Part shown: piece after piece, positions 1 through 64,000 of the stretch
How positions within the stretch are numbered: the stretch's first letter is position 1
Layout: every line of letters starts with the position of its first letter
Assembly: GCA_021613535.1 (NCBI GenBank)
Contig: CP075497.1
Location: forward strand, 8,990,001 to 9,054,000
DNA length: 64,000 nucleotides
Reading direction: 5' to 3'
Source: Adineta vaga
Taxonomy: Eukaryota; Animalia; Rotifera
Translations under genes and position numbers: made by a program
The notes under the pieces: model-generated
Databases searched by the model: none
Seen by the model: the letters and a program-made list of their open reading frames with translations, nothing else
What the model was told of the DNA's origin: nothing

Positions 1-2396
1 GGTGGATTAACTACAGTACCTTTACTTGTTTTATTAGGACTTGACTCTGTATGTATTTATTTGATAAATGAATAAAATTATAGAAATTTTCGTTTTTTCT
101 CTCTCTAGAATGTCAGAGATGATGGAACACATTCATGGAAATTAAAACATTTCAATAAACCAGCCTATTGTAATCTTTGTTTAACAATGTTAGTTGGTTT
201 AGGCAAACAAGGTTTATGTTGTACATGTAAATTCATTTGAATTGAAATGATGATAAAATATATAGAATGTTTCTGATTTTTAGTTTGTCGATATGTAGTA
301 CATGAACGATGTGCTAATCGAGCACCAGCTAATTGTATATCAACTTATACAAAAACACGTAAAGTTGAAACGACCATGTTACATCATTGGATTGAAGGCA
401 ATTGTCCAGGAAGGTAAGTTAAATAAACGATCTTTTCAATATCTTGCTAATGTTGTTTTCTTTGAAAGATGTGATCGATGTAGAAAATCGATTAAAACAT
501 ATAACGGTATAACTGGTCTGCATTGTCGTTGGTGTCAAATGACATTACATAATAAATGTGCCTCACAATTGAAACCCGAATGTACATTAGGTCCAAATCG
601 AGATCATATTATTCCTCCGTCATGTATATGTCCAGCTGTTTTGGTAAAGAAAAGAAAAAGTTTTCGATAGAAAGAGAATGATTTGTTTGTGATGATTTAG
701 GAACGACCGAAAGTTCCACGAAGTGGAAATGGTCTTAAACGAGAAGAATCCTGTGTTGAAGGATCAATTCAATCTTTTCAAATAAATCCATTACCAAATA
801 CACATCCATTATTGATTTTTATTAATCCAAAATCAGGTGGTAAACAGGGAGAACGGTAAGTGTAAAGATTTGATTGATAAAAGCTTGATAGAATCGATTT
901 CTTTTTTCAGTATTATGCGTAAATTTCAATTCTTATTAAATCCTCGTCAAGTATTTAATTTAACAAAATCTGGTCCAATGCCAGGGTAAATTCACTTCTA
1001 TCTAATCATTTCATTCGATTTTACTTCTTTATATTTAGATTACAATTTTTTAAAGATGTCGAAGACTTTCGTGTGCTATGTTGTGGTGGTGATGGAACAG
1101 GTAGAATAAATTCCAAATCGTTTCTTTTTTCAAACTCTACTGTTTATTTTAGTGGGTTGGGTACTTGATGTGATGGATAAAGTCCCATTTGTTCGTCGAG
1201 CACCGGTGGCTGTTCTTCCATTAGGTACAGGAAATGATTTAGCTCGATGTTTAGCATGGGGTGGTGGTTATGAAAATGAAAGTTTAAATAAAATCCTGAA
1301 GAAAGTTTCACAAGCACCGGTGGTCATGCTCGATCGATGGCAAATTGAGTTTAGTACACGAACTGATACCGAAGAAAAAGGCGATGATATTCCATACAAT
1401 ATAATTAATAATTATTTTTCTATTGGTGTTGTAAGTTATCGAAATGAGAGGAGAAAACAAAAAATGATGAAAATCAATCGTATTTAGGATGCTTCAATTG
1501 CCCATCGATTCCATTTAATGCGTGAAAAACATCCGGAAAAATTTAGTAGCAGGTTGAAATATTTTCATGATTGATATGATTATTTTAAAGAAAAAATGTT
1601 TATCTTTAGGATGAAAAATAGATTATGGTATTTAGAATTTGGTACATCTGAAGCAATTTTTTCTACATGTAAAAATTTACATGAAAATATTGATATTATG
1701 GTAAGTATTCTATCTGCTTTTCTTTATGTAATTGTATAGTTGATATTCATAGTGTGATGGTGTTTCACTGGATTTATCGAATGGACCATCGTTAGAAGGC
1801 ATTGCTTTGTTGAATATTCCGAGTATTTATGGTGGAATATCTCTATGGGGTGAAGGTCATCGGCATAAAAGTCGTAAAATGCCTTTGAATTTCCAGCGAA
1901 AAGATTCGTATGTATATATAAATCTTTGTTGTTTAATTCTATTAATCATTGTCTGTTTGTTTGTTTTTTCAAAGGGAATTTTCAACAAGTTCAACGTCAG
2001 ATATATCATTTGTTTTGCAAGGTAAATGAATTCAGATTTTGATTAATATAATTTTCTGTTTGTTGAAGATGTGGGCGATAAATTAATTGAAGTTGTTGGT
2101 GTACAATCGGCTATTCATGCTGGTTCTATCTATGCAGGTGTTCGTTCAAGTGCTAAACGTCTCGGTCAATGTTCATCAGTTGTGATCAGGTTAGTCGAAA
2201 GAAATTTAACATTGATCTGACCTCTTTTTATTAATGATTGAATAGAACTCGGAAGAGTTTCCCGATGCAAATCGATGGTGAACCATGGCTTCAACCACCA
2301 TGTACAATCTCAATAACACATAAAAATCAAGTTCCAATGTTAACAGCACCACGAAAAGAACATAAAAATAGTCTATGGCGTATATTTAAAAAATAA
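1..2396 (+). CDS. Diacylglycerol kinase, type I (alpha/beta/gamma-like); 5' end outside window; ~14 exons
   Basis: Spliced translation gives [15 protein letters not shown], two C1 domains ([17 protein letters not shown]...; [15 protein letters not shown]), the catalytic [12 protein letters not shown] / CGGDGTVGW / [13 protein letters not shown] motifs, accessory [10 protein letters not shown] and PMQIDGEPW; stop TAA at 2394-2396. Confidence 0.93.
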
Positions 2397-2785
2397 TGGT
2401 TTGAAATAATTGTGATAATCAGATCATGATGACTATAAAACACACACATACAAACTATTTAACATCCATTTCATCCTTCCTTCTTCTTCCTATTATCTTC
2501 TATTTCTGAACAGTGATGGTTCTAGTCTGATAGGTATTATTCTTATTATTAATCTCAATCACGCAAAAAAATGTGTGAATGTGTATATGTGTAATGTTTT
2601 GGCAATTAAAAAAAAACTCTATATGTATGTCAAACAAATTTAGCAGTTGGTAGTCTCTTGGTGTGGATTGTACTGTTTTTCTTTTCATTTTATCGTTAAA
2701 TTCATTTATATGTGTATTATTGTATTTTTCGTCTTTAAACAAAACACGCACGCACACACACAGATGCATAAATGAGTGTTAGAAA

Positions 2786-4498
2786 TTAATGTGAACATGC
2801 ACGAAAAAGTTGTATTGGATCAGTAGAAGATTTTCGTAGATCAAGTAATTGATTTGGTCCACTTGTTTTAGCTAATGAATCTAATCGAGATTGATTTGTT
2901 GATGTAAATAGAAGTAAAACACTTAATGGTAATAAAATTAGATAAATAAAGAATAAAATACGATCAATAATCATTGCAATTTCTTTAACAGATCGTTTCG
3001 TTTTTGATTGAGGAGAAAATATTGGATGACGAAAATCTAATGTTGCTGCTGTTTTAAGTGAATTACGTCGTACGAATAAATTCAATAAAGCTTGTCGAAA
3101 ATATCGAATATCATGTAATAATTCCACCGCATCAATATCGGTTTGTTCAGGTAAATGTTCATGAATATTTCGACGTTTTTTCAAAAATTTCCATCGTTGT
3201 TTATTCAATTCAATTAATGATTTATGAATACTAAATACAACACTTTTCTTTCGTTTATGTTGTTTTGGTTGAAAGGAATATTGTTGATGATAATAAGTAA
3301 AAACAGTAAACGTATTGAATACACAGGAAAGAAAAACAAGAAAAAAAACAGCATTGGAATATAATGTTAATGTACAAATGCCTTGTTCAGTTTTGGGTAC
3401 ATCACTTGATATTAATTGAACATAGAAGACTAAAGATAAAAGAACACTGACGGTCAATGCAATTTTTTCTCCACTATCGGTTGGTAAACAAAATGAAAAG
3501 ACTGCCAGTGCAGATATAATAAAAAATGGAACGATAATTTTTAAAATATAAAAACGTGAATATCGAACAAGTTCAATATCGATTTGTAATGTACTGAAAT
3601 TATTTTGATAGTAAACGTTATATATGTCTAATTCTTTAATTGTTGCATGAGATATTTCCCATTCAGTTGTTATATAATTATATAAACGTACAACATTATA
3701 TAAACTACGTAAATTTAATTCACTTGAAGCATAAACAGTTGATTGAAGTTGTATTGAACAATGTTGACGATCAAATGGAAAATTTCGAACATCAATTTCA
3801 CAGAATGAAACAAGTTTGTCTTGATAAGACCAACGAACATTACCTGTACAAACAACAGATATGGGATATTGAAGTTTTAATTCTTTTGCTGATTGACGTG
3901 GACCATTGAAAGCAAGAATATCCGGTGTCCAAATTTCATGAGCAGTAAAGAAGATTTCCGAACGATTACCTCTGACACACGCTTGTTCAGTTGAATTCCA
4001 TTGTAAAAGACTGTCACACCATTTTAAATCGAAATTGACATTTAATGTAATTACCTTTAAAAACAAAAAGGAAAATCGATTAAAAAAGATGATGACTTTA
4101 TTTTGTAGAGATTATTGTTTGTATATGAACTAAGATAAGAGTCATTATGTTATATCCGGAAGATATATCTCTTTTATTATTATTATTATTACATCGATAT
4201 ATTATTCATCTTTGAGATTTATTTCTTTTTATTATAGTTATTCTATATAAAAATGATTCTCTATGAAAACACAAACCTGCTTTTGTGGATCTAAACCAGC
4301 GACTTCAATAATTCCTAAACCGATTGCAACTGTTGTTCGACTTTTATTTTTTGTTGATGGTCTTGTTAAAATTCGATCTTCATAAAGTTTGGCAATACGA
4401 TTTCGATTCTCTTCAATATGATTGTATTTTCTAGCATATGTTGTCATTAATGTACTAGTTAATATTATTGACAGAATAAATCCATATATTGACTGCAT
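2786..4498 (-). CDS. Divergent Cys-loop ligand-gated ion channel, nAChR-like non-alpha subunit; 2 exons
   Basis: Signal peptide in the 4238-4498 ORF, one intron ~4055-4276, WTPDI loop A, Cys-loop CEIDVRNFPFDRQHC, M1-M3 with PTDSGEKIAL, and M4 IAMIIDRILFFIY. Confidence 0.9.
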
Positions 4499-5945
4499 TC
4501 TTTGACTATTCTCTTTTGATCAAATGAGATCGATTGAAGAACTGAAGAAAAAAAACCTCTTCTATCATTTCCATAATCTCATAAAAAACATGACGGCATT
4601 CATTATAACCGAAAAGATGGCTTCGAGCAGAACGCAAATGTAGACAAAAGAAATAAACATATTGTATTTCTATATTCTGACAAGCTTAGTATTGACTCTT
4701 TAGATCTTTCTCTTCTTCGTTTTTGAAGCATAAGCAAAAGACTCATAATCAATTTTTTCTTCTGTTATATTGTACTTCCTTTTTGTTGATGCATCATTTT
4801 GTAACCAATCCTGATAAAAAGATAATTCAATATAGAATTCATTTGTTTTTCTGAAATCGATAAAACATTTCATTCAATACTATAACAAGACTTTCATCAC
4901 AGAAACGATCGATGTCGTTCATTATTCTGTATGGCAGTGTGTAAAACTGATCATGGCGAAATCTCGGTAAAAAAGATATAATAGATCAGTTATAGTTTCT
5001 AACAAATCAGAATAGTATATTGAAAGATTGATATTTTCGATTGTAATAACGTGACAGAATAATATAACTAATGAATAAAAGAATACGTTTCGAGAACAAC
5101 TTGTATAACCTAGTATCGATAGGAACAAATTGATTATTAACAGCATCCGCTTATCTGTTTGAGAAATCTTTTTCAAAGAAATTCAATTGTACGTCATATG
5201 ATTGAACGATCCTTCAACAAATGTAATTATCTTGTGGAAAATTAGAAGAAGATCGTCTTCCAACAATAACATCCGATTTCATTATAGAGTTCGAAATACT
5301 CTTTAAAAAAAACTTTTCTCGACGACTTTACCAAATTCTATCAATTATCTCTCCTTGTAAGAAGAACTATTCTAAATTAATACAGAGTACAATAAGGAAA
5401 TGTGAAAAATAACGACAAAATATAGTGTTAAGTTGACATATACTGATTAATGATACAAATATGAAAAAAGAAAATATATTACTGACATGCTTCATGATAA
5501 TTCATTACAGTCCTTCTTTATTCACAATTTGTATCTATTTTACTCTGATCATATTGATCACTGAGTACAACCAATTTCAAAGCTAAAAAGTACATTACTC
5601 TAATCCAGTTTCAAGACGAAAATATTTTTCGATTTAAAAAATTTTATTTTATTTCTATGTCTCTTCTCTATCTTATTGATTGATAAATGATCAATTGAAT
5701 CAGTCGCAGTATTCGATTTCAAAAAGTCACATTGATATACTACTCATTTTTTAAGAAAATAAATTACGAAATTTGAAGTATTATTCTGCTTTCATCAGAT
5801 CAATTAATTGTGATTAAATAAACACAGCTGGATACACACAAGAAGATGGAAAGAATAAAATCTTGAGGATTAGGTATTTCATATAAATGAATATTGAATT
5901 GCAAATATTTTTCATAGACTATATTCATCAAAGGTCACTAAAAGT

Positions 5946-6985
5946 ATGAAGTTGATCACAAATATCGGTAATTACGTTATATTTGATAAAAATTCCTTTT
6001 AATTATGAAATTATTTCTTTGAAATTAGTTCGAACCAATGTAGTTTTCTTAGTATTGATCAATACTCGTAAGATCAAATGGAATAAAAAAAATATATATA
6101 TTCATTAATTAATTATCTTTGATTAGTATCAGCCCAAATGTATGAAAAATCGATCAATTGGGATAACTATGCGCATAAACAACCATATACGAATATTATG
6201 GCGCGATCAGATTTCGGATCTGTTACCGGATGGAATACAAATCGTGCAATGATATCAAATGGTGCAGTACGTATTACAGTTGAGAAGAATGCATTATCTG
6301 GTGCAGGAGGACTTATTTCAAATACGAGAATTCCTGATGGTTCTGCATATGAATTAGATTTTGATGTACGATTTCATAGTGAATTTGATTGGAGTCGTGG
6401 TGGAAAAGTTGGTTTCGGTTTTGGAATTGGAAATGGTAATACCGGTTGTAATTTACCAACTGATGGAGCAGGTGGTACACTTCGTTTAATGTGGTATAAT
6501 AATCCAACAAAAAAACGAGTCTATTTTCATCCCTATCTCTATTATCAAGGAATGCCTGGACCATGTGGAAGTAATTTTGGAAAATCTTATCCATCAACAG
6601 GTACAGATTTTCATATTCTATTCAACTATATTCTCGTTTTTCGATGACAGGTAGTATTGAAAAAGGTAAATGGTATAAAGTACATATGTATGTTAAATCC
6701 AATACTGAATCAAATACTAATGGACATGTACAAATTAAAATCAATGGCGAAGCAGTAATTGATCAGAGTATACGTTGGACAACCAATGATAGTCGTCGAC
6801 TTATCAACAATTTATCATTTCATACGTAATTTTAATCTTTCATTTCGATTTCGTTGAATAAAATCTATTAATTTGTTTTCTTTTTATCGAATAGATTTCG
6901 TGGTGGAAAAGGAGATGAATGGAAATCTGGTACAGATGGTTATATTTATTATGATAACTTGTCTGTTCGACAAATTAGTACATAA
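5946..6985 (+). CDS. Secreted polysaccharide lyase, PL14-like (alginate/polyuronide lyase fold); HGT candidate; 5 exons
   Basis: Exons ~5946-5967, 6029-6067, 6127-6601, 6652-6825, 6895-6985. Motifs YELDFDVRFHSEFDWSRGGKVGFG, GGTLRLMW, YLYY, GKWYKVHMYVKSNT, FHTFRGG and YIYYDNL resemble PL14 (F-x-x-G-G-K, R-x-M-W, F-x-G-G). Confidence 0.75.
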
Positions 6986-7067
6986 AAATGAAATTTACTA
7001 ATTATATTGAGTGGAAATATTCTTTCTTCTTCTAAAATAAATGAGAAAGAAAATTTAGAAATTACAA

Positions 7068-7901
7068 TTAAGTCAAAACATCAAGTGAACGTGAAAATTC
7101 CGATGGTACGCGAATATGAAGGGTATTTTTTGTCTGTTGATCAGAAGGAATGGTTACATTTGGATATCGTTCACACACATATGGAATATAATTGAGAAGA
7201 TTTTCGTGTGCATAGGTTGTAATTGACGATGGTTGAATACGAATAGGAGTTGAAGATTTTGTATAATGATTTTGTAATGTATCTAAAATTAGATGACGAA
7301 TATTCATTGAAATAGGTTGACCAACAAGCGCATGTTCATTGGAAATATCAATTAAAAACATATCAATAGGTGTTGATGCAGAACGTTTGATAAGACGAGA
7401 TTGATCATCGAGTTTTGATTCAGATAAATGTTCATTTGGATCTAATTTTGTTGTACATTCAACATATGTCACTGTTCGATGTTCATCATCGTTTTTAGTT
7501 GAAATAGTATCAGATATAGATGTTACTTGAGATTGATCTGTACTATGAATGGAAGGTAGTAGTGTAGCATTCGAGTAATTGTAAGCTTGAGCAATATATG
7601 GATTAGAAGAATATTTATGGGTAATATTGCTTTCGTGATTATAAGGTAAATAAAAGGCTGTGGGAACAAGAGGTAAATCTGAAAATTTTCGTATTTGCTG
7701 ATGATGTGGTATATGATAGGGATAATGAAATGAGAAAGTATTTGTAGGTTCACGAGTGATCACTGAACATTGTGTTTTATCACTTGAAGTTACTGGTGAT
7801 GTATTTGTAGTTGATATCACTGTTTGAGCATAATCTTTCGGAATGATGGTATGATTATGAGCGCGTTTTTTCTGTTTACATATTGATAATACTAAACCCA
7901 T
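7068..7901 (-). CDS. Uncharacterised protein with N-terminal acylation-like motif (MGLVLSIC)
   Basis: 277-codon uninterrupted ORF from the second Met; S/T/H-rich; no family recognised. Confidence 0.6.
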   Translation of the reverse strand: MGLVLSICKQKKRAHNHTIIPKDYAQTVISTTNTSPVTSSDKTQCSVITREPTNTFSFHYPYHIPHHQQIRKFSDLPLVPTAFYLPYNHESNITHKYSSNPYIAQAYNYSNATLLPSIHSTDQSQVTSISDTISTKNDDEHRTVTYVECTTKLDPNEHLSESKLDDQSRLIKRSASTPIDMFLIDISNEHALVGQPISMNIRHLILDTLQNHYTKSSTPIRIQPSSITTYAHENLLNYIPYVCERYPNVTIPSDQQTKNTLHIRVPSEFSRSLDVLT

Positions 7902-8929
7902 ATGTGAATGAAATGATTTATTCAATTCTTTTATATAATAGCTATTTTCGTTTGTATGGAAAGAGAATCAAACAGATTCAAGATTTGTTGTTTATTATAT
8001 TGCAAAGTAACACCAAAATTGGCCATGCACTTTTCGAAAAAAAAAAGTTGAGAGCAAGAGAAGACAAGTTTTTGCCATATCTCTACACACATGTATACTA
8101 TGTATTTATAGATCCAACAACAAATATATGGCAATATGTCGATAGCAATGCTGATGAAATTCAACACCAAACTATCTCGATACAGTCATTTATCGGACAT
8201 AGATATATTTGTTGACTGAATTTAAATAAGTTCCTTCTGTATGACTTTAATTGTTATACAGAAGGCACCTATGTGTGAACTTTTAATAAAAATTTACATC
8301 ATAACCTTTTCTATATCATGTCTCAATTTTAAACTTAACTAGATAGGATTTGAATATATGTGTGTATGCATGAAGACTATCGAATCAAATTAAAGGAAAA
8401 ATATATTATTTTTTCTTCTTTTCTGTCTTATTAAAATGATAATCCCGATCTTAACACTTTCCCCTAGCGTCCTCTGTAGACAAATGAATGTGTTTTCTTT
8501 TAGAGGTTAATAAACAATGACTCAAGATGACGAGTGAATTTTCATTATTGACTTGACTGACTGATTGCATTGCACTTATCCATTCTGATTTCATTCTTCT
8601 CCTTCTCCATCGATACAATTATATAGATAGACGAGAATTTTTTAGAATTAATATGGCAGAAGAAGAGTGAGATTTGTAGGCTGTTCTGCTATTATTAGCA
8701 TTGCTACTCGCTTTTAATTATAATTTCCTCACCGAGATATCTATTCATTCTATTTAGTCTACATAAATAAAATGTGGACTGGCCGACATTAGGCTTAGGC
8801 ATCCACTCAAATTCATTCAAAAAAATAAATAAACATTCTTTTATTCGAAAAATTTCTGCTCTTGCTTTCCTACGATTTTAAAATTTTTTTTACCATTCTG
8901 CAATTAATTCTCTTATAATTTTTAGAACT

Positions 8930-10978
<2,049 letters not shown>

Positions 10979-11397
10979 AATCATAAATATATACATACGC
11001 ATTTATTTTTCTTATCGGGAGCATCAAAATCAATCATTAAAATTATTTTGAATTGTGCAATACCTTCGATGTTGACAAATATTCGTTTGTAAAACACCGG
11101 TTATCTTTTCCTATCGATACTATTAATATTCCATTAGTGAATGTGATTTTATCCTATAATTTATTTCATTTTATGGCTTTTTACTCAACAAATATATCTA
11201 TATATATTCAAATTCTTCTTTTTTTTTCCTTTATGTTTTTAGTTTATAAGTTACATCAGTAATTATGCAAGATATTATTTCAACATTCTGTTCTTTTAGA
11301 TTTTTGTAACTTTTATCGTTCTATATAAGTATAAACAATCGAATTCGAAGGTCGTTTGTGTAGTGAATCAAAGAGTTTATAAATCGTTTCTTATCGT

Positions 11398-11820
11398 ATG
11401 ACAGATCACGACATTATTCAACTTCGTTCAGCTGATCCATTTGCAGATGTGATCGGGCAAAATTTAGTGGATTCTGGAGCTGGTGGAGCAAGTGCCCAAC
11501 GTAGTTCCAATATAATCCATATTCGTATTCAACAGCGAAATGGAAAAAAGACTTTAACAACTGTTCAAGTATGTATCTGTTTACTTTTTCATATTATTTC
11601 ATTCTATTATCCGTCTTCGTAGGGTATTGGAGAAGAGTTTGATAAAAAGCGTCTTTTACGTGCATTCAAAAAGAAATTCGCATGCAATGGTACCGTTGTT
11701 GAACATCAAGAATACGGCGAAGTAATTCAACTTCAAGGTGATCAACGAACGAATGTTAGTCAATTTCTTCGAGAAATCGGTATTTGTCAAGCTGAACAAT
11801 TAAAAGTTCACGGTTTTTGA
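11398..11820 (+). CDS. EIF1: Translation initiation factor eIF1/SUI1; 2 exons
   Basis: IHIRIQQRNGKKTLTTVQG, KKKFACNGTVVEH, EYGEVIQLQGDQR, LKVHGF*; intron 11569-11622. Confidence 0.97.
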
Positions 11821-12060
11821 ATAAAATCAAGTTTTTTTTATTCATTATCATCAATATTGACATTCATTCATTCATTCGTTCGTTCATATCCAAGATAAAG
11901 ACTATATCAACATTGTTCATTCATGTGTTTGATTCCTTTCTTTTTTGTCTACAATGATTTTCATTTATTCATCTCAAAATATATATATACATATATACTC
12001 AAGAAAATATCTTCTCTTTTCAATTTCAGAAATCTCTAGAATAGAAAAAAAGAAAAGAAA

Positions 12061-13464
12061 ATGAATACAAATCAGACATCTATGTTAACAGATGAAGAAG
12101 CAACTCTCTATGATCGACAAATTCGTTTGTGGGGAGCTGATGCTCAATTGAAGTAATGTTCGATTCATTTCACTTCTCATCTTACGATCTGTTACTTTTT
12201 TCATTGCATAGACTTCGTCAAACACGTTTATTATTAATCAATGTTAATAGTTTATCACTGGAAGTGTGTAAAAATTTATGTTTAGCTGGTGTTGCTAGTA
12301 TAACAGTTTTTGATAATACACGTGTTACTGCAGAAGAAGTTGAAGAAAATTCAACATTAACAATGTCAACAAATGATATTAATGAATTCAAATCAATTTG
12401 TACTTGTCGAGTGTTACAACAATTGAATCCACGTGTACAATTAACTGCAGAATCGAAGATGACAATTGATCAAATCGATGAGAAATATATTGAACAATTT
12501 GATTACGTTTGTTTGTTTAATTATTATGATTTTCCAACGATTTCACATTTGAATAAACTTTGCCGTGGACAAAAACAAATCGATGAAAATGGAAAAAAAC
12601 AAGTGTACTTTTTTTGTGCTGGAACATTTGGATTATATGGATTTGTATTCAAAGATCTCGGTGATGTCTATGAATATCTCAGGTACTTTTTTGTTTTTGG
12701 CTTAAATAAGATTTTGTATCGTTCTGTTCATATCATTTAGTGAAAATTCTGTTGGAAGTGAATCATTAATCAAAGGTGATAGTGGTAATGAATCGAAAAA
12801 GAGTGAAAAAGTCACTACTAAATCTGTAGGTTTCCTTGTTTTTTTTTGTTCTATCCTAAATGATTTCATTTTATTTCAAGACTCGAAATTTTACTACTTT
12901 TGAACAAGTATTTGCTACCGAATGGAAACCAAATCGACGACAAGCAACAACTCGATCAGCTATTACAACATACAATTTATTACGAGGTAAATAAATGAAC
13001 TAACGAATCACTTGTGCATAGTATTTCGTGTAGCTTTTTTGGCATTTTATGAAAAATATCAACGATCACCTGCATCAGCAACACAAGAGACTGATATACC
13101 AAATTTAATAAATATTCTTCGAGAAAAAGCTAGTTTGTCAACTACTTCGGCTTCATCATCAAACAATGTCAATAATGATGAATTTAACGAGGAATTACTC
13201 AAGTAAAACATAGAATTTCTTATCAATTGATAATTAATTGAATTGTCATTTTAGAGAAATTCTAACAGATAACAATGCAGTCGCATCCATTGTCGGTGGT
13301 ATAATGAGTCATGATATAGTCAAAGTAAATATTATCTAATACAATCAATTTTATATGCATATAAATTTGTTCTTTAGGTAATCTCAAAACAAGAACCAAA
13401 AGATAATTTCTTTTTCTTTAATGGAGTAGCATGTGTTGGTTTATCCATATCAATCGCTTGTTAA
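12061..13464 (+). CDS. SAE1: SUMO-activating enzyme subunit 1 (Aos1); ~7 exons
   Basis: LTDEEATLYDRQIRLWGADAQ, EVCKNLCLAGVASIT, LQQLNPRV, GLYGFVFKDLG, VASIVGGIMSHDIVKVIS, NFFFFNG. Confidence 0.9.
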
Positions 13465-13625
13465 ACTTCCTTCTTTACATTCTAGAATATCTTATTACCT
13501 GTTCATATATTTTTTTTGTTAAAATTAAAAAAAAACACAATAAAATTCATGAATCAAATAAAGACAACATTTTAAGAGAATTGCTTTACTTGCTGGAGTA
13601 AATAATATTGAATAAAACATCGATA

Positions 13626-14344
13626 TTAAGCATTTTTATGAAGACCAAGTACAGGTATAAGAATGACTAAGATGATTACGCCAATGGCAACAGCAATAGA
13701 AACAAAAATTGTTACTTTCTAAGCGAAGAAATTTTCAATTTGCGTATAAAGAGAAAAAACGAATATTTACTCGTCGAGAAATACTTTGTGATGTTCGATC
13801 AACAACTTGTCGTTCATCTTGTGTAGTTCCTCCTTCGATAAAAGCAGTTTCAGCATTGACTGTATCTCGATCATTTCTGAACTCCTAGGAAAAAAAAATC
13901 GAGTTATGTAATAACATTCTATTACAATCAACAAAATATAATTTCCATACATTAGCAGTCAATGTATTATTTGTACGTTCGATCATATTGATTTGGATGT
14001 CTCTGGCTAGTTAGATGAAATTTTTGAGCGTAGAAACAAATCTTATCATCGTTAATGTTCCAGATAGAAATAGCAACTATCCCGTTCGAGCACTTCTTCT
14101 TCAACCACATGTCGGAAAGAACTAACAGGATTGGTCAACTATATCTAATGTCGTCTCTTTTTTTTCTCTTGCTTTCTTTCTTTCCGGTGCCAAATGGTTA
14201 CGGAACCCTTTTGTTTGTATATGGATCATTTCTCATCGAATTTTGATGTATTTCTCTATTTTTTCAAATGAATATGATTACATATGCTTTTCAATATAAT
14301 TCATGGTGCTTTCAATCATTGACAAACGAATGCTTACATGCCAT
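13626..14344 (-). CDS. Small (~90 aa) tail-anchored single-pass membrane protein, absent from the ORF track
   Basis: Four GT-AG exons (~14344-14338, 14007-13952, 13884-13771, 13718-13626) splice in frame to MASRDIQINMIERTNNTLTANEFRNDRD...SISRRKVTIFVSIAVAIGVIILVILIPVLGLHKNA*. The first exon is the least certain. Confidence 0.6.
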
Positions 14345-14828
14345 TTTCAACGACAATTGTTATTAGGAAAGGAGAGAAAAGAAATGTTTCGTACATTTTT
14401 TTCTCTTTTGCTGTTCTGTTTTCTTTCTCTTCTTCTTCTTCTTCTCTGCGCAAGAATTACTGTGAGTGAATAGTAGGAAGATTCAGCTGAATAGAATAAC
14501 CATCCATATATTTCTTCTTGCATTATGTCATCGAAAAGAGAGCGAGAAGAAATTGCCTGTTGTGTCCTTTTGTAGCCAATGTGATGCCATTTTCTGATCG
14601 ATATTGTTATTGTGCAAGTCGTTTCAAATCTGACTCATTGATAAAAAGTTTTTTTTTTCAAGTTCGATTTCAAAAATAGAAGGAAGAAAAATAATACGAG
14701 TATCAGAAGAGCTTTATATATGAATCATTACAAATAACCATAAATGCACTTCGTCTTTTTTTTTAGTTGATAGATTTTACTTTTTCTCCTCATTCGTCGT
14801 CGTCTTCTTCTTTTTTTTTTACAAAATT

Positions 14829-15906
14829 ATGACGTCGTTCGACCGAACCGTACTGTATTGTAAGTTTTATATTTTGTACAAATTAGAAATATATCTCACG
14901 TTAATCTATAGTTTTCACCGTTTATTTTCTTGGAATATATCAGACAATAAATTGCGTAGAGATAACTTCATCATTCTCACCTCTGAATGTTTCCAGTTCA
15001 ACTGAAATTCTTAAACATACAACTGATATACATACATCTGTTGAAATTACTTCAACAACAGTCAGTTCGAGCACAAGTTCTTCGACAACCATATCAACAA
15101 CTATTAATACCTCTGTGTATTCATCAATCACGTCTACTATTACTATTATTACTTCTTCGTTTCTACCTCAAGGTAAGCAATCACTGAGCTCATAAATAAA
15201 TAAAACTCTAATCGAGACTAAAACATGATCGCCTTCAGGTAAATATATTTATATTAGGAAAAAACATAACTCAATATTAAAAAAAAATCTGTTTATATCT
15301 TTTGTTTCTTTTTAGCACCATCGGGACCAGGTTGGTGGTTATTCATTGCTCTTGTCATAACAATAATAATCGTCATTATTGCTGGTGTTATTTTTTATCA
15401 TCGACAGCAATCTCCCTATCGACGGTAAGAGAAGAAACAGAAAAGCACATGTCACTAACTTTATCTTAAATATCGCTTCATAAAATAATCGTTTTTATTG
15501 AAGATTGATATTGACTCAATCGTTAATGATATCTTTAGGTGAAGATGTTTAGAGAGAAAGATGTTTCATGACTTATTTTTAGATCTATTTCCTGTTCACA
15601 ATGGTTTAGACAGTGCAATTTCAGGTATATCCTATTAGATAATTGAAGTGTTTTATTCAAATCTTTTCCTTGTTTCGATTGTCTCATTCACATTAATTAA
15701 TACATTCTACATCACATCAGAGCATGTTTCTTTTTCATTCTTAAAAAGAATATAATTTTATCATGAATGTATCATTTGTTTTTCTCTTTATTAGATTTCT
15801 TCGAAATTGGCGATCTCATGATGATGATACCGATAATATTATTCTACAACTTGAACAATCTGATATCAATAACGATCAATGGCCATCTCGACTTGCTTTT
15901 AATTAA
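14829..15906 (+). CDS. Mucin-like type I membrane protein; 5 exons
   Basis: Signal-like N-terminus, S/T-rich stalk (14912-15171), TM exon WWLFIALVITIIIVIIAGVIFY (15316-15424), acidic tail ending WPSRLAFN*. Confidence 0.7.
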
Positions 15907-16505
15907 GTGGGTTCTTTTTTTTCTAAAATAAAACATTCAATTTTTCATGTAGATATATAAATAAGAATAAATATTTTGTTAATGAAAAGTCGATAGAAAA
16001 TATGATTGATCGATCAAAGTTATTTTTATCAAAAGTCAACAAATGTTGTTATTCAACATGTTAATTATGATTTTCATTGAAACCGAAAAAGTCAATCATC
16101 TATTCAAGATTCATGTTGTTTGTGAAAACAAACCATTCAAGATGTTTTCTTCTGTTTAACAGTAAGAAGAACTTATCTAGATATGAGACAAGTTTTTGGA
16201 ACCTGAAAAAAGTTTTTTTTGGACGAAAAGAAAAAAAAACGTCAGAACAAATATAATCGAATAAAAAGACGGAAACATTAATGGATAAGTTTTTCTTCAT
16301 CTCATCAAATCAGAAGAAAAGAAAATGTTTAATTCAACATGTCCATCTGCACGAACAAATTTGCCTAAAAAAAATGGAGGGATGAAATCCATCAGATCAC
16401 AGGTTAACACAAACAAAAAATGGCAAGAAAAAAGTCACAATCTTATTTGAAAAGAAAAACACACACATTGATACAGACAGACAAAATGAATGTTTAGAAA
16501 TAGTT

Positions 16506-19500
16506 CTATGTTGATGATTGACGAAAATGAAGTGTTTTTCTTTTACTTGCAAGACAAAATCGAATTTGTATTAATGATTCAAGGTAACCTAATGCCAATG
16601 TATGCAATGTTGATGAACGCATTGAAATTTTAACTAATTGAAAAACTGAAGTAGATGATTGATTGTCTCCTTGGTTTTCTTTAGATTCATTAGTATTATT
16701 ATTTTCATCGGATTTTAACTTTAATCTAAAAATATTTCTTAAAATAATCAATTGTTTTTCATTAAAATAAATGAATTTACTTATGAGATGATTGATCTCC
16801 ATTTATATCAAGTTCTTTTTCTAATCGTTCACATTCATTATCATTTAATTTACCTTGAATACGAAGATATATTTCATATTTACGAATATTTTCGATAATT
16901 TCTGTCCATTGTTCATTATATAAAGATTCGATTTGTTCAAATTGATTCCATAATTTAATCTCATCTGTATTCTCATTCGATACCGATGGTTGTTCAGTTG
17001 TTTTCTTTTTCGATTTCTTCAAATTCGACGAACGATTAGTTGTTGGATCATTATTATCAACTAATAATGAAGTTTTATTAAATAGACTAGCAAAAATTGA
17101 ACGAAACGCTAAATATAAACTATAAGTATATGATATAAATTCTGTATAGACAGAATAGAATTCCAATGGTGATTGTTTGCCAGCAAAATCATTAAGAAAA
17201 TCATTTGTTTCATTATTGTTTGTTTCACAACATCGTTTTTGAAATGAAGTTTTTTCTAATACTTCTAATAGTAATTGATAAGATCGTTGAAGTTGTTTTA
17301 GAATTGTATGATTATATTGTTCGATTTTCTCATAGGCAATAGTAACATTTGCTAATGATATTTTCGCTGGTGTTGCTGAAGCAGCTTCTGTTGATTTATT
17401 GATTGCTATTCCATTAAGAAGAATGTCAGCAAATAATGGAATTAATTTATATAATTCTAAATCAACAATTGATTGTAATTCACACGGTGTTATACTTTCG
17501 GTAGGATTGAATGATGTCACACATTGATTATAATCAGAAAGGATTAATTTTAATGTATTAAATATTTCTTCACTAGGCATATGAATAACATTCGTTGAAG
17601 ATAATGGATCGACATATAATGTATGAAGCATACTAAGTATATTTCCACGAAGATAGCAGAGACTAACACGTTGTTGAAAATCATTTGCTTGATATTGACG
17701 AAGAAATGAATCCTTATAAGTTGGTGATTGATATGATGTTTGATTCGAACTTTCATTTAAAGTTCGATCAGCATATGAGACGGTTTCAATTGGTTGATGA
17801 ATATTTTCAAAACGTAATCGACTAAAATAAATATCGAAAGATACTCGAATTGAAACAAATTTTCACATACCGATAATCAACTTTTGGCCAAATATCAAAA
17901 TCACGTGTATCTTGAACTTTGTATTCATCATTATTATTTGCTTTATAGAATAATCCATGTAATGATTGTTTATATTTCTGTTTATGATCGAATAAAACTT
18001 GATTGAATGGATGTTTTAATATATTAGCAATTGAATCATATCGATTTCCATTTTGAATTAGATCAACAACCATCGAACCGATTATTGATTGAATATAAAT
18101 CAATGAATACGTAAGATAACAATCGGAGAATGTTCGTATTTCATTAATACGTAGAAAATTTCCATATTTATAACAGAACATAATTTGACTCCATGAATCA
18201 TCATTATAAATAAGTAAAAGACTTGCTAAATAATTGAATGAACTTCTTATATGTCGATAATTTGTATGAATACGTAAGTAATGATCTGTTAAAAGATAAC
18301 CAAGTGAATAATATTGAATATTTTTTATTTCTAAACGTTCAAAGTAATCTTTCATTATTGTTAAACTATTAAAATGTAATGCCATATTATAGATATAAAG
18401 TTTAACATCAAAATTTGTTGAATCTTTTTCATATGCATGATCTAATAAGGCGTATATGTCCGATTTCGATTGTTTTATTTCGTCCATAATGTTTGCAATT
18501 AAGATGTATAGATCAATTGAAAGATCCGATGATTGATTTGCTAAATCAAATAACCGTTGAATTAATGATTGAGAATTTTCTTTTAACCAAGTATAATGTT
18601 TATCGCCGCATAATCGAGCACAAGAGAGAATATTAATTAAATATTGAGTATTCTTTTCACTCATTTCTGATGTTAATTGTTCAATTAAATATTTATGAAG
18701 ACGTGATCGATCTTCGGATGAAAGATATTCGAATGATCGATAGATATCATACATAACTAAACTAGTTGTTTTTAATGAATACATCTGAATATAGGTTGTA
18801 AGTTGATCGAAGAATGTATTTGAAAGATAAGTCGAAGCAAGTTCGGGTAATGTTGATGAATTTGTTTTTAGTCTTACAAGTTGCCATCGAAGACCAAATT
18901 CAATACGAGCTAGATGAATATTACGTAGGTCTGGTGTTCCTTCGGGTGTCGCTAGACGATCAGTGTTTAATGAATAAAGACTTTTATTTTTCATTTTCAA
19001 AAATCAACTTACTCAAAATAAAGTCATGTAGATCTTGAATTAATTCTTGTTGTTTCGATTGATCAAATTGAAAAAATGTATCAAATAACACTTCATACCA
19101 ATTCCAAAGATAATTATCTTCTTTTAGATATTCTTTTGCTAAACGATAGCATTCATCGAAATGACCAGCTTTATAATTATATAACAAAGGTTTTTCATGT
19201 GCGAAATAAGCCGGTAACATTGATTCATTTGTTGCTGTTTTAATTAAACCATCGATATGTTTATTAAGAAATGTCAATGCTTTGGGAAAATCTTTTTTTA
19301 ATTCTAATGTATGTAAATAAAGTAAACATTCCATTTCACCATAAGATTTTGCTTGTTGAGAATTTTCATCGAAAAATTCTTTTTCTAACATTTTTAATGC
19401 CATAGGAATATAAAGGATTTGACATAATTGATTGGAATTGTCATCAATTTGTAGGAGAACACTGATAACAGCCCAATTATAATAGGGAATTTTTCGTGTT

Positions 19501-20073
19501 AATTTATATAGTTTTTGAGCAGTTAATACTTGATTTTTGTAATCTTTTATGCGTACATAAGCCATAAATAATGAGCATAGATATTCTTCACTAGTTGGTT
19601 CACGTTTTGTTGCTATTTCATAAAGTCTAACGACTTTGTCATATTGTCGAAGATCTTTATAATATTGAGAGAGAAATGTTAAAGTATTTTCATCGACATT
19701 TGATGCATCACCAGGTGCAGCAGCATGTGTAGGAGTTGAAGCAAGAGTTTCCAATTCATTGACTAAGGCACGTGCTTCATCATGTTTGTCAAGTTTAAGT
19801 AAAACAAGACATTTCAAAGCTTTACATGCAGTAAAATGGGCTTGTTTTTTTAAAAGACGATCGATTTCGGTCAATGCTTTACGATAACTAAACATAGGAT
19901 GAAGAGATTATGAAAGTATTTAAAATGTATATCTACTTATGTATTTCCATAAAATCATAAATAGGACGAAGTCGTCGTTCATTAACTTCCAATCGTGGAT
20001 TCGCAATACGTTGAGAATCATTTTGATGTGATTGTGCTAATGTTCTCGCTGTCAGTGGTATTCCAGATGACAT
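16506..20073 (-). CDS. NAA25: N-terminal acetyltransferase B auxiliary subunit (NAA25/Mdm20)
   Basis: N-terminal EVNERRLRPIYD, TPR region LFMAYVRIKDYKNQ...LYK...YYNWAVIS, LEIKNIQYYSLGY, CYKYGNFLRINE, DTRDF; five long exons. Confidence 0.88.
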
Positions 20074-20365
20074 CTGAAGAAAAGAGAAGAAATTAACAAA
20101 CAATGAGATCTCAGAAATATTTTCTATTCAAGTGTTAGATACAGATATTTGAAGCAAGATACATTTGAATGAGAATAAAAGATAAATAAATGCAAATACA
20201 AGGAGATAAGAATCACACATAAGTTTTTGTTTTTTTTCTGCATTTTTTTAAAATACGGAAGAATTGTTTATATACATAGGTAAAAAAAGATTCTTTTTCC
20301 TCATGCGAATTAATATAACTGATCGATTGTTCATTGCTAAGATTGAATGAGTAATTGATTTGTTT

Positions 20366-21049
20366 TTATGAATTACGAACTTTGCCTGGAACATATTTAT
20401 CATGATCAATTGTTACTTCTTGAAGAAAAACATGAAGTGAACGTTCATTTTGAGCTAATGGATGACCAGCAACCTTATTAATAAATTGTTCGAGTCCTTT
20501 ACGTCGTTCATCAATAAATTCATCTTCAAAAATGCCATCATCACGACGAAAAAATGCAGGCATTTGTCTTTTCCAAGCTTTTGATGGCAATGGTGGAACA
20601 ACAATCTATAAAAATTTCATTGAAAACAAAAGTCTATTTATTTGAAAATATATTTTCTTACTTTACTATCACGTTCAAGTTCTTTACGTAACCATTCAAA
20701 ATCAGAATATCGACGACGAACAGTACATTCTTTTAGACGAAATACCGGTAAATTTGTCTATAAAACAATAATCTTATCGAAATAAAATAGAAAATCTTTC
20801 ATTCAATTTCACCTTCATTCGAACTTCATAATCTGTATATCGTTTACTTGCAAATCCATGTGTTTCAGGATTAAGAACTTCGATTTCAAGAAAATTAGCT
20901 GGAGGATCATAACGATCTTCAAGAGAAATCTATTTAACAAAAAAAAAGAAAGAAAGAAGAAAATGATTCATAAGAAGGAATTAATTGTTTACTGGACGTG
21001 TTGGTAAACGAGCAATTTCTCGACGATTTTCAGATTCAGTTACTGCCAT
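20366..21049 (-). CDS. SNX3: Sorting nexin 3/12 (PX domain only)
   Basis: YDPPANFLEIEV, RYTDYEVRM, TNLPVFRLKECTVRRRYSDFEWLRKELERDSK, IVVPPLPSKAWKRQMP, VAGHPLAQNERSLHVFLQ. Confidence 0.95.
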
Positions 21050-21151
21050 GAATATCTGAAATAAATAATCGATCAAAAAGAAGAAAAAAGTGGAATAAAC
21101 AAACACATCACACATTCATAAATCTAGCATTTATTTTCCTCTTCTATTTTG

Positions 21152-21168
21152 TATATATATATATATAT
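21152..21168. repeat. (TA)n microsatellite
   Basis: Direct reading; similar tracts near 37540 and 59305. Confidence 0.8.
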
Positions 21169-21401
21169 ACATGTGTATGAAGTCATAAAATATCTTTACT
21201 ACTGACCTCTAATGATCGAATATTTCATTGGTTTGAACAATTTGATGAAGAAATAAAATAAAACAAAACGAAAGAGAAGAGGGTCAATCAACGAAACGAA
21301 TACTACTTTCTTGTTGACAAGATTTTATCAAATTATACTGTAAAATTTTCTTTTAAATTGTGATATATTCATCATATTCCATTCATTTGCAATCAAAAAC
21401 A

Positions 21402-22186
21402 ATGTCTACACGTAAAATTCTCATTTTTATATTTCGAAATCTCTTGAAATGTTTATTTCAGGTGTTCAGATATCCATTCGATATTTATTATGGTTTGCAT
21501 ATTCATTACCAGGCTTTGCATTATTTACTTGTGTGGGTTTATCTCTTTTGAAAGATTTCGAAAAATCGACTCGAACACATTGTAATGTGTTTAATTTTCT
21601 TCCATCAATTTCAGCATCGATCGGTGATTGTGAACCACAACGTTATATTTGGCGTTTATGTTTTGCATTAGATAGTATTCCTCGTTATCTTATTGGATAT
21701 TTACAATTGATACGTTTATTAAATCGTCATCATATGGGTTTACCTGAATTGTATCCATTTGTTCAAATTGGAAATAGTTGTATTCATTTTCTTGAATTAA
21801 CTTTTCTTCTCTTATTAACGTATATTTCATCAAATGAAATTAAATGGATACATGAATGTTCATTTATTGGTTTTATGATTTGTTCATTATTACATATGTT
21901 ATTAACTATATTGATAGATTATTTTTGGCCACGAACAATCACTGCTCGTCCAACTGATCAAGAGATAAATGCACGTTCAAAACGATTGAAATGGTTTCTT
22001 ATTAATATTCTTTCGTTTTTTATTTCACTCTATTTCTATTTTCGACATAATAGTTCTTGTGAAGCAAATATCTATTCTATGTATTGCCTTTTTGAATATT
22101 TTGTTGTATTAACTAATATTGCCTATCATTCAGTTGTTATGGACGAATGGGATCAAAATAATGGACAATTACAAATCTTTTTTTAA
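21402..22186 (+). CDS. PGAP2: Post-GPI attachment to proteins factor 2 (Frag1/DRAM/Sfk1 family)
   Basis: THCNVFNFLPSISASIG, PQRYIWR, LLLLTYISSNE, YFYFRHNSSCE, FEYFVVLTNIAYH; short first exon 21402-21411. Confidence 0.92.
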
Positions 22187-22232
22187 AATAAACTAAACAT
22201 AAATCAAGACAGTCCGTATTTTCTTCTAGATA

Positions 22233-23790
22233 ATGGCAGATAATAATGAACCTAGTAAGAAAGAGAAGTTTCGTCAAGAAACTAAAGCAGATAGACGAAT
22301 ACGATTTAAGGAACGTCGACGAATAAAAGCTGAATCGAAACTAGTAGGTTTTCGTCAATCCACACATTATATTGATACGGAATTAACTAATGAATCAATC
22401 TATTATATCGATCCTCAATCACCTGAATTACGTAAAGTTCATCCCTATTTTTTTACATGGATCACACATGCAAAAGAACGTTGGTATGGACGAACGATAG
22501 CCGATGTTTTTCAATATGAATTTCGTCGTTCAATATTAAAACAAAATTTTGAAGATATTTTACGAAATGGTCTTGTACGAATCAATGGTCAATGTATTGA
22601 TAAAGATTATATCATGCAAAATGGTGATAAATTAGAACATTATACACATCGACATGAAGTACCAGTGATTAATCAAAAAATCAATATTCTAATAAATAAT
22701 GAAGATTATTTAGTTATTGATAAACCATGTTCAATACCTGTACATGTACGTTTAATAAAACTTCTCTTTCGAATCTCATAGAACTGTTTTTTAGCCTTGT
22801 GGAAAATATCGATTCAATACTGTATTGGCGATACTTCATTATGAATATCATTTATCCAATATACGTACAGTTCATCGTTTAGATCGAATGACGTCAGGTA
22901 TATTAATTATGGCTAAATCAGCTGCAAAAGCACGTGCGATTGATTTCAATGCTGATCGTACGTCAGCAAATGGTGTTGATAAACTTTATTTATGTCGTGT
23001 TCGTGGTGATTTCCCCTATGTAAATCAAATTGTTCGTGTTGATCAACCCATCGAAACATTTTCATTTCAACTTGGCCTAACGAAAATTGGAGGAAATAAA
23101 CAATGTCAAACTTTGTTTCGTCGTGTAACATTCGAAGAATTACAACAACAAAAAGAACAACATGGAAAATTTATCTTTGATTTAAATAATGAAAATACAG
23201 AAGTAACCATTGATGAATCATTATATAAATATGCAGATCAAGATGAAACGAAAACAAGTCTTATTCTTTGTCGACCATTGAGTGGACGAATGCATCAAAT
23301 TCGTGTTCATTTACAATATTTAGGTTTTCCTATTGTTAATGATCCTCTATATAATGCTCCAAATATATGGGGTTCAACAAATGGACAATATGCACAATAT
23401 GAACATTCAAATGAATATGTTGTCGAGACATTTATTAAATTACATAGTTGTGAATATTGGCTAATGAGTGATATTGAAAATGAAGATGAAAATATAAACG
23501 CCAATGGTAAACGAACTGTAGAAGTGGAAGAACAAACAACTGATGATACTAAACGAGTAAAAACTGAAGATAAAGAAGAAGAAGAAGAAACAACAGCAAC
23601 ACCGACAACGATCGATGTAAACGATGATAATGCTGTTAAAAATTATATTAAAGAACATTGCTTTGAATGTTTGAATCGTTTTCGTGAACCACCATCTGAT
23701 CAACTTGTCATGTATTTACATGCATTACAATATAGAATATCTACTGATGTGACTTTTACTGGTTCATTACCTGATTGGGTACAGATTTAA
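22233..23790 (+). CDS. RPUSD2: RluA-family pseudouridine synthase (RPUSD2-like); 2 exons
   Basis: LRKVHPYFFTW..HAKERW, HRHEVPV, VIDKPCSIPVHPCGKYR, catalytic VHRLDRMTSG, GRMHQIRVHLQYLGFPIVNDPLY, MYLHALQY. Confidence 0.92.
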
Positions 23791-24266
23791 GAAAAGAATT
23801 GAATCCGTTTGTTTTTTTGTTTATGATATTTCTTTTCATAAATAGAAAATAAATCTTACACTAATCAGTATAAAATAAAACAACATTTTCAAATAATTGC
23901 CAATCGATCACTAATAGATGCTCAATCTCTAAATATTAATTTCGAAATAAGATAATACCTTCGACATTGTTTTCATTTGAATGTTGGAAAGAAAAAAGAG
24001 ACCATGTTTGATTAATGTGGTCACTATTATCTTTCTTATCAGTTAATGTAGATGTGGTAGAAACAAACGATGTCATGTCTTTGTCAAAAACATGACATTC
24101 ATAAATTCTCATTATTATTTGCGAGTGACCAACTAAAGTGGTTGGAGAAATATTGTAGAAAAGCATGACAAAAAACTGTAAATTTGAATACTTCCTAAAC
24201 AAATCAAATTGATAAGATGAATAAGAAATCCTGATATTCCGCACAGGCACATAGATATTTTTTCGT

Positions 24267-24273
24267 ATAAAAC
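24267..24273 (+). promoter_or_regulatory. Candidate TATA box of the SRCR gene
   Basis: TATAAAA about 90 nt upstream of the ATG, followed ~30 nt later by an initiator-like CATCATTC. Weak evidence in AT-rich DNA. Confidence 0.35.
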
Positions 24274-24360
24274 GGAATGCATTATGCCAGATCAACAGCA
24301 CATCATTCTCATCTATTCAAAGCAACTGCGTAAACTACAACTACAACAATAACAAAAAAC

Positions 24361-24903
24361 ATGCAAGCTACATTCATTGCCATTGTATTCTTTGCTACTT
24401 ACGGTTTAATCATGGGTAACAGTTTGTATGATCTTGAACCACAAGGTCGAGATGTTGGATTGGCTACTTGTGAAAAAATCTATGGATTAATGGCTTATCC
24501 ACGTATCATCAAGAATATAACAGTTCTTCGAACATCACCACTACGAGTTCGTGTACATCTTTTAGCTCAAGGTCCATCGAAATCGATTCCATTCAGTGTG
24601 GAAGGCATGGTATGCCAAGTTGGATTCGATCAAAATGCTGCTAGTGCAGCTTGTCGATCTCAAAATTTCCATAATGCTGTTATGGTTACCGATATTGCAT
24701 GGCATGAACCACCTGCCAGCTATGGTCAACAATGTATCATGGATACAGAATCATACAAAAGTGTTATTCCATGTGAATATATCTTACATCAATTGAGCTG
24801 TCCACCATCGGCAACTAATTTAGCTGACTGTCGTTTTCCTCCATTATTCAGTCAATCTACAGGATGCAATGCATATACACATGTCGGACTTATTTGTACA
24901 TAA
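24361..24903 (+). CDS. Secreted single SRCR-like domain protein, intronless CDS
   Basis: Signal peptide; GMVCQVGFDQNAASAACRS, LHQLSC....NLADC and CNAYTHVGLIC match scavenger-receptor cysteine-rich spacing. Confidence 0.72.
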   Translation: MQATFIAIVFFATYGLIMGNSLYDLEPQGRDVGLATCEKIYGLMAYPRIIKNITVLRTSPLRVRVHLLAQGPSKSIPFSVEGMVCQVGFDQNAASAACRSQNFHNAVMVTDIAWHEPPASYGQQCIMDTESYKSVIPCEYILHQLSCPPSATNLADCRFPPLFSQSTGCNAYTHVGLICT

Positions 24904-25400
24904 ATATGTGAATTTTTTTTTCTTTTATAAAATCAAATAAAATTTCTTTCTTTCTTATTCTATTCGAGCATGTATAAACATAAATGAATATAGACGGTGT
25001 AGGTCATAAACAGACAGATGAACCGACAACGGCAATCACATTTGTTCATAAATTCGCATCCACCTTCAAGATTGAACGTAAATTAATTTTCGGTGTTAAT
25101 ATATCTTGAAACAACCACTTGGATATTCTTTAAATTTGTTTGAATATTGATTTTTTAAAGATTATTATTTGTTGCAATATATTGTTATAAATTGTCAAAC
25201 AACGCCATCTGTAATGTCAAGTTACAACCATCTTTTCTGTAACCAATATGAAAAACAAAAGCCAAGAAAATAAATAAACAGACAAAATTTTTGTACTTGT
25301 ATAGTTCATCAATTGAAAATTAGTAATTTAGTATTTATTTCATAGAAAATTAAGAGAAATAGTTTTCTTTTTAAGATTGATATAAATTTTCACAGAAAAA

Positions 25401-27053
25401 ATGATGCGAAAAAAGGTAAATGTTGTTTAATAAATGTTTATCTGATCTTATATTGTTTCCATCTAGGTTCTTCTAATGGGCAAAAGTGGCGGTGGAAAAA
25501 CATCTATGCGTTCAATTATTTTTGCTAATTACAGTGCAAAAGATACTCGGCGTCTCGGCGCTACAAGTATAAAATAATTCTTTTGTCTTCTTATGTTTTC
25601 ATTCGACTAAATGATCTGATTTTTTTTGCTTTAGTGGATGTTGAACAATCGTACGTTCGTTTTCTCGGTAATCTTATATTAAATCTATGGGATTGTGGTG
25701 GTCAAGAAGCATTCATGGAATGTTATTTTGCTGCCCAAAAAGATAATATTTTTAAAAATGTAGAAGTTCTTATATATGTATTCGATGTTCAAAGTCAAGA
25801 ATTAGACAAAGTATATATATATATATTTCATCCATAATTAACTCATACGTTTTTTCTTCTAACATCTGTATTTTATTTTAGGATTTACACTATTATCAGT
25901 CCTGTCTAGAATCTATTCTACAACATTCAAGTCATGCTAAAATCTTTTGTCTTGTACACAAAATGGATTTAATACCGGAAGATATGCGTGACACAGTAAG
26001 ATATCTCTTCTATTCTTAATCATCTCATTTAATTGATTCATCAGGTATTTGCTGAACGACAAAATATTCTAACGAATCTATCTAAACCATTGCAATGTTC
26101 ATGTTTTCGAACATCGATTTGGGATGAAACATTGTATAAGGTAAACTGATTGATGAGAATAAATGATAGGAATCATACGATTGATTTTAGGCTTGGTCAC
26201 AAATCGTTTATCAACTGGTGCCAAATGTGAAAGGTTTAGAAAAAACATTAACAAATTTTGCTGAAATTATCGATGCAGATGAAATTTTACTTTTTGAAAA
26301 AGCTACTTTTCTAGTAAAAAAACGTTTTATTTTGAATTTGTTCAAAACAAAGAAACGAATTTAACATTGTTTTAGGTTATTTCACATTGTACACGAAAAC
26401 CTCATCGAGATACGCGACGATTTGAAAAGATAAGTGATATTATAAAACAGTTCAAGTTATCCTGCAGGTAATAAAGAATATATATATATATGTTGAAACT
26501 GAACGAAGAAGATTTAATATTCTAGTAAACTAACTGCCGCATTTCAATCGATGGAAGTACGAAATTCAACATTCGCTTGTTTTATTGAACTATTAACACC
26601 AAATACATATGTTATGGTTGTTATTAGTGATCCATCGATCTGTAAGTTCAAATTCATTTAAGATTAACTACTCGAATCTCTATCGTTTCTATTCCTATCA
26701 CAAAACAATTTTAAAACATACATTACTTATCTTATCTTATCTCAGTTTGTGCTATCGATCAGCATGACATAGATGTTGTTTGACAGAATATTACTGAATG
26801 ATATATTCCACATGTTCGAAGCTTTCATACTTATCCGTTGTTTATTAATCCAGCAAAATCTTACTGGACTAACAAAATAAATAGAGATGATAAGATCATT
26901 CTGTACTCTGGGATATTGATAGAAAATACTATAGAAAAGTAAATTTATTATACGTCTCTATTTTATTTTTTAGCATCGGAAGTCACATTGATGAATATTC
27001 GTAATGCTCGCAAAGTATTTGAAAAACTCGAAAAAGATGTTGCTCGAAATTAA
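25401..27053 (+). CDS. RRAGA: Ras-related GTP-binding protein RagA/B (Gtr1); ~9 exons
   Basis: [88 protein letters not shown]. Confidence 0.96.
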
Positions 27054-27382
27054 ACTTTCAAATCTATCGATAAAGAATTCAAATTTTGATGAAACCAACA
27101 AACAGTTAGCTTGCCATTCAACTCTAATTTGACATAAAAAAATCAGAATAAATCATACTTCTTTCTTCTTTTCTTTTGCTTATATACATATATATTTCAA
27201 ACTAGCCGGATGATATTGTTATGTAATTGTGTATTTCCCTTTGTTTATCATCATCAACATTTGTTAACAAGATATTACTTTTTTTCTTTTCTTCTACGTC
27301 TCTCTTTCTCTTTTTTTATATGTATAACAATCGAAATAAATGTCTTTTGATCTATAAAATAAAACTTGTTTCTTTTGTTTGT

Positions 27383-28368
27383 TTAATTCTCTATTTGTTC
27401 CATAGATTTCATAAGATTATTCTTCGACTTTTCATTAATACGATGCTCATCATGATTACTCCAATCGAATGATGTACCAAGACGAATAGTAAGAATTGTA
27501 ATTATACCAATAAAAAATACTAATTGAATCCATGAAGATACAATTGCAAGTATCATATAGACATAGATTGAGGAAGCATTAGGATATTGTTCGAAAGAAA
27601 TATGATTTAGTTGACCACAACTAGTTATATGATTATCATTCGATGTAAGAGTTGAACAGAATTTAAGAAAACCATTTGTAAGAATAGATGCATTGATTAA
27701 AGAGAAAAAACCGAGAATAATCGAAATTGGAAACCTAAACAAAAAAGAGTTAGAAGATAAGTGAGAATAAGAATAGTCTGTTTTCTTATTTACCATGGCA
27801 CAATTAGACATTGATCATTTGTTGTTATTATACGATTATCTCCATTGAATAGTATAAAAAAGAATCCAGTCATGATACAATAAATAAATGTAAAAACATT
27901 ATAAAATGTACAGAAATCACATGTCGATTGTGAACTAAATCTTTCTGTTAGAGGAATAATTTTAATTGTCCAATTCGCTGGACTATTAATAAATGTTTGA
28001 AATTTAAATGTAGCATACAATGGGCATTGTTGTTTAAATTGTACTATACTTGAGCCAACAATAAGAGCAATAGTAAAACTAGTTAAACCAATTAATGTAA
28101 TAAACAAAAGAAATACTATACGTAAATTATTATCAGACAAATGTGGTAGATGTATTGAGGAGATGATTTGAATTAATCGAGAATAGTAACGTTGAATAAA
28201 TGTTTGTTGTTTTGTTTCAATTGAAGATTGATTGTCATTATCAGCTATGTGATTTGATTCACAAATGACAATAATATTATCATCTTTATTCGAAGTTTTG
28301 TTTGAAGAAAGTGGAGACATTGGAATGAGTTGTTGTTCTTCGTCAAGATTTTCTATATTTATATTCAT
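27383..28368 (-). CDS. TMEM179-like four-TM protein; 2 exons
   Basis: QCPLYA, S..CDF, GFLKFCSTL and SSWIQLVFF resemble the TMEM179 family; four hydrophobic segments; ~80-aa N-terminal extension. Confidence 0.7.
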
Positions 28369-30059
28369 ATCGAAAAAATTAATGCGTAGAAATATTTTAT
28401 TTGTCTAAATGCATCGAATATTTCTATCCGATAGATTCGATAATCATCTAAAATATAACCGAATGTACCTATGAATAAGCTATTACTATTCTACTCTGCT
28501 AGAGAAGATCTTTCCTATACGTTTTTTTTTCAGGAAAAGAGAATTCATATTTTTTTTCTAGAACGCGGAAAAGTCGTAGTGATGGTTTCTTATTTCCGAT
28601 ACTTTTGTTATGTTTTTTGCTTTTTTTTCTTTCTCTCTCTCTCTCTCTCTTTTCCTACTCTACTAAGATTTCTAACTTACTCAAGTACGATTTATTTTCT
28701 TTTTACTATTGTGGTATATATTATCCTGTATATGATTTCATTCTTCTCGTAAACATCTGATAATCATATACAAAAAAACAACAATTTGTTTTCATATGTC
28801 TACAGATATAACGATGATTAATTTATGCTAAGAAAACTCTATAGAATACAAACTATTGTATTGATATTATTCTTTCATTCGTCGAAGGATTGGGATTTAT
28901 AATAGACTAAGTCTATCTATCAGCAGGTACATGAAGACTAATACTTTCTACAATGTATATTTTCATTTGAATAGAAAACTCAAGGGTATAGTACGCAATG
29001 AGAAAAAATAAATTAAAGTTAGATATTTTGACTTTGTTCTCACTTTTTTATTCAAGAAAATATAATTAAGATTAGTAAAATAATTCTGAAATACATGCAA
29101 CTAAAAACATGTCAATGTAATTTCTTTCTGAGTATACTTCGTTGTTCTTATTGAATATATTATAAAGAAAATCATATTATCTCAAACGTTGTCAACAATC
29201 TGTCGTTCTACATTAATCAATAGAAGCTCCCGCAAGCGATATCGACTCAGTTAACATCGTGCGTTGGTTAATAAAGACTATATGACTTTATTATTGATCA
29301 TTTTTCTTCTTCTATATAGACACTGATATGATAGAGGTTAACTCATACGAAATAATTGCCATTTCTAACTTTGAAGAGAAATAATAGAAAACGATTATTA
29401 ATTATTTAGAGAAAAGTCAATTGACATTTCTCAGATCAAAGAAATAAATGAAATTTTCTTATTTTTATTTACAGAAAAACGAGAAAAAACTTACGTACGA
29501 CATTACATTTAATACGATTACAAATCGATTTTGAAAAAGAAAACAAAATGTTTTCTCCCAAACGAATATTTGTTTTGATACCTGTATAGGTAGTTATGTT
29601 TTTCGTTAGTATTCATTAATCAATAAGGTTAATTAAGCAACATACTCTACCTAATCGACAAAAGAAAAGAACAGTGAACGAAACGAATTTGTTTTGCTTC
29701 ATCAAAATTCGTTGACAATCCGAAAGAGAGACAGAAAAAAAACGTTTTTTTCTCCGAATACAAAATAAAATGTCATTATTGACATATATTGTCATCTATC
29801 AAGTAAAAGTCAATGATTACGAGATGATAATAGTACAGATATTAAAGCATTGAAGTTGAACTCTTATGACATATTTCGACGATACAGGAATACTAATTAT
29901 TTATTTTAGAAGAACAAATCTTTGATTTATTTCTAGATTTCATACTAAATAAATATTATTTCATATAAGAAAGGTATAAAAAATAGCTTTTTTATAAGAC
30001 ATAACATAAATTTTTTATTGTTTAGCAATTTCTCATCACTACGATTATTAAAAAATTCA

Positions 30060-33000
30060 ATGGCTCATCCACCGTAAGATTTTTCTTTATTTATAATCAA
30101 TCTTCCGTTCTAATCATATTAATATCTATTAGATATAACATAGACGATCTACTTACTCCAAATAGTTCATTAACAAATGTAACAAGTTTACCAAATGGTG
30201 ATACAACGCGTTCATTACTTGTTGGTCATGATGGTTTAACAACAAATATTAATAATACAACTCATACTCTTTCACCATCATCAAGTGTCAACAATGCATT
30301 ACCAACGATTGATCCTTTACATGGTCTATTACTCGGTAATACAACTGCATTTGATGCGGTAACTACTCAACAACCAGAACATTGCACACATATTTCACCA
30401 TCTCAACAACAAGTCTTAACGATTAATTCTACGGCACAAATAAGTGACCTATATCAAATCAAGGGAACTACAGAAAAAGACTCATCATCATCATTACTTA
30501 TTAATGGTAACTATTTGAATGACTTCTAGTGAATAGGAAAATATTTCAATTTCATTTTCAATCAAAACATACCTGTCGTGAGAACTTATTTGTAGAATAG
30601 AAGAGAGAAAGAAAAAAAAACACCGTGTAATTTTCTTTTTCTCTTCAAAATACAACATTTATCGTTGCACGTATATGTGTTCGATTCAGTATTTATAATG
30701 AAAGGGAAAAAAAGAGAAAGAAATCAGGTTTCTTTTTTCTTTCTTGCTCTTGTTCTTCTTCTTTTGCTGCTCTACCTGGAATCCTTATGATTAATGTTTG
30801 CAAAAATTTATAATGAAATCCTAATTTCTTTTTTGTGTTTTGACAAAGAGAAATGTTCGAAATCAATACGTGATATTATAATTCATTTCATAGATATTTC
30901 ACAATCACCATTTGATCAAGATGATAAAGAAGTTGCTGAGAGTATGTCATGTTCATCCAATTATCCGCTTCAATTCGAAGCCAGTAAGTTAGTTTTAAAT
31001 TACATTAATATCTTCTTTGATTTTTTAATTAGTACCGAATGACGAGGATGACAATGAAGATGTAGACGCAGTTTTTATGCCAATTAAATCGAATGATGAT
31101 GATGAACCAGCAAGATTTGTAAAAAAAAACCAGAAGAAAATAATGAAAATTTTTATCTGTTATATTTATAGATAAATGATAATCAAGATCCACTTTTATT
31201 ACCATCGACATATGGAGAGACTTCACTTTGGTCGAAATCACGTCATTCTAATGGTGATAGTCCTATGAAGTAAATGCATTTCTATAGAATGACGTTTCTT
31301 TTTTCTCAAAATCGTTCTTATTTTGTTTTTCTAGAGGATTAAAAACATCAAATCGACAAGTTATAGATGATTTCAGTGATCCGACAGAAACTAGGTAAGG
31401 TTTTGTTTTCTACCATTAATAACTATGTTACGTGAAAATATTTCTTTCATCCAAAAAGTGATAAAGATGATGATTCAACAGCTGATGAAGAGGATCTCTT
31501 ACATTCTCGTATAAAACGACGTACTGGACGATCACCAAATAGTGCTCAAATGCCTTTGAATGTCGATGTAAGTTCAATTCAATCCAATGTACTCTATTGT
31601 ATATGTATTTCCTTAGGCATTGCATGCTATTCGTGAATTGACGCATCAGTTGAATGAATATCGTTCACATGGCACACATTTATCAAGCGAAACTATTCCT
31701 CAAGCAACATTCCAAGCTGATTATGATGATAAACTTGAACGATGTTGTCAACGACTTGAACAATTAACAAATAAAGTTGATCGATTGATTAGTTTTGAAC
31801 AAACAGGTATGATGAAAAAGAAAATAGAATATATATATATTCATTTTAATTCATCAATACAAAATGATCTGATTTTTAGGCGTTGTTTCACGGCCAAATC
31901 GACCAAGTCCTAATGCAGCAACAGTAGATATTCTCACTACAAATGAACCTCAGGTAATTCTAGCCGATGCACATTATGATCGATTAGAAGGAATGCTTGT
32001 CGAAAAAATTGAAACATATGTACAAGGCGGTATGAATATAAATCATCTATCATATAATTAATAATTTATTCTATTAATTTTTTTATTCTAGCAATGAAAG
32101 CAGTATTCGAACCATATCGAGATCTAAAAGATAATTTACATAAAGATTTAACTGCGAAATTATTAGCAACAGATACAGTGATTAAACAAACAATCACACA
32201 GATATTTCGTTCAAAAGTTTGTTAATTATTTTGAAATATTTGATTCTAAAATAAATCTGACTTTTAAATTTATATTAGACAATGATTGATTCATTGAGTC
32301 ATTCTGTAGCTAATGCTATTCAAGCAACAATGATTGCATCATATCGTGATACATTCAATCAAATTGTTATTCCATCATTTGAAAAAGCAGCAACAAATAT
32401 GTTTCAACAAACGAATGATGTTTTTAAACGTGGAACAAAAGAATGTATGTATGAATTTGTTGTTTTTTTTTCAGAAAGCAAACGAAAGTAATTCGAAAAT
32501 TTAGATCTACAAGAAATGATTGAATATGGTCGTCAACAACAACGTTCATTGATTCAACAACGTGAACAAATGATGACTGAGATTCGAAAAGAATCAACAC
32601 AAATATTAAAAGAATTTGAAAAGAAAAATCAAGATTTAACTAGTACACTTAAAAATGAAATTACTCAATATATGACAACAAATTTAACTCCTCTGTAAGA
32701 TTTCTTTGACAAAAAAATCACATCACATATCTTGAAATATTCTCTTCTCTTCGAAATAGAATTCGTGAAACGATTCAAACTATAATTCGTGATGAAATCA
32801 CGGTTATGTTACGTGAATTATTACTTGCTCAAAAGAATGAAATCAATGCTTTGGTTATTCAACATCTTCGACAACAATCAGCTACACCAAAACTTCCGAC
32901 AACAACAATAGCAGCTGCATCGACAACAGTTAGTCGAACAACTACTCCATTACCTACTGTTGCTTCATCGAATCTAACAATAGTAGATACTAAACAACAA

Positions 33001-33505
33001 ACTGTACTAAAACTTGTTCGTTCAGGACAATTAAATCAAGCATTTGAATATGTTCTAACAGCTTCAGATCTCAGTCTTGTTCTTTATCTTTGTGAAAATG
33101 TGCGACCAGCTGAATTATTTTCTCTTCAACCATGTCCATTACAAATTCCTGTTATTCTTTCTTTAATACAACAATTAGCAGCTGATCTAACTACTCATCA
33201 AGAACTGAAATACAGGTAAATTCTTTTCAAAATTTAAGCAAATGTTTTACTCTTCCTTTGTTCTTAGTTATTTATATGAAGCATTGATTTGTCTTGATCT
33301 ATCACATCCAAGTGTACGAGATTATTTATATAATGTCTTAACTGATCTTAATAAAAAATTATATGCATATATACAAACAAATCCAATGACAACAATGGCA
33401 AAACGATTTCAATTACTATATATGGCAAGTCAAGGTTTAGTTCAAAAAATTGTTCAACAACGAGCAACACCTGCTAATCAAATGTTATCATCTACATTAA
33501 AATAG
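30060..33505 (+). CDS. EDC4: Enhancer of mRNA decapping 4 (Ge-1)-like, apparently without the WD40 domain
   Basis: C-terminal helical region VIPSFEKAATNMFQQ, AFEYVLTASDLSLVLYLC, PCPLQIPVILSLIQQLAADL, YLYEALICLD. Upstream exons are low-complexity; start codon inferred. Confidence 0.8.
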
Positions 33506-33723
33506 ATTATAAATGAATTCGAGAAAATGATCGTGTTCAATGAAGAAGATGCGGCGTTCTATTTGTCTTGTTATGTTCTATTGTTTCCTTCTTTCCTTTT
33601 GTATTAGTTTGTTTATATAGACGATTGAATAGATTCTGATATGAAATAAAAATTTCTGATCAAATCAATTTTTTTCTTTGTTCAATTCTATGACAATTCT
33701 ATTTCTTTATTTTTAAGTATAGC

Positions 33724-34850
33724 ATGTCGGAAAGTGATGGACCAAATCTGACACATGATATCGATTGGCCAATGCTTGAGAAAAGTCGTTTTATTCCTTT
33801 AAGTCTTCTATCAACATTTACTGTTCGTTCACTTCTTTATCCTTTTACGCTGGTTCGTACTCGTTTACAAGTTCAAGTACAATCATCAATTTATCAAGGA
33901 ACATGGCATGCATTAACATCAACTGTACGTTATGAAGGTTTTCGTGCGTTATATAAAGGTTTTCTTGTTTATAATGGTCAATTGATACCCGGTTTAATCT
34001 ATATAACAACATTTGAAGCAACGCGTTCACATGCAAATATTTTAACAACAAATGAATATGTACGTGCTGGTGTTGCTGGTTCAATTGCTTCGATGATTGC
34101 TCAAATACTTGCTTGTCCCATAGATATTATTTCTCAACATATGCAATTAGTTGGTTTAACAACAACATCATCAAATCAAAAACATCGTCTGAAAAATGAA
34201 TTATCATCTGTATCGAATAGAAATTCAAATCACCGACAAATTCGTCGCATGCATGTCCCAAAAGAGATTCGAAATAGTAATTATTTAGTATTCAAACATA
34301 TTTGTAATACACTACTCTATGAACACACGTCTGATAATCCGAATAAACAAGCTTGTTTTAGTTTAAAAGGATTCTATCGTGGATATTTTATCTCCACAAT
34401 TCTATTCAGTTTAACTAGTGCTATTTGGTGGCCTTCATATTATTTCTATCAAAAACGATTGCTCGAACTTGAAACGTTATTTTGTAAGAATTTTCTCTTT
34501 CTTTCTCTCTATTCAATTGGCCATTTGTTTGTTTCTTTCTAGCTACTTCGTTTACAGTACCATTACTTATGATTCAGTGTATTGCTGGTCCATTATCTTC
34601 ATTAACATCGACTTTATTAACGAATCCATTGGATGTATGTCGTACTCGAATACAAGTTGAACGAGAACGACGAACAGTAATTCAAATAATGAATGAATTA
34701 TGGCATGAAGAACGTTTGAAAGTATTTACAAAAGGTTTAACAGCTCGTCTTTCACATTCATGTATTTATTCATTGTTTATTATATTCGGTTATGAAACAG
34801 TTAAACGAATATCTTTGAAAGAAGAATATCGAAATCAAATAAGATGGTGA
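33724..34850 (+). CDS. SLC25A44: Mitochondrial carrier SLC25A44-like; 2 exons
   Basis: IDWPMLEKSRF, YPFTLVRTRLQVQ, CPIDIISQHMQ, SAIWWPSY, NPLDVCRTRIQV, KGLTARL, GYETVKRISL. Confidence 0.92.
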
Positions 34851-36066
34851 TTTATTGAAGAAAAAATTCATTCCAATCAAAGATGACTGTCGCATTATGT
34901 ATTCTATTCTTCTCGATCGAAAATGATTGTATATGTGTATTTCGATAATCTAGCAAGTAGGATTATATGGAAAAAGAAATTTTTATTATTATTACTTTTG
35001 TGACAGATTATGACACAATATTGTAAAGTCAAATAAAAAATCAAACTATTTTTGTCTATTTCATAGGCTAGAAATGTTCACGTGACATTAAGGATTAATA
35101 GATCTATTCAAAACATCACCAAACTATCAAAAATAGAATTACACTAAGATATACTTGACATGTAGACTATCGATAATCACGCTAACTTGAAGAATTATAT
35201 GTAGAATGAACTGACAATTGACCAAACTCATTTCATCTAGATAATAATAAACATTCGTGATGAGTAACAGTAAATACTTTACTTCATCGACGTTATTTTT
35301 ATGGCTTTTGACGATTATTGTAGAACAGTTGTGTTAAGATAAATTAGCTTACAAACATTGCTAAAGATCAGAAATTAATGTGTTGCGAATGTATTCTCTT
35401 ATATTTCACTAACAACATAGCATATTTTGGTGCCTTTTGAATTCTGTTGTTTATTTATCATTTGGATAACTTCATTGGATACATATATATACAAATGTCG
35501 ATTAAAAACTTGTCAGATAACATAAACTGTCAGAAAGATTCCAAAGGGCAAAAAAAAGAGAAAAATAAGCAGATCGAGTTGTCTTTCTCTCGAGTGATCA
35601 AAAAACAAAATCGCATAAAAAATGCTGTACTCGTACTGCAACATGATCATGCATATTTGGTATTCAGCAAGTAGTACTATCTAATATTCAAAGACTGAAA
35701 GAGAATGATTGATTTACTAGTTCTTTTTTTTCATCAAACTATTATATTTGTTGATGACATTATGAACCTTGTCGTTTAACAATACATTTTTGAACATGAA
35801 TAAAAGAATAGTTTTCTTTTTTAATTGATAGAATTAATAAAAAGACGAATTTAATTTGTTAGATGATCTGCAAGTGTTGTATGAAAATATAGTTCACACT
35901 AGTTATGATACGTGAAATTAATAAACAGATGAATTTTGCTATTGGAATTATTCTTTTTGTTACGTGTGTCATCAAAAAAGATTATATACATTAGAAAAAA
36001 TTCTATCTTTAACTTCAAATGAACATCACAGTTTATCTCATATAAAACAAAAAAAAATAAGGAAAT

Positions 36067-37228
36067 TCAAGTTGGATTTTCTTCTTCTTCTTCGACATCA
36101 TCATCATCGTTGAGCATCTTTGGTGTTTTTGAATTCAATCCTGATGTTTTTTCTAATAGAAAAACACTTAATTCATCTTCTTCATCACGTCGATGAATAT
36201 CAACAACATATTCTCGTGATTTATTGTTTAATAATTCAACCATTGCATTGTTATCAACATGATCTTTTTGTGATTGTACAGAAGGAAGTAAAGGCGTATT
36301 TGGATAACTAACAGCTGTTGATGGTGATGCTTGTCGACTTCGATAAGTTGTTAATGTAGTAATCGAACGACGAACAGAACCATTTTTACGTCGAGTTAAC
36401 ACACCAATACGACGATTAATAAGTTTCATAGCAATGATCAATAGACTAGTTACTAAAACAAGTAACGCAAGTATTCCAGCAGCTGGAAAACCACGTTTTT
36501 GCATCCATCGTGGAGTTGTCGTATTATATGTAGTTTGAAAGCATGAATAAGTTTGTCTATCTCTAGCACAACTAAATATAAATGTTTTCTCTTCTACACT
36601 TTACTTTTATTTATATACAAAATGAAACTTACCGGCAGGTAACATTTCGTCGGTATCCTCGACATGAGCTACAAACAACAGTCATTGTTATACGTCGATC
36701 AAAACATACAAATCCACATGATTTATCATGTTCACAAACATAAAAACATGAATCAGTCGGAAGATGATTTGTTGATGTTGTAATAACATATGAACTATTC
36801 TCTGTTGAAAGTATCGAAGATACCATTTGACATTGAGAACAACGTTGAATAGCACGTAACGGATGTAAACACCGAGCATCTTCAGTACAATGGTTATGAT
36901 TGACTAGATTAGGTATAAGTTGAGTGATATGTGTCGATGATGGAGAAAATCGTCCTTGACGACATTGCAGAGTAGAATCGTTTGTAGTACATCGAAAAAG
37001 AGATAATTTCGATAGGAATATATCCGACAAAGAGAAATTTCGATAAGATGATTGACAAAAACATAATGGTGAATGTTCACGATCAGAAGGGCATCGAAAA
37101 AATTCACCTAAAGAGAAATTTATAATTTTGAAATTAACGAACAGAAAATAATACTTACCATTAGTACAGTAAGAAATCATCATTATCATCATAAATATAG
37201 CGATGAGAATAAAAGATCCAGCAGGCAT
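36067..37228 (-). CDS. Uncharacterised cysteine-rich type I membrane protein; 3 exons
   Basis: Signal peptide MPAGSFILIAIFMM..., ectodomain with many Cys, TM AAGILALLVLVTSLLIIAM, basic then acidic cytoplasmic tail. Confidence 0.65.
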
Positions 37229-38839
37229 CAATATATTCAAATTTGATTCTAGTCGCACACGTCACTTATATTCAGTCAAAAGATGTACGATTATACAATG
37301 AAAAGAATAGAATTGATGGTAATGGTGACAATGATGCGCCGTCCAAATGTCTTTAGAGAATGAACCAATGACTATTTGTTGTTCTTTTTTTCCAATTTGA
37401 TCATTCTTATCATCATGTTCTCTGAAAAACTCATCAGAAGAAGACACATCGAATGAATAAATAAAAGAGAGAGAGAAGAGAAAAAACTCAAAGAGAGAAA
37501 ACAACAGAGGCAGGCATGCTAATTGTGTCGTGTCTTGGCTATATATATATATATATGATGTTGCTTTCTCTTTCGAATAATATTGACAGAAGATACTTTT
37601 AGATTGTTAGTTACTAGAGAAGAAGTATATCATTACTTGATGAGAAAATAATAAAGAAAAGAAAACGAAGTATTTTTCTTGTTTACAACCGAAGATCAAT
37701 TTGAGTCACTAAGTGAACGTTAGGCTTGATTTCCTTTTCCTTTGTACTTTGTTTGTCTGATAGTTATTCAGTCCATACAGCTATATTGTTACAAGTCTGG
37801 AAGAACATACAATAAACTATAGAATTTGCTTTGTTTTTATTACTCTCAGTCCACCGATAGAGGAACTTTGATTTAGTAATTTCGTCTGTTTTTGCTTTTG
37901 ATAAAAATAATATTCTCTCCGTTAGTATTTTCGCACTCAATGTATAGAAAAATTACATTGATCTATCCTTAGAACGCGTCTGGAATTATAATAACTTTGT
38001 ATATAATATAAATGAGAAAACAAGGATAAAAGAATCGACAATCTACATCGCTTGTCACTAACCATGTCAACTTTATTATCAAATGAAAGAAGCAATAATC
38101 TCATTCAGTACAGATGAAATATTTCTATTTTCTTTCCATGTTATTAACATTTTCGAAATTCTAATGACACATGAGGTGTCACCATCGATGCCTATAATAT
38201 TCGAAATTAGAACACTTTTTCCATATGAAGACTTTCATAACAATATATTAATCTAATCTTCAGTCGTCTTCATGTAGATAAAACTAATAATTCAATTGAG
38301 TCTTTCTTTCAATGATGTCGAATTTCTTCAGAACAATATATATGTCACTTAATTCATTGTTATCAATTATGTAATTACAACGGATATGTTTTAAAGCGGA
38401 AAATGAAATTATAAGTAGTGTTAAAAAGACTATATATAACTGCGATAAGTTTTTTGTCTACCATATAGAAGAAAGTTATTGAAGAATTCATTCAGAAAAA
38501 AACATATTCGTAGTAATGTAATTAATGACAATAAGATATCTCACTTGACAAAATATCTCGACATTAATAATATTCTTTTCTGACAAAACACAATATATAA
38601 GACAATAAATAGTACGAGAAATAAGAAAAAAATAAGACTCATCCAATAGAGGAGAAACATAGTTCAAAGGGACAAACAATCTTATCGATTATCTTAGAGG
38701 GATAAAATTTGTTTTGCAAGAATATTCAGAACTTTTCTTTCGGTTTAATAGTTGAATTTTCCTGAATCTTTTTATTATCGTGAAGATAAATCAAAATCTT
38801 GTCACAAAAATTATTCTCGTAATAGTTTTGTTTATTCAT

Positions 38840-41131
38840 TTAAGCAGATGATTGTGGTCGAACCATGTAATACGGCCAATACAATGCATTGAATAGTAGA
38901 AAAAGGATTGGAAAACATAAACGTGACCATTTATCAATATCATTTACATCTCGCACATGTGGTACACGTCGTCGAAGACTTAATACTCGACTTCGTAAAT
39001 GATTATAAAGACGATCGATTCTCTTTTGACGAATATTTCGATGTAATGATGATGAATATAATCCTGTATGTTCTCTCAAATACGGACGAATACGTGGTGG
39101 TTGATTATCAATAAAATGAGTACTTCGTCGAATGAGACAATTCTCTTCTAATGAACTTGTTGTTAATCGATGATTTGTCATTGTATATGAACGTAAACCA
39201 AGTATTGGTGAAGATCGATCCGCATTTTCACCAACGTGTTCATAATCAGTCTAAAAAGAACCATGAAGAGAAAGGTTTTATTCTTCGAAGAGATGATTAC
39301 ATGAATGTCTTTTTTAGTTTTATTTTCTTGATTGTTTTGTTTTCGTCTTCGTGCTCTCGTTCCCCAATAAAGATAATTGACAGCAGCATATTCCAATAAA
39401 GCAGCAAATACGAAAACAAAACACATAACTAAATAAATATCAATAGCTTTGACGTAGGATATTCGTGGAAGTGATGATCGAACACCCGTTGATATTGTTG
39501 TCATTGTTAAAACAGTTGTAATGCCTTTATAAAAAACCAAATGAATATATTAAATCATTCAAATAATTTATTTTCATTTACCTAAAGCAACACGTGCACT
39601 TGTCGCTTCATGATTGATCCAAAAACTAACCCAAGATAACATAACAATCAGAATTGAAGGAAGATACGTTTGAAATAAAAAATATCCAATATTTCTTTGT
39701 AAAATAAAACTTAATGAAAGTCGTTGATAAACACCTGAAATGACAATCGATTTCTCATCATTTTCGTTGTCTTTTGTCATTTACCTGTTGCTAAATAAAT
39801 TCCATATGAAATCGTATCGAAGCCTGTAATTGTAAATTGTGGTAATTGAACTTTGTCAAGATCTAAGATTGATGCACGTCCATTTTTCCAACGCATGATA
39901 ACATCGGCTTGTGTATAACCGTATGATTCGACTTCAACTGTACAATTTTGTCTATCAAGTGGATATCGTCGTAAGTCCATCATACATGCTAATGTACTTG
40001 AAAATCTCATACCATAAAGAATATCACCATTACCATTTAAACGTATCATTTTGTTTTTTTCTGTGACGTCATGTAAATATGCACTTTTATCATTTGGAAA
40101 AAATGTATCTGGTAACCAAAATTTATCAATAATTTCACCTGTTAATGTTATTTCTTCACTTTTATTGCCAAAAATTAAGCGATCATCACGCCAATATTGA
40201 TTTAAATAGAGTGTTAATGTATAATCCATATTAACTTCGGAAATACTGTCAAAGCTTGCTAAACGAATTTCAATATCTAATAATAATGGTTCACCTAAAT
40301 GCAATATTTTAATTTCAAATAAGAAAAGTTTGTCAAAAATCTATACTTCCGAATGATGGTCGTAGACGAATATCATATTCTTTAAGTAGATCTTCAATTT
40401 GTATTGATGCATTTTTTAAACGACTAGCAGTCATTCGTTGTGAACTTCTAGAGTAATTAATGAATGAATTCAATTTTTATCAATGTATACAACTGACAAG
40501 ATATATGAATAAGCAAAATTCGTTTGTCATAGAATCTGTCAAATCTTATTTGAAGATTCATATAGAAGAAGAACACTTGACTAATTCCGTCTCTATCAAT
40601 TTCGATCACAATGATTATTTTATATTCAATCAGGTATTCCTCATTCAAAACAGATCTGTCTCTTTCTCTCTCTCTCTAGTTCTATTTTCTGAAGGCATAA
40701 GAACAGCAAAAAAAAGGAAGGAACGAGACTATTGACGATTCAATCAAGCATACAATCTCTTCAATCTTCTAACTATTTCTTATTTTTCTTTCTTTCCTGT
40801 TTACTAGATAATTCTAGTTTTCTCTTCATTGACTAGAACATCTGGGATTTCTATACTGAGAAATCACACATTGTACATGATCTACCTCAGTGCACATCAA
40901 TGCATTCTATTTCTTTCTGTTTGAATAATTGATAACAGAAAACAGGAGTATATGAATAGAAACGATGATGATTCTATCAAATTCTCTATTCAATTCTTTT
41001 TGTTATCATTTGTTTTTGTTCGTCTTTTCTTTCTAAAAAGAATTAAATAAATCAAAAACATACCGATGAACGATGAATATATACAATAGTTGAATCATGA
41101 GAATCAATCGTAAATGTTGATAATAGAACAT
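38840..41131 (-). CDS. GABA-A receptor beta-like subunit (LCCH3/GAB-1 type); ~6 exons
   Basis: [113 protein letters not shown]. Confidence 0.93.
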
Positions 41132-42321
41132 AATCGAATAATTAACAACGACGGCATCGGACGAATTTATACAATAACTTTTGACATTGACAGGTAATTT
41201 ATACTGTAAATGTCGAACATTCACATTTGTCGAAATAATTTTATGAATTGAACAAAGTGAACTCAAATTTGAAATAGGAAAAAAAGATTAGCAACAATTC
41301 GAATTATTCTGATATAGATGATGTGATGATTGTCTTGTTATAAAAGTTATTGTTGTTGTTAGTCGAAGTCTCCTAGCTCCACCCAAAGATGACAAGCACA
41401 TTTTCTCTCTCTCTCTTGCTCTTGCTCTTGCTCTTTTTGCTAAAACCAATCCATCGTCTTTCTTTTTTTCTCGTTCTTCTTTGCTTTTTCTTTGTTGCAG
41501 GTTGACATATTTATCAATATTTTTTAGTTTGCCTCTTTCTTTTTTTTTTCGTCGTTTCTCGATCCTTCGAAGACCAAAGAAGAAAAAGATAATCATCCAT
41601 CTTTTCTTCTAATCCAATCTAGTAAATTCGTTCTATCACAATCTCTCTATCCATCTCTTCCGTTCCGACAAGTTTACTTGCAGTTCTTTATTGCTCGATC
41701 ATCGTCGATTGTAGTCCTTTTACGATTATTAATCGAAAAACAACTGACTAGGAATAGATCTGTCTGATTAATAAGATGCTCAAATACCATGATATATAGA
41801 AAATAAACATTGAAGTTCTCCAAATTGATTGTCAATACTCGTATAAAATAAACCCGAATGAAATCATTTAAGCAATTGTAAATCATAATACAGACATCAT
41901 CCGTGATAAGAGATATTAATACGATCGTTTGACTCTGTATTTAATCAACAGCATTGGTTCGTTTTTCAGATTGATTAGAAAAATTTAGTGAAAAGAATTC
42001 GTATAATCATATACATGTATCTTCAACAAATACTATGACTGTATCACCTTTATTCTCGTTGTTTCATATTTAATAAGATAAACAAAAAAAAATGAAATGC
42101 GTGATTAACTTCAAATACATAATTAAAGATGAGAAAAATGAGCAAGACACTAGAAAGAAAAGGCCGAACTGTGACATGCAGAGCAAGTTGAAATAAATAT
42201 TTCGAAAAAGCAGAGATTTCGTTTGATGAGAGACTATTTCTAAATGTATGTATACATATATATATATATATGAGAGAAAAGCGCAGAAGAAGTTCTGATT
42301 GTCTCCTTGAAAACTTTATCA

Positions 42322-45125
42322 TCAGATCTTTGTTTGTTCGATGATTTGAGTATTTTTATCTGATTTAGTGTTATAATCTAAACGCCATTGATGATTTTCT
42401 TCATCATAAGTTTCAACGGATTTAAGGAATGTTCGACCATCAAAACCACCAATAACATAAATTTTATCACAACATACTGTAATACCTACGCCAACACGTG
42501 GAATGTTTAATTCATTTCTAATACCATTCACATTTAATAACCATTCATGCGTTATGGGATTGAATATTTCCACGGATGTTAAAGATGCCACACCATTTGA
42601 ACCTCCAACAATAAACATTTTGTTATGATATAAAACTGCACCACAACCACGGCGACTTTCTTTCATTGTTGGTCCCATTGTCCATTGATTCGTTGATAAT
42701 GTTAATATTTCACACGATGCTAAACATCGATTTAATGCTGAACCACCGAATACAAAAATCTTCTCATTAAAATAGACAATACCAGCTTGACTTCGTTCTT
42801 TATTCATTGGTGCTAATGTTGCCCATGTATTATTTTTCGGCTCATAACGATAGCACTCATTCTTACATTTATCACCTTCGATTCCACCAATTAAATATAC
42901 ATAATTATCATCACTGCACATTGCTAAACAGTGAATAAATCTTACAGTTTTGTTTTAATTAAATTTTTCAATGACTTACCACTATGTGCAACAGGTGTAG
43001 AAAGTTCTTTTATCATTGACCATTTATCTTTAGTTTTTAAATTAAAGCATTCACCGGTATTTAATTCTTTCTGTCCATCACTACCACCATAAACATATAT
43101 TTTATGATTAATAATTGTAGCAGAAACACGACCACGACGACTAGTCATTCGAGATGGTAGTAATTTCCATTTATTTTCATTTGGATCAAACTGTTCAATT
43201 GAATCAAGACAATCACCACGATTATATCCACCTTAAACAATTCAATTAATTCAAGTATAAAATAGAGAGAGAACGAGTATGAATACATACCAACAATATA
43301 GATATAATCATCTATTGATGCAGTTCCAAAACAACATCGTGCTGTTAAAAGTGATCCCAAGGCAATATTTTTATCACATGTTAATGTTGGACCAATTGGA
43401 TTGATTTGATTTTCATCTGCCATTCGTTCCAATGGAATGATATTAATTTTATCTGGTGTACTTGGAGTCATTGGTGGTACTGATATATGTATAGAAATAC
43501 TTAACATTTTGCCTTTTATTATTGCAATTGCAATATAACTATGATCTTTAAAAGAAAAGAATATAGAAAAGAGAAGATTCTTGATTTTGATTAACTAACC
43601 ACTTGATTGAGATATATGAATAAGTTTTACTTCAGTTGCATGAGAATTTGTTGAAGTATTTGATGCAAGAGTCGTATTATTCAATTGTGAATTCAATATT
43701 TCAAAAATAGAATTCTCATTTTGTGTACTTGATGATGATGTTGTTGATAAACTACGTTTTGATAATTTATAACTTTGATAATCCTAAAAGAATTAATGAT
43801 TCAATCGAATATAGAACATAAATCGATATTTACTTTAATTATATCAGAAAAATGTATATTCCTATCATCCATATCAGCACAATCATGAAGAGTTGCACCA
43901 TTAAGATAAAGTAAATGCATCTAAACGAAATAGAAAATCATTTCTACATATATATAGATTTCTGAATAAAATATTATTCATATTGATCATACATATTCAC
44001 AAAGTTCTTGAAGATTACTGTTATTATTATTGAGTTGGTCAACAATCCATGTAAGAACTAAATTACATATTGTCTTTGGTTTAATATCGATTGAATCTAA
44101 TTAATTATACAAAATATAGAATTAAATTCCATTAGAATAAGTAGTTATTCTTCTTACCAACAAGTTCCAATTTAATTGTAGATAACATATGAAATTCTCG
44201 AGTTTCAAGAACATCAGTAAACTTTGTTTGAATACATTCAATTGCCTTTTCGCGAAGATCATCATCCATTGCTAATAAACATGTACCTAAAGAAAGAATT
44301 TAGAAAAATCTTTCTCCTCCAAAATGATTTTGTCCAATGCTATGTTCTCAAGTACTCAATTCCTTTTTTTTCTCATGAGAATCAACAATAATCGTAAGAT
44401 CTTAGTAACTTATATTCATATTCTATTATTAAATATAAAAATACAACAAAGATATGTCGAATATATGATTACCCTAGGATAATTCTACGAAACAAAAAAG
44501 AAAACGGCTAGATTCGTCTAAGAATGTAAAAATGTATTGGCAGTCACCTTTAAAAGATTGAATTCGATGAGAACCTTATCTCATAAATCATGACATACTC
44601 AAACAATTGTGTTCGGTGAGTTGATCACTAAAATAGTTTGAACAAGCTTTCATAATTGCTTCAAGACGTAATTGACATGCAGCCAAATAAACTTTTGGAA
44701 CCATCTCTGCTGTGAGCAGAAAACTAAATCAAATCATACATAATGAAAAGAATCATTTATGTCTTTCTAATAACTTACCTTCCTCGATATATAAATTGAA
44801 TAATTAACTTTAAAGGTATATATTCAAGATTATCCATTTGATAATAGATTTGTTTTTTTGTTGATGTATCATTTTCATCATTGAGAAAAAGCTCGAAAAA
44901 ATAATTTGAATGACTGGATAATAAAGCTCGATGTGCAAATAATTCATGACCTTCAACTGTTAAAATCACATCACATAATTGTCGTTCTTTGCGCATTGCA
45001 TCGAGACATTTCAATGTTTGACTGCCATGAGCATTTGAATTTTCATATTTGAGATTTAATTCCGATATTTCATTATCAATTTGCTTATGAGATTCGATAC
45101 AAACGACAGGCATTGTTTCAACCAT
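42322..45125 (-). CDS. BTB-BACK-Kelch protein, IVNS1ABP/KLHL-like
   Basis: BTB LCDVILTVEGHELFAHRALL, long linker, Kelch repeats (GGYNRGDCL, YGGSDG, IGGIEG, FGGSAL, VGGSNG, IGGFDG). Confidence 0.85.
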
Positions 45126-45229
45126 CGAAAAATGATGAGAAGAAAAGTTACTTCCGAATTCTGATTGAATTTGATTAAATTCCAATAGAATAAACAAACA
45201 AATAAATGGATATTAAGCAAACTCTGGAT

Positions 45230-45280
45230 CAACCAATCATTTCATGGAGGATCTAAAAAAGCGCGTTATGGGATTGGTTG
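45230..45280. promoter_or_regulatory. Inverted pair of CCAAT boxes in the Kelch/RPS24 divergent promoter
   Basis: CAACCAATC at 45230-45238 and its exact reverse complement GATTGGTTG at 45272-45280. Confidence 0.5.
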
Positions 45281-45433
45281 CATCTTTTATGTCGATAAAA
45301 TCGTATTCATTTACTTGTTTTAGTAACTTAAGTAATGTTCGGTTGGATTTTCTATTTGAATGAATTTATTTATGAATATATACCTGATGATATATTTGAA
45401 ATTTTTAGATCAGTGTGTGTACCAACATAAATC

Positions 45434-45832
45434 ATGTCGGATTCGTCATTCACTATTCGCACACGTAAATTTAAATCAAATCGACTTTTATGTCGTCGAC
45501 AAATGGTTGTTGATGTTATTCATCCCGATCGTGCATCACTTTCAAAAAAAGAAATCCGTGAAAAAGTAGCTCAACTCTACAAAACAACACCTGATTTGGT
45601 CTTTTGTTTTGGTTTTCATACCAATTTTGGTGGTGGTAAATCAAGCGGATTCGCACTTATCTATGATACACTTGATTTTGCCAAAAAATTCGAACCACGT
45701 TATCGTCTTACACGACAAGGCCTTGCTGAACCAAAGAAAACTGCAAGAAAACAACGTAAAGAACGTAAGAATCGTATGAAGAAAGTACGTGGTACAAAGA
45801 AAGCTGCTGTCAAAGATGCCAAGAAAAAATAA
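45434..45832 (+). CDS. RPS24: 40S ribosomal protein S24 (eS24)
   Basis: [62 protein letters not shown]. Confidence 0.98.
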
Positions 45833-46146
45833 GCAAACAACAACTAAACAAACAATTTTATTGGATGTTTGGAATTGTTTTTGTTTTTTTCTTGTTTATA
45901 TGTATCATCAAATATAAAACAAGATAATAATAAAAAAAGAAGAAGAAAGACAAGTTTTATTTCGATATTGATTTGTATTAAAAATATGGAACTTCAATGA
46001 AATGTTTTGATCATTCTTTCAAAATAATGTTAATCGATCGATTAAAAGTATTTTTTTTTATATTGAAAAACAAAAATAGTGAAATGAACAAGTATCACAA
46101 TTGCATCTGACAGAATAGATTTAACTTTGTAGAAAACAAGAAAATA

Positions 46147-47776
46147 TTACAATAGTTTCCACCATAAAAACAAATAATTATATATCGTTCTTATTAGTGA
46201 TGGAAAATCATTATCCCAACAATCTTTTTTTGGATTATAAAATTCACTGATTTGTATTAATTTTGTTTGAGCTGTTTTCCAATTGAAATTTTCAAGATGA
46301 ACATTTTCTATATTGAAAATTTCACGTATAAGTTCAAGTAAATATATTCTCTGTTGATCATTTTCTTTCATTGTATATAAACGTTGATAATGACCAAGAA
46401 AACAAAGTGTAGAATACATATCATATCGAACTGTCGGTGCATAATCTACTCCTATATCATATAATTGTGTCCATTGAAGATATTTGATAAATTCCATATC
46501 ATTTCGATTCAAACGATGAAGTTCTTGAGCAAGTTGTTCAACTGTTGGATAATTATCAACATGTAGATAAGAATTTGGTACTGCAATACGTTGATATTGT
46601 TTTCTACTTGCACCTAAAACAATTGGAACTGCATGACCATTTAATCCTTGCATCCAATATTTTTCTGTTATATATGTATCACATTTCGAATTTTCAAATG
46701 CTAAATAAAAACGATAATTTGAAAGAGTTTTTTCCATACAATTAGGTGTTCCTTTTTGACACTGTATTGGTACAATATGTGAATTGAATTTTGATGAACA
46801 ATCACCATAGATATCAACATGAATACCAGGTTGTGAACGTAGTTTAGCGACATATTCTTCTCGACGAGAATGACTATTACAATTTGATACAAACCAAACG
46901 ATATAAACTATGTCACGATTGAGTACATGAGGAACGATAGGTTTGAGATATGGTTGAAGAGAATCAATGAATTCAGTTGATAATGGTTGGTTACAAGTAA
47001 ACGGACAAATTTTTAAATAATTTGTTTGGCGATTATCGAATTCTTTCTGAAGAACTGAAGCAAGTGTTTCGAGATATGTTGAATTATTATTATCAAATAG
47101 ATCTGTTTGTGGAAGATGTGTTGAATTAATTATCTGATTAAACGTTCGATTCAATTGATTTGTAATAAGATTTACTATTGAAGGTTTAATACGATAACCC
47201 TATATAAATAAAAGGTTTGAATTTGAATAAATTAGATTTCAAAAAAGAAACAAAACATACTATATATTGAATATGAAGATCAGATTCTGGTTTTAATGTT
47301 GTTGTTAAATTAAACCAATCATCCAATTCTGTTATATTTTTCATTTGAACTCTTCGATAAGAATTTCGTGGAGATTCTTCCGAATGAAATAACCATAATT
47401 GAGATGGATGTTTTTTTCGATACAACTTTTTATCATTGAATAAAGTTGGAAAACGAACAAAATCAAAACTAGTCACAATAACTCCATCTGCATAAGAATA
47501 TTCTTCCGGATCAAGTATATGACAGATTTGCTTTAAATCATTATTAAAAACCTTTAATGTTGAATCCATACGTTTATCGTACATGTATGTATAATGAACA
47601 ACTGATATTTTTTTAAATGAATTCTTTCCAATCGATCGAATACGAGTATTCGGAACATAAGGACGATATGAACCAGTTATCGAATAATAATATGCTAAAG
47701 TACAGAGAATTATAAATAACAAGATAAATAAGATCATTCTGCGACTTGTCCATCGCTTACACCCATACATGACCAT
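46147..47776 (-). CDS. Alpha-1,3-fucosyltransferase (GT10); 2 exons
   Basis: Type II TM anchor, WLFHSEESP, FNLTTTLKPESD, WFVSNC, VDIYGDC, YRFYLAFENSKCDTYITEKYW, VPIVLG. Confidence 0.93.
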
Positions 47777-48192
47777 AGAAGAAAGTCTAAAATAAAGATA
47801 GTATATACACATGTCGGCATGTATTTTTTTATTTGTCTCTATGACAATGTAAAGAAACGAAAGAAACAGTAAAATTATTGGTTCTGTTAGTTTTAACTTT
47901 CTTCTCTTCTTCGGTCGTTACATATAATACCGATGAAGACTAATACTTTATATTCATCATGAAAGAAAGAGCGTTTTATTTATAATTTCATCTGTTACAG
48001 TAGACCAGGTTCACACATTTTCTTTGTATGCTGACAGAAGAACATATCTATTAGCTGATTATGCTTTGCTATCTGATTATCAAATACAGACGTATTTATA
48101 TATTTCTTAATAAAACTGAAGAAGAATATTCTTTTGATTTTGTACTATCTATATGATTTATTTCTAAATAAAAGCAAAAAGAGAGTGAGATT

Positions 48193-50093
48193 TCAAACAA
48201 GACTTTCATGTTGTTTTTCCACTGAGGAGTGTTTTAAACTTGGACGTGGTGCGGGTTTGGGTATTTTATGTGCAGGAGGAGTTTCTTTCGATTTATATGG
48301 TACATAGATTTTCGTTGACTTATTGATTTGTGGTTGGATTAATTTTATAGAAGATTTTGTATGAATGATAGACGAAAAATTGTTCTGATCATCGTAACTT
48401 GGTGGAATACGATCTTGATCACTTGATGGTGAAGATTGTTGATTAGATTTCTTTAAAATTGGCTTAGGAGTAGTTACATCAGACAATAATAATTGATCGG
48501 AAAAGGACGATGATGTGGATGGAGATGCCGTTAATGCTTTTTTACTTGAATCATCTTGTGTTTGCACTGGTGTGTCACCTTGAGAAACAGACGTGACAAA
48601 AACATTAGAGAAACTAAGTGTAGGAGGAGGTTTGATAATAGGTTTTTTAATTGAAACGTTTGATTTGCTATTTGTATCAACAGATGTTGGAGTATCGGAA
48701 CGTCGTTTAATGCTGTTTCGTTCATCGAAAGATTTTTCTGATGAAGAATGTTCGACACCTTAAGAAAATAAAGAAATAGAATCGAATGATTTTTCTTTTG
48801 AATAATTATACCTGAATCTGGATCGACTTCATCCTCTCCAATGGGTTTTCTTCTATTTTTAATATTTGGTAATTTCTTTGGTAAGGGTGGTGGTGGTTGA
48901 TAATTTTGATTAGCAGAAGTAATAATGATTTTTTGTTTCGAATTATATTGTTTAACACGTAAAAGATCAGGTTCACTCTCATCTGTTTCCGTTTTTTCTG
49001 TTTTTTCCGATATCGATGAAAGTTTTCTTAAAGTTTGTTGTTCAAAAGATGGACTTGTCAATGTATTATTTGAAGATAGAATTGGTAATGAAAGAATAGG
49101 AGCTGCATTTTGTACTCGTTTATCTGGTGAATGAGAATCATAATCATTGAGAATAACACGTCGTTTTTCAACAAAATCATTAAAATGATGATTTGTCATG
49201 GAGGGTGAAAGAAGAACTTTCTTTGGAATATTTTCTGTTGATGACGAGTCAAAACTTGATGAATGACGCCATTGAGAAGGATCATTAATTGATTGACGGC
49301 TGTTTTCCAGGTGTTTACGTCGATGTCGTTGATGGACACAAAGAAACGAATAGAAATAGATAACAATAAATAATTTAAGTAAACTAAAGAATAATAAAAT
49401 ATATGCCAATGCATCTATACAATCATCAAGAAAAAGCATTGTACGAGGAAGACATCCAACACTGTACATATTACAACTTAAAGGAACATTATTTTGAAAT
49501 GATAAACGTCCATCAGAGCCACAGCATTGAAATGAACTTTGAAGAATATCTAAAGCTCGACTAGCTCGTTCATCATTTCCCTGCCGATATGTAATTACTA
49601 AATAGAACAAAAGAAAGATTTGAAAGCTACCTTACAATATCGATTTACCTAATTTCGGTAATTGTTCTTGTAATGTTAATCTTGTTTGAAATTTACTTGT
49701 AAATGTAATCATAGATATGATCAATTCTGCAACAAGAACTAGAGCCACCATAGTTACTGATATAAATATAAATACATGTGCTGAATATAAGCCCCAGATT
49801 AAAATCAAACACATGACTATTGTTATAATTGATGATGCAAATAAGCACATAGATAAATATCTTAATATCCATAAATCCTATGGAATAAATAAATTTAATT
49901 ATAGGAATTTCTTTTCTGTATATAAAAAGAAAGAAATATTTACAATATATCCAACATCGGCAAGATTGTATCCTAAACTTTTATATCGATCTTCAAGCAC
50001 TGTCCATAATGCTAATCCTAGTTCAATAAGTCCAAGAGTACATAGAATAACTAAAGCCAAACGACTAAGCAATTGAAACATTGATTTATTCAT
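48193..50093 (-). CDS. Tetraspanin-like protein with very long C-terminal tail; 4 exons
   Basis: Four TM segments; large loop LDILQSSFQCCG...VPLSC....GC; ~360-aa S/P-rich tail ending HESLV*. Confidence 0.8.
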
Positions 50094-51469
50094 GGCTACG
50101 ATTGAACAGTAGTAATATTATAAATGATCTTGAAGAAAAAACATGATCTGAAAAAAAGAGATTATCTTCACATGAATTTTTGTAATCAATTAATTAATCG
50201 TCTTAAATCTCTAATCAATTTCGAATGATGACAAAGCTCGTCTCGTCAATTATTTTTCCAAGGAAAGGAAAAATCACATACATCCCTTGAAAAGAAAATC
50301 TTGTTCATCGACATGTATCATCTGTCGATATGATTATGCGTTAATAGAAAAGAAAAGGAAATGAAGTTGTAGGAAAAGAAAAGAATTGATTTTTTTTCCG
50401 TATTGTCAATAATTGATATGATAATATATGAAAAACGATGAAAAAAGAGGAAAGGAGAAAAAAAAGAATCTGACAGATTCAATAAACTAATGCAATGTTT
50501 GCAATTTTGATGATTAAAAAAGAAATCTCTTCTATGACAAAACAAAACAAATCGACTTGTCTGAAAATATTTTATTATCTATTATAGATGAAAACACATC
50601 TGCTGTAATAAATAAATCATTTACTTCATGATTAGATGTAAATAATATCAGATATTTTTTCTCATGCGATTTCTCACCGTTGCGTCTGTGGAACTGACCA
50701 ATTGATTGGTAGACATTTTGATTTCTTGAATAATAAGAAAAAAACGTTATGTCTTTAATGATTAGGTCAAACGACGAGACAGACAGAAGAAGAAAAAAAA
50801 GAAATATGATTTTTTTTTCATTATGTCCAGACGTGTTGATGACAATGGATGACCTCAACTTACATTGTCATCGATCAAACATCGATTCGGAAACAAAAGA
50901 ATCAACCTTTTTTTTTGTATAGTTAGGTCATTTTTCTTCTTCTTCTCCCTAGTTCATTCGACGAACATGTAAGCAACCTTGTCAAACATGAGAAGGAGAC
51001 TGAGATAGAAAAAATACAACGATAATATCATCTCGTCCTCTAAAAAAAACCGAAGCAATGAAAGCTAGATGTTACATCATCGATATTCTTACCAAACGAA
51101 TTCTCCTATACTTGTTACTTGTCAACGGGCAAGTAAGTTCAATGATTAAAATAGGTATATAATGCACACGACTCTCTAAGTATCATGCATATTTGTCTAC
51201 TCCAATGTTCTCTTTTTCTTCTTTCTTCTCTTCATTCGTGCTCGTGTTTATTTGCCTAGTTCTCTTTCTCTCTCTTCCTCCCTCCCTTTTTTCTCGTACT
51301 TTTCGTTATACCTTTACATACATTGAACAAAATTTACTCGTCCTTTCTTTCGTTCAATCTAACCCTAAAATTGTTCAGACAAATTCTCAAAAAAATCTCC
51401 TTGTCAACATGATAGATATTTCGATCATTATTTTATTTAATCATTCTTTTTTTTTTCGTTCGTTTGTCT

Positions 51470-52570
51470 ATGATGACAATCAATAATCAAGATAACCGTT
51501 GTCTACGTTGTCATATTCGAGAAAAACTTCTTGAAACATTTAAAAAATGTTCATACTGTTCAAAGAAACATTGTCATCAATGTTGGACAGAATTGCAAGC
51601 ATCAGATGAATATAAAAGTTTGATTAACAACACGAATCAAAGAAGAATATGTTCAACATGTATACAAAATTTACTGCAACATATAACAATGAAAAAATCT
51701 CATCAAAAGAATCTGACAGGAGTTGATAATAATGATGACGATTATCAATTAGCATTGGCAATAGCTTTATCACAAAAAGAGGCGGACGAAAAACAAAAAC
51801 AGAAACGAGATGAAATAAAAATCGAAATCAGATCAAATAAAAATGATAATTTATTAGATAAAACGGCGGAAGCAATTGAAAGATTTATGAATCGAGCAAA
51901 AAGTAATTGTAAGTTAATGCCAAATATCATAATATCAAATTAATCTAATGGAAAATTAATAAATATACATAACAAAAGATTTATTCATTCGATCATATCG
52001 GACAGGAAAATAATACGCAAGATCACTAAAACATTTCAATCTTCGAAACTATTTAGATTCTTTTCACTTTTACAAAACCGAAATCTATAAAACGAATGAT
52101 ATTGCCAATTCTTTGTAGATCAACGAAATCGTGATGTTATTGGAGATACTGCATTACTTTCTGCATTTATTTTACTTCAAACATGTGCAACTGAACTTGA
52201 ACAGTTGAAAGATGATCTTGATCATCAACGTCAACATTTTGAAACACTTCAAGAAAAACTAACAACAATACGTGATGCTCGGTAAAATGAAATGAAAATA
52301 TTGTCTGAGAAAAGAATGATTATATAAGTTGTTGATAGTGAAGCATTGAATATTCTTCGTTATGAATACCAGGAAAACAAACGTCACGAACAAAAACATC
52401 TTGAACAACAACGTCGATTGATAATGATGCAAAAAGTTGCTGATCTTCGACAATTTAAACATACACAAATTGCAAATTTTCAACAGAGTTATTTTCATCG
52501 TTTACTTGATGAAGAACAACAGTCAACTGAACGTTTGAAAAAACAAAAAAAAATTTTAAATGAAGAATAA
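51470..52570 (+). CDS. Truncated Hrs/HGS-like protein (degenerate FYVE-like finger, UIM, helical/coiled-coil core); 3 exons
   Basis: Eight-Cys finger, UIM DDDYQLALAIALSQKEA, FMNRAKSN..RNRDVIGD, HFETLQEKLTTIRDAREALNILR, MMQKVADLRQ. Confidence 0.75.
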
Positions 52571-52670
52571 TTTGCATCATAGTGACATCTTTTCTTCTCT
52601 TGCTCCTTTCTCTCAGCTTACTCATCATCTTGTTGGTTGAAAGAGAAAAAAAATAATCGACCGACAGCCT

Positions 52671-52696
52671 TAGCTAGCTAGCTAGTTAGTTAGTTA
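52671..52696. repeat. (TAGC)n(TAGT)n tetranucleotide repeat between the Hrs-like and Rabaptin genes
   Basis: tagctagctagctagttagttagtta. Confidence 0.8.
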
Positions 52697-52722
52697 TTTT
52701 TGTTCTGTAATAAATAATAACA

Positions 52723-55700
52723 ATGACGGAAACTCTTGGTAATGAACTAGCGTTCTTTTTTCTTAGTTAAATATTGATAAAATCATTCTTCTTTTTCTTA
52801 TTAAAATAAAAGATTTTTCTCAACTACCGAATAATATCAAAGATTACATATCAACATTACAAAATGATAATAAACGTCACGTCGATGAAGTACAATTGTT
52901 ACAAACACAATTGAATAATTTGACAGCCGTTGTTGATTTTGCTGATTCAACTAAAATCGCCGAAATAGCAGATCTTAGACAAAAACATCAACAGGAACTT
53001 GCAACGATAAATATTCTTATGGAAGGTTTGTTGTTCTTGAAGATGCAAAGAAAAAAACATGATGGATAAATCTTTTTCTTTTTTTGAAGAAACTATTCGT
53101 GATCGAGTCGGTGATGCACGAGATAAATATGATAGTGAAGTGAATACTCTACGACGAAAATTTGAATTACTTCAACAAGAAAATTATGAATTAAAATCTA
53201 AAGTTGCTGATGACAAGTAGTTCGATTGATTTTCAATGAAAAATCATTATTGATTTTTATTTTTAGAGATAGTGTGTTAGCAACTATATCACGATCATTA
53301 CGTGATAAATTAACATCGAATCAATCAACACTAGCACAAGAAAATGAAAATCTTGAAGAAGACATGAGAAAAGCACAAGAAAGTACTTTAATGTTAAAAT
53401 CAGTAATCATTCCATTAGAATCCGAAATTAATCAATTAAAAATTCAATTAAAAGATGCAAAAGATAAAATTTCTGAGCTTGAAGCATTGGTAAAACTCAA
53501 CATTATCATCAAAGAAGACAATTGAACATCTCTACTTCTTCTTTTTTAGCCGCGTGAAGTTAAAATCTCCTTTCCATCCAATGAACAAGACAATCAACAG
53601 TCTTCTGTAAGTACTCAATTTGTTTTATTCAAAAAAACTTTCAAAGTACAATTCGATTTTATCTTTCAAAAAAATCGTTTGCCATATAATGAATATACCG
53701 ACCATGGTTCCGGTACATAGATTAAACTTGATGCATATTTTGTTCGTAAGATTTCATCATTCCAAAAGAAACTTGTCCAAACAGCAACAAAGATAATCGT
53801 TAAATGAAATGTAAATAATAAAAATCGTCCATTGATATCTAAACGATTTCCTTTAACAAAACGTTGATAAAGCCAAATAATTGTCATGAAAAATGTCGTC
53901 GCAATAAACAATGGTGTTATTTGTCCTTCGGTAACTAAATACCAATAATAGGTCGAATTCAATAAAGCTAATGGCCAAAAGCCTTTTGCATTGGTGCTTT
54001 TCGTTTGGGTTGAAACAAATGTACTATTGAAAAAGAGTAGAAAACAAAGAAAATACGGCAGATACCTAAATTATCTCAATGATAAAAAACAAGATGAAGA
54101 ATACGACAAAATGTTGGACATACCACATATAATGACCTAGTTCTTCATCATAAAAATAGAGTAATTCAAATGAATCAATCAAACTTGGTGGATCAAGTTT
54201 TTGCATAATTGGATTTTCACGTACACTTAAATGTAATTGATAACCATTGAGTACTAAACGATGATTAATTGAATCTCCGACTAAATGAATACTTGCACCC
54301 ATGACAAAAATTGTCATTAAAATTGTAAATAAACTTTGATTAACCTTTCTTGGACTTTTCAATATTAAACTTTGTAAAATAAATGGTGTAACAATATTAT
54401 ATATCATATGAAAATAATCGCCAACACTTGGTAAATTCAATGGAAACCATTCAAGTGGAAATATCAACATAGCAATTGGACGACCAAAATCAAGTATCCA
54501 ATTCTCAATAGCAAATAATAACCAAAGATGCCAATGAAATTTTTCTACATGTTGTGGTGTTCGACGATCAGTCATGATTTTTTTGATATTATATTCAATA
54601 ATGAAAATGAATGATATAGAAGAGAAGATTATGTGGCTTTAGTGTACTTTAATACTCGAATTTACAGAGTGAGAAAAGCAAGCAGCTGTGTACGACCTTG
54701 AAATAAAATAAAATATGATAGACGACTAAAAATAATCGAGAAGAAATCTTTTGTTATTCCTTATCATTTATTTTGTCATAGTTTATCTGGTTGAAATTGA
54801 CATTTTCATGAATTTTATTTCAGGAAGATACATCGTCTGATCAACAATCAACAGCAGATAATACAATTCCATCGTATGAACTAGCAATCGTTCGTCTCAA
54901 TGCTTATTGTTCAAAATTAAAAGATCAAGTTCAAGAATTAACAGTACAATTGGATAAAAGTAATAGAAAACATTCTCTTTTTCATGATTTGATTGATTGA
55001 TTGATATTTTTATAAGGTCAAAGCTCTGAAAAACATGCAAATGATGAACGAGATAAATATGTTCAAATCTATGGACATACTCATGATCGTTTTGTAGCAT
55101 TTGAAAAAAAACAATTACAACAAATGCGTCGATTATTAACCATATTAACATCTGATCAACATAAAATTTTAACTGGTACATTTACTTTTATTTTTCTCTT
55201 TATCTATCGTAGACATTTGTATTTTTAGAAGTTTTTACTTCAAAAGAACCGTCTACAAATCAATTAACAACTGATGAATCACAAGAAGTTAAAAGTACAA
55301 ATAATAATGATGATGATAGAAAACTCTATGTTGCACGTTATCGTAAAACCGAAACCGATTGGGAAGAGTTGCTCTCACAGGTTTGTTCTTCGCCAATGAA
55401 AGTTATAGACAAGAAATGTTCGTCTTTCTTTGCCATGATGATAGTTCGATTGCCCCCATCTTTACTTCTATCTTTTTCTTTCCTTCCTTAACAATACAAA
55501 TCGAAACGATAGATCCTAGAAATCTGTCAGAAATAAAGTCGATGAGTAATAATTACGGTCGAAAAGTAAAATGAAAAGAAAAAAAATAAAGTTTTATTTT
55601 ATAATTTTTCAATGTATTTTTTCTTTAGATTAGTCAAATAATGGATTTATCACAAAAATTTTGCGATAAATGTTCACAACAACGTGATGAAAATAACAAA

Positions 55701-57367
55701 TTAATTCTATTAAATACTCAAAAACAAGAAGAAAATGTGAAATTATTATTTGATTTATCATTAGCTAAAGCTGAATATGAAAAAGAACAACAAATACGTA
55801 TGCAACTTGAAAAACAATTAGCCGAAACAAATACAATTATTGATGAAGTAAATAATAACAAGAAAAGAAAGGACTAATGTCCTTGAAAAATTCTAGAATC
55901 ATTTGTAGATATTTGATATATGATGAGGGTGAGAGGAATTTAATTGATATAGCTGCTCTAGTTGTTTATGATTGCTCAATGAAAATGATTTCAAATATTA
56001 AATTAACTTGATTATTATTTTAAATTTCTCTTTTAGCTGTCGAATTTGAAAAGTAAAACCGACAAAAATGATTCTGATTTTCGTGATATGAAATCTCATT
56101 ATGATAATTTATTTGCTGAACAAGTGAATAATATTAAAAAGCTCGTTAAAGAACGTGAATTATTACATTTATATATTAAACGATTAGAAGCAGAAAATGC
56201 TTCACTTGCATCTATCACTAATGAAAATGAAACTGTAAAATTATTAACTAATTCATCTCAAGCACCAACAACACTCGACGTAATTTTTCATTAACAAAAA
56301 ATCTTTCCTTATTATCGATCTGTTTTTCTAGGAAGCTTGGAATTTAATTGTTAAATTACGTGAACAAATCATTCAACAATTAAAAATTAAAGATAAATTA
56401 AAAAATGATATTTATCAATTGCATAACAATCACAAAGCTGACATTCATGAACGAGAACAAATTGAACATTTACTCAATCGAGATTTAAATACTGCCAAAG
56501 ATGAAATCAGTAATTATTTTTATTCAAAATAATTTGTATTTTGTTTTTGTTATTTTAGTTGTTTTACAAAGTTTACAAACGGAATACGAACGTGTAATGA
56601 GTTTGAAAAAAGATTTGGAAAAACAATTAGATGAACGTGCTAATGAATTGAAAACAACAAAAACCGTAGCAAATTCGTTTACAAATCAATTGAAAGAAAA
56701 ACTCGAACAAATTACAAATGCAAAGGTAATGTAAAGATTATTATTTCGAAGAAAAATGTTTGATCAGTCATTTCCTAGGCACATGTTGATGAAGAAAATG
56801 CAGCATTACGTGTTCAAATGCAGAAATTAAAGATTGATTTAGAAAATAATGAATTAGTCCAACATGATTTTGTTAAACTTTCCCAATCGCTTCAAGTATG
56901 TTAGTAAGTTAGAGATAACTTATTTTGAATTAGAAAGATTTTTTAAATTAAATATCAATTCTTCTCTCTCGCGTATCAAAAGGTACAATTAGAAGATATT
57001 CGAAATTCTGAACATCAATTACGTTGGCAACCTGAAGAAGATTATCCTGAATGTCAACGTTGTCATTCACAATTTTCCGTCACTTGGCGGAAACATCATT
57101 GTCGTAAGTTCGTCTATGTATTTTCACATCATAATTCATTCTTCTCTCTTTTTTTTCTATTAAGGTCATTGTGGTAAGTCATGAAATTTCAATCGTTTCT
57201 TTTCTTAATTTGATTTATGAATAGGTAAAGTCCTTTGTAAAGATTGTACTAATAAAACTGTTTATACTGGTCCAAATAATCGCCCATCTCGTGTATGTGA
57301 TGTTTGTTATACGTTACTTGTCAAAGATTCTCAACCCTATTTTCATTCATCAGTACCCGATATCTGA
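52723..57367 (+). CDS. RABEP1: Rabaptin-5-like Rab5 effector with C-terminal FYVE domain; many exons
   Basis: [10 protein letters not shown]...[12 protein letters not shown], long coiled coils, Rab5-binding [36 protein letters not shown]...[16 protein letters not shown]...RVCDVC. Confidence 0.88.
53666..54575 (-). CDS. CLN6: CLN6 homologue, nested antisense in a Rabaptin-5 intron; 2 exons
   Basis: [78 protein letters not shown]. Confidence 0.95.
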
Positions 57368-57620
57368 TTTTTACTCTTTTTCAATTCGACGACAAGCATT
57401 TGCTTACTCTCTCTCTCTATTGTTTGTGTTGTCTACCTAGTCGTCATATTTATTTATTCAGTTGTCTTCTTCTTCTTCTTCTTTTTTTTCATTCCGTTTT
57501 CATTCGAAATCTATCTGGTGATTGTATGTTCAACGTTGTATTTCTCTTTATTTTTTTTTGTTTGCTCATATAAAAGAATAAAAAGACAGAAAATTTAAGA
57601 AAGAAACATAGATATAGCTT

Positions 57621-58672
57621 TTATAACTTTGAAGTTGTAGCAATGCCTTCCTCACGACTTTTCTTTTCAACTGAACGAGAATAACTTTGTACAGTATCAC
57701 GATCAAGAAGTTGAGGTTTATGAAGCCAATGACCGCCATCATTTATCAAAATACTTCCAGTTATATTTTGACCGGCTGTTGAGCAAAGATAAAGAACAGA
57801 CATTCCGATATCCCATTTCGTGCCGATTCGTTTTAATGGAATTGATTCAAGTAAAGGATTATCAGGATTATTCGCATCCATCAAAGCTCCACCTAATTTA
57901 GAAAAGCCAGCGGTATCTGCAATAGGTCCTGGTGCAATACCATTGACACGAATACCAAATTCACCCCATTCTAAAGCTAATGATCGTGTCAAGGCATCAA
58001 TTGCTGCTTTAGCTGCACAAACATGCGATTGATACCACATTGCAGCATAATGAAAAGTTGCACTGATATTAATTATATTTGGATTTGAACTTTTACGAAG
58101 CTAAGAGAAAATAAAACAAAGAAACTTAGAGACTGAGAAATAGAGAATGATTTACTTCAGCGAAAGCTGCATGACACATGTTAAATGTACCTTGTATATC
58201 AATATCAAGAACTGTTTTAAAACCTTTTGGCGAAAGATTTTCTGCTGCACAGAGAAAACTACAAATATGTTAATGAAAAATAAATTCCCACTATTTTCTT
58301 CAATTTAACTCACTTTCCTGCTGCACCATTGATTAAAACATCTAATCGACCATATTTTTCCACAGCTGATTGCACAGCTCGTTTACCATCTTCTGGGATT
58401 CGAACATCGCCTTGAACACCTGTTGCTCGAATACCTTCCTCACCTAACATTTTCTCTGCTAATTGAAGCATTTCTACTCGTCGTCCCATCATGACTACAC
58501 TACATCCATGTTTTCCTAACTGTCGACATATTTCTAGTCCGATTCCACTTGAACCTCCAGTAACAAGTGCAACTTGTTTTTCCAAAATATTTGGTTTAAA
58601 TGGTGACTCAGTTGACATTGTTCTTAGAGAGAAAATCTTTCTTGATAGATCACTTAACGATCTAGAAAACAT
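57621..58672 (-). CDS. DECR2: Peroxisomal 2,4-dienoyl-CoA reductase (SDR); 3 exons
   Basis: VTGGSSGIG, INGAAGNFL..AENLSPKGFKTVLDID, WYQSHVCAAKAAIDALTRSLALEWG, VNGIAPGPI; ends SKL* (PTS1). Confidence 0.92.
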
Positions 58673-58719
58673 CTAGAAAAATATCGTGTTTATTTACTTT
58701 GAATAATCAATTCATCATT

Positions 58720-60272
58720 TTATTTCGATTGTCCATTACGTATACAACCGGGACATGTAAAGATAGTACCATGTATAAAAAGATCACATTCGAAACAAAA
58801 AAAACTTTTACAATTCGTACATTGATAGATTGTCTTATGTTTCTGTTCATCAAACATCTGTTGACAACCAAAACATTTTTCATTGATCGATTTTTCCATT
58901 GTTAATTCAATAAATTGTTCAATTGGAAATAAGAAATGATACGAACGTGCTAAATGTGGTGCTGATACCAATGTTAAATGGCATACACTACATTCAGTCG
59001 GTAATTCACAATATTTACTTTCACATGTTGGACAAAAATAACCACCAATTGAAAAACCATTCGTACCACCACGTTGTTCAAGATGACACATACACATCGA
59101 AGCTTTCTCATGTTTAGCACTTGCTGTTGTTGATGTTAGGTTGGCATTCGATGTTGTATATGTTCGATATTTTGGAAAACCCATTCGTACAAGTGAAGAT
59201 TCAAATTTATCTAATGCTGGCAATGGTCGAGAATGAATTTGTAATAATTCTTGAAAATGAGTAGAATCAGTGATAACATGAAATAGACCTTTAAACAAAT
59301 AAGATATATATATATATTTTTTTTTTTTGAGAGAGAGAGAGAAATAACAATACGAAGATTATTCATTACCTTTAGTATCAGTACATAATTTTCGAAAGAT
59401 GCGAACTTCAGCGGATAAACTAATCACCGAACAACGAATCTCGTTCTCTTTACAAGTCTAAAAAAACGAAATTTGATGAAATGTATTTCTTGTATAATAA
59501 TTATTACTTTAATCGTTTGTATAATATTTCCAGGATCACATGTTGCTAAACAACCGAGAACGAATAACATTTCACGACTAGAATATTTTGGCATATGTCT
59601 ATAAAAGAAAATATGATTTGTCTTCGAAATGGTTTTTCAATAATGTTCGACTTTAATGTTTGTAATCCTATTTCAAGTGCATTTTGAATGGAAGCTTCGC
59701 CTTCACATTCTTGATATTTTAATTGTTCAAGTAAAGCAACATGTGAACGTGGATTACCGGCTAATTCACTAATTTTTTCTACACGTTTTTTTCGTGTGAT
59801 TATAATACCGATTTGTGAGATTGGATTTGAGTCAAAGTAGAGAAAAATAAATTCTTTTAAAAGCTAAAATGACATGTGATAATTGCAGAAACGATGAAAT
59901 TATAACAAACTTCAATGGCACAAAATAGACGATTTGGACGAAGATCTTGATCTTTCATTGCATCTGACAGATCTAAAACTAAATACAGATGACGCATCTA
60001 AATAAAAATAAAATTTAAGTTTAGATTCTATGAAATTGAAAAAAATCAAACCATGCCAAGGCGAACATTGGGTAATTGTGCCAATTCTTTCCGTCGATTT
60101 TTCTGATTGATCGCATTAACTGTAGCTGTGATTGAACCACTTTCATCTTCTTGAATAACTTCCCTAAATTAGATGAAACATAATTTCTATCATATAGTCT
60201 AATGAATATTCAAATTTACCAAGTTCTCTCATATCCTGATTCCCAACGATATTGATCGTCATTTTCATCCAT
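58720..60272 (-). CDS. GTF2H2: TFIIH subunit p44 (Ssl1)
   Basis: YRWESGYERTW, RLGMMRHLYLVLD, NPISQIGII, EASIQNAL, LATCDPGNI, LVRMGFP, GYFCPTC..KYCELPTECSVC.LTLVSAPHLARSYH, C-terminal RING-like CPGC. Confidence 0.96.
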
Positions 60273-61421
60273 TTTCAATTTACAAATATATCTGAAATTT
60301 AACCTATACTAGATAAAAATACCTGAAAGTATATATCATACATTCTTTATTTAGAAGACGAGAGTATATTAGTAGATAGCTTACAATCCATAAATCACCT
60401 GAAACAGTCGAAAGCACGTATACAATTGTCAAACAACTAGTGTCGCTGGTAGACGGTTATAGACAAAATTTGAATATAGGAACTAAATAAACTGGTGAAA
60501 CAAATTTCAATAATCGATTTCACTTTATTCATAACATTGTATTTTTAGAAAGCTTAGTAAATCTAAATATTTCTACGCATTAGTTGTTTCCATCATGCAT
60601 GAAAAAGAGAGAGAATAAAATATTATCCCTTCTTCTATCCAATAATTTAATCGTTCATAAACAAAAACACAATGTTCTTATAGAGTTGCTAGAATATCAA
60701 ACTATACAGTTCCAAAACAATCCAGCAAGATCATCAATAACAAGACAAATCTGTACGATTTGATAATTAACAATAATTCTTAAATTGAAATAATTAGTTT
60801 ATATTAGGTGCAAAAACAACATTCCATTCTTAGAATATATTATATCAATGTCACTAATGAAAACATGCTGACATTGAAAAACAACTTGAAAGAAGGATAT
60901 AAATATATATTTTCCCACATTATTAGTTTAAATTTATATTCACAGCATTATGTTTCTTCTTCTCTTTAATCTCTCGTCAATACAAATCGAAAGACAAAGA
61001 CTGACTAAAAACATACATTCAGAGTGGCGACCTCATCTCGAACAAAGCTCGATAGCTGTATATCTGATTGGTCATGATTGTGCCGCGAACAAACAAAGAT
61101 CAGTTGTTCATAGAGAAGACAAAGCATTCAGTCGTTCGTTGAATGACCGTTTGTTCGTTCTTCTCTTTCTTTCGACACTTTTGTTCGAGCAAACGAACGC
61201 ACATTGTTTCGTTCTTGCCGTGATTGAAAAAAATTGTTTTTTTTCTTCATTTAGATTAACTTTTATGATAATTATATATTAAATTCGTTTAACTATGCTC
61301 GCCCATTTATCAAATACAAGTCCTTATGTTTGGTTCGTAAAATTCCATTGTTTTCTCATTTTATTTATCAGTTGTCTATTCTAGTGATTTAAATCGAGGA
61401 CCCATCGAACCAGCCAACCGT

Positions 61422-64000
61422 ATGGCTTCTGCACCGACAAAAAAAGCAACTGCTTTCCTTGAACACAAGGAAAGTTTTCCAAAAGTAAGTGTTGATGTGT
61501 AAGAACTATTATATAATGATCTTTTTTATTCATTATCTCTAGCAAACTCGTACACCACTTAAACTTCTTGCTCCAGATGAAATTCCAATGGATACGACAA
61601 CTACAACAACTGATATCAATGCAAGCCTTCAACCGATCTGGTATACTGAACAAACCATTGTCGATGATCATTATGGACAACAAGAAGATATTGTTTCAAT
61701 TATTCAAGAACAACAACAACAAGGTAAATCAATTCTTCCACGAACAACATTACCACCAATTCAAAGTGAAAGTCCAACTATTGATGAAGAAATAGAAGAA
61801 CTTCCAAATCAACCATCATTGATGCACAAATCATCAACATTTACTATCGAACCATTCATAGAAGTTGATTCACCGTTGAATGATTCTGAAAAGGAGAATG
61901 CCATTATCGAAAGTGCAGCAGATGTAGTTATTCCACCGTCGGATGATTCATTTCGTGCACTGGAACATCTGTTAGGTCTTGGTTCAGGAACAACTGTTCG
62001 CGAATCACCAAAAACCAATCATGATACACTTTCTTTAACTGTTGTTACACCAACAGATATTATCAACTCAACACGAAGATCTTCTCGTTTAAGTTTCGCA
62101 CAAAAAAGTGGTGCTGACAGTTTACCATCATCACAAGATATTCCGGCAATGCCAACAATTGAAAGTATTACATCAACAAATCCACCATCATTTCTTATGG
62201 AAAATACAACAATGGAAGACGAACAACCATCAACTTCGATGACAACAAATCAACAAACTACATTTGATCTTACGGATAATGATACAATTAAAGATGATAG
62301 TATCAATGATGATGAAACAAATTTTTCATTTGAATTGAACGATTTTCCAAATAATTCAAACGATGAACCGAAGGTTGTTAATGATCTTGCTCCACCACAA
62401 CCTATGATTACAATTCGTGCGCCAACGTGTGCTGATGTTGCTTATCGTGCTTTGATTAAGCCAAGAACTGGTGGTCGAGTTTCTCAACCAGTTAAAGCTG
62501 ATTCACCATTAGCAAAATCAAGTAAAGCATTTTAATTTGTTTTATTCTAACTATTGAATATTGTTTTATTTTTAAGATAAAGGTCGTTCTTCAGCTCCAA
62601 CATCACGTGCACTTCGTTCAAGTGCCCAACCCATGGCTGTTAATTCTCCAGTAAAAGATTCAACTGTACCAGGTATGCAGCTTGTCAATGTAGTTTCCTT
62701 CTGAAACGAAAGTTTTTCTCTTTAGAACAAACAACAACAACAAACACGGAACTCGTTGAAATTGTTAGTGTACCTGAAGAAGATGAAATGGAACACGAAA
62801 AAACTAGTTCAGTTACTCTCAATATAACTTCATCAAAAGAATCTGAAGACATTGATCAAAATGTATCAACTCAACCGGAACAACTTATTACACCACCAAA
62901 ACAAATAGCACCAGTCTTATCACGTGAATATACATACAATACTCCAAAACGTCGTTCATCTCAACGTCGTCGTTCGACAATGAATTCTTTTTATGCTACA
63001 CCAGTTCAACAAGAGCAACCAGAAACTATTCACGAAGAAGAACTTCATTCACCATCTGTGGCATCAAATTCTATGCTCAAAATTTTGATGACTAAAGCGA
63101 CTGATGTCGTACCAAAAGTAACACGAAAAAGTTCAATTGCACCGTCACCAGCACGAACTTCAACGCCAATTACTACTAATGAAGAATTAATTAATTCACC
63201 ATCAATTGCTTCTAAATCAATGTTAGAAGTCCTTTTAACAAAACCAACAGAAGCTAAACCGAGAGGTTCACGAAGAAGTGCAAGTGCATCTTCACCTATT
63301 CGACCTTCAAAACGAACTACTATGAATCAACAAGCAATAAACTCACCATCAATTGCTTCGAAATCAATGTTGGATGTTTTGTTAACAAAACCAACCAAGG
63401 AAGCAACACCCACTCGAGCTTCTAAACGAAACACAACTGTGAATGAAATAATAGATTCACCAACAGTTGCTTCGAAATCAATGTTAGAAGTCCTTTTAAC
63501 AAAACCAACTGAAGCTAAACCGAGAAGTTCACGACGAAGCGCAAGTGTATCCTCACCTATTCGACCTTCGAAACGGAATACAATCAGTCAACAAACAAAC
63601 AATTCATCATCAATTGCATCGCAATCAATGTTAGGAATTCTACTAACAAATCCAACAGACAACAATACTAGTTTGACACCCGAAATATCCATTGCACCAT
63701 CACCTGTTCGAAATTCAACACGCAAAAGTCGACGTTCATCATCAAATCCAACACCACAAACAAGCATTAATCCACTTCATTCGTCAACACCATCGGCATC
63801 AAGACTTAAATCAATCCAAATGGTTTCCATTGGAGAACAAGAACAGGTTACAACAACCGCTCCACAACAAATCAATATTGAAATTCATCGAGAAGAAGCT
63901 GATATCGAAATGGTTCCACTTAATGATACTACCGTTAGTATCCAACAACCATCTACTATTGAAATAGGTGTACAAACAACTCCAAGTCTTGACAAATCTG
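61422..64000 (+). CDS. Large low-complexity S/T/P/E-rich protein with internal repeats; 3' end outside window
   Basis: In-frame exons ~61422-61484, 61543-62521, 62577-62672 and 62726 to window end (open frame). An upstream start near 61295 is possible. Confidence 0.75.
63049..63660 (+). repeat. Coding tandem repeat, five units starting at 63049, 63196, 63343, 63457 and 63604
   Basis: Core SP(S/T)(I/V)ASKSML(E/D)VLLTKPT; spacings 147, 147, 114 and 147 nt, all multiples of 3. Confidence 0.9.

Follow-up and report, generated by a model that had tools for sequence, protein, structure and literature searches.

The acceptor AG at positions 22228-22229, between the PGAP2 and RPUSD2 genes of the bdelloid rotifer Adineta vaga, is a real spliced-leader (SL) trans-splice site. 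The two genes probably constitute a two-gene operon, and operons of this kind have so far not been described in rotifers. All positions refer to the window, the whole 64-kb stretch of DNA that was analyzed, which is located on C6, one of the 6 pieces of a 100.8-Mb genome.

Materials and Methods

The gene models were derived from a reading of the sequence together with RNA contigs, and the exons of PGAP2 and RPUSD2 were searched separately. The RNA data are assembled Logan contigs of four public runs (X1, X5, X6, and X16) from four studies, which were mapped on positions 20000-25900 with 21139-21181 skipped as a repeat. These contigs are not reads or single molecules, and overlapping transcripts can yield one contig that covers two genes.

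Ten bdelloid genomes were compared: A. vaga, Adineta ricciae (locus L013), A. steineri (L019), Rotaria socialis (L015), R. sordida (L020), and five further assemblies, represented by ENA contigs (L021 and L022) and Logan DNA contigs (L023-L025). The last three retain the PGAP2 intron, being DNA contigs, and were used for synteny only. The junction values of two loci were read by eye. A crude scan of the window was conducted for the stop codon of a long open reading frame (ORF) followed within a gap of ≤130 nt by a pyrimidine tract and an AG ≤10 nt from the first ATG of another long ORF.

Results

The upstream ORF matches the Pfam family Frag1/DRAM/Sfk1 (PF10277, E 4e-38), and its best non-rotifer relatives are PGAP2 proteins of vertebrates and invertebrates at approximately 40% identity. 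The downstream gene matches PF00849 (PseudoU_synth_2). Its best non-rotifer relatives are the RPUSD2 proteins of arthropods (30-37% identity), and the N-terminal pattern M-x-D..SKK.K.RQETK is kept among its relatives. With these matches and relatives, the gene names proposed in the initial annotation hold. The upstream gene is an orthologue of PGAP2 within the Frag1 family, the downstream gene is an orthologue of RPUSD2, and the two are unrelated housekeeping genes. The features of the locus, with the evidence for each in parentheses, are as follows.

21296-21401, plus strand: PGAP2 5' UTR and apparent 5' end of the transcript (X6, X16, and X1 contig ends)
21402-22186, plus strand: PGAP2 coding sequence, with exon 1 at 21402-21411, a GT..AG intron at 21412-21461 (50 nt), and exon 2 at 21462-22186 including the stop (Pfam, relatives, RNA contigs)
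22184-22186, plus strand: PGAP2 stop codon TAA (sequence reading)
22187-22192, plus strand: poly(A) signal AATAAA, abutting the PGAP2 stop (sequence reading; counterpart in 10 of 10 bdelloid genomes)
22214-22215, plus strand: apparent 3' end of the PGAP2 mRNA, approximate (X6 contig end, with no poly(A) tail visible)
22216-22229, plus strand: pyrimidine tract GTATTTTCTTCT and acceptor AG at 22228-22229 (sequence reading; tract and AG kept in 10 genomes)
22230-22232, plus strand: ATA, the three letters that separate the SL from the AUG in the trans-spliced RPUSD2 mRNA and the first to be genome-encoded (X1 record 5)
22233-22235, plus strand: RPUSD2 start codon ATG (sequence reading)
22233-23790, plus strand: RPUSD2, with exon 1 at 22233-22745, a GT..AG intron at 22746-22794 (49 nt), and exon 2 at 22795-23790 including the stop (Pfam, relatives, RNA contigs)

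The stop codon of PGAP2 and the ATG of RPUSD2 are 46 nt apart, with both genes on the plus strand (positions 21400-23200 were read). The sequence from the tract through the acceptor is TATTTTCTTCTAG, and 12 of the 14 nt that precede the AG are pyrimidines. The coordinates assigned earlier to the TAA, the AATAAA, the tract with its AG, and the ATA-ATG were found on re-reading to be exact to the base. The initial annotation had also stated that there is no room for a promoter; this is correct if only the 46-nt gap is considered, and fails once the body of the PGAP2 gene is included.

Upstream of PGAP2 and on the minus strand is a PX-domain (sorting-nexin-like, PX/SNX) gene with its ATG at 21047-21049, and the divergent region between this gene and the ATG of PGAP2 is 352 nt long. 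A (TA)n microsatellite at 21152-21172 is part of this region and precedes the apparent 5' end of PGAP2 by approximately 125 nt. Between 18984 and 21049 on the minus strand, the PX gene and a NatB_MDM20-like gene look like two tandem genes about 290 nt apart, with the PX stop near 20366 and the NatB_MDM20-like ATG near 20074; the ends of RNA contigs fall at 20269 and 20052. The NCBI models for A. ricciae, R. socialis, A. steineri, and R. sordida present the two as one product of 1288-1308 amino acids. Such fusion models are either a mis-annotation or another co-transcribed pair.

Spliced forms were found in all four runs, and the runs are therefore RNA. Contigs of X1, X6, and X16 lack the intron of PGAP2, and contigs of X1, X5, and X16 lack that of RPUSD2.

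The contig that bears on the acceptor is X1 record 5 (1441 nt), which covers 22228-22745 and 22795-23708 and is preceded by nine extra letters, CTTACCAAG. At the joint it reads CTTACCAAGAG followed by ATAATGGCAG: the SL contributes its last 11 letters, attached at 22230, and the AG is common to the leader and the genome. At the position of the leader letters the genome reads TTTTCTTCT, which differs from the contig. A chance match of the nine free letters to the SL has odds of approximately 4e-6. The junction was seen in one contig from one of the four runs, with the final 11 leader letters only. Since this contig joins the 3' end of the SL at 22230, the acceptor that the initial annotation had described as unpaired is used for SL trans-splicing, and the 5' UTR of the mature RPUSD2 mRNA is the leader followed by AUA. 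No copy of CTTACCAAGAG was found anywhere in the 64-kb window. Cis-splicing of the 22228-22229 acceptor to an upstream exon is thus ruled out, as the letters in X1 are those of the SL and have no copy in the window.

In its published form (PMC3795323, Table 1), the rotifer leader reads GGCTTATTACAACTTACCAAGAG; the exon is 23 nt long, and the letters at the junction are those of this single known rotifer SL. In the A. vaga genome the SL exon is present in 42 copies that read TGCTTATTACAACTTACCAAGAG, against 0 in a backwards-read control. Each of the 42 begins with T where the published leader has its first G. The donor GTAAATA directly follows the exon in 8 of 8 copies examined, and about 80 nt come after it, as expected for SL RNA genes. 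Copies are located on C1, C2, C4, C5, and C6 (e.g., L001:1502-1680), many of them head-to-head with a distance of about 154 nt between exon starts, and the copies are concentrated in two C5 clusters (9884356-9925969 and 10912931-10934587). The junction resembles the known bdelloid SL trans-splicing system in having the same leader, genomic copies of TGCTTATTACAACTTACCAAGAG with a GT donor, and an mRNA junction that ends in CTTACCAAGAG.

For the 3' end of PGAP2, X6 record 18 covers 21296-21411 and 21462-22214, with one unmatched letter beyond. It ends 22 nt past the AATAAA and about 15 nt before the acceptor AG. The poly(A) signal noted earlier is in place, and one PGAP2 contig stops roughly 22 nt after it. 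No poly(A) tail at 22214 was seen in the PGAP2 contigs, and contigs cannot fix an RNA end.

The two genes are found in a single contig in X16. Record 9 of this run (2387 nt) covers 21296-21411, 21462-22745, and 22795-23780, with both introns out and the junction retained. The depth of X16 is zero on the silent stretches 20985-21181 and 23940-24136, and DNA contamination is consequently an unlikely origin for this contig. An RNA that crosses the junction exists, because the contig is spliced and X16 has no depth on silent DNA. In X1, X5, and X6, PGAP2 and RPUSD2 assemble as separate contigs.

Position 21296 is the end of both the X6 and the X16 contigs, and the end of the X1 contig falls at about 21295-21296 by variant offsets. 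No extra (SL) letters were found at 21296 in the X1, X6, and X16 contigs. Because no AG directly precedes it, 21296 is not an SL acceptor, and it looks like a conventional transcription start of PGAP2.

Single-base differences were observed between runs, for example at 22171 (A>G) and at 22193 (C>A, in the PGAP2 3' UTR just past the AATAAA). They look like allelic or strain variants. Such variants break contigs, as in the X1 contig that ends at 22170.

The PGAP2/RPUSD2 pair is kept in all ten bdelloid genomes examined. The order PX on the minus strand, then Frag1 and PseudoU_synth_2 on the plus strand, was found at every locus with enough upstream sequence; the genes beyond RPUSD2 vary among bdelloids (SRCR-like, PPR-like, or RagA). 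The distances from stop to ATG in the ten genomes are 32, 46, 46, 47, 61, 65, 68, 72, 88, and 107 nt. Relative to the end of the stop codon, the AATAAA of each genome begins at -1 to +21 nt; it abuts or overlaps the stop in most and follows it by ≤21 nt in the others. Pyrimidines make up 11-12 of the 14 nt before the acceptor (10 of 10), and the distance from AG to ATG is exactly 3 nt, again in 10 of 10. The remaining spacer sequence is unalignable among the ten, and two of the genomes are GC-rich. Synteny in related genomes had been named as a check on the dicistronic proposal; both the pair and the layout of the junction are kept in all ten bdelloids.

The pattern at the junction exceeds chance, because the same layout recurs in all ten genomes despite differences in the sequence and length of the spacer. 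Comparison of these sequences indicates that the junction signals are under selection, beyond mere proximity of the genes. In the crude scan of the window, this kind of layout turned up at three sites on the real strands, against zero on two control strands. Besides the PGAP2/RPUSD2 junction, the sites are 55572-55641 (plus strand) and 42944-42921 (minus strand); the latter has a gap of 20 nt without AATAAA and may simply be an intron. In R. sordida, a perfect TACTAAC is found 24 nt upstream of the junction AG. A spliced RPUSD2 transcript from a relative (L018) starts 5 nt before the ATG, without SL letters, and bears neither way on leader addition.

RPUSD2 is single-copy in the A. vaga genome. 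PGAP2 has an ohnologue on C3 (L010, C3:7443344-7447063) with 62% identity, for which the divergent PX/SNX neighbor is kept and RPUSD2 is absent. About 305 nt beyond this ohnologue comes a gene for a RagA-like GTPase; in A. steineri and two ENA assemblies, RagA likewise comes next after RPUSD2. The arrangement suggests that RPUSD2 was lost from the C3 copy after genome duplication. The linkage of PGAP2 to RPUSD2 is not obligatory, because the C3 ohnologue has PGAP2 without RPUSD2, and the PGAP2/RagA-like junction on C3 speaks neither for nor against an operon. A third PGAP2-like copy (L011, C3:18876412-18877092, minus strand; 56% identity) contains two TAA codons in frame. They may mark a pseudogene, or they may be within an intron that was read through.

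Discussion

The reading that we favor, with some confidence, is that PGAP2 and RPUSD2 form a two-gene, SL-resolved operon in A. vaga. Co-transcription of RPUSD2 from the promoter of PGAP2 appears likely. The initial annotation had called the pair a dicistronic unit: the SL acceptor on the downstream gene is now shown, and the single transcription unit is supported indirectly by the spliced X16 contig that spans both genes, by the apparent SL-free 5' end at 21296 in three runs, and by strong conservation of the pair. This conservation is not specific proof of an operon, because the local order is kept more widely and includes the divergent PX gene.

The same data could also be explained by two tightly packed, independent units, which we regard as possible but the less probable account. 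RPUSD2 would start inside the coding sequence or the 3' UTR of PGAP2, and a short outron would be removed by SL trans-splicing at 22229. An internal PGAP2 promoter, combined with trimming of the outron by the SL, fits all of the contig data equally well. The X16 contig would then be a merger of an overlapping PGAP2 mRNA and RPUSD2 precursor, as a contig across two genes proves no single transcript, and the separate contigs for the two genes in X1, X5, and X6 are what independent units would give. According to the 2005 account of Pouchkina-Stantcheva and Tunnacliffe, SL trans-splicing reportedly occurs on at least half of bdelloid mRNAs, and operons were apparently not addressed there; bdelloid SL trans-splicing was tied to operons in no paper that we found. 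Against an independent promoter for RPUSD2, no 5' end inside PGAP2 was found among the listed contigs, and one of the species has a gap of no more than 32 nt, with the same signals in all ten. A promoter embedded in PGAP2 might have left its mark on synonymous sites. Their conservation among the ten species is 0.73-0.76 at the 3' end of the gene versus 0.6-0.7 elsewhere, with a mid-gene peak of 0.81; in this weak test there is no clear footprint at the 3' end.

It is highly improbable that the junction-spanning RNA is a non-productive product of PGAP2 read-through or alternative polyadenylation, with the RPUSD2 mRNA arising from another source and the SL contig being minor or chimeric: the SL letters do come from one contig of one run, and a second AATAAA is found inside RPUSD2 at 22322-22327, but the chance agreement of nine letters with the SL is too rare, these letters are placed exactly at the conserved AG with the final AG of the leader overlapping the genomic AG, and the AG, 3 nt, and ATG are invariant in ten genomes.

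Under the operon reading, RNA polymerase II would start near 21296, in the divergent region common to the PX/SNX-like gene, and both genes would be transcribed through. The AAUAAA after the PGAP2 stop, which is present in the sequence, would direct cleavage and polyadenylation near 22214, an approximate end. The SL snRNP would give its 23-nt leader to the AG at 22228-22229 and produce a capped RPUSD2 5' UTR consisting of the leader and AUA, the step whose product is seen in X1 record 5. The branch point for trans-splicing is normally located about 18-40 nt upstream of the AG. Because only about 15 nt separate the apparent 3' end from the acceptor, the branch point would have to fall within the PGAP2 3' UTR, either at the cleavage site or upstream of it. 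Cleavage, if it came first, would part the branch point from the acceptor, so that the two reactions would either compete or trans-splicing would precede cleavage. Satou et al. made the same argument about competition and order for the operons of Ciona and the SL1-type operons of C. elegans (PMC1488885).

We tentatively propose, with less assurance than the operon itself, that this is an ancient conserved rotifer operon, among the first in Rotifera, and that each precursor either yields PGAP2 mRNA or RPUSD2 mRNA, and not both, or is trans-spliced before cleavage. If this is true, the either/or precursor would constitute a built-in control of the PGAP2/RPUSD2 ratio that has been retained across Adineta and Rotaria.

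Operons in Ciona have been recognized by genes on the same strand, a very short distance, an SL on the downstream gene, and unresolved dicistronic RNA (PMC1488885). The working criteria for Ciona (PMC1488885) and for chaetognaths (PMC12460157) call for genes on one strand that are <100-250 nt apart, the downstream one with an SL; by these the PGAP2/RPUSD2 pair would count as an operon. Of the general features of SL operons, the pair has the same strand and a short gap, an SL just upstream of the downstream start codon, and conservation of the pair.

By analogy, the PGAP2/RPUSD2 pair would work most like the SL1-type operons of C. elegans, in which intercistronic sequence is scant or absent (PMC1488885, citing Williams et al. 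1999), and it would also resemble the operons of Oikopleura. The likeness to the SL1-type operons consists of tandem genes, an upstream AATAAA, a poly(A) site that in A. vaga appears to lie nearly on the acceptor, a general leader, and an implied competition. The differences are the other phylum and SL RNA, the approximately 15 nt between the 3' end and the AG, and the fact that the bdelloid case is known from contigs. In Ciona intestinalis and Oikopleura dioica, as here, one type of SL serves monocistronic and operon genes, and the intercistronic distances are tiny (0 nt in Ciona and 23-30 nt in Oikopleura; PMC1488885). The evidence is also of the same kind, namely a downstream SL, unresolved dicistronic RNA (here a junction-spanning contig), and unusual spacing. 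Unlike the bdelloid pair, in which the AATAAA is present and conserved, the upstream cistrons in these tunicates are mostly without AATAAA. The poly(A) site and the AG abut in the Ciona type, whereas the apparent 3' end in A. vaga is about 15 nt before the AG, with some uncertainty in its exact position. In contrast to the SL2-type operons of C. elegans, the pair lacks a stretch of about 100 nt between the cistrons, and there was no sign of a second leader specific to operons. PGAP2/RPUSD2 is not an SL2-type operon.

Conclusions

Operons resolved by an SL are on record for nematodes, tunicates, flatworms, and chaetognaths. In rotifers, operons have been entered as 'ND' (PMC2481426) and were not reported as of 2021 (PMC7986045). 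We found no paper that describes rotifer operons in the searchable literature, the reach of which excludes most subscription journals.

Pipelines for bdelloid gene models should allow for junctions of this type. The compact bdelloid junction, with a gap of 32-107 nt, is a system in which the formation of a 3' end and trans-splicing share one short segment of RNA. The conserved, RNA-supported junction in A. vaga would add a phylum to the list of those with SL operons, and it bears on whether trans-splicing predisposes lineages to the evolution of operons.
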